Part shown: positions 1-64,000 of the stretch, piece after piece
Layout: each line of letters opens with the position of its first letter
How positions within the stretch are numbered: the first letter of the stretch is position 1
Source of the DNA: a virus
Taxonomy: Duplodnaviria > Caudoviricetes
DNA: 64,000 nt
Virus record (IMG/VR): IMGVR_UViG_3300014205_000172
Location: 1-64,000 of that record
Strand: one strand, 5' to 3'
Program-made: the position numbers and the translations under genes
Notes under the pieces: model-generated
Told to the model about the DNA's origin: nothing
What the model saw: only the letters and a program-made list of their open reading frames with translations
Databases searched by the model: none

Positions 1-1542
1 ACTTACGAAGAAATGCGTCGTGCGGCCAATGGCTTTATCGATGTATGTAAGACAGCTCAACGTGGCGGTGGTATTGGCCGTGGTGATGACCGCACATCCG
101 CACGCCCCGTGCATGACATCGGCGCTATCGGTAATTACCGAGGTGGTAGTGATCGTGGTAACGAGAAGGCTACGTTGGATGACGGCTGGTTGGAAATTGC
201 TCGTGCTAAGCAGGGCGTAACCGATGTAGTCGAACATGTGGAGGATCGTCCTGCTACGCCACGCTATGTTGAAGAACAAGCGCGGCAAGCGCCACTGTAC
301 CGTGAGCCTGATCGTCCAGACACTGTCATCGAAGGGCCTGATTACACCAAGGCCGATCCATGGCGTGAGTTCTGGCGGCAAGGCGAACACTGGCAGGTCG
401 CCCACCATTCCAAATGGAAGCTGACTGTCGATCCAGATGCTGACATCGATGACGGTATTAAAGCAATCCCGTCGTTTTACAACATCAATACCCATCTCAA
501 ATATTACGTCAAGAATGAAAGCGGCGAAGTCCGTGAGGAGTTAATCGAAGTGAATGACGATAACAAATACCAAGCTCATCAGCTGCTTTCGTCTCAAGAC
601 GAATCGTTCAAACCACCCGTTCGTAGTGCCGGGATGTCACTGAACCCTCGCAAAGTCCAGGCGGCCGATGACGTGCTGGGTAACGATGTTCTCGATACGC
701 CGGCTCCGGCACCCGACTTGGTAGGTATTCTGGCTACGCTGGATGAAGAAAGCCTCGTTCCAAGTGGCGACAAAACCCTCATCACCGACAGCCTGGCAGC
801 ATCGGTCTTCAGCGTCCGTGCGAAAATGATCCGAGAGGGCGCGCCGACCAGCGTAGAACTCTCCGTCATGCGAACGCCGGTATTGGTGAAATCGATCGAC
901 CAGACCGAGCTGATCAACAAGGTGTTCGAAGCCCCAACCATGATGGCCGCAGCCAACGCCATGAACGAGCAGAAGCATTTGTTCGAGCCGAACTTGTGGA
1001 ACGTGCTCAACGACCGCATCACCAGCAAGTTCCATCATGCCACTCGTTATGCGTTCAGCTACGACGGCCTGGGCGGTAAAGTGAAATTCGCCCAACACTT
1101 CGATAAGGTTCTTCAGCACGTCGAAGGTAAACGTGGTAAAGAATGGGCAGCGGCCTATGCCGCGCGCGTGAAATACGTTCTGGCTTCCGCCTGTGGGCAT
1201 TTGAACGCTGAAGATTTGTCCGACGGTTTGTCGGGCTTGGGTGATCTGACGGGCATCAATGCGGTGGTTTTCTCAGACTACCAAGTCGTTGTCGCGTTGG
1301 ATTTCACACTGGACCAATTGGGATTGGGTAAGGCACTGATCGATAACCCAATGGGTCTGTCCGTATCGGGGTCGGAGCATCCGCGTCTTCACGCTGCGTT
1401 GCTGCGCGTGTACAAGAAGCTGGACGACACCTATGCGGCGATCCACATTCGCGTCGTGTTGTCGACTTCGGATAATCAGCTGGTTGAGATCGTGCCATAC
1501 AGCGCCCGCACGTCGTCCTTCGTGCTGGCTCTGCTTAACTAA
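1..1542 (+). CDS. Hypothetical jumbo-phage protein, 5'-truncated (frame open from base 1)
   Basis: Frame 1 is open from position 1 to TAA at 1540-1542 (>509 aa); phage-like codon usage; no recognisable motif. Confidence 0.75.
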   Translation, partial: TYEEMRRAANGFIDVCKTAQRGGGIGRGDDRTSARPVHDIGAIGNYRGGSDRGNEKATLDDGWLEIARAKQGVTDVVEHVEDRPATPRYVEEQARQAPLYREPDRPDTVIEGPDYTKADPWREFWRQGEHWQVAHHSKWKLTVDPDADIDDGIKAIPSFYNINTHLKYYVKNESGEVREELIEVNDDNKYQAHQLLSSQDESFKPPVRSAGMSLNPRKVQAADDVLGNDVLDTPAPAPDLVGILATLDEESLVPSGDKTLITDSLAASVFSVRAKMIREGAPTSVELSVMRTPVLVKSIDQTELINKVFEAPTMMAAANAMNEQKHLFEPNLWNVLNDRITSKFHHATRYAFSYDGLGGKVKFAQHFDKVLQHVEGKRGKEWAAAYAARVKYVLASACGHLNAEDLSDGLSGLGDLTGINAVVFSDYQVVVALDFTLDQLGLGKALIDNPMGLSVSGSEHPRLHAALLRVYKKLDDTYAAIHIRVVLSTSDNQLVEIVPYSARTSSFVLALLN

Positions 1543-1677
1543 CTGACTTCCGCTCTACAAGCCTGAAGTCGGCAACATAACGACCGTGCTAGCACGGTGT
1601 AGGTCGAGTCCGTCGTCACTAATGTGATTACGGCAGGTTGCGGGATGTCACAAATCCCGCAGTCTTGTTTTTTTTGT
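1543..1677 (+). ncRNA. Candidate structured cis-regulatory RNA (multi-hairpin leader ending in an intrinsic terminator)
   Basis: Helices CTGACTTC/GAAGTCGG (1543-50/1565-72), CGACC/GGTCG (1581-85/1602-06), CCGT.GTCAC/GTGAT.ACGG (1610-33), GCAAC/GTTGC (1572-76/1637-41), then a terminator hairpin with T-run. Confidence 0.45.
1636..1675 (+). terminator. Rho-independent terminator
   Basis: GGTTGCGGGAT-gtcacaa-ATCCCGCAGTC followed by TTGTTTTTTTT. Confidence 0.8.
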
Positions 1678-1689
1678 TTCGAGGACGCT

Positions 1690-2325
1690 ATGAACATCAT
1701 CGAGCAGCTTGCGTTTCAAGATACCGGTGGCGATTCATTTGAAGCCGCCAAGGTGGAGTATGAGATTGAGATATACCTTGAAGGTTTTGACATCGAGGAG
1801 GTGAAGGCTAAGGCTTCGTCTTACGAGGTTCAAGAGCAATGGGGTATCTACGTTCCAAAGACTGAGCAAAACGCCTCAGGCGGCTCTATGCGAGTTCGTA
1901 GGACCGATGTTACACAGGCTGAGAGTGCGTTTGTTCACACCACCAAGCTTGAACGTAAAGGTGCCGGTAAACCTGAGCATGAAGTAGCGGCTCATGAAGA
2001 CCTGTTTGACATGTATAAGTTGATGGCCGATCAGGGCTTGATCAAGACCCGTTACAACGTACCTGCTGAATTGGCTAATGGGACTAAATACGTTCTTGAA
2101 GTTGACGTGTTCTACAACAAGTTAGGTGAGTTGATTCCATGGTGTAAGATCGATGCTGAGTTTCCAGAAGGCGCCGATGTTAAGCTGACTAAGGAAGATA
2201 TTCCGTTCAGTTACTCTGACATCATCATCTGCACCCCTGAGCAGAAGGGTGAAGATAAAGCACTGGCTAAACGAATCAGTGCACTGTACGAGAAGTATTT
2301 CCGCACGCCCAATGTCGCGGTTTGA
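1690..2325 (+). CDS. CYTH / triphosphate tunnel metalloenzyme superfamily protein
   Basis: N-terminal EYEIE (ExE motif), MRVRR, KTRY, LEVDVF and IDAEF follow the CYTH pattern; RBS GAGGA at 1681 favours ATG 1690. Confidence 0.65.
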   Translation: MNIIEQLAFQDTGGDSFEAAKVEYEIEIYLEGFDIEEVKAKASSYEVQEQWGIYVPKTEQNASGGSMRVRRTDVTQAESAFVHTTKLERKGAGKPEHEVAAHEDLFDMYKLMADQGLIKTRYNVPAELANGTKYVLEVDVFYNKLGELIPWCKIDAEFPEGADVKLTKEDIPFSYSDIIICTPEQKGEDKALAKRISALYEKYFRTPNVAV

Positions 2326-2335
2326 ATGAAGACAG

Positions 2336-2368
2336 CATATAGCCCGGTCATTGCGACCGGGCTATATG
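2336..2368. terminator. Intergenic palindrome (CATA...TATG family) between convergent genes
   Basis: CATATAGCCCGGTC-attgc-GACCGGGCTATATG, 14-bp perfect stem. Confidence 0.75.
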
Positions 2369-2385
2369 ACGTTACCCAACGGGTA

Positions 2386-2811
2386 TCAGTTACCAGACAG
2401 CATGGTCGCTATGATCTTGAACATCTCAGCAATGTCCGAAGCGGCTGCTCCGCGCATCGCCATCATGATCGTAACACCCATTACCAGAAACCCAAAACCT
2501 CCCAACATGAGCTGATGGAAAGTTGTTGCGTTCATTGGCCCCATCGCTGGAGATGGTAACGGCGCAGGCTGAGGCAACTGAATACTGGACGGAGAGGGGA
2601 CGTTATCCAGACTTGCGCCATAGATCATGTCCTTCGAACCAGCGTCCAGTGACTCAATCACTAAGCGTATATCAGCAGCTTGCGCTGTAGTTGGATCTAA
2701 CTGATTGGCCTGTCCAACGAATCCGTTCACCAGGCTCACTAAGGTCCCTTCCCATGGGAATCCTACCGCTGGGTTCTTTTCCATCAACGTAAGTGCATCT
2801 TTAACGATCAT
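2386..2811 (-). CDS. Hypothetical membrane protein
   Basis: 141 aa; Pro-rich linker then a hydrophobic segment (LMLGGFGFLVMGVTIMMAM). Confidence 0.7.
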   Translation of the reverse strand: MIVKDALTLMEKNPAVGFPWEGTLVSLVNGFVGQANQLDPTTAQAADIRLVIESLDAGSKDMIYGASLDNVPSPSSIQLPQPAPLPSPAMGPMNATTFHQLMLGGFGFLVMGVTIMMAMRGAAASDIAEMFKIIATMLSGN

Positions 2812-2835
2812 GGGAACCCCCGGTTATCAATCTGT

Positions 2836-3480
2836 CTATTTCATTCCTCTCGCAGGCAATGTTAGGGCAAACTGTTCAGCTTTGCCACTTCTCAACCAAA
2901 ATGCATTCAAGCTAACTCGTGTCCCAACGGCGTGCGCTACGGCAATCGCATCGACCGCGTGTTCATCAAACCTTTCTATTGACAATCCATTGTCAAACAC
3001 AATGTTTTTATTAATACCAATCATTTCACGAATGTGTTCTTTACTATTGCCGTACTGACCAACAGGACACACTGCTTTTTTTGCACTGCCTGGAGCAACC
3101 TTTTCAAATTCTAAAGTCGTACAATAGTTGAAAGCTGTTTCTGCCAACCCGTTCATTGCCGTAGTGAGCGCAGCAAACGATTGAGCGTGAAGATGTTGAA
3201 ACGGCGATTCGCAACCAATTACATCAGGGTCAAATTCAGTAAGCACCTCCCAGAAGAACGTTGAAATGACATCCAGTCTGGCGTGCATCTTTCCACGGGC
3301 ATCTAACCTGCCTTCGTGTCGGGTGTACGCCGTTTTACTGGCAGTGAGGGTTTCAGCATGAACAACTTTGGAAATACCCGTGATGAGGTGATGATCGATG
3401 ACGGCTATCCCGACAGTATCGGTACCGTTATCGACACCTAATACGCGGTAAATGAACTTGTCGTCTGTAAGTTCGATCAT
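2836..3480 (-). CDS. ruvC: RuvC-like Holliday junction resolvase
   Basis: VLGVDNGTDTVGIAV (catalytic D), IGCESPF (E), DEHAVDAIAVA (D..D): RNase H-fold RuvC pattern. Confidence 0.8.
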   Translation of the reverse strand: MIELTDDKFIYRVLGVDNGTDTVGIAVIDHHLITGISKVVHAETLTASKTAYTRHEGRLDARGKMHARLDVISTFFWEVLTEFDPDVIGCESPFQHLHAQSFAALTTAMNGLAETAFNYCTTLEFEKVAPGSAKKAVCPVGQYGNSKEHIREMIGINKNIVFDNGLSIERFDEHAVDAIAVAHAVGTRVSLNAFWLRSGKAEQFALTLPARGMK

Positions 3481-3529
3481 GACACACCTACGTCCTCTTT
3501 CAAGGACGTAGCTCCTTAACTAACTGAGA

Positions 3530-4405
3530 CTAGGGAATAACCTTCAGCGTTGGGATTGAAGCAGTACCCAACAGCGGAACCTGGTTACCGATGTCGAATC
3601 GGATGTTCAAGGTTTGGTCATTCATGTACACCGCTTTATAGTCAGCGGCGAAGCAGTAAACCTGAGTGGCGATCGACTCAAGGAAGTTGACCTGGCCTTG
3701 TGTCGAGGTAACCTGGATGGTGCGGTCAGCGCCTGTGCACAGAGAGAACTCAGAGATGATCGCATAACGTTCATCGCCACCGTTCATAATCTTGGCCACG
3801 TTGACATACTCGGCGACATCGTTCTCGCTCAGAGGTACTTCAAAGATAGCTTTGATCGCAATCTTCACATCAGAGGCAGTAACCGCACCGGCGACTGGAA
3901 GCGTGATGGGGTCTGGGTACAGGTTTGAGGTGTCCGGTACGAACGGTTCTTCTACGGTCTGTCCGTCTTCGGTGGTCATCTTCACCATTTCGACGTTGAC
4001 TTCTTCCGGGTTGATTTCGATCCGGAGACCGTAATACGCGAAGTATTCAACCCCGGCGATATTGATCTGCAGGCGTAGTGCGTACCGACTGCGTTGTTCC
4101 AACGTCAGGTCATTGTCGATGGTGCGCAGGCAGAACGGCACTGGACCGAACAATGATGCGTCAGTGGCCATGTGGTTCTGCGGACTGGTCAGACCAATGC
4201 CCTGATTACCAGTGACGTTGATGTGACCTTTATTACCGGCCATCAAGATGCCCAACTTAACCCGCTCTGTAAGCGTGGGCACTGCCGAAGGTTCGATGTT
4301 CAACCGTTCGTTCATAGTCGAGTGATTATCGATAACCGGCGTTTTACCGATCAGCATGTGGATGAGCAACTTTGCGCCGTAGGCTGAGGCTTGTACCGTA
4401 TTCAT
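3530..4405 (-). CDS. Virion structural protein (phiKZ gp139-like)
   Basis: 291 aa in a co-oriented structural operon; H.ATDASLF..VPF..R...NDL....R.RYALR...YFAYY pattern recalled from phiKZ-like virion proteins. Confidence 0.6.
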   Translation of the reverse strand: MNTVQASAYGAKLLIHMLIGKTPVIDNHSTMNERLNIEPSAVPTLTERVKLGILMAGNKGHINVTGNQGIGLTSPQNHMATDASLFGPVPFCLRTIDNDLTLEQRSRYALRLQINIAGVEYFAYYGLRIEINPEEVNVEMVKMTTEDGQTVEEPFVPDTSNLYPDPITLPVAGAVTASDVKIAIKAIFEVPLSENDVAEYVNVAKIMNGGDERYAIISEFSLCTGADRTIQVTSTQGQVNFLESIATQVYCFAADYKAVYMNDQTLNIRFDIGNQVPLLGTASIPTLKVIP

Positions 4406-4414
4406 GAAAAATCC

Positions 4415-5455
4415 TTAACTGTTAAAGAGTGGTAATACAGAGGCCTGGTTATACGGATTATTACCAGGGATGTCGCTGCTGCTGTACTGATACCCGATCT
4501 TGATGATACCAGTCAGGTTCGTGCACAGCACCCCAAGCTCAATCGCCACAACAAAGTTATACCCGGCGTTTTCAAGAGTTTGGTCCTTAGAAACAAACCC
4601 ATTGTAAATAACCTTAGCGCCGTACAGGTTGAAGGCACTTGGTTCAGTTTGTGCCATCCAATGGTCTTTGGTCAACACCCTAAGTAACGTTGGCATTTGC
4701 CATGCTACGTCCAGCAGGTTATTGACCTTCATCGCATAAAGCATCGATTCAAGACCTCGACGCGTGGCGTGTTCTGGAAACAGCTCACGGGAAATATACA
4801 ACTCACCTTTCGGGATCAGGAGATCGACCGGAGGTACGTTCATGTTTCCATCCGCGTAGTAGGTCCGAAGGTCCAGCAGCGAATCGATCGAAATACCCAA
4901 CGATTCTACTGCCCGCCGGGTATAGATCTGTAGCTCACCAAAAAAGATCAGGTGTGTCTGTTTAAACTGCAAGGTGTAGTTACGGTTTTCCAGATACGCC
5001 GGGACGGGTTCTTGGGGGACGGGTTCACCGTTACTGCTCTCTGCATCAAAGCCATTAACCATCACATTCCTTGTAGCGTCAGGAAGCGACCGCGTGATCA
5101 ATTCCAGCTGTGCAAACTCGGGCTCAATCAAGATCCCATACTGCTGGTAGATGGCATTATAGATGTCGGTATCCGTATAGCCACTCACGTAAATGACCAA
5201 CGGCTGTCCTTTAAGGAATACCGAAGGTTCTACGCGATAATACGCCATGACCTGTTTTTCATCACCCCACCCTGTATCGGGTGAGAAACCAACCGTGATT
5301 TCAGTCAGCCCATATTCATTCATGGTGCTAGGTGGTCCAAACACTAACTGGTCTGGCTGCAGATCACGGTTGTTGTGGTCATTGATGTAATCGACCAGCA
5401 AGTCTTTACTTTTCTTACCGTAGCGCCCCAATCGAGCATCTGGCCGATGTGACAT
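4415..5455 (-). CDS. Baseplate/tail-tip structural protein (phiKZ gp130-135 paralog family)
   Basis: 346 aa; LVDYIN..N...L....L.FGPP and YYRV motif shared with neighbours; C-terminal FNLYGAKVIYNG. Confidence 0.6.
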   Translation of the reverse strand: MSHRPDARLGRYGKKSKDLLVDYINDHNNRDLQPDQLVFGPPSTMNEYGLTEITVGFSPDTGWGDEKQVMAYYRVEPSVFLKGQPLVIYVSGYTDTDIYNAIYQQYGILIEPEFAQLELITRSLPDATRNVMVNGFDAESSNGEPVPQEPVPAYLENRNYTLQFKQTHLIFFGELQIYTRRAVESLGISIDSLLDLRTYYADGNMNVPPVDLLIPKGELYISRELFPEHATRRGLESMLYAMKVNNLLDVAWQMPTLLRVLTKDHWMAQTEPSAFNLYGAKVIYNGFVSKDQTLENAGYNFVVAIELGVLCTNLTGIIKIGYQYSSSDIPGNNPYNQASVLPLFNS

Positions 5456-6066
5456 TACATAACCCTCGGTGTGTTCACAGGTGGCGCGTACACCAGACCA
5501 TCCATTACGGGGTTTGGTATCGCTGCAGCAAGCGCAATGTCTGGACCAAAATCAGGCGCCCACAGACCATCCAGAATGTTGTTCGAAAAGACCTCGGAAA
5601 GCTCTAAAGTCTCAGTAGGTTCATCAAGCACTACTGTCGTGCTACCCACCCACCTCAGTGAGTTGACTGAAGCTTTAAGTTCAAAGCTTGAGCCTTCTAC
5701 TAATGCGTTTTCAAAGTCATCGTCGGTAATGATCAATCCTGAGGCCAATGCGAGGTTATTCATCACGCCCCGCACTGTAACCGGAGGTGACACCTCTAAC
5801 GCCAGCCCTGCAAAATAGTCACTCACATTCAGACGATTATAACGATAACGAAAAGACCCAGTGTAGCGAGTCTCAATGTATTCGTCGACTGACTCATGCG
5901 CCGTGAAAGTAACCTCAGTGAGCGTCCCCCCAATTGCGGTAGGGGTACTCACTGAGACACCCTGAGGCATCATCCGCAAATTGAGATGGTTGTTGGCTAA
6001 GATCAGCAGTGCCACGGTTGGATCGTGTTTCAATAACCGTAGCGTATCAGACATGGTGTTATCCAA
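5455..6066 (-). CDS. Baseplate/tail-tip structural protein (same paralog family)
   Basis: 203 aa; FRYRYNRLNV and SLRWVGS motifs parallel those in 6075-7028; stop overlaps the next start. Confidence 0.6.
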   Translation of the reverse strand: MDNTMSDTLRLLKHDPTVALLILANNHLNLRMMPQGVSVSTPTAIGGTLTEVTFTAHESVDEYIETRYTGSFRYRYNRLNVSDYFAGLALEVSPPVTVRGVMNNLALASGLIITDDDFENALVEGSSFELKASVNSLRWVGSTTVVLDEPTETLELSEVFSNNILDGLWAPDFGPDIALAAAIPNPVMDGLVYAPPVNTPRVM

Positions 6067-6074
6067 TTAAAGAC

Positions 6075-7028
6075 TTAGACGGTTCTGTTGTACTCAATAA
6101 AAATCGAGCCAACATAGGCTAACGAGGCTTTGTTAAAGTTAACGACTGCTTTTTTACGACTGCCCACGGTTTGCGTAGGCAACGCCTCATCAGCGATGTC
6201 ATCTGCCGTGATGGTACATTTCATTGCCTCAGAAAGCTGAATTGCCAAAGCTTTAGTGGTTAACCGCTGAGGACCTGAGAGCTTTATTGATTTGTTAAAT
6301 GACCTCGGAAAACTACGACGTTGGTAAACTAGCGCTAACGATCCCACGTAGGGAATCCCATTAAACGTCAGGGTGACGCGTGTGTTATCACCATCGTGAT
6401 CAGCGCCAATCTGCTCAGGGAGTCCGTAGGTCACCATCGTCGGAGAGATGGTGGTCGGCAAGCCGGTGTTGGTCATGTTCAGCGCGAATACCAAACTACC
6501 AATAACGGACGAAGACATAAACCCAGCGTTGAATGGAATGGTCAAGACCGTGTTACGCACGAGGTCGGTAATCTCAATGGCTTGCGCACCGATCACCATG
6601 TCAACTGAACCAATCCACCGATAGGATTCCTCAGCAGCCAGTACCTCGGCGACACCTAAGGCAGTCCATGTGGCTTCCGTTACATCGCCATTAACCACGG
6701 GGATCTGAGCAGGCAGTAGCAAAGCTCTGAGGAGATCGGACGAATCAGTTGGAAGTTGTGACTGTAGGCGAAGGTCCATCCCCGCCGTGAATCCAGCCAG
6801 ATCAATCCGATCATACTCAAAGATAAACCCGCCAGTACGATCCCACAGCTCAACAGGTGCAAGCTTCTTGTCTAAGGTCGCAAAGACCTGCGTCCTTAGA
6901 CCACCCAATGAGACAGGTTTGTCTATCTTTAAATAGCTTGCTCGAAGCGGTGCACGAACCTGCTCTTGTATCTGAGCACGCACCGCTTCGAGCGGATGCA
7001 TCTTCAATAACGTTTCTGGTGCGATCAT
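6075..7028 (-). CDS. Baseplate/tail-tip structural protein (same paralog family, internal duplication)
   Basis: 317 aa; two repeats: FEYDRIDL...SYRWIGS and LVYQRRSF...SLAYVGS. Confidence 0.6.
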   Translation of the reverse strand: MIAPETLLKMHPLEAVRAQIQEQVRAPLRASYLKIDKPVSLGGLRTQVFATLDKKLAPVELWDRTGGFIFEYDRIDLAGFTAGMDLRLQSQLPTDSSDLLRALLLPAQIPVVNGDVTEATWTALGVAEVLAAEESYRWIGSVDMVIGAQAIEITDLVRNTVLTIPFNAGFMSSSVIGSLVFALNMTNTGLPTTISPTMVTYGLPEQIGADHDGDNTRVTLTFNGIPYVGSLALVYQRRSFPRSFNKSIKLSGPQRLTTKALAIQLSEAMKCTITADDIADEALPTQTVGSRKKAVVNFNKASLAYVGSIFIEYNRTV

Positions 7029-7044
7029 CTCGCCTCCCTACTCT

Positions 7045-9324
7045 TTATAGGCCGAGAAGAACAAGCCTTCGGGCATTCGTTAATGCGCTGTATCCAGGCG
7101 AGGGTGCGGCAACGAACAATGCATCGAGCGGTTTAGGCACCAGCGGACTGTATCCGTAGACGTCATTTACCTCAAGAGCATCGAGATCAACCATGGTGTC
7201 AGGGATTACCGAAATCAATGGCATCGGGTTTTCAAGAGGGTGGAGCGTATCTACCATCCCCAAGTACCTGATGTTAACCGCTACTGGAACCTTTACAAAC
7301 TGTTCTGAAGTAGTGGACCGAAGTTTCAGCATTGGCTGATGCAACGTTGCCTTTACATTCGTGACGCTTTTTTCTGTGATCTTAAGAATCGTAGGAAGCG
7401 GATTCTCAATCTCAAAAGTGGTGTCGGTAAAGATGTTTGGCAAAGACAGTTTAGGGAATTTACCATCAACGATCTTGATAGGACTGTCGTTAATCTGAGC
7501 AATAAATTGAACAGAGTAAGACGACAATGCTTTCATGATCCGGATCATTGCTGCGTGGACATCCCGCATACGCAATGAAACACCTAGGTCGGCACCTGTA
7601 GCCGTTTGCAGAATCTGATTAGCGATCGCAGCGTATTCGACCTGACCCATGGCGCTGGTATCAATCCCCAACTCCCCGAACCATTCTTCATACGTCTTGG
7701 TTTCACCCAAGTCAATACGAATGTCCATGTAGCAGCGATCAATCATGGCATGCAGTGTACCTTCGGTTTTATAGTCCCCTTGGTAATGTCGCATGTCACG
7801 AAGGTGTAACATGGACTTGTGAATGGAGACGCATGCTTCACGAAACGACTCAATACTGACAAAAGTATTGATAGGGGTCTGACTATCCAAAATGTGATTA
7901 ATGAAGTAATCAGGCACTTGTCGCTTCGAACCCATCCCACGCAGTTCAGCAAACGTAGGCGCAGTGATCGTTGGGTTAACCGGAAGTCTTACAACCCGAT
8001 TCGCACCAAGCACTGGCAGGTGTGGAAGTTTTTGGTTATTTGCTGCGTTGTATGCGTACAGATAGAAAATGAACGCATTCTTCATCGAGAGCTTGTAGAC
8101 GTCACCATTGGCCGGGTTTGTAACCGTGATCACCGATGCGTACAGATTAAAGTTCGCAAAGTAAATCCAATGGTTTAGCAGCACGTCCGTCAGCGTAAAC
8201 GGTTCGGCATCGGTACGGTCAACCACGTTCGATTCAAGAACCTTGGTTTTAAGACCGACCAGTTTGCTGTCACGCACACGCTGATTATACGTCAGCTCAA
8301 TGTCGTCACGCTCACGAGGGTTATCGCGGGCAATACCCAGTTCCATATCCAACATCTGACCCACAGTCTTACTTGGATCACCAGACGCAGGCTCAATGCC
8401 ATTAAGCGTAAAGCGATTAAGTACGACATTAGGTTCAAGGTTGGTAACCAGATCCTTATAGTCATGATCAATGCGATAGCCGGACAGGTTGTATCCCCGA
8501 TCTGTCAAGATACGATCAGTAACCAATGTCAGGATTTCTTCACGACCCAAGTTGCGGTTCAAGTACCTGATGTTACGGTACAGCCACAGCTTTTGTTTCA
8601 GGGTCATGTAGTCAAACTCTTTACCGACTTCGCTGAAGGATAAGAGATATTGACGGATGTGGTAGCTGTGAGCTTGGTCTGTCAGACACGCTGCTTTACG
8701 GATGTTGATAATCCAGTTAGCGATACGGGTCTGAAGCACCATGAACAAACCCGGATAGAAATAGGGTTCGAACAGGGTGTAGTCAATGTTGTAATACCGA
8801 ACGAAATAACGAAGAATCCGGTTCTGAAGTTCCGGAATCAATTTCTGTTCTGTGGGTTCGACCAACGACTTATCGTAAAATAAGATGGTATGGTCATCCG
8901 CTGCGTAGGCAGTGTCTATGTCGATTGGATTGACGATGCCTTTAATCAGGCTAACCTGATCCGGATACGCTTTGAGCAAGTCATTGTAGAACTTACTGCC
9001 GTAGATGTACTGCCGCTTTGTCCCTCGGTGGATCTTAAGGTTCTCAACAGTAAAGTCGATAACCTCTTCAGTATCCAACGAAATGATTTGCATGCGCGAC
9101 TGAGTGCCGCCAGACAAAGCAAGAATTTGGTCGATGTCACGCTTGTGGTATTGACCCGACAAATTCAGGTAATACTTCCACGAACGAGGATCATCTGGAT
9201 CGACAGCATATTCGAGTTGCACGAGCAGCTTATTTACAGCCGATACCTCGTACTCGCTTTTGATGATCAGCGTTGCCGCTAGACTCAAAATGCTTTTTAT
9301 ATAGAGCCGATAATAGGCGTTCAT
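7045..9324 (-). CDS. Virion structural protein (phiKZ gp128-like, probable baseplate component)
   Basis: 759 aa, divergent from the portal as in phiKZ-like genomes; WKYYLNLSGQYH, AHSYHI, LWLYRNIRYL motifs. Confidence 0.7.
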   Translation of the reverse strand: MNAYYRLYIKSILSLAATLIIKSEYEVSAVNKLLVQLEYAVDPDDPRSWKYYLNLSGQYHKRDIDQILALSGGTQSRMQIISLDTEEVIDFTVENLKIHRGTKRQYIYGSKFYNDLLKAYPDQVSLIKGIVNPIDIDTAYAADDHTILFYDKSLVEPTEQKLIPELQNRILRYFVRYYNIDYTLFEPYFYPGLFMVLQTRIANWIINIRKAACLTDQAHSYHIRQYLLSFSEVGKEFDYMTLKQKLWLYRNIRYLNRNLGREEILTLVTDRILTDRGYNLSGYRIDHDYKDLVTNLEPNVVLNRFTLNGIEPASGDPSKTVGQMLDMELGIARDNPRERDDIELTYNQRVRDSKLVGLKTKVLESNVVDRTDAEPFTLTDVLLNHWIYFANFNLYASVITVTNPANGDVYKLSMKNAFIFYLYAYNAANNQKLPHLPVLGANRVVRLPVNPTITAPTFAELRGMGSKRQVPDYFINHILDSQTPINTFVSIESFREACVSIHKSMLHLRDMRHYQGDYKTEGTLHAMIDRCYMDIRIDLGETKTYEEWFGELGIDTSAMGQVEYAAIANQILQTATGADLGVSLRMRDVHAAMIRIMKALSSYSVQFIAQINDSPIKIVDGKFPKLSLPNIFTDTTFEIENPLPTILKITEKSVTNVKATLHQPMLKLRSTTSEQFVKVPVAVNIRYLGMVDTLHPLENPMPLISVIPDTMVDLDALEVNDVYGYSPLVPKPLDALFVAAPSPGYSALTNARRLVLLGL

Positions 9325-9357
9325 GGTTTACTACCTGATCGTTTAGGAGAGCAGTTG

Positions 9358-12183
9358 ATGGATAACGATAATGCACGCGGTTCTTCTCGCGTCGAGCGGT
9401 TCAAGAACGCGTCAGAAGCTGACCTGCGCGTCGTCGATCGTCTGACCGCCGACAGATCCAACCCACGTAAGCCAGGTGGACGCGACATCGATGCAACGGC
9501 GCTGAATGCGGTCTTTCGAAGAACCTTGCGTGAAACGACAGACGTTCGTAACATCTTTAAGATCATGCCTGACCTTAACCTACCAAGAGAAATCTTGGTC
9601 AGTGCCGTTGTAGCGCCAGGCGATCTTGCAACAACCAGCCTGCTGTTTAAAAACAACTGCGGTAAGGACACCTCGCTTACTGGCGCGCTAACCGACCTGC
9701 TTCACAACCACTTTGTTAACGAACAAAAGCTTGAGCGTAAAGTCGCTCACTGGATTGACGATGCCCTGATCATGTCAGGCTCTCACCCAATCATGATCCT
9801 TCCAGAAGCGTCTATCGACCGCCTAGTACGTGGTGACGATGGCGGTGGCGCGAGCATGGAGTCCGTCAACTATTACGGCGGTGAATTTGAGAACAAATGG
9901 TTCAAGCCAAAAGGTATCTTCGGGCTGTCCTTGAGTGGGCAGAACGAGAAGCAACACTACCTTAGCGTCGAGAACGCAAGGGCGAGAACAGACATGCGAG
10001 ACATGCTGGACTGCCATACCATCAAGGTCGGGCGTCCTAATGGCACTCGCATAATGCTCCCTATCCGCGTTACGGATAACTTGGTAGCACTGCGTCAGCC
10101 AGCGGTTCAAAAGGTCCGTACTGCACAAGCGCTTGAATCGGTTTACGGCACCCCTGAACTTGAATCCCGTCGTCGTGCCCGACGTCAACGCGAACACAGT
10201 GAAGACGTAGCTGCTGGTCGTGATCCAAAGGCCAGCAAAGGTAAGAAGTCTGAAAAGACCATCGGTGATACAGCTGTCTTTAATCGCTTCTTTAAAGCCC
10301 CTCAGAAGGCGTCGAAGAACCGGTTGGAAGTTATCCCTACGTTGAAACAAGTAGGTGGTAAGACAGTAGGACACCCATTGGTGTATCACCTTGCTGCTGA
10401 ATCGGTTATGCCGATCTTCGTTCCAGGTGATCCAACTAACCACTTGGCTTATATCGTAGCCTTGGGTGGGAATGGCTATCCGATCTCGTTCACTACCTCA
10501 CTGGACTTCTACGATGACATCCGTAAAGGTTCCGCCGGTGGTGCCGATCAGGTGGGCTCCGCCTCTCAGGTAGCTGGCGAATTGCTGAACATGTCTAAAG
10601 AGACTATTCAGGGCGGTATCGCTAATGCCAGTGATGTGGTGATTGACCGCTTGGCCAGCATGCACGGCGACATGATTGAAAGTGATATCCTTGCTCGTTT
10701 GAAGTCGGGTATGTTGGGCGGTGATTTTGAACTGTCCCGTACTGACCACATCGACCGTATGTTGCTTGCCCGTACTAACAAAAACCAACTGACCACATTG
10801 CTGTACGTGCCAGCTGAGTTGATGGTGTACTGGGCGTACGACTATAACGAATACGGTATTGGTCGTTCGATCCTTGAAGACGCCAAGACTCTGGCCGCAC
10901 AGCGTGCTGCAGTCATGATGGCTTCGGTTATCGGCATGACCCGCAACTCTATCCCCGGTAAGAACATCAAGCTGACTGTGGATGAGTCCGACCGTGATCC
11001 ATTGGGTGCCGTAACCTTTGCCGCTAGTGAAGCCATGGCGTTGGCGTTTAACCAATTCCCTCTTGGCATTAGCAGCCCTCAGAGTTTGGCTGAACAATTA
11101 CAGATGTCGGCGATGTCGTTGACCGTATCGGGTAACCCTCGGTTCCCAACGATTGAAACAGAAGTGACAGCTGCTGAGAGTTCGTACAAGGCGGTTGACA
11201 TTGACTTCTTGAACAGTATGCGTGCTGACTTGGTTCGTGTCTTCAGCCTGACGCCAGAGATGGTAGACGGTGTGAACCAAGCTGACTTCGCAACCAGTAT
11301 TGTTCGCCAGTCTGTAATGTTACTCAAACGCGTGATGGTACTGCAGGGTGAGACTAACCCTCAGATTGCTGACTACGTGCGGATCTTTACTTTGAACTCA
11401 GGGCTTCTCATCGACTCGATGATGGACTTGATTGAAGAGAACAAGGCCGAGATACCAGAAGAGTACGCAGATGATCCTGAAGGCTTCCTGGAGGTCTTCA
11501 TGAACCAACTGACGGTGACTCTGCCTGAAGTTGTAACGGACTCCATGTCCAAGCAGTTGGAGATGTACAAAGAGTACGAAGCAGGTCTGGACGACTTGAT
11601 CGCAGCTTACCTCAAGGAAGATTACTTCGACGGCTACATGGACCCTGTTACACAAGCAGGTCTTACAAGCGCCGCTGCTGCCTGGAAGGGTCGTGAGCTG
11701 CGTCGTTGGATGCGTGAACGTGGCATGTTCCGTGATCTCGACATCTTCGGCACCGATGAAGAAGGGAGTCCTCTCTTTAAGTTAGGTGAGGAGATGGAAA
11801 CTTATGCTGAATCTGTCATGGCTGCTATTAGCGAGTTCAGTAAGAAATCTGCACGCGCTGCCGCTGCGCGTAAAAATGATGTCAAGACACTGAACAAGTT
11901 GGATCAGGTGGCTAAGGATGCCATTGCTGGCGGTGAGGATGAACCTGCTCCGGTAGAAGGTGGTGAAACACCAACTGACGGCATTGATGATCAGGGTGAC
12001 CAATGGCAAGATACCGGCGGTACGGATACCGAAGACGCGGCTAGCGATGATCTGAGTCCTCCTGATTTGGACGGTACAGGCGCGCCTGCTGAGGAGACTC
12101 CAGAGGAAACTGGAGATGAAGCTGCAAAGGCTAAACCTGCCGTCACTGATAACAGTGACGACTTGAGCCCACCTAAGCTGTAA
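9358..12183 (+). CDS. Portal protein (phiKZ gp129-like)
   Basis: About 941 aa; YWAYDYNEYGIGRSILE, protease-type motif ASMES, acidic C-terminal tail; RBS AGGAGA at 9345; synteny with the gp128-like gene. Confidence 0.65.
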   Translation: MDNDNARGSSRVERFKNASEADLRVVDRLTADRSNPRKPGGRDIDATALNAVFRRTLRETTDVRNIFKIMPDLNLPREILVSAVVAPGDLATTSLLFKNNCGKDTSLTGALTDLLHNHFVNEQKLERKVAHWIDDALIMSGSHPIMILPEASIDRLVRGDDGGGASMESVNYYGGEFENKWFKPKGIFGLSLSGQNEKQHYLSVENARARTDMRDMLDCHTIKVGRPNGTRIMLPIRVTDNLVALRQPAVQKVRTAQALESVYGTPELESRRRARRQREHSEDVAAGRDPKASKGKKSEKTIGDTAVFNRFFKAPQKASKNRLEVIPTLKQVGGKTVGHPLVYHLAAESVMPIFVPGDPTNHLAYIVALGGNGYPISFTTSLDFYDDIRKGSAGGADQVGSASQVAGELLNMSKETIQGGIANASDVVIDRLASMHGDMIESDILARLKSGMLGGDFELSRTDHIDRMLLARTNKNQLTTLLYVPAELMVYWAYDYNEYGIGRSILEDAKTLAAQRAAVMMASVIGMTRNSIPGKNIKLTVDESDRDPLGAVTFAASEAMALAFNQFPLGISSPQSLAEQLQMSAMSLTVSGNPRFPTIETEVTAAESSYKAVDIDFLNSMRADLVRVFSLTPEMVDGVNQADFATSIVRQSVMLLKRVMVLQGETNPQIADYVRIFTLNSGLLIDSMMDLIEENKAEIPEEYADDPEGFLEVFMNQLTVTLPEVVTDSMSKQLEMYKEYEAGLDDLIAAYLKEDYFDGYMDPVTQAGLTSAAAAWKGRELRRWMRERGMFRDLDIFGTDEEGSPLFKLGEEMETYAESVMAAISEFSKKSARAAAARKNDVKTLNKLDQVAKDAIAGGEDEPAPVEGGETPTDGIDDQGDQWQDTGGTDTEDAASDDLSPPDLDGTGAPAEETPEETGDEAAKAKPAVTDNSDDLSPPKL

Positions 12184-12189
12184 GCATTT

Positions 12190-12234
12190 GCGGACGGGCT
12201 TCGGCTCGTCCGTTTATGCCGTAAGTTGTTTTTT
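12190..12234 (+). terminator. Terminator after portal
   Basis: GCGGACGGGC-ttcg-GCTCGTCCGT then TTATGCCG and a T-rich tract. Confidence 0.75.
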
Positions 12235-12385
12235 GTAAACTTTAACTTTTATGTTATTTATTGTATAGGCAAAACTAGTGCAGAGAACTCGGTAGACTTG
12301 GGACTATATTCATGGGGAGGGGGGCTTTTAGTGGAACACTCATTAAACATTAGTAGTGTTTAATACCTCCTGTTTAGATAACAAC

Positions 12386-12417
12386 TACACGCCGGCCTCA
12401 TGCCGGCGTGTATGCCG
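12386..12417. repeat. Intergenic palindrome (TATGCCG family)
   Basis: TACACGCCGGC-ctcat-GCCGGCGTGTA-TGCCG. Confidence 0.7.
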
Positions 12418-12421
12418 CATC

Positions 12422-12457
12422 ATTGAACTTTATGTCAGTCATACATCACGATGATGC
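12422..12457 (+). promoter_or_regulatory. Putative early (virion RNAP) promoter
   Basis: ATTGAACTTTATGTCAGTCATACATCACGATGATGC aligns without gaps to four copies at 59231-60590. Confidence 0.6.
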
Positions 12458-12540
12458 CATACGCCTAACAAAGGTTATTGGTAATCCCTCAAACAACCTG
12501 ACGAGCATACACACTCTAGGGTCAACGCAAGGTAAGTATC

Positions 12541-13662
12541 ATGGATAGCACCACTCTGATTTCCAGCGAGTTGATCGACGGCATCATCGTTAACACTCAC
12601 GATCTTCAAACACCAATTTCCCGTCCTGCTGATCTACACACTGTACTCGTAAAAGGTCAGGCACTCATCAAAGGCGAAAACCACGATATCGGTAAGGCCA
12701 CGCATTACGGCATGTCCACCAACTTGTCTGAGGTTACTAAAGAACTCAGCAAATATGATCTGCAGTCACGTATCCGCACAACGTACTTCGGCCGTAAGCT
12801 GGAAGCGTTCCTTAAAGAATCCGGCATTGTCGGGGTCGATATAGAAAGCGTCATCGAACAGCTCAGCAACACCATCGTCTGCACCGAGGACGCCGGTAAG
12901 AAGTTGGGTAATATTTATTCGGCGGATAGCGATGCCTTCGCTAAGATCGTCATTAATGACATCTGGTCGATCCGCATGTGGCGTAAGCCTGAAGGCTGGG
13001 GCAGTCTGAATAAAGAGCTGGGTTTCTACGGTACCTTTGACATGTCGGTCCCCGGCGGTGGGTGCGGTACGGTCGACGGTAGTTTCCAGTTGGTCCATCG
13101 GGAAACCGTTTACGGTAAGTCTCGAATGGATTTTATCACCTCCCGGTCCATTGATCGTTCAGACTACAATCTTTTACAAGACTGGCTGGCTCAAGAATTC
13201 ATTGATCGTTGGGCGTTCTTGATGCCGTTGGAAGTCCAGACAGCTTTGAACTTTCAATTCGATGAAAGTTGCTTTTACAGCCCTAGTGGTATCTCCGACC
13301 AGTTACAGATGGCAGGCGTTACAGTTCCAGCAGGGTCGCAACTCGGTAAGGAAGGGGCGGGTATCATTCAGCGGATGTTGCCAGGCGGTCTTGTTGCTGC
13401 ATTTCAGACAGACACTTTGATTCAGCGCCGGTTGGCTAAGTTGCGTCCTGGTGTGGAGATTCAAATACTTGGAACTGTTAGTACGGTTATTGAAACTATC
13501 GTGCTGGATACTCCAACTGGCGCTGGTACTTGGTTGATTATCCGGTCTAAGGCAGACGATGGTGAAACATTCATGTTCTTAGTGGGTGCCCGTCACAGCG
13601 ATGACAGTTACCCTACTGGTATTCCAGTACATGAGTTGGCAACCGTCCTGTTTACTGTCTAA
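12541..13662 (+). CDS. Hypothetical protein (probable early gene)
   Basis: 373-aa ORF with RBS AAGG, own promoter-like motif and terminator. Confidence 0.8.
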   Translation: MDSTTLISSELIDGIIVNTHDLQTPISRPADLHTVLVKGQALIKGENHDIGKATHYGMSTNLSEVTKELSKYDLQSRIRTTYFGRKLEAFLKESGIVGVDIESVIEQLSNTIVCTEDAGKKLGNIYSADSDAFAKIVINDIWSIRMWRKPEGWGSLNKELGFYGTFDMSVPGGGCGTVDGSFQLVHRETVYGKSRMDFITSRSIDRSDYNLLQDWLAQEFIDRWAFLMPLEVQTALNFQFDESCFYSPSGISDQLQMAGVTVPAGSQLGKEGAGIIQRMLPGGLVAAFQTDTLIQRRLAKLRPGVEIQILGTVSTVIETIVLDTPTGAGTWLIIRSKADDGETFMFLVGARHSDDSYPTGIPVHELATVLFTV

Positions 13663-13669
13663 CTAGCAG

Positions 13670-13716
13670 CATACACCCCCGGCATTAGCCGGGGGTGTAT
13701 GTCTGTTCTTTTTTTT
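13670..13716. terminator. Palindromic terminator between convergent genes
   Basis: CATACACCCCCGGC-atta-GCCGGGGGTGTATG then TCTGTTCTTTTTTTT. Confidence 0.8.
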
Positions 13717-14458
13717 AGTACTGTTTTACATTGTCACCAATGAAACCTTCGATCAGGTGGTTCACCACGATGTGGGCGCACTCAGCCTTGGTGATCGTGC
13801 CATCAAGGTTCATGTCCAGACCACCGTTTTGCGAATACGCGGTAGGTTGTTTCTCTTTGGTCCACAGAACGAAGTCATCTGGCTTGTCCGCAGCTACAGG
13901 CCAAAGAATGCACATGTACAGCGACGCGATGCTGTTCACCTTGCCGGCGTATGGCGTGAAGTACTTCTCGACGTAATCAAGTTGTTGCAACACGGTCATT
14001 TTGGCCAGGCGGTTAACGGAATCAAGACCGGCCGCTTTCTTTTGGTCAGCGGACATGACCTTGATCTGAGCGGCTGTGTAGAAGTACACGATCGCCGTCG
14101 CGGGGATGAACTGAATCAGTCCTGTGGCCATGATGCTGTTCTGAATCGATGGGCTGAACGACCGGGCGCTCTCGAAGGCCATGCAGCCCATGATCCATTG
14201 AAGAGCTGCGGCGGGCCAGCGCAGGTTGGTGATCATCTGCTTCAGACGCGCTGTCTCAGCAGGACCAAACTTCACACCCCATGCCAACTTGTTAACACCC
14301 AGCGGTTTGCTCGGATCGAGCGTGGAGTTGATCAGGTCATTTAAAGCCTTGACCGAACCTGCTCCCCAACCACCATCGATTGCCAATGGTGGGTTGTAAA
14401 ACCCCAGTGTCCTGAGCCAGGTCTGGGATTTCATCACCGTACTTTTTTGATCAGCCAT
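13715..14458 (-). CDS. Modular endolysin: N-terminal peptidoglycan-binding domain plus lysozyme-like catalytic domain
   Basis: QTWLRTLGFY...IDGGWGAGS (PG_binding_1 pattern); MAFESARSFSP...ATGLIQF (catalytic E, GLIQF); QLDYVEKYF. Confidence 0.8.
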   Translation of the reverse strand: MADQKSTVMKSQTWLRTLGFYNPPLAIDGGWGAGSVKALNDLINSTLDPSKPLGVNKLAWGVKFGPAETARLKQMITNLRWPAAALQWIMGCMAFESARSFSPSIQNSIMATGLIQFIPATAIVYFYTAAQIKVMSADQKKAAGLDSVNRLAKMTVLQQLDYVEKYFTPYAGKVNSIASLYMCILWPVAADKPDDFVLWTKEKQPTAYSQNGGLDMNLDGTITKAECAHIVVNHLIEGFIGDNVKQY

Positions 14459-14466
14459 GTGAGCCT

Positions 14467-15087
14467 CTACTTGGTTTTAAGGATACTGAGCGCTACCCGT
14501 ACAGGATCAAACTCACCTGCTGGTAGTACGGTTTCATCGAGGTGTTGCGCCGCACCGTCTTTTGTGTAATCGATGCTGAGCGATGCACTGATGCGGGTCA
14601 GCGGACTGCCTGAGACGGTATTGAAGGTGGCCTGCAATTCAATCTCATCAAGACCGGCGAAAGTACCCATGGTCTTAGTGAAGGTAGTGCCTTGCTCAAG
14701 CACCGTATCTTTTTCGATACCTTCAAGCTTTACGCCATCCTGGCCATGATACCACTTCAAGTAGCTTTCACTACCCCAGTACTCAGCCAGGATAGGTGTC
14801 AGCACAGGACCGCGCACCAGACAGTCAAACCACTCTGTACCATCCGGTGCTTTCAGGATCTCACCAGCGGCGTACTGAGAGGCGGTAGACGGCATTTGAG
14901 TATATCGCATCACCTGGTACTCCATTACGCCCACAGCGGCGTTAGGACCCTTGGTGAGGTATCTGGCAGCGTGAATACGTGCAGGCTTCACACCATCGGC
15001 ACTGTGGATCAAAAACAATCCACGGTCTAGACCGTCATAGGGGTTCGACACTTGTACGTTAATCGGCAATTCAGGTGTGGGTTGCAT
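14467..15087 (-). CDS. Hypothetical protein, tail-fibre associated
   Basis: Start reassigned to MQPTPE (15087) to avoid overlap with the upstream gene; in the fibre operon. Confidence 0.65.
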   Translation of the reverse strand: MQPTPELPINVQVSNPYDGLDRGLFLIHSADGVKPARIHAARYLTKGPNAAVGVMEYQVMRYTQMPSTASQYAAGEILKAPDGTEWFDCLVRGPVLTPILAEYWGSESYLKWYHGQDGVKLEGIEKDTVLEQGTTFTKTMGTFAGLDEIELQATFNTVSGSPLTRISASLSIDYTKDGAAQHLDETVLPAGEFDPVRVALSILKTK

Positions 15088-15101
15088 GTGTGGTGCTTCC
15101 G

Positions 15102-16889
15102 TTAATTGATGCGGTTGATGGCGCCAGCGACGGTAAGACTGAACTTGATTGCGTTTGTGATACCTGTAACGATGCGGGGGGCGCCGAAGATATCTTGCGC
15201 AGTCAAGCCAGGAATAATCACCCATGACGGATAGACGTATTCAAACACCTCATTACGCTGTGCATCAATGATGCAAGGCGGTTCAGTGGTGAGACTTGCC
15301 TTTGCAGCGTTTGCGGACGCTGTGGTCTGAAAGATGTAAGCTGTGGTATCTGCACCAACGTACCCTGCGGTGAACTGACGAATAAACGACAAGTTACGAG
15401 CAGACTCGCCAATCATGGTAAGCTTTTGGGTTGGGAACAAATCCTTTACATCACTGATAACGTTGTTGATCAGGTTGTTGCGATCAACCGCGACATACTC
15501 ATCACGCGCCAGCAGGGAGGTAGTTTCAGCGAAGTCGAGTGAAGTGGCAATAGGTGGCTGATAACGATCAATAGTCAACGTCTTCTTGTAACTAAAAGGC
15601 GTCGTCACATCAATCGTGAACACATCCTTATTGGCGACCGGAAATACATTGCTACCCGCAAACCAATTGAACACCGTCCCTGTTTGATCATCGCGAATAA
15701 AGCTTGCGATCTTTTTACCATTACGAAGAATGCTGCCCCTCAATGTACCGAGCCCTGCAGATTCAATGTACGGCAAGAAGTCAGAGCTTGGTTGAACGGT
15801 CTTGTAGGTATCGCCGAGGTTGTTCATCGCAGCGTCACGCCACCAGATGAACTCGCCAATAACTACGTTGTAAAGATATCTGAATGTGCGGGTACTGCCG
15901 TCTTTCATAACGGCTAAGACAGACACAACGTATTTACCATCAGCGTTGAAATTCAGTGTAGGCGCTGTGTCCTTGGTATACTCAGGATACGTCGCTACCA
16001 CCACTTTCGATTCACTGGGGCCGGCCTGCAAGGTGTCAGCATTGGACATGCCATTATACAGCGCATGGTCACCATACGTTCGACGTAGGAACCCAATGTT
16101 CACAGGAACCCGGTCATAGTTACCTGTGAAGAACGAACCGAAGTTACGCATGACCAAGTTAGCTGTTCTGTAAAACCCACCGTTCCTGACATCAGCCTGT
16201 TCAAGGGTATCGTTTACATAGCTACCATGGTCAGTGATGAAGATCAAACCGTTACCGGATTCACGGTAAGTCACCATGTCCGTGATCGCCGCATCGGTGA
16301 TCAACTGAGCGCCAGTGTAGTGCGAACTCATCATCAGCACGCAAGCGTACTGGTCCATCTCTGTAAACGTTGGTTGAAGCTGGTTACCCCCAGCATAGAA
16401 CCGCTGGTCTTTAAAGGTGGGTGTGAATCCAGCTACTCGGCAAATACCGGACAATGAGTTAAAGAACCCATCGCCTCGGTTACCATCCATCAGCGAGTAA
16501 TAGTTACCAGGCGTCACATCTCCCAGCAGCAAGATCTTCTTGTTACCGATCGCTACTTTGGCAGGGTTTGCGCAAAAGTGAATGGCGTTGTGCAGGTACT
16601 TACCCGCACCACTCAATGCGTCAAAGTTGGAAGGTCTGGCCGGGTTACCGCTAGCGTTGTAAAACTTCGGAAACCCACCATCATACACAACGTTACCACG
16701 CCCATCTTGCGTTACAGCCAGAAATGGGTTAGGTGGCGTCAGTGTGTCGTATGCGATATACCGAGACATGGTCGGCTGAGGACCATTGACCGTATAACTG
16801 AACCGATCAACTTCAGCATCAAGCGACCAGTTTAGAGTGATCGCCTGATGATACAGACCACCTGGTAAAGTAAGCTCAACTTCAGCCAT
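15102..16889 (-). CDS. Putative tail fibre / receptor-binding virion protein
   Basis: 595 aa, rich in G/N/T and aromatic residues; RBS AGGAG; inside the fibre operon. Confidence 0.6.
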   Translation of the reverse strand: MAEVELTLPGGLYHQAITLNWSLDAEVDRFSYTVNGPQPTMSRYIAYDTLTPPNPFLAVTQDGRGNVVYDGGFPKFYNASGNPARPSNFDALSGAGKYLHNAIHFCANPAKVAIGNKKILLLGDVTPGNYYSLMDGNRGDGFFNSLSGICRVAGFTPTFKDQRFYAGGNQLQPTFTEMDQYACVLMMSSHYTGAQLITDAAITDMVTYRESGNGLIFITDHGSYVNDTLEQADVRNGGFYRTANLVMRNFGSFFTGNYDRVPVNIGFLRRTYGDHALYNGMSNADTLQAGPSESKVVVATYPEYTKDTAPTLNFNADGKYVVSVLAVMKDGSTRTFRYLYNVVIGEFIWWRDAAMNNLGDTYKTVQPSSDFLPYIESAGLGTLRGSILRNGKKIASFIRDDQTGTVFNWFAGSNVFPVANKDVFTIDVTTPFSYKKTLTIDRYQPPIATSLDFAETTSLLARDEYVAVDRNNLINNVISDVKDLFPTQKLTMIGESARNLSFIRQFTAGYVGADTTAYIFQTTASANAAKASLTTEPPCIIDAQRNEVFEYVYPSWVIIPGLTAQDIFGAPRIVTGITNAIKFSLTVAGAINRIN

Positions 16890-16898
16890 GATAGCTCC

Positions 16899-17792
16899 TT
16901 AGGAAGCTCTAGGTACGTCAACGCGCACAAAGAACTCCAACGGTGTGGTGAAGTAATTGACCAGTTTAATTACACCGTCGGGGGTAATCGCTTGGGTCAG
17001 GACGTTTTCGGTATTGATCATCATGTTGAACGTTGGCGATGCCGAGTTCGGGTTTTGAACACGCGTAGTGATACGCGCTGCCATCATGTCCCATTCAAGG
17101 TACCCAGCGCCAAGCAGTGTCTTCATGTTGTAGTTTACGGTACCACCGGCTGGGATCGTGACCGTTTCACGCACGATGGGTCTAACGCTATCTCGCATCC
17201 CTTGGATAACACCGTTCCAGTACGTGTCACGGTCCGACAACTGCTTAAGCAGCAGAGTGCGAGAAGCACCATCGCCTTCACGGATAGCTGCAGCGACGTC
17301 ATATTCCGATTCGACCAGATACTTCATGCCGTACAGATCGTAGACATCGTGTAGGTGAGGCGCCGCTGGGAACATGGCGGGTACGCCAACGAGATCACCC
17401 CAGTTTACCTGACGGTTATCGTTAAGCAATGCCTCGATGGCCTGCTGGATGGCGTAGTACGAGTAAGAGAACTCACCGCCCACGTATTGCAGTCCAGCGA
17501 GGATCTGAGTGCTGACATCAGGGTTGACAATTTGAACAGCCGTATAAACAGCTTGGCCGGCACGATCAGACGCTTCTTTGTATTTGTGAACCAGTCTGTA
17601 ATCAAGCACTGGTTTCAGTTCGGCGCCTGAGACGGCATCAATGAAGACGGCGGTATTGCCGAAGAAAGGGCCGTAGTCGGCCACGAAAATCCGACCAATG
17701 CGAGTACCGATTGTGTGAGCTTCGCCAACCACCTTGTTGTCGATGCTGGTGCCAAGGAGGTCTAACGGGTATTTAAAGATCGTGTTAGCCAT
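16899..17792 (-). CDS. Tail-fibre anchor protein (phiKZ gp145/146-like N-terminal domain)
   Basis: YPLDLLG...N.VV.E, GPFF, LQYVGGEF, P..FPAAPHLHDV.D motifs shared with 18678-20021. Confidence 0.7.
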   Translation of the reverse strand: MANTIFKYPLDLLGTSIDNKVVGEAHTIGTRIGRIFVADYGPFFGNTAVFIDAVSGAELKPVLDYRLVHKYKEASDRAGQAVYTAVQIVNPDVSTQILAGLQYVGGEFSYSYYAIQQAIEALLNDNRQVNWGDLVGVPAMFPAAPHLHDVYDLYGMKYLVESEYDVAAAIREGDGASRTLLLKQLSDRDTYWNGVIQGMRDSVRPIVRETVTIPAGGTVNYNMKTLLGAGYLEWDMMAARITTRVQNPNSASPTFNMMINTENVLTQAITPDGVIKLVNYFTTPLEFFVRVDVPRAS

Positions 17793-17862
17793 GAAAGAAG
17801 GTCCCTACAAATATAAAGAAGTAACGCCACCTGTGGTCGGCGGCGAGTTACTAATGATGGGG

Positions 17863-18666
17863 TTATTGAATGGGTCCTCGGATATCACCTTGGGTCGTAA
17901 TCGTCAGTAACCCATTGGATACAATTGCCGCGCCGGCGGCGCCACCAGGACCATAACGGTTATCGCTACTACCGATCGCACCGCCGCTACCGCCAGGTTG
18001 GCCAGGAGCGCCGCCGTAACCCACACCGTAACCAGTGGTATTACCACCAGCCGTTTGAGTACCGGCGGTCCCTGGATATACGTACCCAGGAACCCAGGTA
18101 ACTGCACCACCTTGACCGCCCAACAAACCAGAACCGCCACCACCAGGGCCGTTGTTGTCGTTACTGCCACCCCATTCGGCTGACCCGCCGCCACCGCCAC
18201 CGCCGCCCCAGATCTTCGCTCCGTTCTGGAGTTCAGTTGGGTAATCGAGGAATAATGCCATCGACCCAGCCTGACCCTGCACGTAGCTCTTATCGGCGTT
18301 AAACCAACCGCCCCGACCGCCCATGCCCTGGATCACCCCATTATTCTGGATGATCAGCACGGAGCCATCAGGGAAGACACCGGTTTTCAACGACGGTACG
18401 CCCCAGGTGTTGGAGCCGATATTGCCGTTGTTAATGAAGATGTACGTAGACGGTGTATCAATCTCCCCGAACAGGTCCTTGATGGTTAAGTTGTAACCAG
18501 TACCCGTCCAAGTGTAGTAAACGACGCCTGGCCATACTTCTTTCCAACCAGCCTCTGTTTTTACAGAAACCTTTTTAGCAGCTACCCAATCGCCATCCTG
18601 TTTAATGAATGGCTTTTTAACTTTGGAGTACGCTGCATCAGAGGTTTTGATACTGATGCTAGGCAT
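17863..18666 (-). CDS. Glycine-rich receptor-recognition adhesin (T-even gp38-like)
   Basis: FINNGNIGS, IQNNGVIQGMGGRGG, IWGGGGGGGG, GGGGSG..GG.GG, GG.PGQPG, GGAAGAAI...DIRG: polyglycine-II adhesin pattern. Confidence 0.75.
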   Translation of the reverse strand: MPSISIKTSDAAYSKVKKPFIKQDGDWVAAKKVSVKTEAGWKEVWPGVVYYTWTGTGYNLTIKDLFGEIDTPSTYIFINNGNIGSNTWGVPSLKTGVFPDGSVLIIQNNGVIQGMGGRGGWFNADKSYVQGQAGSMALFLDYPTELQNGAKIWGGGGGGGGSAEWGGSNDNNGPGGGGSGLLGGQGGAVTWVPGYVYPGTAGTQTAGGNTTGYGVGYGGAPGQPGGSGGAIGSSDNRYGPGGAAGAAIVSNGLLTITTQGDIRGPIQ

Positions 18667-18677
18667 GTCCTAACTCC

Positions 18678-20018
18678 TTAGATCTGGAACCAGACGTCAC
18701 CAACTACCCCAACTGATGCTGTTGGTAGCGCTGTCGAAACGAACAAGTCACGATCGCCCATGTTGCCAATGCGCTTGAACGCCAGTGGTGTAGTCCCTAC
18801 GACGATAGTACCCTTGGTCGTCAAGTTCCATTTGGTACTGCCGTATTTGGTACCGCCTGGTCTTACTTTAACGAGCAAGCCGTCGAGGATTGGATAATCG
18901 ACACGTTTCCAGGCACCGGAGTCAACGATGTACAGACCGTTTTCGATAGCGTTGACTTGACCTGCCGCCAACACTGTAGTGCGTGCAGCAAGCACCTTGT
19001 TATCGATGGTCTGCAAGTCAGCCAGCGTGATTTGTGTATCGGCGACCGAGTCAACCACGTATTGGTTCAGTACTAAGTTAACCGTATTGCTAACCACCGC
19101 CGCAAGATCACGATTGAGGTTAGCGAACATCTGGTCAATTTCAAGGGTGGTATAGGTGTTATCGTTGAAGTACGTCTTGGTGACATAATCGTCCAATGCA
19201 TTCTTCAACAGGTACCGCTGATCGCCCGCTACTTTAGTAACGTAATCATCAAGAACAGTGGAGTTACCGTCCTGGAGGTCCTTTATCAACGCTCGAAGAG
19301 TTGTATCGAGGTCGATCAGCTTACCATCAGTTTGACCACGGGTGTAGTAGTTAGCAAACTGTTGCTGGATCAGGATGTTGTAAGCAGCGATCAGCTCCGG
19401 CGTCATGTCACCTGGAAGGTGAGGAGGATTATCCAACCAATCCTGGGTGCGTTCACGGATAGCTGCAGCGATGTCGTAATTGGAAGCGATCAGCTCTTTA
19501 GCGCCAGTGACGTCGTTGACATCATGATCATGCGGCAGCGCTGGAAAGCGGTCAGGCTTCTCGGCCACTTCCTCAAACGACAGGGTGCGCGGGTCAGCTG
19601 CACGGTTAGACAGGATCTCAAGAATCTTGTTCTCGTTAAGGGTCCACGTCCCGCCGAGAGTTTGGTATTTCTCAAACTCTACCTGACCGCTCAGTGTTGG
19701 ATCAAAGAACATGATGCTGGCGTAAATACCGCCCTGCCGGCCTTCTGTTTCTTTACTAGCGTCAATGAACTTATGACCCACGGCATAGTGGATGCCGCGA
19801 TACAACAACTGACCAGACGCAATGTGTCGAAGCACAACGCTGTCACGATAGAAAGGTGCGGCGAACGGGATGATGAAGTGAAAGCTAATTTCCCCGTTGT
19901 TTTCCTCTGGAGTCGGCGGCGGATTCAGCGTTTGGCGCTCGTTCACGACCAGGTTCGTAACAGCCGACCCGGTGATGTCTAACGGGTACAAGTAGTTGGT
20001 GACATTTTCGCCAGCCAT
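18678..20018 (-). CDS. Tail fibre protein
   Basis: gp145/146-like N-terminus, Y(V)TK repeats, ITL..LQTID...NGLYIV.SGAWKR module and C-terminal PTAS.G..GDVWFQI. Confidence 0.75.
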   Translation of the reverse strand: MAGENVTNYLYPLDITGSAVTNLVVNERQTLNPPPTPEENNGEISFHFIIPFAAPFYRDSVVLRHIASGQLLYRGIHYAVGHKFIDASKETEGRQGGIYASIMFFDPTLSGQVEFEKYQTLGGTWTLNENKILEILSNRAADPRTLSFEEVAEKPDRFPALPHDHDVNDVTGAKELIASNYDIAAAIRERTQDWLDNPPHLPGDMTPELIAAYNILIQQQFANYYTRGQTDGKLIDLDTTLRALIKDLQDGNSTVLDDYVTKVAGDQRYLLKNALDDYVTKTYFNDNTYTTLEIDQMFANLNRDLAAVVSNTVNLVLNQYVVDSVADTQITLADLQTIDNKVLAARTTVLAAGQVNAIENGLYIVDSGAWKRVDYPILDGLLVKVRPGGTKYGSTKWNLTTKGTIVVGTTPLAFKRIGNMGDRDLFVSTALPTASVGVVGDVWFQI

Positions 20019-20097
20019 CATTTAATCTCCATTGAAAATATGAGCACTGGCGCCAATTAAACGCCGAGCATATTATTTTTTAACAGGGTAGGTCTCT

Positions 20098-21366
20098 ATG
20101 TACAGCTGCGTAAAAGCATACACCCGTTCTAACGTACCGGGTTCTAAATTCAAAGAAATTGCTGCTGGTTTCGCACTGGCTTCTGTACGGTCCTATCTTG
20201 AACAAGGTGATTGCTATTTAACACTCACCAACAATGCTAGCCAGAATACCTACTTGCTAAACCTTGTAGATGCTTCAGATTTGATCTATACCCAAAGTCC
20301 AGATATCACAATCGCCCAATGGCTCGTGGCAATTGGCGACACCACCTTACCTGTTGTGATCATCGACCCCACCAAGTTCGGTATTAAGAAAAACCTGATC
20401 AAGTACAACGATCTGATCAATGCGGGATATGACCCTCAGCTCGCACACCCGACCATCGGTGCAGGTACTGAACTTCCTTACTCCGAACTGACAGACATCA
20501 CCATCACTAAAGCAGGTGCTGACTATCTGAAGGTAGTGCGCAACTGCCTCTTTACAGTCAACGGGTTGTTACACATTGCAGACCATTCGACCAACGGCAT
20601 CCGTGTGACTGATGCAGGGCGTTCCGTCTACCACTCTAATGCAAATCAGCTTGGCATTATCAGCCTTCAGCAACTGGGGCAGATTACCTGCCTACCTGTC
20701 ACAAAAGAAATGCTCAAACCGCTCACACAAGATGGTAAATTAAAGGATGGGTTCAGCATCTCATTCGGTCAAGACATCGATTTGTCGAACAAAATTGTCA
20801 TGATGTCACTGGGGGGCGTGCTTCATCACTCTAACCAATGCTACCAACTTCAAGGTGATCACTCGATGATCATCGAGTGGTGGAAGGTACCTTTCCGTCG
20901 TCGTTATTTCGACACTAAAAAGTTTATCGACCTTAAGTCATTCGAAGATACCATCACTCGTAACCCTGCCCATCACGATACGCTTGACATCACCAAGGCG
21001 TTGTCCGATGAATCCATCAGTGCGTACATGGAGTTATCGCAGACCTTTGTAATCCTGCTGGATGCGAAGTCGATGTACTACAGTCTTGATGAAGTGGAAC
21101 AGACCGACCTGCCAGGTCGTTACTACACCTATTCGAGACCTTCCGTTCCATTGCTGTTGGATAACGGCTTCCTGGCCGAGTATGTGGCAAAACCAGAAAA
21201 TGGCACATGGGTCTTAGCTATTGATAACGGCTATAACTACAACTATTACGGCCAGACCAAGCCATCGGAGTCGAACGATTACATCCCAGATGCCGAGGTG
21301 TCGAATAAACCATTTCAGTACTGCCGTGGATGGCTGCTTGAAATGGGGAGTGAATACCTAGGCTAA
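20098..21366 (+). CDS. Conserved jumbo-phage virion structural protein
   Basis: 422 aa; NCLFTVNGLLH and LSQTFVIL motifs; divergent from the fibre operon. Confidence 0.6.
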   Translation: MYSCVKAYTRSNVPGSKFKEIAAGFALASVRSYLEQGDCYLTLTNNASQNTYLLNLVDASDLIYTQSPDITIAQWLVAIGDTTLPVVIIDPTKFGIKKNLIKYNDLINAGYDPQLAHPTIGAGTELPYSELTDITITKAGADYLKVVRNCLFTVNGLLHIADHSTNGIRVTDAGRSVYHSNANQLGIISLQQLGQITCLPVTKEMLKPLTQDGKLKDGFSISFGQDIDLSNKIVMMSLGGVLHHSNQCYQLQGDHSMIIEWWKVPFRRRYFDTKKFIDLKSFEDTITRNPAHHDTLDITKALSDESISAYMELSQTFVILLDAKSMYYSLDEVEQTDLPGRYYTYSRPSVPLLLDNGFLAEYVAKPENGTWVLAIDNGYNYNYYGQTKPSESNDYIPDAEVSNKPFQYCRGWLLEMGSEYLG

Positions 21367-21368
21367 CC

Positions 21369-21404
21369 GCATAGCGCCGCAGGCCATTGCCTGCGGCGCT
21401 ATGC
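21369..21404. terminator. Palindromic terminator between convergent genes
   Basis: GCATAGCGCCGCAGGC-catt-GCCTGCGGCGCTATGC, 16-bp stem. Confidence 0.75.
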
Positions 21405-21408
21405 TGCA

Positions 21409-21675
21409 TCAGCTACTGCAATTGAACCATGGTTGTCCATCAGTGGTATCGCCACACGATGCAGCATTACCGGCAATACAGACGGGGAGCCCATTGATTT
21501 TAAAGAAGCTCGATCCTTGCACCATCTTAGCGCCTTGGTGGGAACCACTGCCGTGAGAGGCAACCGTATCGCCCAGCACAGATACAAGCGCACCAATGGC
21601 CTTACAGAAGGTCTGACCTCCACCTTGTTGCAGACCACCGGCTGAGTTAAGTCCAACTAATGCAACGCCTGGCAT
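21409..21675 (-). CDS. PAAR-repeat spike tip protein
   Basis: 88 aa; VSVLGD.V.SHG..SH, GSS.FKING.PV...G..ASCG; directly downstream of the spike gene. Confidence 0.85.
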   Translation of the reverse strand: MPGVALVGLNSAGGLQQGGGQTFCKAIGALVSVLGDTVASHGSGSHQGAKMVQGSSFFKINGLPVCIAGNAASCGDTTDGQPWFNCSS

Positions 21676-21684
21676 GATGCCTCC

Positions 21685-22554
21685 TTACCCTTTATTGATA
21701 TCTACAGTAGGAGATGTGATAGCAACATTCCCCGCTGTGGATTTGTAAGTGCTTCCACCACCGTCGATTAATACGTCCGTACCAGCAGTGAGTTTAAAAC
21801 TCTTACCGATATTAACAGTGCCGTTGTTACCAGTAGTAATTTTCAAATCGCGTGTTACGTTAGCGATCAGATCCTGAGGGGCGAACATCTTGATGTCTTT
21901 CTTATCCAGCTTAACAAAAGTCCCTTTATCGTTCTGAAGGTGAATAAGGGAAAGAGCGCTGACAAGATTGATCAAGTTACCGACGTCATCCGTCAGGTTG
22001 AATTCACCTTTCTTGGTGTCGAAATACATCTCGTACAGGAACGGCTCACCATCGGACTTAGACGTACAGAAGGCTAGCCGTTTACTGTGCGTTGAAAACT
22101 CAATCCAATACATGTTTTCAGGAGCGAGCGAATTAGCATTTTCGTTCTGAGTGTTAGAGATACCGATGATGATAGTCTCAAGCTTGAACAAGCCATGGTC
22201 AAGACCCATGTCTCTCCAATAGTACTTGTCCTCATCGGCCGCCTGAAGGATCTCGACGCGCACACCCCTTCGTACATCAGGAGGGGTCAGTCGGTTACTG
22301 CATGCGCCAGGTAGCCATTGCGCCTTGATCGTGTTAGTGCCGACGATAGCACCTTTAACTGAAACGCCGTCCTGGTCCTTAGTCTCATACTCCATGACGG
22401 TGGCATTTTGAGTCATCTCACCGTCACGCATCCCAATCCATTCAGTTGGGATGATTTCAGCTTCGGTGCAGAAGCTACCATCTGGATTAGTGATGGGCTT
22501 GTTACCATCAATACGACCTTGACCCACTGTGCGGAATACAGATACTTGACTCAT
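21685..22554 (-). CDS. Baseplate central spike (phiKZ gp164 / gp5-like OB-fold plus beta-helix)
   Basis: IKAQWLP...SNRLTPPDVRRGVRV, beta-repeat C-terminus, adjacent PAAR gene; start moved to MSQVSV at 22554. Confidence 0.75.
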   Translation of the reverse strand: MSQVSVFRTVGQGRIDGNKPITNPDGSFCTEAEIIPTEWIGMRDGEMTQNATVMEYETKDQDGVSVKGAIVGTNTIKAQWLPGACSNRLTPPDVRRGVRVEILQAADEDKYYWRDMGLDHGLFKLETIIIGISNTQNENANSLAPENMYWIEFSTHSKRLAFCTSKSDGEPFLYEMYFDTKKGEFNLTDDVGNLINLVSALSLIHLQNDKGTFVKLDKKDIKMFAPQDLIANVTRDLKITTGNNGTVNIGKSFKLTAGTDVLIDGGGSTYKSTAGNVAITSPTVDINKG

Positions 22555-22624
22555 CTCAACACCCTGTAAATAAAAGTTAACGAAACACACTGATAATACA
22601 ATGACAATGTGCCGAGTATAAGCC

Positions 22625-25060
22625 ATGTTCTTCGAAGAAATTACAATGATCCGTTGTAACCGCACAGCGCTCAACGGCAAAAACTCGTTCACCATCCGAC
22701 CTACTCAAAAGGCCCAGATGGTCCTCGGGACTAATGGCAGTGGCAAGACTAGCCTCATAGAGATCGGTTTCTCTCCAGCACCTCCTGAGATCACAGACTT
22801 TGATGATGGTGGTTCTCTCGTCCAAGTAATCTTTCATAAGGGTCATCGTTATCGTCTCGAAAACCACCTCAACGGTAAGTGGACGTATTCATTTTCAATC
22901 GACGGTGGCGAAAACCTGAATAAGGGCCGTAACGTCACTGCTCAACTTGAGTTGATTAAACACCACTTGGGTTGGACAAAAGACCTGCGTGACTTCTTGT
23001 TAGGTAAACTTGAATTCACAAAGATGACCACCAGCCAACGCCGTGATTGGATCGCTAAGTTTTCATCAGTTGACTTTGATTACGCATTCGGTCTATACAA
23101 AGGATTCCAGAAAGAATACGGTGCGTCTAAAACGGTCGAGAAGTATCTGCGCGACCAGATGGGGTTTGCTCGTAAAGAAACCATCCCACTTGAAGATTTG
23201 GAAGCCATGCGTAAGACAGCGCTTGAGCTGCGTGAAACACTCAAGTTGTTGATGAACGAACCCAAACACTTCACCGGCGATGAAGTCAGCACTAAAGAAC
23301 AAATCCAGTGGTTGATCGATGAAGTGAATCGGTCCACGCATGAGTTTGCATATTCCGAGTATCCTGAAACGCTTGATGCCAACAGCGTTGATGAACTACG
23401 GGAGATGTCAGCAGGTCTGTTGGCTAGCGTTAACCAACTTACAGGCGAACTCAAAGTAAACGGCGAGCATCTCGATAAACTCCGTAGTCGGAAGGTGAAA
23501 GCCGATAACCTTCTGTCTGTTCCCGTTGACGAACTTCAGAATGAATTGTCTCAGTTACAAGCCGAGATCGTAGCGCTACCTAAGTCCCTGACCGGCCTAC
23601 ATGACAGTTTACTGATTCCTGCCGATCGACCTATTGCTGAATTGCGGCGAGTGATCAATGAGATCCCAGCGGTTATGGCTTCCCGTAAAGAGGTGGAGGA
23701 GATCAATGAAAAGGTTTACGCTAAGAAAAACCGCGTAGACAAGATCCATGGTTTGCTTGAAGACATTGATCGCCAAATCATGCACATCCATCGCTGTGCT
23801 GAAGTCCAGTGCCCTTCTTGCAATACGTTATTTAAACCCGGTATCGAAGCAGGCAGGCTTGAAGAACTGAATGCCAGATACCAGAATGGTCACAATCTAT
23901 CGGCCATAGAGCTGACTGAACTTAATGAACTTAACGATAAGCAAAACGCTATTCGTGAAAACATTCGACTGTACGACCAACTTGAAGAACTGAAAATTCA
24001 GTACCAGGGTAGTTATCCTGGGCTGTTTACGTATCTGGAACAATCGGGTTGGGCAAAGCTTGGCGCGGGCTTGGCTGAAAAGACATCCGTGTATTACCGT
24101 GATGAGCAATTGGCCCGTAAGCGTGAAAAGCTCAACACGCGTATTAAAGAGATTGAACAAGTCTTTGCAATGCTGCGCGAAGAGGCGCCAGAGCTCGCAG
24201 GTGCGCGCGATGCTTATCTTGAAACAGAAGATGAGTATAACCGCATCTTTAACTCCATCCGTGATCTGAAGCTTCGCAGGATTCGGGTTGAGACAGTCAT
24301 TCGAAACCATACCGAATACAGTGAGCGTCTGGACTACTGCAACGAGACCTATGCAAAGCTACGTCAGTCGTTGATTGATTTCGCTAACCACCGTGCCGAT
24401 ACAATGGTAGAAGGTCTGATCCGTAAGACACTCGAAACGCTGGGCGTTCATGAACAGGCTATCACAGAAAATGAATCCCATGAGACTGTGCTTAAAGATC
24501 TTGAAATCAAGCACAGTAAATCACTGATCCAGCTGGAAGCCGCTAAGTGCCTTGTGGATGCGATGTGTCCAAAGACAGGTCTCATTGCAGAGCAAATCAG
24601 TTTGCAACTCACAGGTATTATCTCGGGCGTCAATGAGATGATTCAGCGAGTATGGGGATATCCTCTTTACATCTCCGCAGGTATGGAGTTTGATGAAGAG
24701 CTTAATTACAAGTTCCCATTGACGGTCGATACGAAACAACGACCCGACATTGCAAATGGTAGCGGCGCAAGTCTCGACATCATCAATGAAGCCTTCAGAC
24801 TGACCAGCTATTACTGCATGGACTTGGTTGACTACCCACTCTACTTGGACGAATTAGGTGCAACGTTCGACGAAGTCCATCGACAGAACCTTATCCCTCT
24901 GATGAAAGATTTGATCGATAACGATCGTTTCTCTCAAGTGTTGATCATCAGTCACAGCCTCGACGGCCAAACGGCGTTCCCTAATTCCGAGACTATCATC
25001 TTGGACGACCGGAACATTAACTATCCGCATCAGTATAACCGACATGTGGAGTTTGCATGA
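22625..25060 (+). CDS. sbcC: SbcC/Rad50-like ATPase
   Basis: Walker A GTNGSGKTS, coiled coil with central CPSC zinc hook, signature GSGA, Walker B LYLDELG, H-loop IISH. Confidence 0.9.
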   Translation: MFFEEITMIRCNRTALNGKNSFTIRPTQKAQMVLGTNGSGKTSLIEIGFSPAPPEITDFDDGGSLVQVIFHKGHRYRLENHLNGKWTYSFSIDGGENLNKGRNVTAQLELIKHHLGWTKDLRDFLLGKLEFTKMTTSQRRDWIAKFSSVDFDYAFGLYKGFQKEYGASKTVEKYLRDQMGFARKETIPLEDLEAMRKTALELRETLKLLMNEPKHFTGDEVSTKEQIQWLIDEVNRSTHEFAYSEYPETLDANSVDELREMSAGLLASVNQLTGELKVNGEHLDKLRSRKVKADNLLSVPVDELQNELSQLQAEIVALPKSLTGLHDSLLIPADRPIAELRRVINEIPAVMASRKEVEEINEKVYAKKNRVDKIHGLLEDIDRQIMHIHRCAEVQCPSCNTLFKPGIEAGRLEELNARYQNGHNLSAIELTELNELNDKQNAIRENIRLYDQLEELKIQYQGSYPGLFTYLEQSGWAKLGAGLAEKTSVYYRDEQLARKREKLNTRIKEIEQVFAMLREEAPELAGARDAYLETEDEYNRIFNSIRDLKLRRIRVETVIRNHTEYSERLDYCNETYAKLRQSLIDFANHRADTMVEGLIRKTLETLGVHEQAITENESHETVLKDLEIKHSKSLIQLEAAKCLVDAMCPKTGLIAEQISLQLTGIISGVNEMIQRVWGYPLYISAGMEFDEELNYKFPLTVDTKQRPDIANGSGASLDIINEAFRLTSYYCMDLVDYPLYLDELGATFDEVHRQNLIPLMKDLIDNDRFSQVLIISHSLDGQTAFPNSETIILDDRNINYPHQYNRHVEFA

Positions 25061-25233
25061 TCACTAATGAAACAGTCATGAATGCCTCTCTTCTGGCGTC
25101 TGGTTTTGGTTATGTTGTGGGTGCGGTAGCAGCGTGCAGCCAGAAGGTAAAATTCCAAGGTCTTATTCTTGGCTTGTGTCTGGCTGGCATGGCTGTAACC
25201 GTTACTATTGGAATCCTTTTCTGGAATACGTGA
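25057..25233 (+). CDS. Small two-TM membrane protein (58 aa, absent from the ORF track)
   Basis: MITNETVMNASLLASGFGYVVGAVAACSQKVKFQGLILGLCLAGMAVTVTIGILFWNT; ATGA overlap with sbcC stop and TGATG overlap with next start. Confidence 0.7.
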   Translation: MITNETVMNASLLASGFGYVVGAVAACSQKVKFQGLILGLCLAGMAVTVTIGILFWNT

Positions 25234-25469
25234 TGAGTAAAGAAGACTATACGTTCCCCGAGGATGAGTTCTTCGGGGTCTGTACGGTGTCATCTTTCAG
25301 GGACGGGAAGATGTACGTCAGCACAGAGAACCAGAAAATTGGTGTTAACATCCCAGCTGATGAAAACTGGGACGATCATTTTAAGAAAGGAGATACTCTC
25401 GAAGTCTATCTCGGGCCAAGTAACATGACCTACTATAGAAAATACGTCCCCACTGAGGGAGACGACTGA
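25233..25469 (+). CDS. Hypothetical protein (78 aa)
   Basis: MSKEDYTF start is coupled to the upstream stop; ends just before a palindrome. Confidence 0.65.
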   Translation: MSKEDYTFPEDEFFGVCTVSSFRDGKMYVSTENQKIGVNIPADENWDDHFKKGDTLEVYLGPSNMTYYRKYVPTEGDD

Positions 25470-25472
25470 CAG

Positions 25473-25520
25473 CATACACCCCGGCCATTGGCCGGGGTGT
25501 ATGTCTGCATCTTTTCTTTT
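25473..25520. terminator. Palindromic terminator between convergent genes
   Basis: CATACACCCCGGCC-att-GGCCGGGGTGTATG then TCTGCATCTTTTCTTT. Confidence 0.75.
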
Positions 25521-26163
25521 ACGTACCTGGTGGTGTGCCACCAAGATCAATGATGACCTGTTGCAGTTGTTCAATCACCGTTACCAGCTCAGCATTGCTC
25601 TGGGTCAGGCTTGCAACTTGATCTTGAAGAACCAACACTTTCGCGTAGTCAGTCGTCCGGTTCTTGATAGCCGCATTACGTGCCGCTAAGTTCTGCACGT
25701 ACTGTTCTTGCGTGATCGCATCTGCGGTAGGTGCGACGCAAAGCGTGATGGTTGGCACTACGCCAATGTCATCAGAGATAGCCTTGCCGTATGCTGCCAT
25801 AGCTCGGGTGAAATCGTAGGTATCGGCAAGCATACCTAAGTCAGCCGCCATGACCACACGCGAATGCGGCACCACGTCCATGTTCGGATACGAGTCGATA
25901 TACGTGTCTGGCACGTACAAAGGTTTCTGCGTATCCGAAAGCAGCGTGATAACCGCAGCGCCAGCTACTTTGTCTGCCTCGTAATCGGTCGTCGATAACC
26001 CAACCGGCGTATACACCAACGCCATTGGATCAAGACCACGACTGATCATTTCCTCAAACGTTCGTTCAGCACCTACACGATAAACGATACTTGCCTGTGC
26101 TGTAAATGGGATACGTAAGGAGAAAAGCCCCTTAGTCCCCAATGGGGGTGTGATACGTGCCAT
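25519..26163 (-). CDS. Conserved hypothetical / virion protein with C-terminal coiled coil
   Basis: 214 aa; PP.G.KG.F.L..PF and YVPDTYIDSYP; RBS GGGGAG. Confidence 0.7.
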   Translation of the reverse strand: MARITPPLGTKGLFSLRIPFTAQASIVYRVGAERTFEEMISRGLDPMALVYTPVGLSTTDYEADKVAGAAVITLLSDTQKPLYVPDTYIDSYPNMDVVPHSRVVMAADLGMLADTYDFTRAMAAYGKAISDDIGVVPTITLCVAPTADAITQEQYVQNLAARNAAIKNRTTDYAKVLVLQDQVASLTQSNAELVTVIEQLQQVIIDLGGTPPGT

Positions 26164-26176
26164 GAGTCACTCCCCT

Positions 26177-27505
26177 TTAAACAACAGTCAATTTATCGAC
26201 GCTGTACTTGGTAACAACCAGGTAAAGGAATTTGTTATAGCTCTTGGCGAGATAGACGATGCCATCACGAACTACCCGGTTGAAACCAGCCGGAACGCCT
26301 GAGTTCAACGTCAGTTCTTCAGCATGCATCAACATCGGATCGAGCACTGTGTTGATGAACACTCGCGTCTTCTCATTCATCATGCCGAAGTCAACATGAG
26401 TAGTTGGGACGTTCATGTAGTCAGGAAAGACCTGACTAAGCACATTAACAGCATCACGGTTCTCAGGACCACCCACCACTGCCAGCATCAAGGAACGAAA
26501 CTGACTGGGCACACTTGAGATCACCGCAGCAATGTGTTCGTTGGTGTACTTGACACCTTTGCATGTTTTGTAACACAGTGCCAACGCAGGGACGTGCTGC
26601 GCAATCCCGGAGAAGGTGCTAATCTGACGATCGCCACCAGGGACTGCCACATTCTGCCACAGCGGCGTCATGATGAACTCAGTGGACGTGAACAGATCTG
26701 GAAAGATCGCTGCCCATTCGTCACGGGTATGGCTAGAATTCAACAGGATGTAATCGCGGATAGCTTCTTTGATCGCATCCAGGTTGTTACCAGCAGCGCC
26801 GTACACCAACGAGATCCAGTTGGTGTCAATCTTCAGTGCTTTGTTGTTGACATCTTGCCAGGTGAACACATCGAGACGCTGATAGGTCTCTGGGTCCACT
26901 CCGCGAACAGTAGCGATGCGCTCGAACACTTCAGACTGGTTAATCGCATCAACCAGAAGCTTTACAGCATCGAAATCGTTGAAGAATTGATCGAGAGGAA
27001 TCAGTGGAACGATTGGCAGGATTTCGAATTCGTCGAACTGGTTAAAGAACGCATCATCTGCAAACCAGATCCGCCAGCTATTAGTTGCTGACTGACCCTT
27101 AGGTGCAATCGTGATGTACTCTGGACACCAGAACGTTTTGAACTGGACCATCTTGCCAGAGTCGATGAAATCGAACGTGTCGCCGAATGCTGTAATGAAG
27201 GCTTGTTGAAACACGTCCTTGACTTCAGTGAACGCATTCAGGCGTGCTTGAAGGTACGTCCAGTTAACGGCTTTCAGCGCACTGTTGGCGACAGCGTCCG
27301 GAACTGGAGTGATGACATCGTTAACTTTGTAACCGAACCCCACCAGGACTTCTTCAGGGTAATCGATCGACACATGCAAGGTGTTTTGTTTGACAAACGT
27401 CAGGGATAGCTTTGAAAGCTCACCAACGGGTGCCACGACGCCTGGCGCGTTATCGGTCAATGCCCCGATATGGGCAAACGCCTTGAATATATTCACAAAT
27501 GACAC
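26177..27505 (-). CDS. Virion structural protein (phiKZ gp157-like)
   Basis: 442 aa; DNAPG.VAPVGELS, IWFAD.AF..QFDEFEI, YG.AGNN.DAIK, W..IFPDLF..TEF motifs; GTG start. Confidence 0.7.
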   Translation of the reverse strand: MSFVNIFKAFAHIGALTDNAPGVVAPVGELSKLSLTFVKQNTLHVSIDYPEEVLVGFGYKVNDVITPVPDAVANSALKAVNWTYLQARLNAFTEVKDVFQQAFITAFGDTFDFIDSGKMVQFKTFWCPEYITIAPKGQSATNSWRIWFADDAFFNQFDEFEILPIVPLIPLDQFFNDFDAVKLLVDAINQSEVFERIATVRGVDPETYQRLDVFTWQDVNNKALKIDTNWISLVYGAAGNNLDAIKEAIRDYILLNSSHTRDEWAAIFPDLFTSTEFIMTPLWQNVAVPGGDRQISTFSGIAQHVPALALCYKTCKGVKYTNEHIAAVISSVPSQFRSLMLAVVGGPENRDAVNVLSQVFPDYMNVPTTHVDFGMMNEKTRVFINTVLDPMLMHAEELTLNSGVPAGFNRVVRDGIVYLAKSYNKFLYLVVTKYSVDKLTVV

Positions 27506-27606
27506 CTCGGGTGTTTTGGCAATAAAGGTATGCGTGCTTAAAGGTGTAAAGACACACCCCGTGTAAGTCTGAAACTATACTATTTCCAAAATAGAAGGGA
27601 TTTGCT

Positions 27607-28098
27607 GTGACGATCCTCTTAATCCTAAAATCTATCTTTCCTTTTCTGCGAGAATGGTTTCTCAAAGAGAAGGCCCTGCAGGAGATCGTTGCACAGAATA
27701 AATTGGCATGTTTTCTACTTTGCTGCATTCTGGTTATGTTTATTGTATTTACCAGAGTCAGTGATTCCGCCAACAAAGTCTTTGACGACCTCAATACTGC
27801 CAACCAACAGCTTGGGTTCAATGCCACAGTCATTGCCGATTTACGCGAGCGTATTGTGACGCTTGAAGCAGAAAAGAAACAATTTGTGGAACACGCCCTA
27901 GGGAAAGGCCCTGCTCCTAAAGATGTCACCCCACCCCCGTCGGAAGCCGTTCCTCAAACATTACAGCTTCAGCCTGATCCTGATAAAAGCAATAAGAAGG
28001 ATACTGTAAAAAGTAAACCTCCAGGCCAAAGAGCACGTAAAGAAGTCGAAGAGAAATCTTTGCGTGAATATGTTGAAGAGCAGCTAAAGACACTTTAA
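27607..28098 (+). CDS. Putative inner-membrane spanin (i-spanin-like)
   Basis: TM segment (LACFLLCCILVMFIVF) followed by a coiled coil and Pro-rich linker; directly upstream of a lipoprotein gene. Confidence 0.5.
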   Translation: MTILLILKSIFPFLREWFLKEKALQEIVAQNKLACFLLCCILVMFIVFTRVSDSANKVFDDLNTANQQLGFNATVIADLRERIVTLEAEKKQFVEHALGKGPAPKDVTPPPSEAVPQTLQLQPDPDKSNKKDTVKSKPPGQRARKEVEEKSLREYVEEQLKTL

Positions 28099-28116
28099 CC
28101 TTTCCCGGATACGGCC

Positions 28117-28524
28117 ATGAAAAAATATAAAACCCACTTATTGCTTCAGCTTCCGCTGTTATTGCTGGGCTCATGCACACCAGTAATTCCAGCGACCAGC
28201 ATTACCGTTTACACAAACAACGGTGGTCAGCCTGGACGGTATCAGGTACATGATGACCAGGGTGGGGCAATGCCATCACTCAGGCAATCATCGACCACTA
28301 CACCGATTCGCGATTGCGTCACGGCCATTGACAATGAGGTCCCAGACCCTGTTGAAATTGGCCTACCTAATCTTTCAAAGATTGAAGGTAAAACAAAGAA
28401 TGAGCTCAATAAAGCGGTGGTCGATTTATTGCTTGCTCACATCAAACTGCAGCGCAATGAAATCACAAGGATGCGGACAGAGCGCAAGTGTCTGATTGCC
28501 GAGATACGATCAAAGCGAGTTTGA
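28117..28524 (+). CDS. Lipoprotein, putative o-spanin
   Basis: Signal peptide MKKYKTHLLLQLPLLLLGS-C with lipobox LGSC; two further Cys. Confidence 0.55.
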   Translation: MKKYKTHLLLQLPLLLLGSCTPVIPATSITVYTNNGGQPGRYQVHDDQGGAMPSLRQSSTTTPIRDCVTAIDNEVPDPVEIGLPNLSKIEGKTKNELNKAVVDLLLAHIKLQRNEITRMRTERKCLIAEIRSKRV

Positions 28525-28584
28525 TCAAAAACTACAGAAGTGACCTATCATTTAGACAGTCATTACACTTCAAGGTTTCTTGAC

Positions 28585-30084
28585 ATGACCGACACACCTA
28601 CAGCAGTTCGAGCAGTTCTGTACTGCGATGGCGGGTTTGACCCGCACAGTAAAGTTGGTGGGCGCGGTGTCCACGGTTACACGTACATTCCGGACCTCCC
28701 TAAGAAGGGGACAGGTAATCCTAAGGCAGTGCCGACTGACAAAGGTTACATGTTTGAAAGTAAAGATCCGGACATTGAAAGCTGTATTGGTAATAAGGTT
28801 ACGCCGGTCAGTTACATCGACGCATGTTCCGGCAGACCACGGTACGAATGCAACAACGAAGCTGAGCTCGATGCGTTTATGTTAGCGTTGGATTGGCTCA
28901 CTCGGCATGATCACATTACACATGTGCAGATCATCTCAGACAGCCGTTATGTCGTCCAGGGTTTTAATAACCACCTTCGTAAATGGGAAGCTAAAGGTTG
29001 GTTGAACGCCAAGGGCGTACCTCCTCAATATCTGCCAATGTGGCAGAAGGTTCTGGAGATGGCTGATTGGGGCGTTGTCCGTGGATTGGACCTCAAGCTC
29101 AGTTGGGCCAAGGGACATACTGGCGAAATGGGCAACACGCGCGCTGACGATTTAGCGACGCGTGGTAAGGTACTGGGTCAGACTCGTAACCCAGCGGTCA
29201 TTGAAAACTTTAAAGAAGCGCAAGGGTATTGGGGGACTAAAGATTCGAAGGTTCCCCGCATCCTCCAGGCACCTCGCTGGTATTTTGCAACAACAGATCT
29301 CGAATACAAACGTGATGACGGATCTCACATTTACTATACTGGTTGTCATGGCGGTAAAGACAAAGAAGATGATCTTTTCGGCAAGCCATATGCCGATAAC
29401 TTCATGGGTGTAGTTCGGGTAAAAGAACCTGATCCAGTAATGGAATGCTTGCGTCTGAATGCAATCGCTAAAGATGTAAATCGTGTTGGATTTATCATCA
29501 TTGGTCACCTCGATGCAATCTTCGCACAGAAGACGTATAAGGAGCTGACTCAGCACCAGACCACGTTCCTGTATAGCAATCCAAAACGCTTCGATGTCCT
29601 TGATGCCAATAAGAAATCTATTCTTGCGGAGCTTCGACCAGCAGGACTTGGATTCCGTGGTGTGAATCAGTGGAGAAGCCTTACCCGTGTACTTGACCGA
29701 GTGGTTGAAGGAAGTGAGGTTTATCGGGTAACTGATTTAACTGACCTACTTTATGAGGAACAAGGCACAAAAAAGGTGGTTCGTAAGCTCAAGTCAATTA
29801 TATCCCCTGTGACTAAGCATCTCGATGTGGACGTCGAGTTTAACCTTGAGAGCTCGAAGGATGAGCCAAAGCCGTTCAAGGATAAGGTTCGTTTGATCTT
29901 AGGTGGCGACATCCTGACTCGTAACCAACTTGCTGCACTTGCAGAAGATGTTAAGTCTGTGAAGGTAGTGACCTGGCGAGATTCGGAAGTAGTGGGTCGT
30001 TATGCAACATTGGTCGAACTGAATTCGGGTGACATTGGACTTTGGGCCAGAACTGAAGCTAATATCTACTACGCGGTCAAGTAA
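28585..30084 (+). CDS. rnhA: Ribonuclease HI with C-terminal extension (phiKZ gp155-like)
   Basis: LYCDGG, NNEAEL.A, ISDSRYV..G, W...GW, WAKGHTG..GN..ADDLA. Confidence 0.9.
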   Translation: MTDTPTAVRAVLYCDGGFDPHSKVGGRGVHGYTYIPDLPKKGTGNPKAVPTDKGYMFESKDPDIESCIGNKVTPVSYIDACSGRPRYECNNEAELDAFMLALDWLTRHDHITHVQIISDSRYVVQGFNNHLRKWEAKGWLNAKGVPPQYLPMWQKVLEMADWGVVRGLDLKLSWAKGHTGEMGNTRADDLATRGKVLGQTRNPAVIENFKEAQGYWGTKDSKVPRILQAPRWYFATTDLEYKRDDGSHIYYTGCHGGKDKEDDLFGKPYADNFMGVVRVKEPDPVMECLRLNAIAKDVNRVGFIIIGHLDAIFAQKTYKELTQHQTTFLYSNPKRFDVLDANKKSILAELRPAGLGFRGVNQWRSLTRVLDRVVEGSEVYRVTDLTDLLYEEQGTKKVVRKLKSIISPVTKHLDVDVEFNLESSKDEPKPFKDKVRLILGGDILTRNQLAALAEDVKSVKVVTWRDSEVVGRYATLVELNSGDIGLWARTEANIYYAVK

Positions 30085-30110
30085 ACCCACAGGGCCGCAG
30101 AGGTCTCGTC

Positions 30111-30509
30111 ATGAGTGCTAAAGCGTTGGAGGGGGAAGTTTTTGAAACTAAAGCTAACCCCCAGGTAAAACAACTGAGCATGAAGCGGTTGATATTCCTT
30201 TCATCGCTGTACTTCAAGATACGCGGCATCAAGGACCCAGCCAAGGATTTGCTTATTGATCTTAATAAGCGCTTTGGTTTAGCCCACCGCGAAAATTCGC
30301 TGAAACTTCCAGCGGCAATGAGTAGCATCCTCTGGTGCAGGACGAACGCCAAAGAAGCGTTCCAAACCTATCTGGAGGATGAGTCGCAACTGAATACCCT
30401 CGCCTGCGACCTCGTCGGCTGCTGCCCGGAATGGGCAAGATACGGTGACCAATCGTGTCTTATCAAGGATGCGAAGGCCGTGTTTTCGTACGCCCGTTCA
30501 AAACTGTAA
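30111..30509 (+). CDS. Hypothetical protein
   Basis: 132-aa ORF with RBS GAGG, ends at a palindrome. Confidence 0.7.
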   Translation: MSAKALEGEVFETKANPQVKQLSMKRLIFLSSLYFKIRGIKDPAKDLLIDLNKRFGLAHRENSLKLPAAMSSILWCRTNAKEAFQTYLEDESQLNTLACDLVGCCPEWARYGDQSCLIKDAKAVFSYARSKL

Positions 30510-30511
30510 GA

Positions 30512-30550
30512 CGGCATATACGCCCGGCTTAGTGCCGGGCGTATATGCCG
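30512..30550. terminator. Palindromic terminator between convergent genes
   Basis: CGGCATATACGCCCGGC-ttagt-GCCGGGCGTATATGCCG, 17-bp stem. Confidence 0.8.
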
Positions 30551-30558
30551 CTACTGAG

Positions 30559-31458
30559 TTACTTACCGACTTTCTCAATCACGGAGATGTTCTTCTTCAT
30601 CGCCTCTACATGCTGAGGCGCGATCTCAAGCAAGGCCGCGGCCGCGCTAACAGTGACGCCGAGTTTATAGAACAGCTCAGAGAGCTGACTACCCACTTTA
30701 CCGGATACAGTGTCGTCATGTTTGGCAAGGTGTTCTTTGAAGCTTGTGGACAGATCGGCAAACCGACCCACCATGCCATTTACACTGGACAGATCGACTT
30801 TAGCCAAACGATCATTCAGCGTATTGGTCAGTTTGTAAGCATGTTCCATATCGCCATTACGGTCGATCACTTTGGAAGCTTGCACTTCAGGTGCGTTAGA
30901 CCCCGTGAAGTACTGCTTAAGCTTAGTGAGGACTTCCAAGCTAACCAAAGGGATCTGGCCTTTGAGTTCCTTAATGCCACTTTGAGCAGCAAGGCGGTCA
31001 GGTTCGTTCAAAATCTGCGCCAGGCGGGTGTTGCTCTTTTTCAGTGTGGCTTCCAGCTCTTCAACCTGTGGCAGCACGTTCGTGATCAGGTATTCAAGAA
31101 ACGAGACCCACTTGCCGGTGAACCCAGGGGCTACGTGCACCATCACCAACCGGTTAGTGGCATAAGGGTTTTTGTTAAACGCGATCACAGCCGCGTCGTA
31201 ATCCAGATGGTTGCTACGGTAGTTACCTACTTTAAGCCCATTAAGGAATGTAGAAGACCGATCAACGAACTCGTTGAATTTGGACTTCACGGTGTCGACG
31301 AACGGCAGAGCCAAAGATTCAGTGGAAAGATCCGAACCCATGCGGCAAATGCTTTCGAGAGAGTTGAGCTCGACATTAGCCAGCTCGTTCATGATGTTCG
31401 GGTTAAGTTTGGACATGAAGGTGTTGCCTCCGGCTAATTCAGGGGGTGTAGATTCCAT
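30559..31458 (-). CDS. Internal head protein (phiKZ gp153-like)
   Basis: 299 aa; N-terminal S-x-E protease motifs (SLES, STES); divergent from uvsX. Confidence 0.6.
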   Translation of the reverse strand: MESTPPELAGGNTFMSKLNPNIMNELANVELNSLESICRMGSDLSTESLALPFVDTVKSKFNEFVDRSSTFLNGLKVGNYRSNHLDYDAAVIAFNKNPYATNRLVMVHVAPGFTGKWVSFLEYLITNVLPQVEELEATLKKSNTRLAQILNEPDRLAAQSGIKELKGQIPLVSLEVLTKLKQYFTGSNAPEVQASKVIDRNGDMEHAYKLTNTLNDRLAKVDLSSVNGMVGRFADLSTSFKEHLAKHDDTVSGKVGSQLSELFYKLGVTVSAAAALLEIAPQHVEAMKKNISVIEKVGK

Positions 31459-31524
31459 ATCAGAACTACTAAGTTACCACTAAACCCTATACTGTGTATT
31501 TAAAAATCAGCGGAGCATTTAAAC

Positions 31525-32982
31525 GTGGCGGTAGCATTCGGAAATCAATACGACAAGAAGGCTCGGGCGTTTTATCCAATGCCTAACTTGGGTACCATTT
31601 TGGACATCTCGGCTGGGTCCTGGGTTCGTGGCCATAAAGGCCAATGGATTCTCAACGGAGGGTTTGCGCAGTTCTGGGGGATCATCGCTGAACCTAACAT
31701 GTTCAAGTCCACCTTAGCGGCTGCCTGTGCAGGCGCTGTGATGCGTGCCTTTGACGATTCGATCATGCATGCCCATGACACTGAGTCCAGCATGCAAGCG
31801 CGTCGTGTAGAGCGTCTGGTGCGGGAAGCAATGGCATTGCTGCTGCCGGGGATCGTTGTTCCAGAAGATTTGATTGCCTGCGGCCGTTTGTTCTTCACCA
31901 GTTCTGTCGACCTCGACGGTACTGAAATGATCAACAACTTGAAAGCGTTTGCTAAAGAACGTTTCAAGAATGAAAAGCAGGTGGCCTACGAGATCATTGA
32001 TCCGCAGACCGGTAAGCCTTACATGTACTTCGTTCCCGTGATCGAGTTCACCGACTCCTTCTCCGGCCTGAAGACTGAAGGTGCTACCGAGATGCTGGAG
32101 AAGAACGATGTGGGTTCTTCCGATAACAACATGTTGGCAATGCGCGTCAACAGCGGCAAGAGCCAGATCATCGACCAGGCGCCTGACCTGGTTGCTAAGC
32201 ATGGTATTTACTGGCTGACCACCGGCCATATCGGTCAGTCGTACCAGCTCGATCCTCGTAAGCCTAACGTCAAGCTCCTTAAGGGCATGAAAGGCGATCT
32301 GAAGATCAAGCGCATTCCTGAGAACTATTCGTTCCAGACCGGCAACTGCTACGCGATCACTTATTACTCACCACTGATGGGCGAGGATAAACGCGCTGAA
32401 TTCCCATGGTCTCCTGAGTCGGTCGACATGACCACTGACCTGCTGGAAATCCGCGTAACCAATTACCGCGGTAAATTCGGTATCGACAACATCCCTCTGC
32501 CTTTGATTATCTCGAAGAAAGAAGGTCTGCTTCCGTACATGTCCAACTTCTACTACCTACTGCGTAACGCCGGGCGGTACGGGTTGGTAGGTAACGTGCA
32601 ACACTACGCTCTGGCTCTGGTGCCCGGCGTATCGCTGTCCCGTACCAAAGTGCGTCAAAAGCTGCGTGAGTCTTATGCTTTGCAGAACGCTGCACGTTTT
32701 CTGATGGAAATGCACTGGGAGATGACCACCAGCGTTACCTTCCCCGATGAGCTGCGCTGCGAACCAACGCAACTGTATGAAGAAATCAAGGCCATGGGCT
32801 ACGATTGGGATTTGCTTCTGAATACTCGGTACTGGTTCAGTACTGTAGAGCAGGGCGAGAAGACTCCTTATCTGTCCACCCGTGATTTGTTGCTGATGCG
32901 TGTGAATCAATCTCACCCGTACTGGTACCCAAAAACCCGTAAAGAAATGGGGCTACCCGAGATCGAACTTCAAGGGAGTTAA
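31525..32982 (+). CDS. uvsX: UvsX/RecA-like recombinase (phiKZ gp152-like)
   Basis: P-loop variant AEPNMFKST, HDTESS, Walker B-like EFTDSFS; 485 aa. Confidence 0.8.
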   Translation: MAVAFGNQYDKKARAFYPMPNLGTILDISAGSWVRGHKGQWILNGGFAQFWGIIAEPNMFKSTLAAACAGAVMRAFDDSIMHAHDTESSMQARRVERLVREAMALLLPGIVVPEDLIACGRLFFTSSVDLDGTEMINNLKAFAKERFKNEKQVAYEIIDPQTGKPYMYFVPVIEFTDSFSGLKTEGATEMLEKNDVGSSDNNMLAMRVNSGKSQIIDQAPDLVAKHGIYWLTTGHIGQSYQLDPRKPNVKLLKGMKGDLKIKRIPENYSFQTGNCYAITYYSPLMGEDKRAEFPWSPESVDMTTDLLEIRVTNYRGKFGIDNIPLPLIISKKEGLLPYMSNFYYLLRNAGRYGLVGNVQHYALALVPGVSLSRTKVRQKLRESYALQNAARFLMEMHWEMTTSVTFPDELRCEPTQLYEEIKAMGYDWDLLLNTRYWFSTVEQGEKTPYLSTRDLLLMRVNQSHPYWYPKTRKEMGLPEIELQGS

Positions 32983-33012
32983 CCCAAGTAACCGTATAAG
33001 GATAAGTCAGTC

Positions 33013-33294
33013 ATGAGTGAACGATCCCTGGTCGACAAAGTTGCCGATCTGCTTGGCAACAGCAGTGCCGCCCGTAAGAATGCTTTCGTGCGTGGTTTCA
33101 CAGCACCTAAAGCAGGTGGCGATGAAGTCAAGTCACTCAATGACTACTTTCGGGTAGAACTGAGTAAAGTTGAAGCATCCACCATTGATGAGCGCGGTTG
33201 CTTGCTCGATGGTATTGCTCCTTCGAAATGGCTGCAGTACTTCGAAGCACACGTTCTCCCAACCCTAGTTCGGTTCGAGCTTCCAAAGGACTGA
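33013..33294 (+). CDS. Hypothetical protein
   Basis: 93 aa in a tightly packed operon; RBS AGGA. Confidence 0.7.
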   Translation: MSERSLVDKVADLLGNSSAARKNAFVRGFTAPKAGGDEVKSLNDYFRVELSKVEASTIDERGCLLDGIAPSKWLQYFEAHVLPTLVRFELPKD

Positions 33295-33297
33295 ATC

Positions 33298-34032
33298 ATG
33301 AACGAAAAACGCCGTAAGGTTACCGAGTTCATTCTCAAGAATTTCGATAAGATTCTTCCTGGGGATAAAACGAACTCTGAAAGTCTAAAGGCTGCTTTCG
33401 ACAAGATGTCTGACAGCGAGTTCGAGACGTACATCAAACGCCTTGCACCCGCTAAGACACCCGATGAAATCAAGCAGCGATTGTTCCTGCCATTCTACGT
33501 ACCCAACCTTCGTCCCAATGGGGTGCGTTTATCCATTGCCCGTAATTACCAAATTGCGCGTGACCTTGGTCGCAGCATTGAAGAACGATTGATCATGACC
33601 GATGGTGCTACAGGGCTTAAGTACATCACGCCACACGCTTATCCGGTTTATGATCTGCAAGTGCGTCGTCAAGCACAGACCGGTAGCAAGAAGCGTTCGA
33701 TCCCTGAGCATCACCAGCGGCTCGACGACCTGACCGATCAGCCGACAGTGGATTCAAAAGGTAGTCGGATCTCTTCACCTGAGTTCGGATCGCTGATTCA
33801 GAAGCGTCTGGACAATACCGTTACCGAACTGACGCACGCTCGTGGCGGTAACGCATTGGCAGCTCGTGAGTTCACGCGGGCATTGGTGGAAGATGGTGAG
33901 GTTAACCTTTCGCAATTGGAAGGGTTGGGTATTGCTCGTTCGACTAAGACCTTGTCGACGTTCCTGAACACTATGCTGATCGGCAATAACCTCGATCCGT
34001 CAACAAAGGTTCCAGATGATGCAAGAAAATAA
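33298..34032 (+). CDS. Virion RNA polymerase beta-subunit C-terminal fragment (phiKZ gp149-like)
   Basis: RRQAQ...KK.SIP...DDLTDQP...SKGSRISSPE (equivalent to beta GGQRFGEME), EL...RGG. Confidence 0.75.
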   Translation: MNEKRRKVTEFILKNFDKILPGDKTNSESLKAAFDKMSDSEFETYIKRLAPAKTPDEIKQRLFLPFYVPNLRPNGVRLSIARNYQIARDLGRSIEERLIMTDGATGLKYITPHAYPVYDLQVRRQAQTGSKKRSIPEHHQRLDDLTDQPTVDSKGSRISSPEFGSLIQKRLDNTVTELTHARGGNALAAREFTRALVEDGEVNLSQLEGLGIARSTKTLSTFLNTMLIGNNLDPSTKVPDDARK

Positions 34033-34516
34033 AGGCAATGATTTTTTTGTGGATTTGGCAAAAGATGTAGCATTGCGCTACGCAATCCACGATGAGGCCG
34101 AACAGAAGGTCCGGTCGATTTACATTGAGTGCGCCAAGGTTGTTAATTGGCAAGCAAACATGAGTTCGGACAAGGCTGCCGATGAGGTACTCAATCACCT
34201 GCAAGTAGTCGGCGATAAAGCAAGTATGGTTATCAACATGACCAGTAGCTTCATGTTCAGAGCGGGGATTACCACTTTCCAACAACGCTTAGAACTGGCT
34301 ACCTTGCTTAGCGAGAGTGTTTCTTGGCCGCGTGATGTAAAAGAGTTCGGGGCTGTGCAGGCACGGTTAACGACCACGGCTGAAAATGCCCGTAACACGT
34401 TTACCGGTAGTCCGTGGATGATGTTCCTTTATCTGCTCAGCATGGCCGATGTCATTCAGGCTTTGGATGCTGCGCGTGTGAAACCAAAAGCCCCCGCTCC
34501 AAAACCAGCTACTTAA
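34016..34516 (+). CDS. Hypothetical protein
   Basis: 166 aa; overlaps the previous stop; same operon. Confidence 0.7.
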   Translation: MMQENKGNDFFVDLAKDVALRYAIHDEAEQKVRSIYIECAKVVNWQANMSSDKAADEVLNHLQVVGDKASMVINMTSSFMFRAGITTFQQRLELATLLSESVSWPRDVKEFGAVQARLTTTAENARNTFTGSPWMMFLYLLSMADVIQALDAARVKPKAPAPKPAT

Positions 34517-34525
34517 GGTCCAACC

Positions 34526-35290
34526 ATGAAACAACATGCTATCATTGATGTTAACATGTTGGCCGATACACGACTCGGAGCCGTCTGGCGCATTGACGAA
34601 ACAATCGCTAATGTGCTTGGCGCCTCCAACGTTTACCGTGACCGACATCATGACAACTTTGATCTCCTGACGAATGGTCAAATTGACCGTCAGGAGTATC
34701 AAAGCCTTTATGCCAAACAAGAGGCGGATACCTTAGGCGCTTCGAAGATGACAGAGTTCGTCTATTACCTTCGAAAAGACATGGTGGATGCCAGCAACCG
34801 CATGGAACGTGGCGCTGGCATCACTTCGGTTACGATCGATATCAACCTCTTTCCCTACACGGAACTGACTGACACTGAGATCAAAATCTTTGTCCGTGCA
34901 GTCAGACGGTACTTCCCGCACAACATCACGGTCAATGCGATTAATGTCCCTTGGGCGGAACTCACCCCTGAGATCATTGCTCGCACGTACGACATGATCG
35001 CTATCTACAACCACGAGGATTGGTTAATCCCAAATCAGAAAGCGCTTATTGCAAGACGCCTTCCCAACGTGGTTATGTTAACGCCACAGATTGCAACCAG
35101 CGGCGAGTTACCTGAGAAAGATCCTGATGTGGAAAATCCATTCAGCGCGCGGGCATTGGTGTTGGTGAAGTTTATAGCCTTAACCTACATTCCAACCGCA
35201 TGGGCTTGCCACAATCCCATCATTCATCAGGAGATACAAAATCAGAAACATCGAGCGAAGACTCCCCCGAATCCCGCTCCCCAGGCTTGA
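34526..35290 (+). CDS. Conserved hypothetical protein (phiKZ gp147-like)
   Basis: 254 aa; IDVNMLADTRLG and INLFPY motifs. Confidence 0.65.
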   Translation: MKQHAIIDVNMLADTRLGAVWRIDETIANVLGASNVYRDRHHDNFDLLTNGQIDRQEYQSLYAKQEADTLGASKMTEFVYYLRKDMVDASNRMERGAGITSVTIDINLFPYTELTDTEIKIFVRAVRRYFPHNITVNAINVPWAELTPEIIARTYDMIAIYNHEDWLIPNQKALIARRLPNVVMLTPQIATSGELPEKDPDVENPFSARALVLVKFIALTYIPTAWACHNPIIHQEIQNQKHRAKTPPNPAPQA

Positions 35291-35696
35291 AGCTAACTTC
35301 CGGTGGGACGTAGCCTTCTGGCAGGATTGGACTGATGCGTTCGCCGGTGATTTCACGTTCCTCGCTAACTGCAAGAAATGGATCACGACCACCGAACATT
35401 TCGCGAATCTCGCGAACAGCCTTGATGGCCTCAGCCCCATTGTCTTTAACCGCTTCTTCAATATCGAGCTTACGGGTAGTGAGTGCAGATTGGTCCATGC
35501 CGTTTAACAGCATGATCAGATCGCCCATCTTCTCAGGGATCTGCGTACCACCGACTGTGAGCTTCTCTGTGGCCATATATCGCATTTGCTGTGTGAATCT
35601 GACCACAGCCATCGGATCGGTGTCGCGTTCAGTAAACCCGGCCACAGGCGCTGTAGTCACGCCAGGGATACGGGGTAGTTCGTCAAAGTTGCTCAT
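35220..35696 (-). CDS. Hypothetical protein
   Basis: Start MSNFDE at 35696 with RBS AGAGG; 3' end overlaps the convergent gene by about 70 nt. Confidence 0.65.
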   Translation of the reverse strand: MSNFDELPRIPGVTTAPVAGFTERDTDPMAVVRFTQQMRYMATEKLTVGGTQIPEKMGDLIMLLNGMDQSALTTRKLDIEEAVKDNGAEAIKAVREIREMFGGRDPFLAVSEEREITGERISPILPEGYVPPEVSFKPGERDSGESSLDVSDFVSPDE

Positions 35697-35733
35697 TTCG
35701 ATACCTCTCTTTATTCCCTTCGTTGGAGGGGGC

Positions 35734-36243
35734 ATGTTTAAACAATTGTGGACTCGGCTTTTTAAAAGACCGGTGGTGGAAACTGTAACAGAACCTTTGT
35801 CTGATGATCCTTGGGTAAGAAGTAAACAACTTTCTGATCCCATTTATACATTAGACCTGGCTGAACTAAATGCGGATCATTTAGACCTTAAAGTCCAAGT
35901 GTGTAGCGATAACATCTACGAGTTACTGGCGTGGCTGGAAATCTCTATACGATGCATTGAAACGGAAGGTGACGTCACGGAAGAGTGGAAGTTGGATCAA
36001 AGACAGCGTGAAGCAATATGGCTTGTGGACTACTACTTCCACGATAAGACGGGGTATTGGGCACCGCAGGTTGTGTGGATTCAAGTGCTCGAAAAGATCA
36101 GAATCATACATCATCTACTTGAGACTAAGGACATAAACTTTGGTCATCTTTACCATCGTTACATGGTCAAGCACCTGACTGTTGTTATCAGGGACGCTAT
36201 CAGTGTAATGGAACTTTCACTCACGCTCAGCAGCAAATCCTAA
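35734..36243 (+). CDS. Hypothetical protein
   Basis: Start MFKQLW at 35734 after GGAGG. Confidence 0.65.
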   Translation: MFKQLWTRLFKRPVVETVTEPLSDDPWVRSKQLSDPIYTLDLAELNADHLDLKVQVCSDNIYELLAWLEISIRCIETEGDVTEEWKLDQRQREAIWLVDYYFHDKTGYWAPQVVWIQVLEKIRIIHHLLETKDINFGHLYHRYMVKHLTVVIRDAISVMELSLTLSSKS

Positions 36244-36297
36244 AGTCAAGCCATCAGATACCTGTAAGCTTGCACACGCATTAAAGGATAATACGCC

Positions 36298-36768
36298 ATG
36301 ACAAGACGCAGTCGATCTACACGATCTACGTTTCGAGAGTTGCTTCAGGATAACACCAAGAAGATGGACAGCAGCGAAAACATCCCCGCTCACTTAGTGC
36401 GGGATATGTTGCTGACCCATGGTATCTCACCTGCCCAGTGGGATAAGATGGCGGATCAGTATTACCGCAAGGTTAATGCTAATTCCAAAAATGAAGTTGA
36501 CCTGCTCAAAGTCACTCACGATAAGAGCAACATGGCCAAAGCTTTGGCCAAAGACACCTTACCTTGGAGACGGTGTGAATCAACCATCCAGATCCTAGGT
36601 CCTGTTAGTTATAAAGTGAGTATTGAACTTACTTTTCCTAATGGTGTCACGTACAAGCATGAAGTGTTCAAACGCAATAAGTACTACGAGCCTGATGCGG
36701 TTGATGGTGACGAAGATGAACAGGCCGAAGATATCGAAGATGAGCCGAAGGAAAATGACGATGAATAA
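36298..36768 (+). CDS. Hypothetical protein with acidic C-terminal tail
   Basis: 156 aa; RBS AAGGA. Confidence 0.7.
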   Translation: MTRRSRSTRSTFRELLQDNTKKMDSSENIPAHLVRDMLLTHGISPAQWDKMADQYYRKVNANSKNEVDLLKVTHDKSNMAKALAKDTLPWRRCESTIQILGPVSYKVSIELTFPNGVTYKHEVFKRNKYYEPDAVDGDEDEQAEDIEDEPKENDDE

Positions 36769-37234
36769 GCCAGCCCTGCCAGATCCTACATTGGACGGAG
36801 TTGACCATATCCGCATCGACCTTAATGCCACCAGTCGGTTAGGCCGCAAGCTTCCTCTGTTAGCTGACGTACGGGTTACTCACCCTAAGCATGGTATCTT
36901 CCGCACTGCCCAGGGATTGTGGGAGTATCTGAAGGTTGAGAAAGATCTCGAAGAACTCAAAGCGGCGACTGGGTTTGAAGCAAAGAAGATCAGCAGTAAG
37001 CACACGCCCAAGTGGAGCAAGCGGTTTAAAGAAGATGTAAAGATCGCAATGATTTCGAAGATCGAAGACAACATCGAGATCTACGTCGCCTTTGCGGAAA
37101 GCACATTACCGTTTCGGTATTACCACATGCAGCGCAATCGTAAAATCAGTGAGCCTAAAGAAACACTGTGGCTTACTGAGTGGCTCGAAGAGTATCGGGT
37201 CGAAGTAAAAGCACGAATCAATAAAGTTAAGTAA
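36761..37234 (+). CDS. Hypothetical protein, possibly divergent NADAR-like
   Basis: DGVDHIRI......LGRKL...HPKHG.F.TAQGLWEYLK...G.EAKK...KI.....I...F.ESTLPF.YY. Confidence 0.55.
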   Translation: MNKPALPDPTLDGVDHIRIDLNATSRLGRKLPLLADVRVTHPKHGIFRTAQGLWEYLKVEKDLEELKAATGFEAKKISSKHTPKWSKRFKEDVKIAMISKIEDNIEIYVAFAESTLPFRYYHMQRNRKISEPKETLWLTEWLEEYRVEVKARINKVK

Positions 37235-37240
37235 GCGTTA

Positions 37241-37287
37241 GCGCCGACCGGGGAAACCTGGTCGGCGTATGCCGCATCCTTTTTTTT
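37241..37287 (+). terminator. Rho-independent terminator (TATGCCG family)
   Basis: GCGCCGACCGGG-gaaa-CCTGGTCGGCGT-ATGCCGCATCC-T9. Confidence 0.8.
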
Positions 37288-37321
37288 GTGTATCATGTGA
37301 ACGTTACTGAGGATTTAGGTG

Positions 37322-38329
37322 ATGGCTAGTCGTTTGGCAGGAACCGTATTTCAAACCAATGGTCGTGAGGTCATGTTGGCCCAAGATGCCTATGGTATCT
37401 CCAACCAGCAAACCAAGAACACCGTATTCGATTCACTGAAAGGAGTTTATTCAGAAGGCATCTCTGGACTTCAGACAAACCCATCGTCTATCAAACAACT
37501 GACCGAGCTGATTCTGAGTTCTAAAAGCGGTAATGTTGACAAAGTAGATATGCTCGATAGAGCCCTTGGTGCCATGGGTTCGTCACTCCCTGCTTTGATT
37601 GGTAGTATCGCCGGTGGTGTTAAGAACCAACTGGCGGGTGCGGCAGGTTCTCTGATCGGACCAGGTGCTGAGAAGGCCGTAAATGTCATTTACGGAAATC
37701 TTGGAAAGATTATTAAAGTTGCAACTGTAAACGATCTCAGTGGTTTGGCTGATGTTCTTAACGAACTAACAGGTAACAGTGAGTTGATGAAGGTCATCAA
37801 CATCGAAGCGGAAGCTGCGGTGCTCGGTGGTCTGATGGGGATGTTGATTCAATATGACATCCCTGGTCTTCTGGATGACGTAGCCAACATGGCCGGTAGT
37901 TCAGAGTCTTTGAAGCTGGCTTACCAATATGTTTCTACGGATTCGATCGTTGGGACTGATCTTGCAACCATCAACCGCGTTATTGATAAGATTGGTCTGG
38001 CCGCCTATCTTGAAGTAAACCCAAATCCTATCAACACTATTTTGGCAGGGTTCTATTTCGGTACAAGCGATACTGTCGATACGTATCCAACCAAGCGGGC
38101 ATTGCTGATCAGTACGCTGAATCGCATTGATCCTCATTGGGAGGAGTACAATCGTAATGGTGTCTACGTCAAGAACCTGAATGCATTTTCAGTCGCCAGC
38201 ACTGACGCTAAAACCTTGCTTAACTTGGCGGAGCCTGAATCGATCCTTTCAATGATCGCTCCATCGTTCTTAGCCTCTGGTGTATCAGAAGTCATCAAAG
38301 CGCTCTATCCTGACGCTTACGTTACCTGA
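37322..38329 (+). CDS. Conserved hypothetical / virion protein
   Basis: About 335 aa; RBS GAGGA; convergent with the gp182-like gene. Confidence 0.7.
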   Translation: MASRLAGTVFQTNGREVMLAQDAYGISNQQTKNTVFDSLKGVYSEGISGLQTNPSSIKQLTELILSSKSGNVDKVDMLDRALGAMGSSLPALIGSIAGGVKNQLAGAAGSLIGPGAEKAVNVIYGNLGKIIKVATVNDLSGLADVLNELTGNSELMKVINIEAEAAVLGGLMGMLIQYDIPGLLDDVANMAGSSESLKLAYQYVSTDSIVGTDLATINRVIDKIGLAAYLEVNPNPINTILAGFYFGTSDTVDTYPTKRALLISTLNRIDPHWEEYNRNGVYVKNLNAFSVASTDAKTLLNLAEPESILSMIAPSFLASGVSEVIKALYPDAYVT

Positions 38330-38331
38330 CA

Positions 38332-38366
38332 GCATAGAGCCCGGTCGCAATGACCGGGCTCTATGC
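38332..38366. terminator. Palindromic terminator between convergent genes
   Basis: GCATAGAGCCCGGTC-gcaat-GACCGGGCTCTATGC. Confidence 0.75.
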
Positions 38367-38368
38367 CG

Positions 38369-40369
38369 CTATGGTCTATCTGTAGGACGAGATACTGCTT
38401 TCACGATATCGCCGATCATGCCATTCATCAAACCACTCACAACACGGTCTGGAGACTTCCATTGGTTATATTGCGCTCGCGCCTTAGCCATATTCAACTG
38501 CCACTTGCGTGTGCTGTTAATCATGCTGTTAAGCGGTAAGCCACCCAAGGTCGCCATGTAGTCCGTGTATTTGTTATCTTCACTGTAGGTGGATTTAGAA
38601 AAAGCCGAAGCGACGTCAATAGCCGCACTGGCCGCCCCTGGTAGGTTGCCACCCGTCACCGTATTCTGAAGCTGTCCTCCAATTTCAGCAGCAGCCGTAA
38701 CAGCGCCTTGCAGACCACTGAACGCGGGGTTAATCGGCATGCTCATAATCGTAGACAAGTCCACAATCGTAACGTGCACGTCAATACCCAGTACGTGACC
38801 ACCTTGCTTCCAGCCCACGTCACCCACACCACGTTCGATTGTCAGTGATTCAACCATGCCTTCGCGGATCAACGTGTGACCTTGGTTAAACACTTCCAAC
38901 AGAGGAGGTCCATCGTAGGACGCCATACCCGTAGCACGAGGCAACGACATGGCCATGATACCACCCAGTGGAATGAACAAGTTCTTCAACCGAACCCAAT
39001 CATCACCAGCCCACGACCGCAGTGGGATAGTGAACGATGTTCTGTTCAAGTCAGCCGAAGATGATTCGTACATCTTTTGGATATCGGCAAAGGAGTTACC
39101 CGCCAATGCAACCAACCCTTCCAACTGAGCAGACTCAAGGATGCCTTTAGCGACGTTAGAGATCGCAGATACCGCAGCGCCCATGAAGCCCGCCACGTTA
39201 CCATCCGCCAAGTTAAACCGAGCCATCCGCGCTTTAGAACTCATGGCGTTGATTTCAGTCTTGATGGACGGTTCTGTGGTCTGGTTGTTAAACGAGTCAC
39301 TGTTGGTGGGTGTGAAGTTTACACGTAGGGTGACGAAGTCTGCACCCATGTGACGTTCCGACTGGAATGATTCACCAGCCTTTTCCCACCAGCCTTGGTC
39401 GTTATTCTCATCCGGATAGATTTCAGACTTTGACGAATTCTTCGCTTCGTACTTGCCGAGGAAGGCGCTATAGATGCGTTCGTAATCCGCCATCGATGCA
39501 CCTGGGTCATCAAGACTGATCAGTTGCGTATCAACGCTGTCGAAGACAATGCGGTTGAACTCATCGGCCCGTTTTGCAGGATCGCCCGTTAAGTTGTTCA
39601 GCGCATCATCCATCTTGTCCCGATACCGATTTGCAAGCCGCTGTGGTTTCGTCGACATGCGAAAGATATCAATCCCGCCATCGGTCATCACCACGCCGTC
39701 ATTAAGTACCCGGTTCATAGAACCGACATCAGCTTTATTCGGAATGGAACCTGGATCAAAATAACGTTTTTGCATGTCGTTTGTAAAGTGGGGGGATAAC
39801 CCCAAGTTCACAAACATGCCGTTTACAAAACCACTGTACGCCAACCAGTAGGAATACATGGCAGGTTTTAAGTAATAGTACTTCGATCGCGGCATACCGA
39901 CGAAGAACTTAAACATGCTACCAGCCAAAATAAACGGCTGCAAAGGAAGAGTGCCAATAAAGCCTGCAACCTTACCGATGTTAAACCACACATCCGGTGC
40001 TCGGCCTGTACGTGCCATCGAGCCAGCATGGATGTTGTAAAAGTTACCAAAGAAGTTAGTCAGTGAGTTAAACTGAGGTACGCCACAACGGATGTGAACC
40101 AGCTGGGAGTTATCGTCAAGGATCTCACTATACCACCGACCCATGGGTTCGGATCGGGAAAAAATGGAGGGATGGCTGATGTCACAGTTCTCTGTGAATT
40201 GTGACAGAGGGTTTATAGCCCAATGACCACCCAACGTTGTATCAATAAATTTTCTGGACGATGATGTCCGGAACCTTCGGTTGTTATCCACCGAGTCAGA
40301 CAATGAACTAGGGGGTGCTAAAAAGGCGTGGCCCGCCCAACTTTTGTCTAGCACGTATTGACGCGCCAT
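38369..40369 (-). CDS. Virion structural protein (phiKZ gp182-like tail/baseplate hub)
   Basis: KFIDTTLGG..AINP..QFT...DI, MGRWYSE..DDN.Q..H.R.GVPQFNSL; directly downstream of the tape measure; start MARQY after GGAG. Confidence 0.7.
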   Translation of the reverse strand: MARQYVLDKSWAGHAFLAPPSSLSDSVDNNRRFRTSSSRKFIDTTLGGHWAINPLSQFTENCDISHPSIFSRSEPMGRWYSEILDDNSQLVHIRCGVPQFNSLTNFFGNFYNIHAGSMARTGRAPDVWFNIGKVAGFIGTLPLQPFILAGSMFKFFVGMPRSKYYYLKPAMYSYWLAYSGFVNGMFVNLGLSPHFTNDMQKRYFDPGSIPNKADVGSMNRVLNDGVVMTDGGIDIFRMSTKPQRLANRYRDKMDDALNNLTGDPAKRADEFNRIVFDSVDTQLISLDDPGASMADYERIYSAFLGKYEAKNSSKSEIYPDENNDQGWWEKAGESFQSERHMGADFVTLRVNFTPTNSDSFNNQTTEPSIKTEINAMSSKARMARFNLADGNVAGFMGAAVSAISNVAKGILESAQLEGLVALAGNSFADIQKMYESSSADLNRTSFTIPLRSWAGDDWVRLKNLFIPLGGIMAMSLPRATGMASYDGPPLLEVFNQGHTLIREGMVESLTIERGVGDVGWKQGGHVLGIDVHVTIVDLSTIMSMPINPAFSGLQGAVTAAAEIGGQLQNTVTGGNLPGAASAAIDVASAFSKSTYSEDNKYTDYMATLGGLPLNSMINSTRKWQLNMAKARAQYNQWKSPDRVVSGLMNGMIGDIVKAVSRPTDRP

Positions 40370-40427
40370 AGTGAACTCCTCTTGTGTTAAGCGAAAGAGG
40401 TGGGGGTGGTTTCCCACCCCCGTGTCC

Positions 40428-43400
40428 TCAGGTTACAGCCCCGGTACGTTTTGTGTTGATGGGCTCTTTACGAGCAGGTTCAAACTGGCTTGGCTCAGGA
40501 GCAGGCTTCCCAGACCCGGAATTTTTATTGATCATTTCAATCAACTGATTCCGAATGTCAAGGATGTTGGTGTCCATCGATTGCAGCGCCAACAACTGTT
40601 GCTGCATTAGAGCGTTAACGCCCTCTGCGGATTCAGCTTGCTGTTTGTAGTTCTTATCCACAGTGTCCTTTGCAACCGCCCGTGTGGCCGACTGCATTGG
40701 AGCGCTCTGTGGAGGAGCTTGAAACGAAGGCGCTGCTGTACCATTATCGAAATCACCCGCCGGTGTAGCTTGAGCTCCGCCAAATGCACCAGCCCCAGGA
40801 GCGGCACCATTTACCTCTGCCGCTACATCAGCCGGAACAGGGGCATTACTACTCGCAACCGGCATGGACGCCGCAGGACTACCGGACGCGCCGCCGTTTG
40901 CAGCCGCAGCCGCATCACTTGCAGCAACCGCCGCGCCAGCGGAGGTCGGACCACCAGCGTCTGAGCCATCACTGGCAGTCGCACCAGACGACATGATTGG
41001 CAATCCATTAGCATCGGTTTTAACGCCAATACCGCCCTGTGGTCCTTTTTCTGCACCAATACCGGCTTTCTTACGACCGATCTGGATACGACGTTGGAGT
41101 TCCTGCTTGACCTCGCCCACGGTCCTCATCCGTCCTTTATCCATAAAGACGGATTCGTTGTTTCTGATCGCGGCTTCGCTAACGTACCCAGCTGCGGATT
41201 CGTTATTAGGTGCTGGCAAGAATCGCTTCGCACCGCCAAGACCCAAGAAGTGAGCTGCGTAAAGGTCGACATCGCTGACGTTACCGCCAAGCATGCCAGT
41301 GAGCCCTTCGTAGTTCTCTTTCAGGTAGCACGCACCCAAGATGGCGTTAGCACGAGGATCGGACGGCGGGGTGTTTGGAGCAATGCCGTACGTATCGCCG
41401 TATTTGGTCAGCATGTCGCTCCAGGTACCTGACACGAATTGGAACAAACCAAACGCGATACCTGAGGAAGCAGTAGGGTCCATCCCGGATTCTACCGCTG
41501 CGACGTTGAGTGCAATCTCCGGATCGAAGCCAACCATGTTAGCCGCTTGAGTAATGATCGGCCCCATGGCTTCCACACCTTTGCCGGTGTTATTAGGAAG
41601 CGAGTTGATATCGCCACCTGTACCACCACCTGGGTGTTTCACCTGCGTCCCTGTCGGACCATTCATCAACATGGCACCGGTGCCATAACCAATCGATTGA
41701 CCTTTAGCCCCACCCGCTACCGCACCTTGACCATAGATCTTAGCGTAGTTACCGAGAGTAGGACCTGACTGGTTTACCCCGGAACCTGAGGCGTTTGCAC
41801 GCTGGTTACCGAGCGCTGTGTTAGTCAGCGTTTTACCGTAGTCGTTAGGGTCTTGGTTCTTCTGAGCTTCCATCCCTTTGACGTCGAGTACTTTAGCGGT
41901 GTCTTCCCTGTCCAACGCATCGATGTAAGCTTTAGTAGCACCTGCCATCGATTCAAGCATCTCACCCGGCCATGGCGTGTTACCCACTTTCCAGACTGTG
42001 GTTTCACCCATCGGCGTGTCAACAACCGTGCGGGTCATTTCATCCAGCACTTGACGCATCGCCGGTCCGGTCAAGTTTCTCGCAGCATCTTTAGCGTCAC
42101 CGTTATAACGACGGCGTACAGAGATGGCATATTGCAGGAAAGCGGGAAGGAAACGGAACCTCACCCACTTCTGCACGTCGGCACGCTCGTTTTCATTAGA
42201 CGGCTTGAAGATGTCGATTACTCGGGCTTCAAGGTCATCCGTATTACCATTGAGCATTGCCTTACTGGTCCCCATGTAGGTGAGGACAGGCCAGTAGATC
42301 TCTTCCACTTTCTGAAGCTGGATACACTTGGAAAGTTTCATCTCCTTTATACCGTACGTGATGTAACGCACAGCAGTTGGGATATCGAGACTTGTCTGGA
42401 TGTTAGCTGCAGATGCGACCCCAGCGGTACCCATTGACATACGGCCGGTACGTAAGGTTTGCTTAATAATCAAACCGCGAGCGATCTGATTAGCGTCCCC
42501 TGTACCACCTGGCGTAACCGCAACTGTTGCAGCTTGGATCACACCGGCTGGGTTACCTAGGTTAACGGCCATATCCGTTCTGGCCTTTTTCTCATCGTTA
42601 GCGACCTTACGTTTAGCCTTCACCATTTTGACAGCGCTGTCGACATCATCCGCGTCTTCAGTCAAATCGCCATCAAATGGAGAGGTTGCCAAGTCGTTAT
42701 ACGTGGACTGCATGCCAGTGGCGTCAACAATACCAAGGAAGACATCCAGATCACTGTCACCTATACCTGTGTCGACGCTGCTGAGATCCGTAGTTTTACG
42801 GATTCTCAGCATGGCTGCGCAGTGAGCCAAGTAGACGGGTTTGAAGCGGTTCTGAATCCAGCTGAAGAGTTTATTCCTTCTCCCTTCATCTGTCGCGTCA
42901 AAGAGCTCAAGAATAGAGTTCAGTTCCATCTTGCTTGGATCAAGCTGTGGGTTACCATTACTGTCTACAACCGTACCTCGTCTCACGTTCCCTTCCAGCT
43001 GGACCATGGCGTTGACACGTTTTTCATCAGTTGGGTTAACACCGTACTGTGTCATCCGAAGATAGATCAGCGGGTATTCTTTAGCCTGCTCTGATTTGTA
43101 GTACTTGTAACCACCATACGCAACCGCACCTACAGCAAGCGCACCAATTGCCACAGGTGCTGTCAGAAGACTAGCAAGTCCAACAGCCGCCTCGGTAATA
43201 AATGGAGCCGCTACAGTGGCCGCACCCCACGCACCACGACCTAACCAACTACCTGCTTTAAGCAGTGAGGCACCGCCCGGCACCTTCCGCATCAAGCCAC
43301 CAGCTTTTCCTTTAAGCCATCCACCGGCCCTAGCAAGCTTCCCTACTTTACCAGCCTTGCCGGCTTTTCCTTTACCACCTTTACCGGCATCTGCGATATC

Positions 43401-46400
43401 CGCAATGTCACCGGCGTTTTCCAGCATACTGCTTTCGCCAGCTTCTTCAGTCGTCTCTCTGAGCTCTTCCAATTTCTCATCGAGATTCTTGTTCATCTTC
43501 TTGATAGCATCAACAATACTCTCAGCACCTTCCATAGCGCCTGCGCCTACAGCTCCGGCTTTTGCAGCCAGTTTTTCCTTACGGCGTTTGATGATGTCTT
43601 GCCATGACCAATCGCGAGTACCGTCACCATCGTTATCGCCGTGGACGCCTTCCTGGTCCCAACGGGATTTCATGAACTCAAGAATTTGAATCTGCGTCTG
43701 AAGCTGATGGCTACCAATTTCTACAGCGGCCAGTGACATTTCGTCATCAAGCATCCCAACGGCACCGTTCTTAAAACGACCCATTACGAAATTCTTAATG
43801 CCGCGGCCAATACCACCGACCATTTTAGCGATTCCTTTATAGAACCCTATGGCCTTTTGACCGTACCACTTAGCCGCCTTACCTGCCATGATCGCAGTAC
43901 GTGCCGACATGCTGATCAGCCCACTGCCAACGGTGTACAGCAACGACCCATTGACGGTGTAAAACGATTTGTACTTATCGATCTCATCCTGAGAAACGAT
44001 TTCCTTACGGTTACCCTCACTGTCCATCTCGTAGACTGGACCTTTAATATCCTTAAGGGTTGTGATCACAGCGCCATCGGCGGTACGATAAGCCCCTTTC
44101 TTCATGAGGACAGAACGGATGCGGGGCTCCGTGTCGCCTGGCAGATATGCGTCGAACTGCGTGAACTGGTCAAGTATTACGCGTGCGACTGTTTTACCTA
44201 CCTTCCACATCGTGCCATAAGTGCCGCTGATGTAAGCTTTTGCACCGCGGGCTAACAGACCACCCGCCGAAAGACCGAGGTGTGAGAAATAACCAGCCAG
44301 GGATTCACCAGTACCGCTATACAAGCCACCATCGATGTCCTCCTGTGTCAGCACTACCTCATTGGTCCGAACGTCCTTAACGGGACCTGTGATGTCTTTA
44401 AGCTTAGTGATCACCTTCTTGCTGTCGATATCAAAGTAATAACCTTTGCGGATATCGCGGGCCAGCATGATTGGGATATCGTCCCCGGCTTTGTGGATAT
44501 CACTGACGCCAAAACCATCCAGAGCTTTGAATGGGAACTTAGCCGCACCCCAAGCGGCTTTAGCCGCCGCACTACTACCGCCAAAAATCGCACCGTAGCT
44601 AAACTTCAGATACTTACCAAGCATACCCCCTGCTTTAAAGAGAGTATTCTTAGCAACGCGGGCGGTGCCACCGGCACCTTCACGGATACTCGCATCGTAC
44701 CAACGACGCTTGATTTCAGCGATCTGTTCAGCGATGGCATCGTCCATGCTGCCACCACCTCCGGCATCTGGAGCACCATCGGGACCTGGTGCTCCACCAC
44801 CGCCACTGCCACCGCCTTTACTACCGGCGTTAGGGATCAGCTGAGCGATCAGTTCCAGCAACTGACTACTCTGTCCACTCAGTCCAATGATGGCGTCCAA
44901 GCGGGAATGAGTACCGTCGTCCTTCACATTTAGGATTTCGGGCCACTCGATTTGAACAGCCGGTGCTCCGCTGGTAGGTCCTGAAGGTTTACCGACAATA
45001 GACCGACCGAGGTTACGGGTGAGTGGTTGGTTGAAGACATCAAGACCGTTGTTGTTAGCGCCGGTGCGAAGCTTCTCTTCCTCATCCGCAAGTTTTTTCT
45101 TTTTAGCCACCATCAGCACACGCCATTGTTCTGGCGTCATGGCTTTCTTAAGCTTCTCTTCATCCTTGGGGTCAAAGGTATCGGTGCTGTTAAGGATGAG
45201 ATCATAAACCTTATCAAGGTCGATAACGTCACCGCTGCCATTGAATCGGCTCAGACCCAGCTCACGCCAAGTCCTGCGACCAACCACACCAGACAACTTA
45301 TCCATCCGTGTACCAAACTCTGGCAAACGTGATTGGATTTCAGAAAACCGATCGCTTACATCGAGGCGATGTTTTTTGATTTCCTGAGACTGATCCATCT
45401 GATCGCCAGACGGGGACAGTCCAAACTTATCGGCGAAGAACTCGATCAGTTCATTGGCAATCTCTTCGGGCTCGTTCTTCCACGTTTCGATTTTAACGTA
45501 ACGGGCTGGTACGAACCGGTGTGCGTTAGCCATGTCTTTCATCAAGGCACGGCGTAAAGCTTTCTTCGCATCCAGCGAAAGATCACTTGCACCCATCTGA
45601 CGAAGCAGACCATCAACACTTTGACGAAGTGCGTCACCACCGCCTTCCAACAGAGCGTTTTTGACGTGCTGTTGATTCAGAGTTGACCGGTTAACAAAAC
45701 CGCCAGAGTAGTGACTGTACGCAACCTCTTCATGGTCCTCGCCTGTCACCAACACTTTCAAAGACCTGTCCATGCTAGCCATGAGACCAGGCATGATGTC
45801 AGTCACGGACTTGTAAAACAGATTGTCCATGTATGCAGGTTTATCAAGATCGGTGATCGCTGTGCCTTTAATGGAACTTGTGGCCGAGTAGGTATCCAAC
45901 ATCCCTTTAAGCGATTCTTCGGCAAGCCCTACCCAGTTAGACCGAGTCCCTTCGGACTTGGCGTATTCATTCAACCGTTGTGGAATAGACGACAAGATAT
46001 CGCGTAGGGTGTTATCGCCCTTTGCCATGTGCTTGTTGTTTTTAATGTTTACGCCATAACGGTCGGACAGCAGACTGATCAGGTACTCAACACCTTGGGC
46101 TGCGGCTTGACCCGCAAACTGACCCAGCATGTCACCGACCATGTGGCTCTTAGACATGCCAGGCATGTCCATGTCCTTAAACATACTGAACGCGTTTAGA
46201 CCGGCCCCTAATGCATTGCTGGCGTTATCCCTCATGCCGCCAAAGTACTTGGTGGTGAAGTTGTTTACAGAATCAATAGCACCACTGGCGAGTTTAGTCG
46301 ACAGTTGTTGCTTTAATACCTCGCCGTGTGTCATCTTGGCGAAGTCAGGTAGTGCTGTGTTCTCAAGGATCTTTTCAAACTGCTGCTGGCTTTTGGAGAA

Positions 46401-47114
46401 GTGTTCTCTTTGCAGAGCAAACATCTTCATGTTAACGTCGAGCTGACGGTAACCAATTTCCAGATTCTTCTGATGGTATTTGATCAGGACGTTATCCTGA
46501 TACCCTACCAAACGGCCAATGTCCCGACCGATAGACGTTTGGACACGCATGTCCAGTTCAAAACGTTTCTGATCACGGATATCACGAGCAGCACCAGCGT
46601 ACGTGTCCTGCATTCGTTCCGCAGCTTGGGTTTTGAACATAGCGCCCAAACCCGACAGGTTACCGTCCAATTCGCTGGGCGAAGAACCGCTGTATGAAGA
46701 ACCCGCATCAGAATCTTGAATGGCGTCTCGTGCACTTTTAGGCAAAAACGCCATGAGCAGGCTTTTATCTTTATCGGCTCCGGCCTTAAGCTTTCTAAGG
46801 TATGGATCAAGCTCCGCCTTGTTGTCTTTCAAAATGCTGCCAATGCCACGATCCACGGCATCGTATGTATTGAGGGCCTGAGTGTATCCCTTCGGAAGTA
46901 CTCCGGACAGCATCCGCCGCACAAAACCGCGGTCGATGAGTCTGTCTTTAGATGTCTTTAAAAAACTTTCCGCCCCCGCATGAAAAGGCGTACGGGTACC
47001 TTTTTTCTTTGACTTCCCCGCTCCGTAGCCAAAGGCGTCGAAATCCATGTCTCCAAAGTCGAGCTCATCGAAGTCTGGTGGCTTGGGGAGGTCATGGTCA
47101 TCTTTTTTAGCCAT
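40428..47114 (-). CDS. Tape-measure protein with C-terminal lytic transglycosylase (phiKZ gp181-like)
   Basis: 2228 aa, largely helical, TM-like segment; SLT motifs AAVESG.DP.A...AFGLFQFVSGTW, NAILGA.YL, Y.AHFLG.GGA. Confidence 0.85.
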   Translation of the reverse strand: MAKKDDHDLPKPPDFDELDFGDMDFDAFGYGAGKSKKKGTRTPFHAGAESFLKTSKDRLIDRGFVRRMLSGVLPKGYTQALNTYDAVDRGIGSILKDNKAELDPYLRKLKAGADKDKSLLMAFLPKSARDAIQDSDAGSSYSGSSPSELDGNLSGLGAMFKTQAAERMQDTYAGAARDIRDQKRFELDMRVQTSIGRDIGRLVGYQDNVLIKYHQKNLEIGYRQLDVNMKMFALQREHFSKSQQQFEKILENTALPDFAKMTHGEVLKQQLSTKLASGAIDSVNNFTTKYFGGMRDNASNALGAGLNAFSMFKDMDMPGMSKSHMVGDMLGQFAGQAAAQGVEYLISLLSDRYGVNIKNNKHMAKGDNTLRDILSSIPQRLNEYAKSEGTRSNWVGLAEESLKGMLDTYSATSSIKGTAITDLDKPAYMDNLFYKSVTDIMPGLMASMDRSLKVLVTGEDHEEVAYSHYSGGFVNRSTLNQQHVKNALLEGGGDALRQSVDGLLRQMGASDLSLDAKKALRRALMKDMANAHRFVPARYVKIETWKNEPEEIANELIEFFADKFGLSPSGDQMDQSQEIKKHRLDVSDRFSEIQSRLPEFGTRMDKLSGVVGRRTWRELGLSRFNGSGDVIDLDKVYDLILNSTDTFDPKDEEKLKKAMTPEQWRVLMVAKKKKLADEEEKLRTGANNNGLDVFNQPLTRNLGRSIVGKPSGPTSGAPAVQIEWPEILNVKDDGTHSRLDAIIGLSGQSSQLLELIAQLIPNAGSKGGGSGGGGAPGPDGAPDAGGGGSMDDAIAEQIAEIKRRWYDASIREGAGGTARVAKNTLFKAGGMLGKYLKFSYGAIFGGSSAAAKAAWGAAKFPFKALDGFGVSDIHKAGDDIPIMLARDIRKGYYFDIDSKKVITKLKDITGPVKDVRTNEVVLTQEDIDGGLYSGTGESLAGYFSHLGLSAGGLLARGAKAYISGTYGTMWKVGKTVARVILDQFTQFDAYLPGDTEPRIRSVLMKKGAYRTADGAVITTLKDIKGPVYEMDSEGNRKEIVSQDEIDKYKSFYTVNGSLLYTVGSGLISMSARTAIMAGKAAKWYGQKAIGFYKGIAKMVGGIGRGIKNFVMGRFKNGAVGMLDDEMSLAAVEIGSHQLQTQIQILEFMKSRWDQEGVHGDNDGDGTRDWSWQDIIKRRKEKLAAKAGAVGAGAMEGAESIVDAIKKMNKNLDEKLEELRETTEEAGESSMLENAGDIADIADAGKGGKGKAGKAGKVGKLARAGGWLKGKAGGLMRKVPGGASLLKAGSWLGRGAWGAATVAAPFITEAAVGLASLLTAPVAIGALAVGAVAYGGYKYYKSEQAKEYPLIYLRMTQYGVNPTDEKRVNAMVQLEGNVRRGTVVDSNGNPQLDPSKMELNSILELFDATDEGRRNKLFSWIQNRFKPVYLAHCAAMLRIRKTTDLSSVDTGIGDSDLDVFLGIVDATGMQSTYNDLATSPFDGDLTEDADDVDSAVKMVKAKRKVANDEKKARTDMAVNLGNPAGVIQAATVAVTPGGTGDANQIARGLIIKQTLRTGRMSMGTAGVASAANIQTSLDIPTAVRYITYGIKEMKLSKCIQLQKVEEIYWPVLTYMGTSKAMLNGNTDDLEARVIDIFKPSNENERADVQKWVRFRFLPAFLQYAISVRRRYNGDAKDAARNLTGPAMRQVLDEMTRTVVDTPMGETTVWKVGNTPWPGEMLESMAGATKAYIDALDREDTAKVLDVKGMEAQKNQDPNDYGKTLTNTALGNQRANASGSGVNQSGPTLGNYAKIYGQGAVAGGAKGQSIGYGTGAMLMNGPTGTQVKHPGGGTGGDINSLPNNTGKGVEAMGPIITQAANMVGFDPEIALNVAAVESGMDPTASSGIAFGLFQFVSGTWSDMLTKYGDTYGIAPNTPPSDPRANAILGACYLKENYEGLTGMLGGNVSDVDLYAAHFLGLGGAKRFLPAPNNESAAGYVSEAAIRNNESVFMDKGRMRTVGEVKQELQRRIQIGRKKAGIGAEKGPQGGIGVKTDANGLPIMSSGATASDGSDAGGPTSAGAAVAASDAAAAANGGASGSPAASMPVASSNAPVPADVAAEVNGAAPGAGAFGGAQATPAGDFDNGTAAPSFQAPPQSAPMQSATRAVAKDTVDKNYKQQAESAEGVNALMQQQLLALQSMDTNILDIRNQLIEMINKNSGSGKPAPEPSQFEPARKEPINTKRTGAVT

Positions 47115-47179
47115 TACGTCTCACTCAACATAAAGGGTGGCTATATGGGTCATACCACTTCGACACAGGGACATTGTCC

Positions 47180-48850
47180 ATGAAAACCGATGTCTTACCC
47201 GCGCTGATCTGGATTCTCCACACGGAGGACAGTGACTTAGCGCATCTTGCGCCGATCACCCGTTTGGATATTACTGAAGGTGCCAGCACCAACTTCCACG
47301 ACGATGGGTTATTCTCCACCCGCATCTTTGGGCCAGTGGGTTCTGTCCAGCGAGACGAAGTCTTCGCTAAGCTTAAGTTAAACGTCCGTGTCCTTCACCC
47401 GAAAATTTACAGAGACCTCATTAACCTCAAGGCTCTTTATAAGGAGATTCTGGAAGGTTCACGGACCGCCAAGTTCAGTGACGTTGAAGGGGACTTCTAT
47501 CCAAGCGTTGACGCTGATGCTGAAACAGGTTATGCGTTCTTTATGTTCCACCTGGATAAGCTCAAACTCAAACGCACTGAATCCCCAGCCCGTAATGAAC
47601 GCATTGATTTCCTTGAACGCTGGTGGCATCGTAAGACGCTAACCAACCTGCCGGTCATGCCAGCAGGGCTTCGGGACATTGAAATCGGTGAAGACGGTAG
47701 GTGGACAAAGCATGAAATCAATGACTTCTATTTCCGGGTCATGTACACCGCTTTGAACATTGCTCAAAACCGTGACACTGAAAACGTCATCTACGATAGC
47801 CCTCGGTTGCTGTTGACCAAAGCTATCTATGAAATCTATTCTTACGTCGAACGCATCATTGGCGGTAAGAGTGGGTTCATCCGCGATAAGTGGGCGTCGC
47901 GCCGTGTGCTCTACGGCACCCGTAACGTTCTGACGTCCATGGAGACATCGGGTTATAGCCTGGAGTCTCCTAACGTACCGGCATTTGATGCGACCGTTCT
48001 AGGGACCTTCCAGGCGGCTGTAGCACTGGCGCCAGTTGTGGTCTTCTGGATGAGGACTGGGTATCTGTCCAAGATCATGACGGCGGGTGATGGCGATGTG
48101 ATGCTGGTGAATACCAAGACGCTCAAACCTGAGTGGACTTCGTTATCGCCCACCATGCGAGATCGCTGGACAACCTTCGATGGTCTGAGGGAAGTCATTA
48201 ACAGCCTGGTCGATATCGAGGCCCGGCACCGTCCCGTAATGATCGGTACACACTACCTGTCGTTGGTCTATAACGGTGAAGGTACCTTCCGTGTCTTTGA
48301 TGACATTGACGACCTGCCGGAAAACTTCGATCGTAAAGATGTGCATCCGATGACATTGATCGAACTGATCTACTTGTCAGGTTATTCCAAATGGGTCAAG
48401 TACTTCCTTGACGTGGTTCGTTATCCGATCAACGGTGATGACTCCACGTACCCTTCCCGGATGCACGTCAAGACCACTTCTGTGGGCGAGATCCGACGTG
48501 AGCTGGATACCGGTTGGATGCCACTTGAGGGCGATGAATATTTGGCGGTTGAATACCCCAACTATAATCTGCGTGGTTATCATGATTCAGAATCACCTGC
48601 CCCAAGCCGCCTTGTAGGTCTAGGCGCTGACTTTGACGGTGACACAGGTTCTGGCACAGCCGTCATGACGAATGATGCTTTAAGAGAAACAGAGAAATAT
48701 CTTTCGACGCGCGAAGCCTGGGTAAAACCATCAGGTGAACCGCGTGCTCAGATTGACTACGATACTGCTGACTTTGTGATCAAGAATCTGACCGGACGGT
48801 TCAATCACGTTAAGCAGGCAAGTCACAAGGCATTAGCTCAAAAGGGGTAA
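47180..48850 (+). CDS. Virion RNA polymerase beta'-like subunit with catalytic motif (phiKZ gp180-like)
   Basis: DGLFSTRIFGPVG, LPVMPAGLRD, GKSGFIR...R...GTRNV, RYP, LGADFDGD. Confidence 0.9.
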   Translation: MKTDVLPALIWILHTEDSDLAHLAPITRLDITEGASTNFHDDGLFSTRIFGPVGSVQRDEVFAKLKLNVRVLHPKIYRDLINLKALYKEILEGSRTAKFSDVEGDFYPSVDADAETGYAFFMFHLDKLKLKRTESPARNERIDFLERWWHRKTLTNLPVMPAGLRDIEIGEDGRWTKHEINDFYFRVMYTALNIAQNRDTENVIYDSPRLLLTKAIYEIYSYVERIIGGKSGFIRDKWASRRVLYGTRNVLTSMETSGYSLESPNVPAFDATVLGTFQAAVALAPVVVFWMRTGYLSKIMTAGDGDVMLVNTKTLKPEWTSLSPTMRDRWTTFDGLREVINSLVDIEARHRPVMIGTHYLSLVYNGEGTFRVFDDIDDLPENFDRKDVHPMTLIELIYLSGYSKWVKYFLDVVRYPINGDDSTYPSRMHVKTTSVGEIRRELDTGWMPLEGDEYLAVEYPNYNLRGYHDSESPAPSRLVGLGADFDGDTGSGTAVMTNDALRETEKYLSTREAWVKPSGEPRAQIDYDTADFVIKNLTGRFNHVKQASHKALAQKG

Positions 48851-48856
48851 TGATTC

Positions 48857-51800
48857 ATGGCCGAATTATTGGCTTACGACAGATATCGACTGCGTTTCAC
48901 ATTGTGGAAGACCAGTCAGCTGCAAGCGCCAGTCGTTTATCCGATTGCTCGTCTGCAGTTACCGAAGATGTCTGTCTTGCACTTTGCTCCAGCTGATGGC
49001 GTCACCATGGGTCCGCAGATCAGCGATCCATTGATGCGCTCAGTCCCTGGCGTGATCTACATTGACCACGTCAAGCAGTATGGTCAACCTGAAGGCAACC
49101 CGATTCGTACCTTCAGTCAGCCTGACACGCTGATCACACAGTTTCGTCAACGTAACCGTGCCTTCCGTCCTTTAAGGAAGTTGGACCGCCTGGAGACAGA
49201 CCAGCGTACGCTGGTTGTTTACAACTATGCCCTGCTGAGCCACATGGTTCGGTACGCTACATCGTTCAGGGCTGGCTGGTACATGTGGCGGAACGTGTAC
49301 GCTGAAGTGATGAACAATATCAATGCTCTCTGTGAAGAGAGTCAACGACATCATTTCATCGAACTGCCTTTGCCTGAAGTAATGCCTGGGTTGGGTACCT
49401 TGCGCACGTTCTCGATGCGTCAAACCGCTGACGTGTTGAACAACCTGCGTGACGATGGTTCTAAGCAAGTTGCTGACCTGTTTGTCTGGGCTGGTAAGTT
49501 GCGTGAAAACAGTCTGCTCAGTAAGATCAAGCCTGAGAACTACCCGAAGGTAAACGTCATCATTCGCCGACTCAATGGCTTTGTGGTGGTTAACCTCGGG
49601 TGGTTGGACGGTCTGCGCAAGTCTGACGATCCGGCGGTAAAGAACAAAGGTGTGTCTTACGACCCAGCTATGTTCCAGCTTCTGCTGCTGAAGTTTCTGA
49701 CCACGCTGCATCAAGCAACATCCCCTATCGAGACTGACCTCAAAAACGAGGTGGTTGAAGAACCTGTGGTTGAGGTGGATGTTGATGGCGTTGGCTTGGA
49801 CGATCTTGAGCTGACAGCGGAGTATGACGAACTTCCACCGTCCGATGAATTGGACGATGATGACGTCACGATTGCAGCACTTGAAAAAGAGCTGGAAGAG
49901 TTGGATCTGTTGAAGCAGCGCGCTATTGATGAAGCGGTCCAGTACGATGAAGATGGCGAGAAGCTTGAAACTAAAGCAATCGACATCAACATGCTGGCAG
50001 CAGATAAAGCGGCTAAGACAACAGGTTCGCCTATTGTCGATAAGGCTAACGAACTGGCTGGCAAAGGACTGCTGACGGCTGCTGAGCACCGCCGGCTGGA
50101 GCGAATCTCCGGTATCTTCAAAACCCTACCTAACCCGTTTGGTGGCGAAGGCACTCTGGTTGACGCGATCGAGATCCCTCAAGAAGATATCGAGATCAAA
50201 CCAACCATATTGGCCGATGCCAGTACGCTCATCGACAAATCGTTGGCTGTCTCGAAGACCGACACGTTTGAACGCCAGTACCTTGAAAAGGTGTTGCGTA
50301 AAGACATCGTTCGGTGTGTTGCTGCTATCCAGAAGGCTCCGGTTGCGATCACCAGCTACTCGATCAACCGCCTGACGGATGCCAGTAACGATCAGGAGAT
50401 CCACTCGTTTAAAATCACCCCCGCAGTCGGTGAGTCGTCTACGGTGTCGTTCCCACTTCCGGTTGTAAAGCCAGATGGGTCATTTCTGTATAACGGCACT
50501 AAGTACCGGATGCGTAAGCAACGTGTGGATTTGCCAATCCGTAAGTTGTCACCAGTACAAGTGGGGTTGAGTAGTTATTACGGCAAGGTCTTTATTGAGC
50601 GTTCTGAACGTAAGAACTTCAACTACGAAAAGTGGTTCATGGGTCAGCTGATTATCAAGGCGCTCGATCCTGAAGATCCAAACGTTGGTAAGGCCATGCT
50701 TAGTACGGTGGCTGATTACCTGATTGATGTGCCAAAGATGTACACGTCAATCTCTGAACGCATCATGTCGATGGTTTGCGGAAAGAACCAGCTGTGGTTC
50801 GATCACAAGCGTCGGGTTGAGAAGTTCAAGTACACCGCTGAACAACTGGCTTTTGAAAAGAAAGGTTGGGCACTGTGTGGACAAAATGATCAGGGCCAAG
50901 CTTTGATCATGGACGTCAACAACATGATCTACCGAATCGTCCCAGACAAACAGGGCGGTAGTCTTCAAGAAGTCGGTACGATCAATGACCTGACTGGTAT
51001 CACCGAAGACACGGGCACGCCTATCAGCGCTATTGAAGTCAAAGTGTATTCCAAGAACATCCCAATGGGTTTGGTTCTGGCGTACCTCCTGGGCTTTAAT
51101 AAGCTGCTGGACTTGCTCAAAGTAAAACCTCGTCGCGTGTTGGCGGGTGCTCGCTTGAACCTTGAGCCGCACGAATACGCCATTCGGTTTGTTGATGAGT
51201 CGTTGGTCTTCAGCCGTAAGGACATTGTTCCATCGCTGATCCTGTCAGGTTTCAATCTGGCTAAGGATGCTGTCCGTAACTACAGCGGTGCGATGTTCGA
51301 TGGCAAGGATGTCTACAGCGCGATCTTTGATCGGTCCGGCATTGGTTCCAGGTTCCTGCGTGAGTTGGATTCGTTGGACACCATGTTTGTCGACCCTATC
51401 ACGGAAGACCTGCTCAAATGGATGAAGGAGCCAACTGAGTTCACGGGTCTGCTGGTTCGGGCTACAGAGATGTTGGTTAACGCCAAGGTCGATGAAGCAC
51501 GTAAGGATAAAGATGGTGTGGTAGAGCTGCTCGAACGTGTGCGTGGCTATGAGCGTATTGCTGGGATGGTGTATGAAAACCTGTCCAAGCGTGTGCGTGA
51601 ATACAACGCCCGTGCTTCAAGTGGTCGTGCCAGCATCAAGATGAATCCGAACGATCCGATCAACATGCTGATCAAGGACCCTACTACTTCGCCTGTCAAC
51701 AACATCAACCCAATTCACGCTCTGCGCGAACGGGAAGTGATCACCTTTGGTGGTCGTGGTGGTCGTAGCCGCCGGGCGATGGTGGCAAGGACTCGTTTGT

Positions 51801-53125
51801 ACAAGCGCACTGACATGGGCCTGATCACTGAAGGTACCGTGGACAGTGGCGACGTGGGCATCATCGCTTACATGCCGCAGAACGCTAACCTGACAACAGT
51901 GCGTGGTACCGTTCGCCAATACAATCCGAAAACCGATGGTGCTGCTACTATCATGTCGACTCCAGCTTTGCTGGGCGTAGGTGCTGATGGTGACGATCCA
52001 AAACGTATCGGGTTCAGTGCTATTCAGCATGGCCACGGTATTGCTACTGAGAACTATGAAGTGGCTCCTGGCTTGACTGAAATGGAAGCTATGATTGCTT
52101 CGCGGTCGGGTCCTGAGTTCGCTCAGGTTGCAAGTGGTAAAGGCAAGGTTACTGAAATCGGTCCTCAGCACATTGCGGTTGAATACGCAAATGGTGAGAT
52201 TTTCCGTGCTCCATTGGGAATGATCCACACCAACGCTGAAGGTACGCTGTATCCAAACACACTGGTTACCGGTCTTACTGTCGGCGACACAGTGGAGCAG
52301 TTTGATGTACTGACCTATAATCCGGGCTTCTTTAAAGTGAGTCCGTTTAATCCTCGGCGTGTAAACTACGCTGGGTCATGTTTGGCGCGTGTTGCCATCC
52401 GTGAGGCCACGTATACGTTGGAAGACTCATGCTCTCTTTCCGAAGCATTCGCTCGTCGAATGATCACGAAGGTAGCGAAGCCTAAACCTGTCAATGTCGA
52501 CTTCCATGATGAAATTGTTGGGCTGGTAAAAGTAGGCCAACGGGTGGATCTTGATACAACGCTATGTAGCATCGAGGGTAGCGTTTCCTCAGCCGCAGGG
52601 TTGTTTGACGATTCCAACATCGATACGCTTAAACTGTTCACCCCGTCGGCGCCTAAAGCTAAAACTGTCGGAGTCGTGTCTAAGATCGAAGTCTTCTACA
52701 ATGGCGACATTGAAGACATGTCTGAGTCTCTGCAGGTCATCGTGGCTGAATCCGAAAAGGGGCGGCGTCGATTGGCTAAAGCGTTGGGTGAGGAATACAC
52801 GTCGGGGTTTGTGGGACGTAATGTGCGAAAGGAAGGGACTAACCTTGAACCACATCGGGCGATGATCTTGGTTTACATCGATACCGAAGTCCCAATGGGT
52901 ATTGCTGACAAGCTGGTAATTGGTAATCAGATGAAGTCGGTAGTCGGCGCTGTACTCTTTGGTGAAAACCAAACTGAGTCAGGCGGGCAGGTCGATATTG
53001 TCTTTGGTGCTCTTTCTGCGATAAACCGTATTGTGACTGGGTTGTTTACGGGCGGCTCAGTCAACACAGTGGTGCGGATTATCGGCGAAGAAGCGTTTGC
53101 CATGTATTTCGAAGATGCTGCTTAA
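48857..53125 (+). CDS. Virion RNA polymerase beta-like subunit (phiKZ gp178-like)
   Basis: 1422 aa; DGSF.YNG.KY....QR, NINPI, G.GGRS, EGTVDSGDVG, DDPKR, EDS..LS, ADKLV.GNQMK. Confidence 0.9.
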   Translation: MAELLAYDRYRLRFTLWKTSQLQAPVVYPIARLQLPKMSVLHFAPADGVTMGPQISDPLMRSVPGVIYIDHVKQYGQPEGNPIRTFSQPDTLITQFRQRNRAFRPLRKLDRLETDQRTLVVYNYALLSHMVRYATSFRAGWYMWRNVYAEVMNNINALCEESQRHHFIELPLPEVMPGLGTLRTFSMRQTADVLNNLRDDGSKQVADLFVWAGKLRENSLLSKIKPENYPKVNVIIRRLNGFVVVNLGWLDGLRKSDDPAVKNKGVSYDPAMFQLLLLKFLTTLHQATSPIETDLKNEVVEEPVVEVDVDGVGLDDLELTAEYDELPPSDELDDDDVTIAALEKELEELDLLKQRAIDEAVQYDEDGEKLETKAIDINMLAADKAAKTTGSPIVDKANELAGKGLLTAAEHRRLERISGIFKTLPNPFGGEGTLVDAIEIPQEDIEIKPTILADASTLIDKSLAVSKTDTFERQYLEKVLRKDIVRCVAAIQKAPVAITSYSINRLTDASNDQEIHSFKITPAVGESSTVSFPLPVVKPDGSFLYNGTKYRMRKQRVDLPIRKLSPVQVGLSSYYGKVFIERSERKNFNYEKWFMGQLIIKALDPEDPNVGKAMLSTVADYLIDVPKMYTSISERIMSMVCGKNQLWFDHKRRVEKFKYTAEQLAFEKKGWALCGQNDQGQALIMDVNNMIYRIVPDKQGGSLQEVGTINDLTGITEDTGTPISAIEVKVYSKNIPMGLVLAYLLGFNKLLDLLKVKPRRVLAGARLNLEPHEYAIRFVDESLVFSRKDIVPSLILSGFNLAKDAVRNYSGAMFDGKDVYSAIFDRSGIGSRFLRELDSLDTMFVDPITEDLLKWMKEPTEFTGLLVRATEMLVNAKVDEARKDKDGVVELLERVRGYERIAGMVYENLSKRVREYNARASSGRASIKMNPNDPINMLIKDPTTSPVNNINPIHALREREVITFGGRGGRSRRAMVARTRLYKRTDMGLITEGTVDSGDVGIIAYMPQNANLTTVRGTVRQYNPKTDGAATIMSTPALLGVGADGDDPKRIGFSAIQHGHGIATENYEVAPGLTEMEAMIASRSGPEFAQVASGKGKVTEIGPQHIAVEYANGEIFRAPLGMIHTNAEGTLYPNTLVTGLTVGDTVEQFDVLTYNPGFFKVSPFNPRRVNYAGSCLARVAIREATYTLEDSCSLSEAFARRMITKVAKPKPVNVDFHDEIVGLVKVGQRVDLDTTLCSIEGSVSSAAGLFDDSNIDTLKLFTPSAPKAKTVGVVSKIEVFYNGDIEDMSESLQVIVAESEKGRRRLAKALGEEYTSGFVGRNVRKEGTNLEPHRAMILVYIDTEVPMGIADKLVIGNQMKSVVGAVLFGENQTESGGQVDIVFGALSAINRIVTGLFTGGSVNTVVRIIGEEAFAMYFEDAA

Positions 53126-53190
53126 TTAACCCCCGTGCCCCACCTCCAGTTCTGCTGGGGGTGGGTGTATGTACACTTGAGGAATGATTG

Positions 53191-53385
53191 ATGACACCCA
53201 CCGAGTTGAATAACCTGCCGATCCTTGCGACGGCTGTCCAGCTGGTCAGCGAAATCGCTTTGAACGTGGTTGGTAATGACATTGCCTCGGAAGTCGGAGG
53301 CCAAAAGATTACTCAAGCTTCCGTCAAGATCCTGGCGTCGACGATGATCAACAAAACCCTGACCGAGAAAATCAGCCATGCTTGA
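53191..53385 (+). CDS. Small hypothetical protein (64 aa)
   Basis: RBS GAGGA at 53179; stop overlaps the next start. Confidence 0.6.
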   Translation: MTPTELNNLPILATAVQLVSEIALNVVGNDIASEVGGQKITQASVKILASTMINKTLTEKISHA

Positions 53386-54769
53386 CCCGAATGCTGTCAC
53401 AGCTGTAATTGCGGTGAACCAATCGATCTCCGCCAAGGGTGCACATCTTGTCACGCTGCCAGACACTGCCCTGGCTATGCTTGTGCGCGAAATGCCAACC
53501 ACTGCCATCAAGGCTGAAGAAACCGATTATGCTGCTGCCGGTACGATCCTGACAGACCTGTCGCGTGGTGAAGATCACGCTGCCGTGCTACAACGTGTTG
53601 TAGGTCTGGGCAGTGATTCCGTGCGCCGCACTTTGGCGTTTGCACGCAATACCGTCATGCCGCACATTTATCGTGTCATCGAAGCATATACCGCTGAAAT
53701 GACCAAGAACACCAACGTGGCAATGCCATTTGACGTCAAGCGTCATTTTGCACACGATGCGGCCAAAACCTCCATCGCCATGAACTTCCTGGAGCGCTGG
53801 GAACACGCTCCGGCAGTGACGCCAGTTTCTAATGTTGATCTGGGTACATACACCCCGGATGAGATCTTGAACCTCGTCAAGATCAGCAATGATGGCGATT
53901 ACAATGAGCACATCGAAACACTGCTCACTGAAGACGGTGGTCGCGGTCTGAAACAATTGAGCGACATGCTCAAAGGCATCATGCCGATTACTGCGGTGGA
54001 TAATCACTTCCAACTGCCTGCGGCTGTCCTGCTGCAAAGCATCGTCGGTACGCCTAAACCAGGCGTGGGCATGACTCTGACCGCGTACACGGCCGCTGTA
54101 AGTTCGATGGCTAACTATGCCGCCAAGAACGCGATGGCTGCTTTGGGTCGTCTGAAAACTCAGCGGGTGGATCAAGCCCTGTACTACGGCATCTTCCAAC
54201 ACGACGCCAAAACCATTCCTGTGGTGGGTGAGGTCTACAACGACCTGCTGGAAAAAGGCTTCAGCATCGATATGCTGTTTGGTAACGAATTGCTCGGGCG
54301 TAAGTACCAAGGCGCTGCGCTGCTGCAGCCTGAAGCCATGGCTGAAATGACCGAAGTGTACAACCGAGATCGCGCCATTCGTCAAACTGCGCACAACTTG
54401 GATCGTCAGCGCATGAGCCGCCAGGCTATCCTGGATGTCTTGCGTACTGACCAACAGGCCATTGCAGCTGCTGGCGAGTTCACTGTCGCCGATGACTCCG
54501 CTGATAAATCGTGGGCGCGCCTGAAAGGGTTTATTGATAGCCTCACCGTCAATAACACCTGGTACAGCTACGAGCCTTCGTCGATGATCGCAGCCACCAT
54601 CTGCGCTGTCTGGTACGCGCACAGTGACGCTCACCGCATCATCGACATCATGTTTGAGCAAGGTAAAGAAAACCCAGAAATGCCGCCTTCTGAACAAGCC
54701 ACGATGGCCTCCCTTCAGTATATCTCTGAATGGGTAGCCAGCCAGATCGGCGTCGCTTCGAAAAACTAA
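53378..54769 (+). CDS. Conserved hypothetical protein (phiKZ gp177-like)
   Basis: 463 aa; position between vRNAP beta and the protease operon. Confidence 0.7.
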   Translation: MLDPNAVTAVIAVNQSISAKGAHLVTLPDTALAMLVREMPTTAIKAEETDYAAAGTILTDLSRGEDHAAVLQRVVGLGSDSVRRTLAFARNTVMPHIYRVIEAYTAEMTKNTNVAMPFDVKRHFAHDAAKTSIAMNFLERWEHAPAVTPVSNVDLGTYTPDEILNLVKISNDGDYNEHIETLLTEDGGRGLKQLSDMLKGIMPITAVDNHFQLPAAVLLQSIVGTPKPGVGMTLTAYTAAVSSMANYAAKNAMAALGRLKTQRVDQALYYGIFQHDAKTIPVVGEVYNDLLEKGFSIDMLFGNELLGRKYQGAALLQPEAMAEMTEVYNRDRAIRQTAHNLDRQRMSRQAILDVLRTDQQAIAAAGEFTVADDSADKSWARLKGFIDSLTVNNTWYSYEPSSMIAATICAVWYAHSDAHRIIDIMFEQGKENPEMPPSEQATMASLQYISEWVASQIGVASKN

Positions 54770-54788
54770 GTGATCTAAGGATACCACA

Positions 54789-55511
54789 ATGAATTCATCG
54801 GCCTACAGGCGGGATAAGCAACGTGTAGATGCTTGCCTTAAAAAGGTAGGTGACACACTGGTAGCGCTGGAGCCGGTGCGTATACAGATCCCTGAACGGT
54901 TTACCGAACGGGATCTGGCTATCATTGAGGATGTCTCGTACATCCTCGGGTTCCTTGCCATTATCACTGAAGACAACGTTTATGCGTCATCGACTGTGAC
55001 AGGCATGCTGCGCACCGAACCAGATCGTATCGGTAAGGTGGTCGTGGATGACCAGTCTTACATCGAACTCTTTTACGACAAAGGGTCGAAAGTCTTTGCC
55101 AGCACTAAGATCGTAACTGTGGATAACTTGGTGCATCCTGTCTATACAGAGATGTTGGGGAAAGGGAACATCCCCTGGTATCACGGTTACGAAGATATCT
55201 GTCAGATGTTTTACGACACCGGTAAGTATAATGGTGTTACGTTGGGTGCCGATCTTGCGCTGTGGGAATACCTGGGTGCGTGCCTGTGCCGTAACCCAGA
55301 TAACCCACGCCAGTACTATCGCCACAGACCCAACATCAAACAGTCGTTACTGACAGTACCACCTTACATCGTGTCGCTGCGGAACGTGGCGTTCGGCGCT
55401 ACCAACTTTAGCTCGAAGCTTGGCGGCTCTTACTTCGATCCAGGTATGACCAGTTTGCTGGCCCACCCATCTGAACGTGCAGAGCGTGTCGAGAACTTCT
55501 TAAGACAATGA
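54789..55511 (+). CDS. Conserved hypothetical protein (phiKZ gp176-like)
   Basis: 240 aa; KGNIPWY..YED, SKL.GSYF..G, E.VE..LR. Confidence 0.7.
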   Translation: MNSSAYRRDKQRVDACLKKVGDTLVALEPVRIQIPERFTERDLAIIEDVSYILGFLAIITEDNVYASSTVTGMLRTEPDRIGKVVVDDQSYIELFYDKGSKVFASTKIVTVDNLVHPVYTEMLGKGNIPWYHGYEDICQMFYDTGKYNGVTLGADLALWEYLGACLCRNPDNPRQYYRHRPNIKQSLLTVPPYIVSLRNVAFGATNFSSKLGGSYFDPGMTSLLAHPSERAERVENFLRQ

Positions 55512-55522
55512 GGTCTTGAATC

Positions 55523-56317
55523 ATGGCAGGCGTAGCTCTGCAACAACCCTTTGCCTCCTACAGCAACATCGTGTTGAGTGGCAGTGGTAAACAAGGTATT
55601 TTGAAAAAGTTGGATGGTGGTTACTACGAGATCATCCTCGGCGCCTTGGCGGCTTACGGTAACGGCAACTGGCTGTACGACGAAGCATCTGGTCGTCAGT
55701 ACATGGAAAACGACCGTGAGTTCTTGGCCGAGCTGCGCGGTGGTCGTATCAAAGGTGAGTGGGGTCATCCTCGCCGTCCTCAGGGCATGTCCGACCAAGA
55801 CTGGTTTGTGCGGATCAACGAAATCTACGAGGATAACACCTGCGTAGCGTTCCGTGACATCTCCCTGTCGATGGATCTTATCAAGGACGATAAAGGTCGT
55901 CGTGTGGTTGGCATCATCGGTCAGATCAAACCGTCGGGTAAACAAGCGCGTTCGTTCCAGGACATGCTTGAAAACCCTGACGAAGATACCCCGTTCTCTA
56001 TCCGTTGCTTTGCTCGTAAAGATTTCCGGACGATGCACAAGCACATCAACAAGATCGTGACCTGGGATTACGTCACCCAGCCTGGTATTGCAGTAGCGTC
56101 GAAGTATAACACCCCAAGTCTTGAATCCAAGCATGACATCAGTCACATGCTGGATGAAGCCGAGTTCAGCCTCACTCGTTTGAAAGACGGCTTCACCGAT
56201 CCGGCAAACGAAGCCAGCTTCGAAAGCAATCGCCCTCACATCCAACTGATTGACCGGATGATTGAGACCGAACGCACCGCTGGTAAGATCTGGGTCCCTA
56301 ACTCCCTTCAGTGGTAA
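55523..56317 (+). CDS. Prohead (head maturation) protease (phiKZ gp175 / T4 gp21-like)
   Basis: GEWGHP (His), FSIR (Ser), TWDYV..PG (Asp); C-terminal self-cleavage-type motifs SLES and SFES. Confidence 0.85.
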   Translation: MAGVALQQPFASYSNIVLSGSGKQGILKKLDGGYYEIILGALAAYGNGNWLYDEASGRQYMENDREFLAELRGGRIKGEWGHPRRPQGMSDQDWFVRINEIYEDNTCVAFRDISLSMDLIKDDKGRRVVGIIGQIKPSGKQARSFQDMLENPDEDTPFSIRCFARKDFRTMHKHINKIVTWDYVTQPGIAVASKYNTPSLESKHDISHMLDEAEFSLTRLKDGFTDPANEASFESNRPHIQLIDRMIETERTAGKIWVPNSLQW

Positions 56318-56344
56318 CACTGTTAATTAACAAGGATAACGTAC

Positions 56345-57730
56345 ATGTCGACTGCTATTGCAAAGGCGCTGCAGGGTCTCGCTCTTGAATCGGGTGAGGT
56401 AGTTGAGGACGCCGTTGGCGAGTTTCATGATTCGCTCGGCGAGTTGCTGGTCTCTGAAAGCCAAGTGGCTCAAGAACCCACCATTACCGATCAGGTAAAT
56501 GATGCGGCTAAAGCATCTGACGTAACTGAGCAGCTCGATGAGCTGGCTGTGCGTGCTGATGAAGTGGCCGCTATTGAAAGTCCGCCCGTTGCCCAAGTGG
56601 CGGTGGAGTCGCTGCATCGTGAATTCAAAACGATCATGCGTGCTAACCAGCTGCCGTTTGAAGCCAGTTCTTTCGAATCGGTTTACAGCGTTGAAGGTCA
56701 GGCAAAAGGCCTGGGTCAGGATGCTCGCCGTGTAGCTGGCTACAGCCGCAGCGTGGCTGCTGAATTACGTGGCCACAGCCAAGAGGCTGGCACCATTGTT
56801 CAGACGATCCGCCGCGATGCCAGTCGGCTGATAGAGGCTAACGGTGTACTGACACGCGCTATTTCAGCAGTGCAGCACATTTCGGAAAGCCTGAAAGAAC
56901 ACCCAGTGAAGATCAATCATTCCGGTTCTGCACTGTTCCTGACCGTAGATGGCAAACCTGCACTCAATGCAAAAGCCGCCGTCGATCAAGAAGTGGCGCA
57001 ACTGCATAAACTGCACGATGCGATCGTCGAAGCATTCCAGGTGGTATTGGCCGGCGCACATGCGTTTGAAGCCAACCCTCATGCCACAATTGAAAGCCTG
57101 TTACCCGCCAGTAAGTTTGGCAAACTCAATGAATTTGCGCAACATCATCACTTCATGGGTAACCGCACTATCGTTGGCATGTCGAGTAAGGGTCTCCCTG
57201 TTCTCAAGTTCCACCGCGTCAATGAGAACAAGCTCCAGGGTTGGAATGCGACCAAGGCTGTTGCCTGGATGCCGTTGGCAGCATTCGGTTGGGGGTTCCT
57301 GGCGGGCGCTGCGATCTTTATCGGCGGGATTGTAACGGGCGGGCTTATTCCAGCGATTGCAGCAACTCCAGTTGTTTATAACGCCACGGTGGCGGGCTAC
57401 CTCGCCGGTGGTGTTAAAAGCGGCATCGACAGTTATAACAAAAACGTCAACATGACGACCGACAAATCAGCGGCCAGCAGCAACGATTTTATCAAAATGC
57501 TGCAAGAGTTGCAGGGGCTCACTAAACTGACTTCGCTTAACCTGCCAGATGGTCAGGTTATGGACATCCTCGATAAAGTGCACAAAGCGGGCGGACCTAG
57601 TTCCACTTACGGTGCCTTCGAAGACGTCATCGGTTACATTGCCACTGCCGTTGACTGCCTATACGAACAAGCGCTTTATGACGTGATCGAAGGTTCGAAG
57701 ATCGCAGCTCAGGTCACTAAGCAAATATAA
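56345..57730 (+). CDS. Internal head (ejection) protein, protease substrate
   Basis: Acidic propeptide with ALES, AIES, AVES, SFES, SVE, SQE; long hydrophobic segment in the C-terminal third. Confidence 0.65.
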   Translation: MSTAIAKALQGLALESGEVVEDAVGEFHDSLGELLVSESQVAQEPTITDQVNDAAKASDVTEQLDELAVRADEVAAIESPPVAQVAVESLHREFKTIMRANQLPFEASSFESVYSVEGQAKGLGQDARRVAGYSRSVAAELRGHSQEAGTIVQTIRRDASRLIEANGVLTRAISAVQHISESLKEHPVKINHSGSALFLTVDGKPALNAKAAVDQEVAQLHKLHDAIVEAFQVVLAGAHAFEANPHATIESLLPASKFGKLNEFAQHHHFMGNRTIVGMSSKGLPVLKFHRVNENKLQGWNATKAVAWMPLAAFGWGFLAGAAIFIGGIVTGGLIPAIAATPVVYNATVAGYLAGGVKSGIDSYNKNVNMTTDKSAASSNDFIKMLQELQGLTKLTSLNLPDGQVMDILDKVHKAGGPSSTYGAFEDVIGYIATAVDCLYEQALYDVIEGSKIAAQVTKQI

Positions 57731-57742
57731 GTGAGGTGAGTA

Positions 57743-59182
57743 ATGATCGCTATGGACCAACTGATGAAAGACCTCGCTATTGAAAGCGGTGAGGTGGATT
57801 CTGATGTAAATCCAGGCGTTGCTGAGTCGTATGCGCTGGTGGAGTCGTTCTCGGACGAGGACACTCCCACCATCGCTCAACATGTTGACGCGGTTGAACA
57901 GGTAAATACGGTCGCCGATCTGGTTGATGAAATCAGCCTCTCGTGCGACCAGCCTGACCTGAGCATTGAAGCGCGACAGTACTTGTTTGACTCTGCACGT
58001 CGACAGTTCCGAACAATTGCATTGGCGTATGGTCTCCAAGCTTCTGTAGAGTCGCTGGAGGCTAAGACGGATTATGAGCTACCCAACGAGCTGTCTAAAC
58101 TCGCGGGTACGCTTAGACGCAATGCTGAAGCCCAGGCGGATTATTCGTCTGAAGGTATATTGAGTTGGTTGCGTCGTGATGCGGCTAAGCTTGAACGGGC
58201 GTATCAAGTTCTGGAGAGTGCGACTAAGAAGATTAAAAACCGTCTTGGTAAAGCACCATTGCCATCTAACGATGGCGATCATGAGTATCGCGGTAGCGCG
58301 TCTAGTCGAAAGGCTGATGACCTCATTGTGATCACGTCCGGCTCTCTGCGTGAATTCTTGTTTAAGGGTCAGGGTCAGTTATCCGATCTTGAGAAGGCGA
58401 TCAAGGATGAATCCGCCGACCTACACGCATTGCACGCGGCTACCGATAACGCATTGGGTGTGCTTAAAGCCAACGCAAAACGCCTTGCCGAAGATCCTGA
58501 ATCGGCCAACGTCATCGCAGCGTCCAAATGGGCTAAACCAGTAAACGCGGCTAAGACAAACAAAGCCGCACTGATGGGTAACTTCTCGATCCGTTCTAAA
58601 GATCCTGAAGGCAACCCTATCCTCGTTGACAAGATGGTCAGGATGAACGACACGCCGTCATCTTTGTGGAAAGAACTGAAGAAGTCTTTCAGCTCTATGT
58701 CCCCAGAGATGATCACCATATTGGGCGCTGGAGCTTTGGCGATTGGGTCACTGGCTATCAAGCATCCGATCGCTCCTATACTCGCACCACGACTGGCGGG
58801 TACGGCTGCCGTCGCAGGCGGTAAACTGGCAATGGATTCGGTCATTGGGTCTAAAGCGCCCGATACCTTGAAGAAGCCAGTTAGCATCAGCAACGAGGAG
58901 TTCAAGTCCACTCTGGATACGGTCATCCAGAAATATGCACGCTTTACCAGCTATGAGCATGATGGCGATGGGGTCATGGAAGATCTCAAGAAAGCTCTTG
59001 TAGCAGGCAAGGCGGCACGGATGGACCCAGAGGACTACAAGACTCTGGAAATGGTTGTAAAAGCTCACCGTGAGTCTCTGGGGCGCTTAGCGGCTATATC
59101 TGAAGCTATCTTTCAACAAGCTACGTACACCGTGCATCAAATGGCGGCTGTTGCGATAAGCGTTCTTGGCAAGTTGAAATAA
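57743..59182 (+). CDS. Internal head (ejection) protein, paralog of 56345-57730
   Basis: LAIESGEV vs LALESGEV, PTI..V, RRDA.(R/K)L, MGN..I, (Y/F).QA.Y shared; SVES, SLE, SSE motifs. Confidence 0.65.
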   Translation: MIAMDQLMKDLAIESGEVDSDVNPGVAESYALVESFSDEDTPTIAQHVDAVEQVNTVADLVDEISLSCDQPDLSIEARQYLFDSARRQFRTIALAYGLQASVESLEAKTDYELPNELSKLAGTLRRNAEAQADYSSEGILSWLRRDAAKLERAYQVLESATKKIKNRLGKAPLPSNDGDHEYRGSASSRKADDLIVITSGSLREFLFKGQGQLSDLEKAIKDESADLHALHAATDNALGVLKANAKRLAEDPESANVIAASKWAKPVNAAKTNKAALMGNFSIRSKDPEGNPILVDKMVRMNDTPSSLWKELKKSFSSMSPEMITILGAGALAIGSLAIKHPIAPILAPRLAGTAAVAGGKLAMDSVIGSKAPDTLKKPVSISNEEFKSTLDTVIQKYARFTSYEHDGDGVMEDLKKALVAGKAARMDPEDYKTLEMVVKAHRESLGRLAAISEAIFQQATYTVHQMAAVAISVLGKLK

Positions 59183-59186
59183 CGAA

Positions 59187-59220
59187 CATACAGCTCGGCG
59201 CAATGCCGAGCTGTATGCCG
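59187..59220. terminator. Palindrome (TATGCCG family) ending the late operon
   Basis: CATACAGCTCGGC-gcaat-GCCGAGCTGTATG-CCG. Confidence 0.75.
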
Positions 59221-59230
59221 TATAAATTCG

Positions 59231-59266
59231 ATTTAACTTTTTTACAGTAACACATCATTCGAGTGA
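59231..59266 (+). promoter_or_regulatory. Putative early promoter
   Basis: ATTTAACTTTTTTACAGTAACACATCATTCGAGTGA. Confidence 0.65.
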
Positions 59267-59304
59267 TCCGCCCCACATCTAGCATCGTTCTTTGGAGAAC
59301 ACAC

Positions 59305-59583
59305 ATGCGAATTGAATTAGCAGCAAAGTTGGTTGGCTACACAGCTGGTGCTTACATCACCTACCGTCTTTCACGGATGCTCTTTAAAGCATCGATGGAC
59401 GCTTACGTGAAAGAGCAGAAAGCTAAAGCTGTCAAAGCCCCTGGGGTCGAACAGTTTATTGATGATTTGGATGTATATTCGGAGCACATCTCTAAACGTA
59501 TCAGCATCCTGAAAATGCAGCTGACTCGCCGACTGATCACTTTGGATCAATATAACGCTGAGCTGCTCATGCTCGCGGTTTAA
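59305..59583 (+). CDS. Hypothetical protein (92 aa)
   Basis: RBS GGAG at 59294, ATG 59305; hydrophobic N-terminus. Confidence 0.7.
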   Translation: MRIELAAKLVGYTAGAYITYRLSRMLFKASMDAYVKEQKAKAVKAPGVEQFIDDLDVYSEHISKRISILKMQLTRRLITLDQYNAELLMLAV

Positions 59584-59590
59584 TAATTCG

Positions 59591-59626
59591 ATCTAAAAAA
59601 TCTACAGTAATACATGACCTCCATAC
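59591..59626 (+). promoter_or_regulatory. Putative early promoter
   Basis: ATCTAAAAAATCTACAGTAATACATGACCTCCATAC; preceded by the same AATTCG as the 59231 copy. Confidence 0.65.
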
Positions 59627-59659
59627 ACAAACACAACCCATGCTCCAGGAGAGCTTACC

Positions 59660-60160
59660 ATGACTATCAAAACTGCACACGAAACCTTCCTCGAAACCTT
59701 CGCTTTCATCACCGAAGGTAAACGCGATACTGATCACATAGTTCCTTTCGATTCTGCGTGGGATAACGGTACCGGCTATTACGATGGTGCCTGTACTACG
59801 GATCTCGGTCTTTCGATCGGTTCTCGCTTCTGCTCCACTTCGGAGAACAACCGCAAGATCATCGGCGTTGTTACGCCGGTCGGTAACGCGGTGTTCTTTG
59901 AACGGTTTAGCGCCGGTGAGAATGGCGTGGTCGTCACTAACAAACCAAGGGCTCTGGGTTCGCTGTGGTTCGATGGTTCGCAAGATAGCGACACCATCAA
60001 TCGCATCATGGGCAGTGCCCGTGGTTTCAACGACAATATCGGTACGACCCTGCGTTGCATAGTAGCCGAGGCTTCAATGATTACTCGGCGCAAGAACTTC
60101 GCAAATTCGACCGATGATCACGGCGGCAGCGGTCAGATCGTTGAAGTAAAACCCGAGTAA
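59660..60160 (+). CDS. Hypothetical protein
   Basis: 166 aa; RBS AGGAG; WDNGTGYYDGA motif. Confidence 0.8.
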   Translation: MTIKTAHETFLETFAFITEGKRDTDHIVPFDSAWDNGTGYYDGACTTDLGLSIGSRFCSTSENNRKIIGVVTPVGNAVFFERFSAGENGVVVTNKPRALGSLWFDGSQDSDTINRIMGSARGFNDNIGTTLRCIVAEASMITRRKNFANSTDDHGGSGQIVEVKPE

Positions 60161-60163
60161 CCG

Positions 60164-60199
60164 ATTCAAAGAAATTCCAGTAATGCATTGTTGCAATGA
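60164..60199 (+). promoter_or_regulatory. Putative early promoter
   Basis: ATTCAAAGAAATTCCAGTAATGCATTGTTGCAATGA. Confidence 0.55.
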
Positions 60200-60238
60200 A
60201 TAAACTATACCCTACTTAAATCTGTTAGGAGCTACACC

Positions 60239-60496
60239 ATGTCGACTGAAATCACTACTGCTGGCGTTGTTGTTGGCGAAGTTCTGAAGAATGCTTCCGT
60301 TGTCACCAAACTGAAAGACGTTGCCAACGCCCATCCAATCACCGCTGCCGTCACCGGCGTCGTAGTGCTGGGCCTCGCGACCTGGGGTTCGTACAAACTG
60401 CTGACCGGCCTCATCGGCCGTGCACCGGTTGAGAAAGTAATCCTGGTACAAGCGGCCGCTCCAGCGGCACCAGCGGCTCCTGCCACTGGCGCGTAA
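60239..60496 (+). CDS. Small single-TM membrane protein
   Basis: 85 aa; RBS AGGAG; TM ITAAVTGVVVLGLATWGSY; Ala-Pro tail. Confidence 0.8.
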   Translation: MSTEITTAGVVVGEVLKNASVVTKLKDVANAHPITAAVTGVVVLGLATWGSYKLLTGLIGRAPVEKVILVQAAAPAAPAAPATGA

Positions 60497-60505
60497 CACC
60501 ATGAC

Positions 60506-60549
60506 GAGCCAGCCCTCAGGGGCTGGCTCACTACATCTCTCTTTTTTTT
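60506..60549 (+). terminator. Rho-independent terminator
   Basis: GAGCCAGCCC-tcag-GGGCTGGCTC then a pyrimidine tract ending in T8. Confidence 0.75.
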
Positions 60550-60554
60550 GTATG

Positions 60555-60590
60555 ACTCAAACTTTGATCACTCACACATTACGATAGTGC
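60555..60590 (+). promoter_or_regulatory. Putative early promoter
   Basis: ACTCAAACTTTGATCACTCACACATTACGATAGTGC. Confidence 0.6.
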
Positions 60591-60692
60591 TATACACAAA
60601 TCTGTTCTAATCAGGCCAACTGAGTAACAAATTACACGAGCTACACGTTCTGTGTTCACACCCACCACATTAACGCACTAAGGATTCAACTC

Positions 60693-61154
60693 ATGTCGTC
60701 CAAAGAAATCTCTCCACGGATTCGCGAAATTGCTGATGCACTGAAAGTCGGCGCCAGTGTCGATTCCGATACTGGCCTGGCTGTACTGACCGCCGCTCCC
60801 GATGTCTTCGCCCAATACCTCGCCACCGGCATCACCCTGGACACCGTCCTGCAAGTGCATGACGCCGGTATCGAATACGCCGAAGCCACCACCCTGGCCC
60901 ACGGCGAGCTGCAACAAGACGCCATGGTCAAGAACCCTGAGCTGCAGAAAGGCCAGACCACCGTCAAGTTCGGCCACCACCAGATCGAATCGACCTACCG
61001 TCGCAAAGCTTCCGGCGTTGCCATGGGCAAGCCATGGGAAAAGTTCGGCATCGCCACCACCGACGTGCTGATCGCCTCCGGTCGCAAGAAAGGCGGCTAC
61101 AACACCGTAGTTGGCTACCTGGGCGACGAAGCGGCCAAAGTCTTCGCTAACTAA
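60693..61154 (+). CDS. Hypothetical protein, probably highly expressed
   Basis: 153 aa; RBS AAGGA; strong bias to C-ending codons. Confidence 0.85.
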   Translation: MSSKEISPRIREIADALKVGASVDSDTGLAVLTAAPDVFAQYLATGITLDTVLQVHDAGIEYAEATTLAHGELQQDAMVKNPELQKGQTTVKFGHHQIESTYRRKASGVAMGKPWEKFGIATTDVLIASGRKKGGYNTVVGYLGDEAAKVFAN

Positions 61155-61171
61155 GCGCCGGCTTGATCGAT

Positions 61172-61216
61172 ATACAGCCGGGGTCATTCCCGGCTGTATG
61201 CCGTCTCTTTATTTTT
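61172..61216 (+). terminator. Palindromic terminator (TATGCCG family)
   Basis: ATACAGCCGGG-gtcatt-CCCGGCTGTAT-GCCGTCTCTTTATTTTT. Confidence 0.75.
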
Positions 61217-61228
61217 AGAGGGTTTGTA

Positions 61229-61825
61229 ATGGCTATCGTGATTACAGTGGATACCGAGGAAGAGAAGCAACAGGTCCTGGAAGCCTCACGCCACTTCCAT
61301 GATTTCAATATCGACACAGACATTCCCATGGTGATGATTCTGTCTCATCTGCATATGGCTCCACATCTGGTGGTCGTGAACCCAAGCGATGAGCTGAAAG
61401 ATAAGCGCACTGTCGAACTGCTTCAGCATCTCCACGGTGAACATCAGAAGGATGTTAATTGGAGTGAGATCACTAACCCACCGGCTATAAAACCAAGCGT
61501 GCTGATAGTCACCGATGACATTGACAAGGGTAACGCGTTCGCTAAGCAAAAGTTTCCTGATCTCGAAGTTCTGCTTATCAACCCCTTTCTAAAACTAGAC
61601 GGGTATGAGCAAGAAAAGGTTATTCTTTTGGTTATCCCTCAAGAAGATGTTTGGACGTTTAAAGGGACTTACGCTTCAGAAGAAAAGAAAATCGAATGGT
61701 TTAAAGCCTCAATCTTTCATCAAGAGGTTGGGATTCTGAATCGTTATCTTTCGTCTCTATTTATCCCATATTTCAACCACTGCTGCGTACTGGTAGCTGG
61801 TAAAGAAGATTCATTCGCCCTCTAA
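61229..61825 (+). CDS. Hypothetical protein
   Basis: Start MAIVIT after GAGGG. Confidence 0.7.
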   Translation: MAIVITVDTEEEKQQVLEASRHFHDFNIDTDIPMVMILSHLHMAPHLVVVNPSDELKDKRTVELLQHLHGEHQKDVNWSEITNPPAIKPSVLIVTDDIDKGNAFAKQKFPDLEVLLINPFLKLDGYEQEKVILLVIPQEDVWTFKGTYASEEKKIEWFKASIFHQEVGILNRYLSSLFIPYFNHCCVLVAGKEDSFAL

Positions 61826-61839
61826 CAAGGATTACGCCT

Positions 61840-62157
61840 ATGTCCCGCCAATCTCGTTATGATGCATCCTTTCCCGCCCTGGAGAAACGCATCTTAGAAA
61901 CCTTAGGAATCTCTGTGGTATTCCGCCTTGATCCTACAGCTGAAGTGTTCGCAGACCAGCGTGAAATCATTGCTGCGTTGAAGACCAGTCACACCGTGTC
62001 GATTGCACGCAAAAAACTGATCAAGCTTCTGGCCGATGGCGGCTTCGGTCATCGTGGTCAGGCAAACAACTGGATTCTTAATGCGAACCACATCGTGTTT
62101 ATCGGCACTGATGGCCGGCAGCATGGTGGCGGTCAGACTCTTTGGTCCGGCATCTAG
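61840..62157 (+). CDS. Hypothetical protein
   Basis: 105 aa; RBS AAGGA. Confidence 0.7.
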   Translation: MSRQSRYDASFPALEKRILETLGISVVFRLDPTAEVFADQREIIAALKTSHTVSIARKKLIKLLADGGFGHRGQANNWILNANHIVFIGTDGRQHGGGQTLWSGI

Positions 62158-62174
62158 CCGCAGCTGAAACAGAT

Positions 62175-62214
62175 ACCAGAGCTTCGGCTCTGGTGTTACC
62201 TCTTTCTTTTTTTT
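62175..62214 (+). terminator. Rho-independent terminator
   Basis: ACCAGAGC-ttcg-GCTCTGGT then a T-rich tract. Confidence 0.75.
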
Positions 62215-62226
62215 GTCTAATTACAG

Positions 62227-62257
62227 CATATAGCCCGGCATTGCGCCGGGCTATATG
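62227..62257. terminator. Palindrome downstream of the tail tube gene
   Basis: CATATAGCCCGGC-attgc-GCCGGGCTATATG. Confidence 0.75.
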
Positions 62258-62267
62258 TTTGTTCGCG

Positions 62268-63137
62268 TTACGGCGAGATCTGGGTACGCTTGAGCTGGTT
62301 GATCTGTTCGTGGAAACCGGTTTGAATGGAAGCCACGTTCGAATCTACAGCTTTCACGAAGTTCGGCTGGTACTGTGGATCGATGTTGCCGACCCGAGCA
62401 GCGTCCATGAACCCCTTCGCCAGCAGGTCTACCGCGTAACCCACTTTCTGATACCCGGTCCAGGTCAGGTTGTAGGTCACGGTCTCACCATCGCCCTGGA
62501 GGACTTTCTGCGAGGTGTTCTCACCGATGTCGTCACGAGGCCAGAAGTTGGTGATGAGGTAGGCGTTCTGAGGCGTCTTCCACAGGCGATCTGGTTCGTA
62601 GAACAGGATGGTGCCACCGTACATGTCAGCCAGGTGATCAGTAAACGAACTGTTCACCCCAGCCAGCAATGGGTGGATCACGTCCGGATCGCCGATGGTG
62701 TAGCGAACCATGTCTTCCAGGAAACGAATGACAGGCTTGCCGTATTTCTCGACGATGGTCGAACTGACCTGCGAACGTGCACGCGACACGCGACCTGGTG
62801 TACTGAAGACCTCACCCGAGTTACCGATCTGGGTATCCTGCGCCGACACGTTCAGTGTACGGTTCAGACCACCCCAGCCCTGCATCCAGGTTTCGATCAA
62901 CATCTTGTACGCAGCAACGTACGCTGCGCCGTTCGGCATCAGAGCCAAAGCCGTCGGTGCCTGAATCACTTTGGCAATGAGGTTTGGCTTGATGAAATCC
63001 GTCATCGACGGATAGAACGCCATGTCATGCAAGTACCCGTTAGGGCCTTGCACAGCAAGGTTGGTCACAGGAGTCTGTGACCGAGCGCCATACGCTTTGT
63101 TCGTCAAACTGTCTTTATAACGGGTTGTGCTGCTCAT
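62268..63137 (-). CDS. Tail tube protein (phiKZ gp30-like)
   Basis: 289 aa directly after the sheath (ATGA overlap); RARS......EKYGKP...FLE motif. Confidence 0.75.
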   Translation of the reverse strand: MSSTTRYKDSLTNKAYGARSQTPVTNLAVQGPNGYLHDMAFYPSMTDFIKPNLIAKVIQAPTALALMPNGAAYVAAYKMLIETWMQGWGGLNRTLNVSAQDTQIGNSGEVFSTPGRVSRARSQVSSTIVEKYGKPVIRFLEDMVRYTIGDPDVIHPLLAGVNSSFTDHLADMYGGTILFYEPDRLWKTPQNAYLITNFWPRDDIGENTSQKVLQGDGETVTYNLTWTGYQKVGYAVDLLAKGFMDAARVGNIDPQYQPNFVKAVDSNVASIQTGFHEQINQLKRTQISP

Positions 63138-64000
63138 GCTTCACCCTCCGAAGCGTTACGGCGGCGCTGGGCGATAATCTGAAGACGTTCGACAGTCTTC
63201 ATGTTCTGACCCGCCATGCCGATGTCCAAATGCCACGAGAACCCACCGGCATCTTCCGCGTTGTAATACGCGTTTGGTGTGACGTCAACGCGACCGTCAT
63301 ACTTGCCAGTTGTTTTCTGAGTGACTTTGGCGTTCACGTCATCCAGGAACACATCGTCCGGAGTTTCATCATCGCCGGCCTGCTCGCGCCACACAATGTT
63401 ACCAATGCGGGTCAAGTTGCAAGCGATCACTACGTTCAGGTACGAGTGCAGGATCGAGGTGTGGTTTTCGTGGATCGACTGCACACCAGGCCAGAACAGA
63501 CGGCTCATGTCGTAGCCGATAGCCAGGTTCAGACCGTTGTTCCAGTCTGGGTTACGGGCTTCGTCGGTACGGAATCGCACGTTGTGATCACGATAACGGG
63601 TGATGGTCGTTTTCTCGCCCTTGCCGAAGCTGTAGGCCGATTTCATCTCGCCATCTTCTGCACCCAGGTATTTGGCACCCAGGATCAACAGATATTCCAT
63701 GAACGGAACCAGGCCGTCATAGTCATCGTTAATCAGGTATCCGGCATTACCGGTGAAGCACACGCGGGTGGTCGGAGTGCCGGAATCGGTACTTTCTACC
63801 AGGCTGCGGAACGTCGAGCGAAGCGTGATGCCGATCGAGGCATCTTCTTCAGGCGTGTTCAGACGCTTCAGCACGTCTTGGGTGCAGATGTGAGGCATGA
63901 CATCAGGACGCAGGTTGTGGAACGCTGCGAACTTCAGCTTGGTTGCCACCGGGAAACCCGAGTCGAACACGGAGTCGTACGGCATCAGCGCGATCGACGC
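63134..64000 (-). CDS. Tail sheath protein, C-terminal part (phiKZ gp29-like; runs off the window)
   Basis: Frame open to the window edge; DSGF...TK, ES...GTP..R, FWP.VQS.....TSIL, GFSW motifs. Confidence 0.75.
   Translation of the reverse strand, partial: ASIALMPYDSVFDSGFPVATKLKFAAFHNLRPDVMPHICTQDVLKRLNTPEEDASIGITLRSTFRSLVESTDSGTPTTRVCFTGNAGYLINDDYDGLVPFMEYLLILGAKYLGAEDGEMKSAYSFGKGEKTTITRYRDHNVRFRTDEARNPDWNNGLNLAIGYDMSRLFWPGVQSIHENHTSILHSYLNVVIACNLTRIGNIVWREQAGDDETPDDVFLDDVNAKVTQKTTGKYDGRVDVTPNAYYNAEDAGGFSWHLDIGMAGQNMKTVERLQIIAQRRRNASEGEA

Follow-up and report, generated by a model that had tools for sequence, protein, structure and literature searches.

A Covarying Four-Hairpin RNA Ending in an Intrinsic Terminator Precedes the CYTH Gene of Uncultivated phiKZ-like Jumbo Phages

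Results

An Undescribed RNA Family between ORF-X and the CYTH Gene

The intergenic region before the CYTH gene is a real folded RNA of a previously undescribed family. In the window, that is, the whole stretch of 64,000 nt which was analysed, this RNA occupies positions 1543–1679 of the plus strand and is composed, in order, of a hairpin (HP1), a C/A-rich linker, a second hairpin (HP2), a single-stranded box, a third hairpin (HP3) and a terminator with U8 (table 1). The structure, conservation, strand, synteny and terminator of the element are observed, and as judged from these sequences it is a candidate new family for the RNA databases.

Table 1. Features of the element and its surroundings in the window
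Feature	Position	Strand	Remarks
ORF-X, 3′ part	1–1542	+	From the ORF list; 620–710 aa in relatives; no known family
HP1	1543–1572	+	Outer helix 1543–1550 (CTGACTTC)/1565–1572 (GAAGTCGG); inner GCU/AGC 1552–1554/1560–1562; loop CUACA
Linker	1573–1582	+	G-poor, C/A-rich; its aligned counterpart in relatives is a semi-conserved box, CAUCAAC(Y)UAAY
HP2	1583–1598	+	Perfect 16-nt palindrome ACCGUG-CUAG-CACGGU; MFE fold
Box GUAGGUCGAGUCC	1599–1611	+	Single-stranded; consensus RGGWCGARUCC; terminal CC opens HP3
HP3	1610–1633	+	CCGU(C)GUCAC/GUGAU(U)ACGG; loop UAAU
Terminator hairpin	1634–1667	+	13-bp stem, single bulge; loop GUCACAA; fold −15.9 kcal/mol
U-tract	1668–1679	+	U8 (1668–1675), then GUUU
Shine-Dalgarno GAGGA of the CYTH gene	1681–1685	+	Read from sequence; purine-rich SD in all relatives
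CYTH/TTM-fold protein gene	1690–2325	+	211 aa; predicted-structure match
Bidirectional phage-type terminator after CYTH	2336–2368	.	CATA, hairpin 2341–2363, TATG

The element was detected in 20 distinct sequences, the sources of which are uncultivated phiKZ-like jumbo phages. It is a module of ~135 nt, single-copy in each genome (237 kb in size here) and present on the sense strand only, with ORF-X and CYTH as its neighbours throughout. A covariance model trained without L023 and L024 recovers both of them at the syntenic spot (E ~5e-6 and ~3e-5, respectively). The model also recovers 10 loci that were collected by DNA pattern alone, all ten placed between ORF-X and CYTH homologues, and its matches are exclusively in the sense orientation. 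In the metagenome pattern scan, the 80 loci returned include two true members, both from known lineages and in the same context. The outgroup pPa_SNUABM_DT01 lacks the element and carries an ordinary hairpin with TATG before its CYTH gene. Weak matches of the model in this genome were rejected as members, being driven by the terminator and located mostly within coding sequence.

The gap is 98.6% identical to that of L003, against 75–82% at four-fold codon sites of the flanking genes, and 74% identical to that of L002, against 48–55%. The core (1598–1636) reaches 92% identity with L002, compared with the same 48–55% at four-fold sites. Further regulatory gaps of the same phage are likewise conserved. 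A minus-strand ORF of 53 aa covers positions 1539–1700; the alignment gaps of 1, 2, 3 and 5 columns argue against coding by it.

Rfam 15, searched with the whole window at the gathering score, gave no match. At E values up to 10, positions 1400–1800 gave only two chance-level matches, on the opposite strand and with no riboswitch, and no tRNA gene was found by ARAGORN in the window. The initial annotation of this DNA, made from the sequence alone, had seen by eye no match to the purine, c-di-GMP, pistol, twister or hammerhead consensus, and both the gathering and the permissive search bear this out.

Four Independent Hairpins Supported by Covariation

The minimum free energy (MFE) of the region is −52 kcal/mol (z = −2.84), a value equalled by one of 200 shuffles. 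The MFE topology consists of four tandem local hairpins, mutually independent and without a three-way junction; the four-hairpin fold used here (−49.8 kcal/mol) is essentially the same as the MFE fold (−50.3 kcal/mol). In the family alignment of the 20 distinct sequences, 91% of the cells are paired and both sides have changed in 31 of 36 pairs. None of 500 shuffles matches the observed pairing values, and slid controls are 32–46% paired. Many G-U pairs are valid solely on the plus strand, and dozens of them would turn into mismatches in the complementary strand or in a DNA cruciform.

HP3 and the terminator have strong support from covariation; the support is good in HP1, but weak in HP2. HP1, which begins immediately after the TAA stop codon of ORF-X, shows changes on both sides in 7/10 pairs and has 85.7% of its cells paired in the 20-sequence alignment. 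In the close clade HP2 forms a GC-rich hairpin, where L002 has replaced a U-A pair by C-G in a compensatory change, but in distant members it is ill-defined (76.5% paired family-wide). In HP3, 9/10 pairs covary and 97% of the cells are paired in the same alignment; its G-U pairs hold for the plus strand alone, and the loop differs between relatives. The terminator hairpin has an equal share of covarying pairs (9/10) and 99.3% of its cells paired.

The fold drawn in the initial annotation was a three-way junction closed by GCAAC (1572–1576)/GTTGC (1637–1641), enclosing the helices CGACC (1581–1585)/GGTCG (1602–1606) and CCGT.GTCAC (1610–1619)/GTGAT.ACGG (1624–1633), with a pseudoknot between CTACA (1555–1559) and TGTAG (1598–1602). 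Every quoted string is present at its position, and the region does fold better than its shuffles, but its best fold is a different one. The first hairpin of that drawing corresponds to HP1 and is conserved, and so is the CCGU…ACGG hairpin (HP3), whereas the other two helices of the junction are not: pairing in eight close relatives amounts to 65.6% for the closing helix and 67.5% for CGACC/GGTCG, and the MFE fold uses ACCGUG/CACGGU (1583–1598) instead of the latter. The central pair of the pseudoknot is broken in six of these eight relatives. The junction with its pseudoknot was rejected; its energy of −30.5 kcal/mol lies ~19 kcal/mol above that of the four hairpins. The covariation check which had been suggested finds a conserved structure, but not the proposed one, and the idea of a conserved closing helix in competition with the terminator is not supported.

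A Conserved Single-Stranded Box

The GGWCGA part of the box (1602–1607) is invariant among the 20 model-aligned sequences. Its 3′ half varies between relatives (GAGUCC, GAAUCC, GAUCC and GACCC), and in L020 and L025 the box adjoins the terminator hairpin directly. The genome contains one further copy of the full 10-nt box, which lies in the opposite orientation with none of the hairpins around it; for this reason a general role of the box in promoters or terminators was rejected. The degree of conservation is too high for a passive spacer, and the box is probably a recognition site for a hypothetical trans-acting protein or RNA.

Terminator and Start of the CYTH Gene

On the sense strand, a GC-rich stem-loop runs directly into a U-tract, which makes it an intrinsic terminator. 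U8–U9 is found in all 20 sequences, and every member has a strong stem, located 14–30 nt ahead of the SD/ATG. The initial annotation had placed an intrinsic terminator right before the CYTH gene, and the conserved, covarying stem at 1634–1667 with its T8 is in full agreement. Most terminators in this phage consist of a hairpin with TRTATG and lack such a long U-tail.

The distance from the T-run to the ATG of CYTH (1690) is 14 nt in the window. It had been argued that this leaves no room for a promoter. The argument from space is weaker in phiKZ-like phages, whose late promoter is no more than TATG, transcription starting at its G (PMC4666361). Such a TATG at 1689–1692, overlapping the ATG, was rejected because L002 has TAATG and the motif is not conserved. 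A minus-strand TTATGTT (1574–1580) was also rejected as a signal, as it is not conserved even in the 95% relative. With no separate conserved promoter signal after the terminator, the CYTH gene appears to depend on read-through.

Flanking Genes

The order ORF-X–CYTH is kept in pPa_SNUABM_DT01, the nearest annotated relative, and in all fetched loci. In pPa_SNUABM_DT01, ORF-X follows the gene for an nvRNAP beta/beta′ subunit. Searches of Pfam and of a protein atlas with ORF-X were uninformative, and PHROG gave only a weak match to phrog_15010.

The CYTH protein has no Pfam match by sequence. Its AlphaFold model (pLDDT 78) is matched by Foldseek with probability 1.0 to CYTH/TTM triphosphatases and class IV cyclases, the top matches being PH1819, the NE1496 triphosphatase, AtTTM3 and SaTTM (TM about 0.45). 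The model thereby agrees with the eight-stranded tunnel fold of the class. As for the N-terminal acidic motif of ExExK type that marks the class, E23/E25/E27 (EYEIEI) are invariant, and so are a number of K/R residues. The homologue in pPa_SNUABM_DT01 is annotated as CthTTM-like. The identification of the downstream gene as CYTH in the initial annotation is therefore upheld by the predicted fold.

CYTH is the sole gene past the terminator before convergent genes start. The transcription unit is ended by the conserved terminator at 2336–2368, the grammar of which is that of the repeat families D1, D3 and D10 and also that of the phiKZ terminator motif (PMC10914365).

Search for Alternative Pairings

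In folds of the nascent RNA, the 5′ arm of the terminator takes different partners in different lineages. The candidate antiterminators are one of 7 bp in L058 (p about 0.025), one of 8 bp with bulges in L002, and in the window a pairing of the HP1 5′ strand with the terminator 5′ arm (−41.9 vs. −31.1 kcal/mol in nascent RNA). The last was rejected as a family antiterminator, since it is missing from L009 and most others. A pairing of the box or its flank with the same arm was promising in nascent folds, yet not significant against shuffles. When duplex energies were compared with shuffles in 12 lineages, no significant conserved antiterminator was found (Fisher combined p 0.10–0.17). A long-range helix between the 5′ end and the box, proposed by RNAalifold, holds in eight close relatives but is 67% paired family-wide, against 86% for the local HP1, and it was not accepted for the family as a whole.

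Discussion

A Proposed Terminator Module Controlling the CYTH Gene

The favored explanation, to which we give slightly less than an even chance, is that the element acts as a largely constitutive terminator or insulator module which ends the ORF-X mRNA and throttles the expression of CYTH, and whose box is recognised in trans. The element would be transcribed as the tail of the ORF-X mRNA, and most transcripts would stop at the U-tract, leaving a 3′ end protected by hairpins and possibly a stable short RNA. CYTH, having its own SD and no conserved promoter signal, would be made only by polymerases which read through a somewhat leaky terminator. The invariant box beside HP3 would serve as the binding site of a hypothetical trans-acting factor. 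A precedent exists in phiKZ, where terminators internal to 5′ UTRs produce abundant short structured RNAs together with a minority of read-through transcripts (PMC10914365).

The same features, namely an invariant box and a strong terminator lying 14 nt ahead of a well-conserved enzyme gene, would be expected of a regulated attenuator as well. In such a system read-through into CYTH would be raised or lowered by a factor acting on the box and HP3 or on the polymerase; this factor might be a phage or host protein or an RNA, and with lower probability a small ligand. The mechanism could be nut/put-like or resemble protein-dependent attenuators. We consider this a possible but rather doubtful explanation. 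The linkage is absolute, every element found being directly before a CYTH homologue with a terminator controlling that gene alone, and the outgroup without the element has a plain hairpin and TATG in its place. The invariant single strand lies next to a covarying hairpin just 5′ of the terminator, abutting it in L020 and L025, and plausible antiterminators are seen in some lineages (L058, L002 and the window). Nevertheless, none of these is significantly conserved across the 12 lineages, and neither the closing helix of the initial annotation nor the long-range helix between 5′ arm and box holds up in the alignments. One short invariant box without a multi-helix junction or pseudoknot is unlike small-molecule aptamers, and even the permissive Rfam search returned no riboswitch; a metabolite riboswitch proper is very unlikely, with only a small share of the total probability. 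The variable loops of HP3 make loop-specific recognition by a boxB-like protein unlikely as well. A more novel proposal, though not a likely one, is that of a new cis-RNA class controlling read-through by the non-canonical multisubunit RNAPs of nucleus-forming jumbo phages. With the GGWCGARUCC box and HP3 at its centre, such an RNA would be a put/nut-like antitermination signal or an attenuator responding to a factor or ligand, and either way it would gate a nucleotide-triphosphate enzyme of the CYTH/TTM type.

In typical chaperone-dependent sRNAs a conserved single-stranded box is followed by one hairpin and then by the terminator hairpin with its U-tail, and the layout of the element, with its U8–9, fits them. 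As a trans-acting sRNA, derived from the 3′ UTR or independent, it would use the box as a seed for phage or host mRNAs, with HP3, terminator and U-tail as a module for stability or chaperone binding. The invariance of the long U-tail, in a phage whose terminators mostly end in TRTATG, points in this direction, and phiKZ produces UTR-derived ncRNA candidates (PMC10914365). However, in seven related phage genomes complements of the box occur at chance frequency and at non-homologous loci, with no conserved target; the variable 3′ half is unusual for a seed, and an upstream promoter motif was looked for and none was visible. This origin is quite improbable. A run of hairpins that is purely passive (termination and protection of the upstream mRNA), or a site at the DNA level such as a protein-binding palindrome, would account for four independent local stem-loops, for the perfect DNA palindrome of HP2 and for the similar conservation of other regulatory gaps. 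It fails to account for the single-stranded GGWCGA and CAUCAAC, kept though four-fold sites are near saturation between lineages, for the G-U pairs that mismatch on the opposite strand or in cruciforms, or for the sense-only matches of the covariance model, and we regard the lack of any sequence-specific RNA role as very improbable. The least probable reading is that the element is an unrecognised member of a known catalytic or adaptor class, either a small self-cleaving ribozyme (HDV-like, hammerhead, twister or pistol) or a tRNA-like element, which would process the ORF-X/CYTH transcript. The box GGUUCGAAUCC loosely resembles the tRNA T-loop GGACGAAUCC, but the cloverleaf test failed, with no tRNA-clan Rfam match, no ARAGORN gene and no T-stem possible for the box. 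The pairing of the 5′ end with the box in close relatives recalls the topology of HDV P1, but this helix and the would-be P2 (GCAAC/GUUGC) are not conserved in the family, and the searches for hammerhead, twister, pistol, hatchet and HDV-like ribozymes gave no Rfam match, either at gathering or at E up to 10.

Comparison with Known Systems

RNA-level regulation in phiKZ-like jumbo phages is, to our knowledge, almost unexplored. These phages are transcribed by unusual polymerases of their own, and in nucleus-forming members transcription is physically apart from translation, so that ribosome-coupled attenuation cannot work. A single-copy RNA family which is supported by covariation and tied to one enzyme gene provides a concrete handle on the response of the phage polymerases to canonical terminators, on a possible use of factor-dependent antitermination by jumbo phages and on the reason for a conserved dose control of the CYTH/TTM triphosphatase.

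Like transcriptional riboswitches and attenuators, the element is a conserved structured RNA followed by an intrinsic terminator and then the ribosome-binding site of a gene. In contrast to the riboswitches, it has one short invariant box; no conserved antiterminator, no aptamer formed by a junction or pseudoknot and no Rfam match were found. The 3′ UTR-derived chaperone-dependent sRNAs likewise come from the end of an mRNA and show the same order of parts, a conserved single strand being followed by a hairpin and then by a terminator hairpin with a long U-tail. Here, on the contrary, a next gene devoid of a promoter signal follows at 14 nt, and no conserved target is found in the seven phage genomes.

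The lambda nut sites (boxA and boxB) and the put sites of HK022 are similar in that they too belong to phage operons, lie in cis 5′ of a terminator and combine a conserved single-stranded box with an adjacent covarying hairpin. The boxA consensus is CGCUCUUA, to which the HP1 loop CGCUCUACAA appears loosely similar. On the other hand, the loop of boxB is conserved in lambda nut and that of HP3 is not, and nut/put RNAs are located far upstream whereas this element is immediately at the terminator. Nus factors of the host would hardly work with the multisubunit polymerases of the phage, and we know of no N-like factor for these phages.

The closest parallels are the premature-termination RNAs in the 5′ UTRs of phiKZ, such as T102 upstream of PHIKZ221 and the 141-nt RNA upstream of PHIKZ302 (PMC10914365). 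There is no similarity to them in sequence or by model, no CYTH homologue was detected in phiKZ, and the terminator tail is a canonical U8–9 here and a hairpin with a TTAT motif there. The support is also of a different kind, namely covariation over 20 sequences for the element and transcript mapping for the phiKZ RNAs. In both cases, a jumbo phage with its own polymerases carries a terminator within the untranslated region, directly 5′ of a gene.

Structure and Position of the Element

The gap between ORF-X, the upstream gene, and the CYTH gene (1690-2325, +) holds a new conserved structured RNA on the sense strand, which ends in a canonical terminator and is fixed between these two genes. 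The source record is a 237 kb IMG/VR jumbo phage, and the window is its first 64 kb. The gap folds at -52 kcal/mol (z = -2.84 against shuffles, with 1 of 200 shuffles equally good); folding of the minus strand is weaker (z = -2.05). Four tandem hairpins form the best fold, at -49.8 kcal/mol (MFE -50.3).

Features of the element and of the hairpin repeats, with pairing in the 20-sequence alignment
Feature	Position	Strand	Covarying pairs	Paired	Remarks
ORF-X stop codon TAA	1540-1542	+			gap runs from here to ATG at 1690
HP1	1543-1572	+	7/10	85.7%	outer helix CUGACUUC/GAAGUCGG, inner helix GCU/AGC, loop CUACA
Linker	1573-1582	+			between HP1 and HP2
HP2	1583-1598	+	weak	76.5%	perfect palindrome ACCGUG-CUAG-CACGGU
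Single-stranded stretch	1599-1611	+			GUAGGUCGAGUCC
HP3	1610-1633	+	9/10	97%	CCGU(C)GUCAC/GUGAU(U)ACGG
Terminator hairpin	1634-1667	+	9/10	99.3%	13 bp
U8	1668-1675	+			directly 3′ of terminator hairpin
Shine-Dalgarno GAGGA	1681-1685	+			precedes ATG at 1690
GC-rich hairpin repeats, each followed by TGTATG or TATATG	13677-13716, 25479-25518, 61176-61215, 62233-62272, 12393-12418, 59196-59221, 2321-2347				T-rich run often after

The initial annotation had proposed a three-way junction with a pseudoknot. All the sequence strings that it quoted are found at their positions, and the junction reaches -30.5 kcal/mol versus -49.8 for the tandem hairpins. Among eight close relatives, pairing amounts to 65.6% in the helix that closes the junction (CAAC/GUUG), which is not conserved, and to 67.5% in CGACC/GGUCG, where six of the eight have two broken pairs; the central pair of the pseudoknot is broken in six as well. 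These helices are present only in the window and in two related loci (L003 and L009), and the three are near-identical there.

Conservation and Covariation

In metagenomes, 13 protein clusters are 45-88% identical to the CYTH protein, and each of their contigs carries ORF-X, a gap of 145-172 nt and then CYTH. Identity of the gap is 98.6% with locus L003 and 74% with locus L002 (100% and 92%, respectively, in the core 1598-1636), whereas the corresponding values for four-fold degenerate sites in both flanking genes are 75-82% and 48-55%. Purifying selection thus acts on the gap, well beyond the neutral expectation.

A covariance model of eight close sequences detected four distant members at the syntenic spot, and the rebuilt model matched two loci not seen in its building, L023 (E about 5e-6) and L024 (3e-5). 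When IMG/VR was scanned with a DNA pattern of box plus U-run, 29 loci resulted, of which ten passed the model; all ten are located between ORF-X and CYTH homologues. Only two further loci came from the metagenome scan, both of lineages already known. The element occurs once in each genome searched.

The final alignment comprises 20 distinct sequences, and its cells are paired in 91.2% of cases, versus 67% in shuffles and 32-46% with slid partners. Both sides change in 31 of the 36 pairs, a count that leans towards the covariance model because the related sequences were fitted to it; both the slid controls and the loci detected de novo speak for a real signal. In distant members, the alignment of HP2 and of the 5′ domain is poor. 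Read on the other strand, some forty G-U cells of HP3 and the terminator would turn into A-C mismatches, and the model matches are in all cases on the sense strand. Thus, the + strand RNA is the selected molecule.

The unpaired parts are also conserved. The box RGGWCGARUCC lies directly 5′ of HP3, which it overlaps by two nucleotides, and all 20 aligned sequences share GGWCGA without change. Also kept are the U8-9 and a linker poor in G that contains CAUCAAC(Y)UAAY; the loops of HP3 and of the terminator are variable. In loci L020 (with a looser box) and L025, the box is followed by only one hairpin, which bears the U-run, so that HP3 is the terminator there. At its smallest, the element thus consists of box, hairpin and U-tract. 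The full 10-nt box has one other occurrence in the 237 kb genome, without hairpins, and was thus rejected as a general promoter or terminator signal.

The CYTH Gene and Its Neighborhood

The 211-aa downstream protein has no match in Pfam. Its AlphaFold model (pLDDT 78) matched CYTH/TTM triphosphatases and class IV cyclases (Foldseek probability 1.0), its acidic motif EYEIEI is invariant, and the homologue in Pseudomonas phage pPa_SNUABM_DT01 is annotated as CthTTM-like; the CYTH assignment of the initial annotation was therefore right. Residues 9-22, N-terminal of EYEIEI, are of low confidence (pLDDT < 50). CYTH triphosphatases are scattered among jumbo phages (PMC7824862).

Relatives found by tblastn are phiKZ-like jumbo phages of Pseudomonas, Ralstonia, Burkholderia and Xanthomonas, and also Goslar. 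In pPa_SNUABM_DT01, an nvRNAP beta/beta′ subunit gene is followed by ORF-X, CYTH and convergent genes including RuvC, and the downstream gene order of the window is the same. ORF-X (1-1542 in the window; homologues of 620-710 aa) matched no family when compared with Pfam, PHROG and the protein atlas. Conservation is good at its C-terminal end (STSDNxLVEIxPY...F(V/I)L), and the gene keeps a constant position, with an nvRNAP-subunit-like gene on one side and the element on the other.

CYTH ends its transcription unit and is followed by a CATA/TATG-flanked bidirectional hairpin (2336-2368). This symmetric structure (hairpin at 2341-2363) between CYTH and the next, convergent gene is kept by five relatives and probably serves as a phage-type terminator in both directions.

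Transcription Signals

The phiKZ late promoter is TATG, with +1 at G (PMC4666361), and phiKZ terminators are mostly a hairpin followed by TTAT (PMC10914365). The present phage shares this grammar, with families of hairpins plus TRTATG, enrichment of TATG-containing hexamers upstream of genes, and the CATA-hairpin-TATG after CYTH. The repeated hairpins followed by TGTATG or TATATG match both phiKZ signals and appear to be its standard intergenic punctuation. T-runs of at least 6 occur in 13 of 74 co-directional gaps (crude ORF map). Consequently, the canonical U-tract terminator of the element is unusual for this phage. The outgroup pPa_SNUABM_DT01 has a simple hairpin plus TTATTATG ahead of CYTH and lacks the element.

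No TATG within the gap is conserved among relatives, and no promoter-like motif is visible at the end of ORF-X. A late-promoter-like TTATGTT on the minus strand (AACATAA, 1574-1580), antisense into ORF-X, was rejected, as a 95% relative has ACGTAA. For such phages, the earlier claim of insufficient space for a promoter goes too far in principle, but the dependence of CYTH on read-through still looks right. On the same crude map, unusually long co-directional gaps of 379-684 nt (217411-218094, 152107-152510 and 36244-36622 of the full genome, the last inside the window) may contain further non-coding RNAs or small genes that were overlooked.

Possible Functions of the Element

The element is tentatively regarded as a 3′ end-forming module of the ORF-X transcript. 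It would form the 3′ end of that transcript, its leaky and mostly constitutive termination would keep the CYTH dose low, and the box would be the recognition site of a trans factor. Regulated read-through, the chief competing reading and also the most interesting, is considered rather unlikely; it would be factor-dependent, nut/put-like or, rarely, ligand-dependent. Four candidate pairings for a switch were tested across relatives, and none proved significantly conserved over the family. The GCAAC/GUUGC helix, proposed earlier as the competitor of the terminator, is not kept. RNAalifold pairs the extreme 5′ end with the box, a helix that the close clade retains well (perfect CGACCU/AGGUCG in L010) but that was rejected as a family feature (67% paired family-wide). 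When the nascent RNA is folded without the terminator 3′ arm, the free 5′ arm frequently finds a partner in the box or its flank, thereby extending HP3 (GACGA/UCGUC in L015 and L049, AUAGUGC/GCACUAU in L058, 8 bp with bulges in L002); against shuffled arms this is not significant (Fisher p 0.10-0.17, 12 lineages). In the nascent RNA of the window, the HP1 5′ strand can pair with the terminator 5′ arm and loop (-41.9 vs. -31.1 kcal/mol), a pairing missing from L009 and most others. Lineage-specific antiterminators are possible. If the phage forms a nucleus, as its phiKZ-like relatives and their nvRNAP suggest, ribosome-coupled attenuation would be excluded. A classical metabolite riboswitch is very unlikely, since there is no junction or pseudoknot aptamer, no significantly conserved antiterminator and no Rfam match.

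A trans-acting sRNA seems improbable. In seven related phage genomes, sequences complementary to the box are about as frequent as expected by chance, and the best sites are not at homologous loci across relatives. The best one in the full genome (159672-159683, +), GGGACUUGACCU, can pair over 11 bp (one G-U) with the box AGGUCGAGUCC; this intergenic site, some 27 nt past a TATG, coincides with a possible TTG start and is within chance expectation. Another best complement is a coding-region site. In a related phage, the loop of a terminator hairpin in another gap (L081 1501-1510; G006:52913-52922, +) includes GGAUUCGUCC, a 10-mer exactly complementary to the box of the same phage; this could be a kissing partner or a coincidence. 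That terminator ends in a tail, CUGGUACUUUCUUUUUUUU, similar to the one of the L025 variant element. A passive or DNA-level element is very doubtful, and a ribozyme or tRNA-like element hardly credible.

In the literature, no report was found of an RNA element tied to jumbo-phage CYTH triphosphatases. The closest described RNAs are the short phiKZ RNAs from premature termination in 5′UTRs (PMC10914365); they share the layout of the element but no sequence or model similarity to it. Overall, the element is grouped with the terminator-ended structured UTR RNAs and is itself new.
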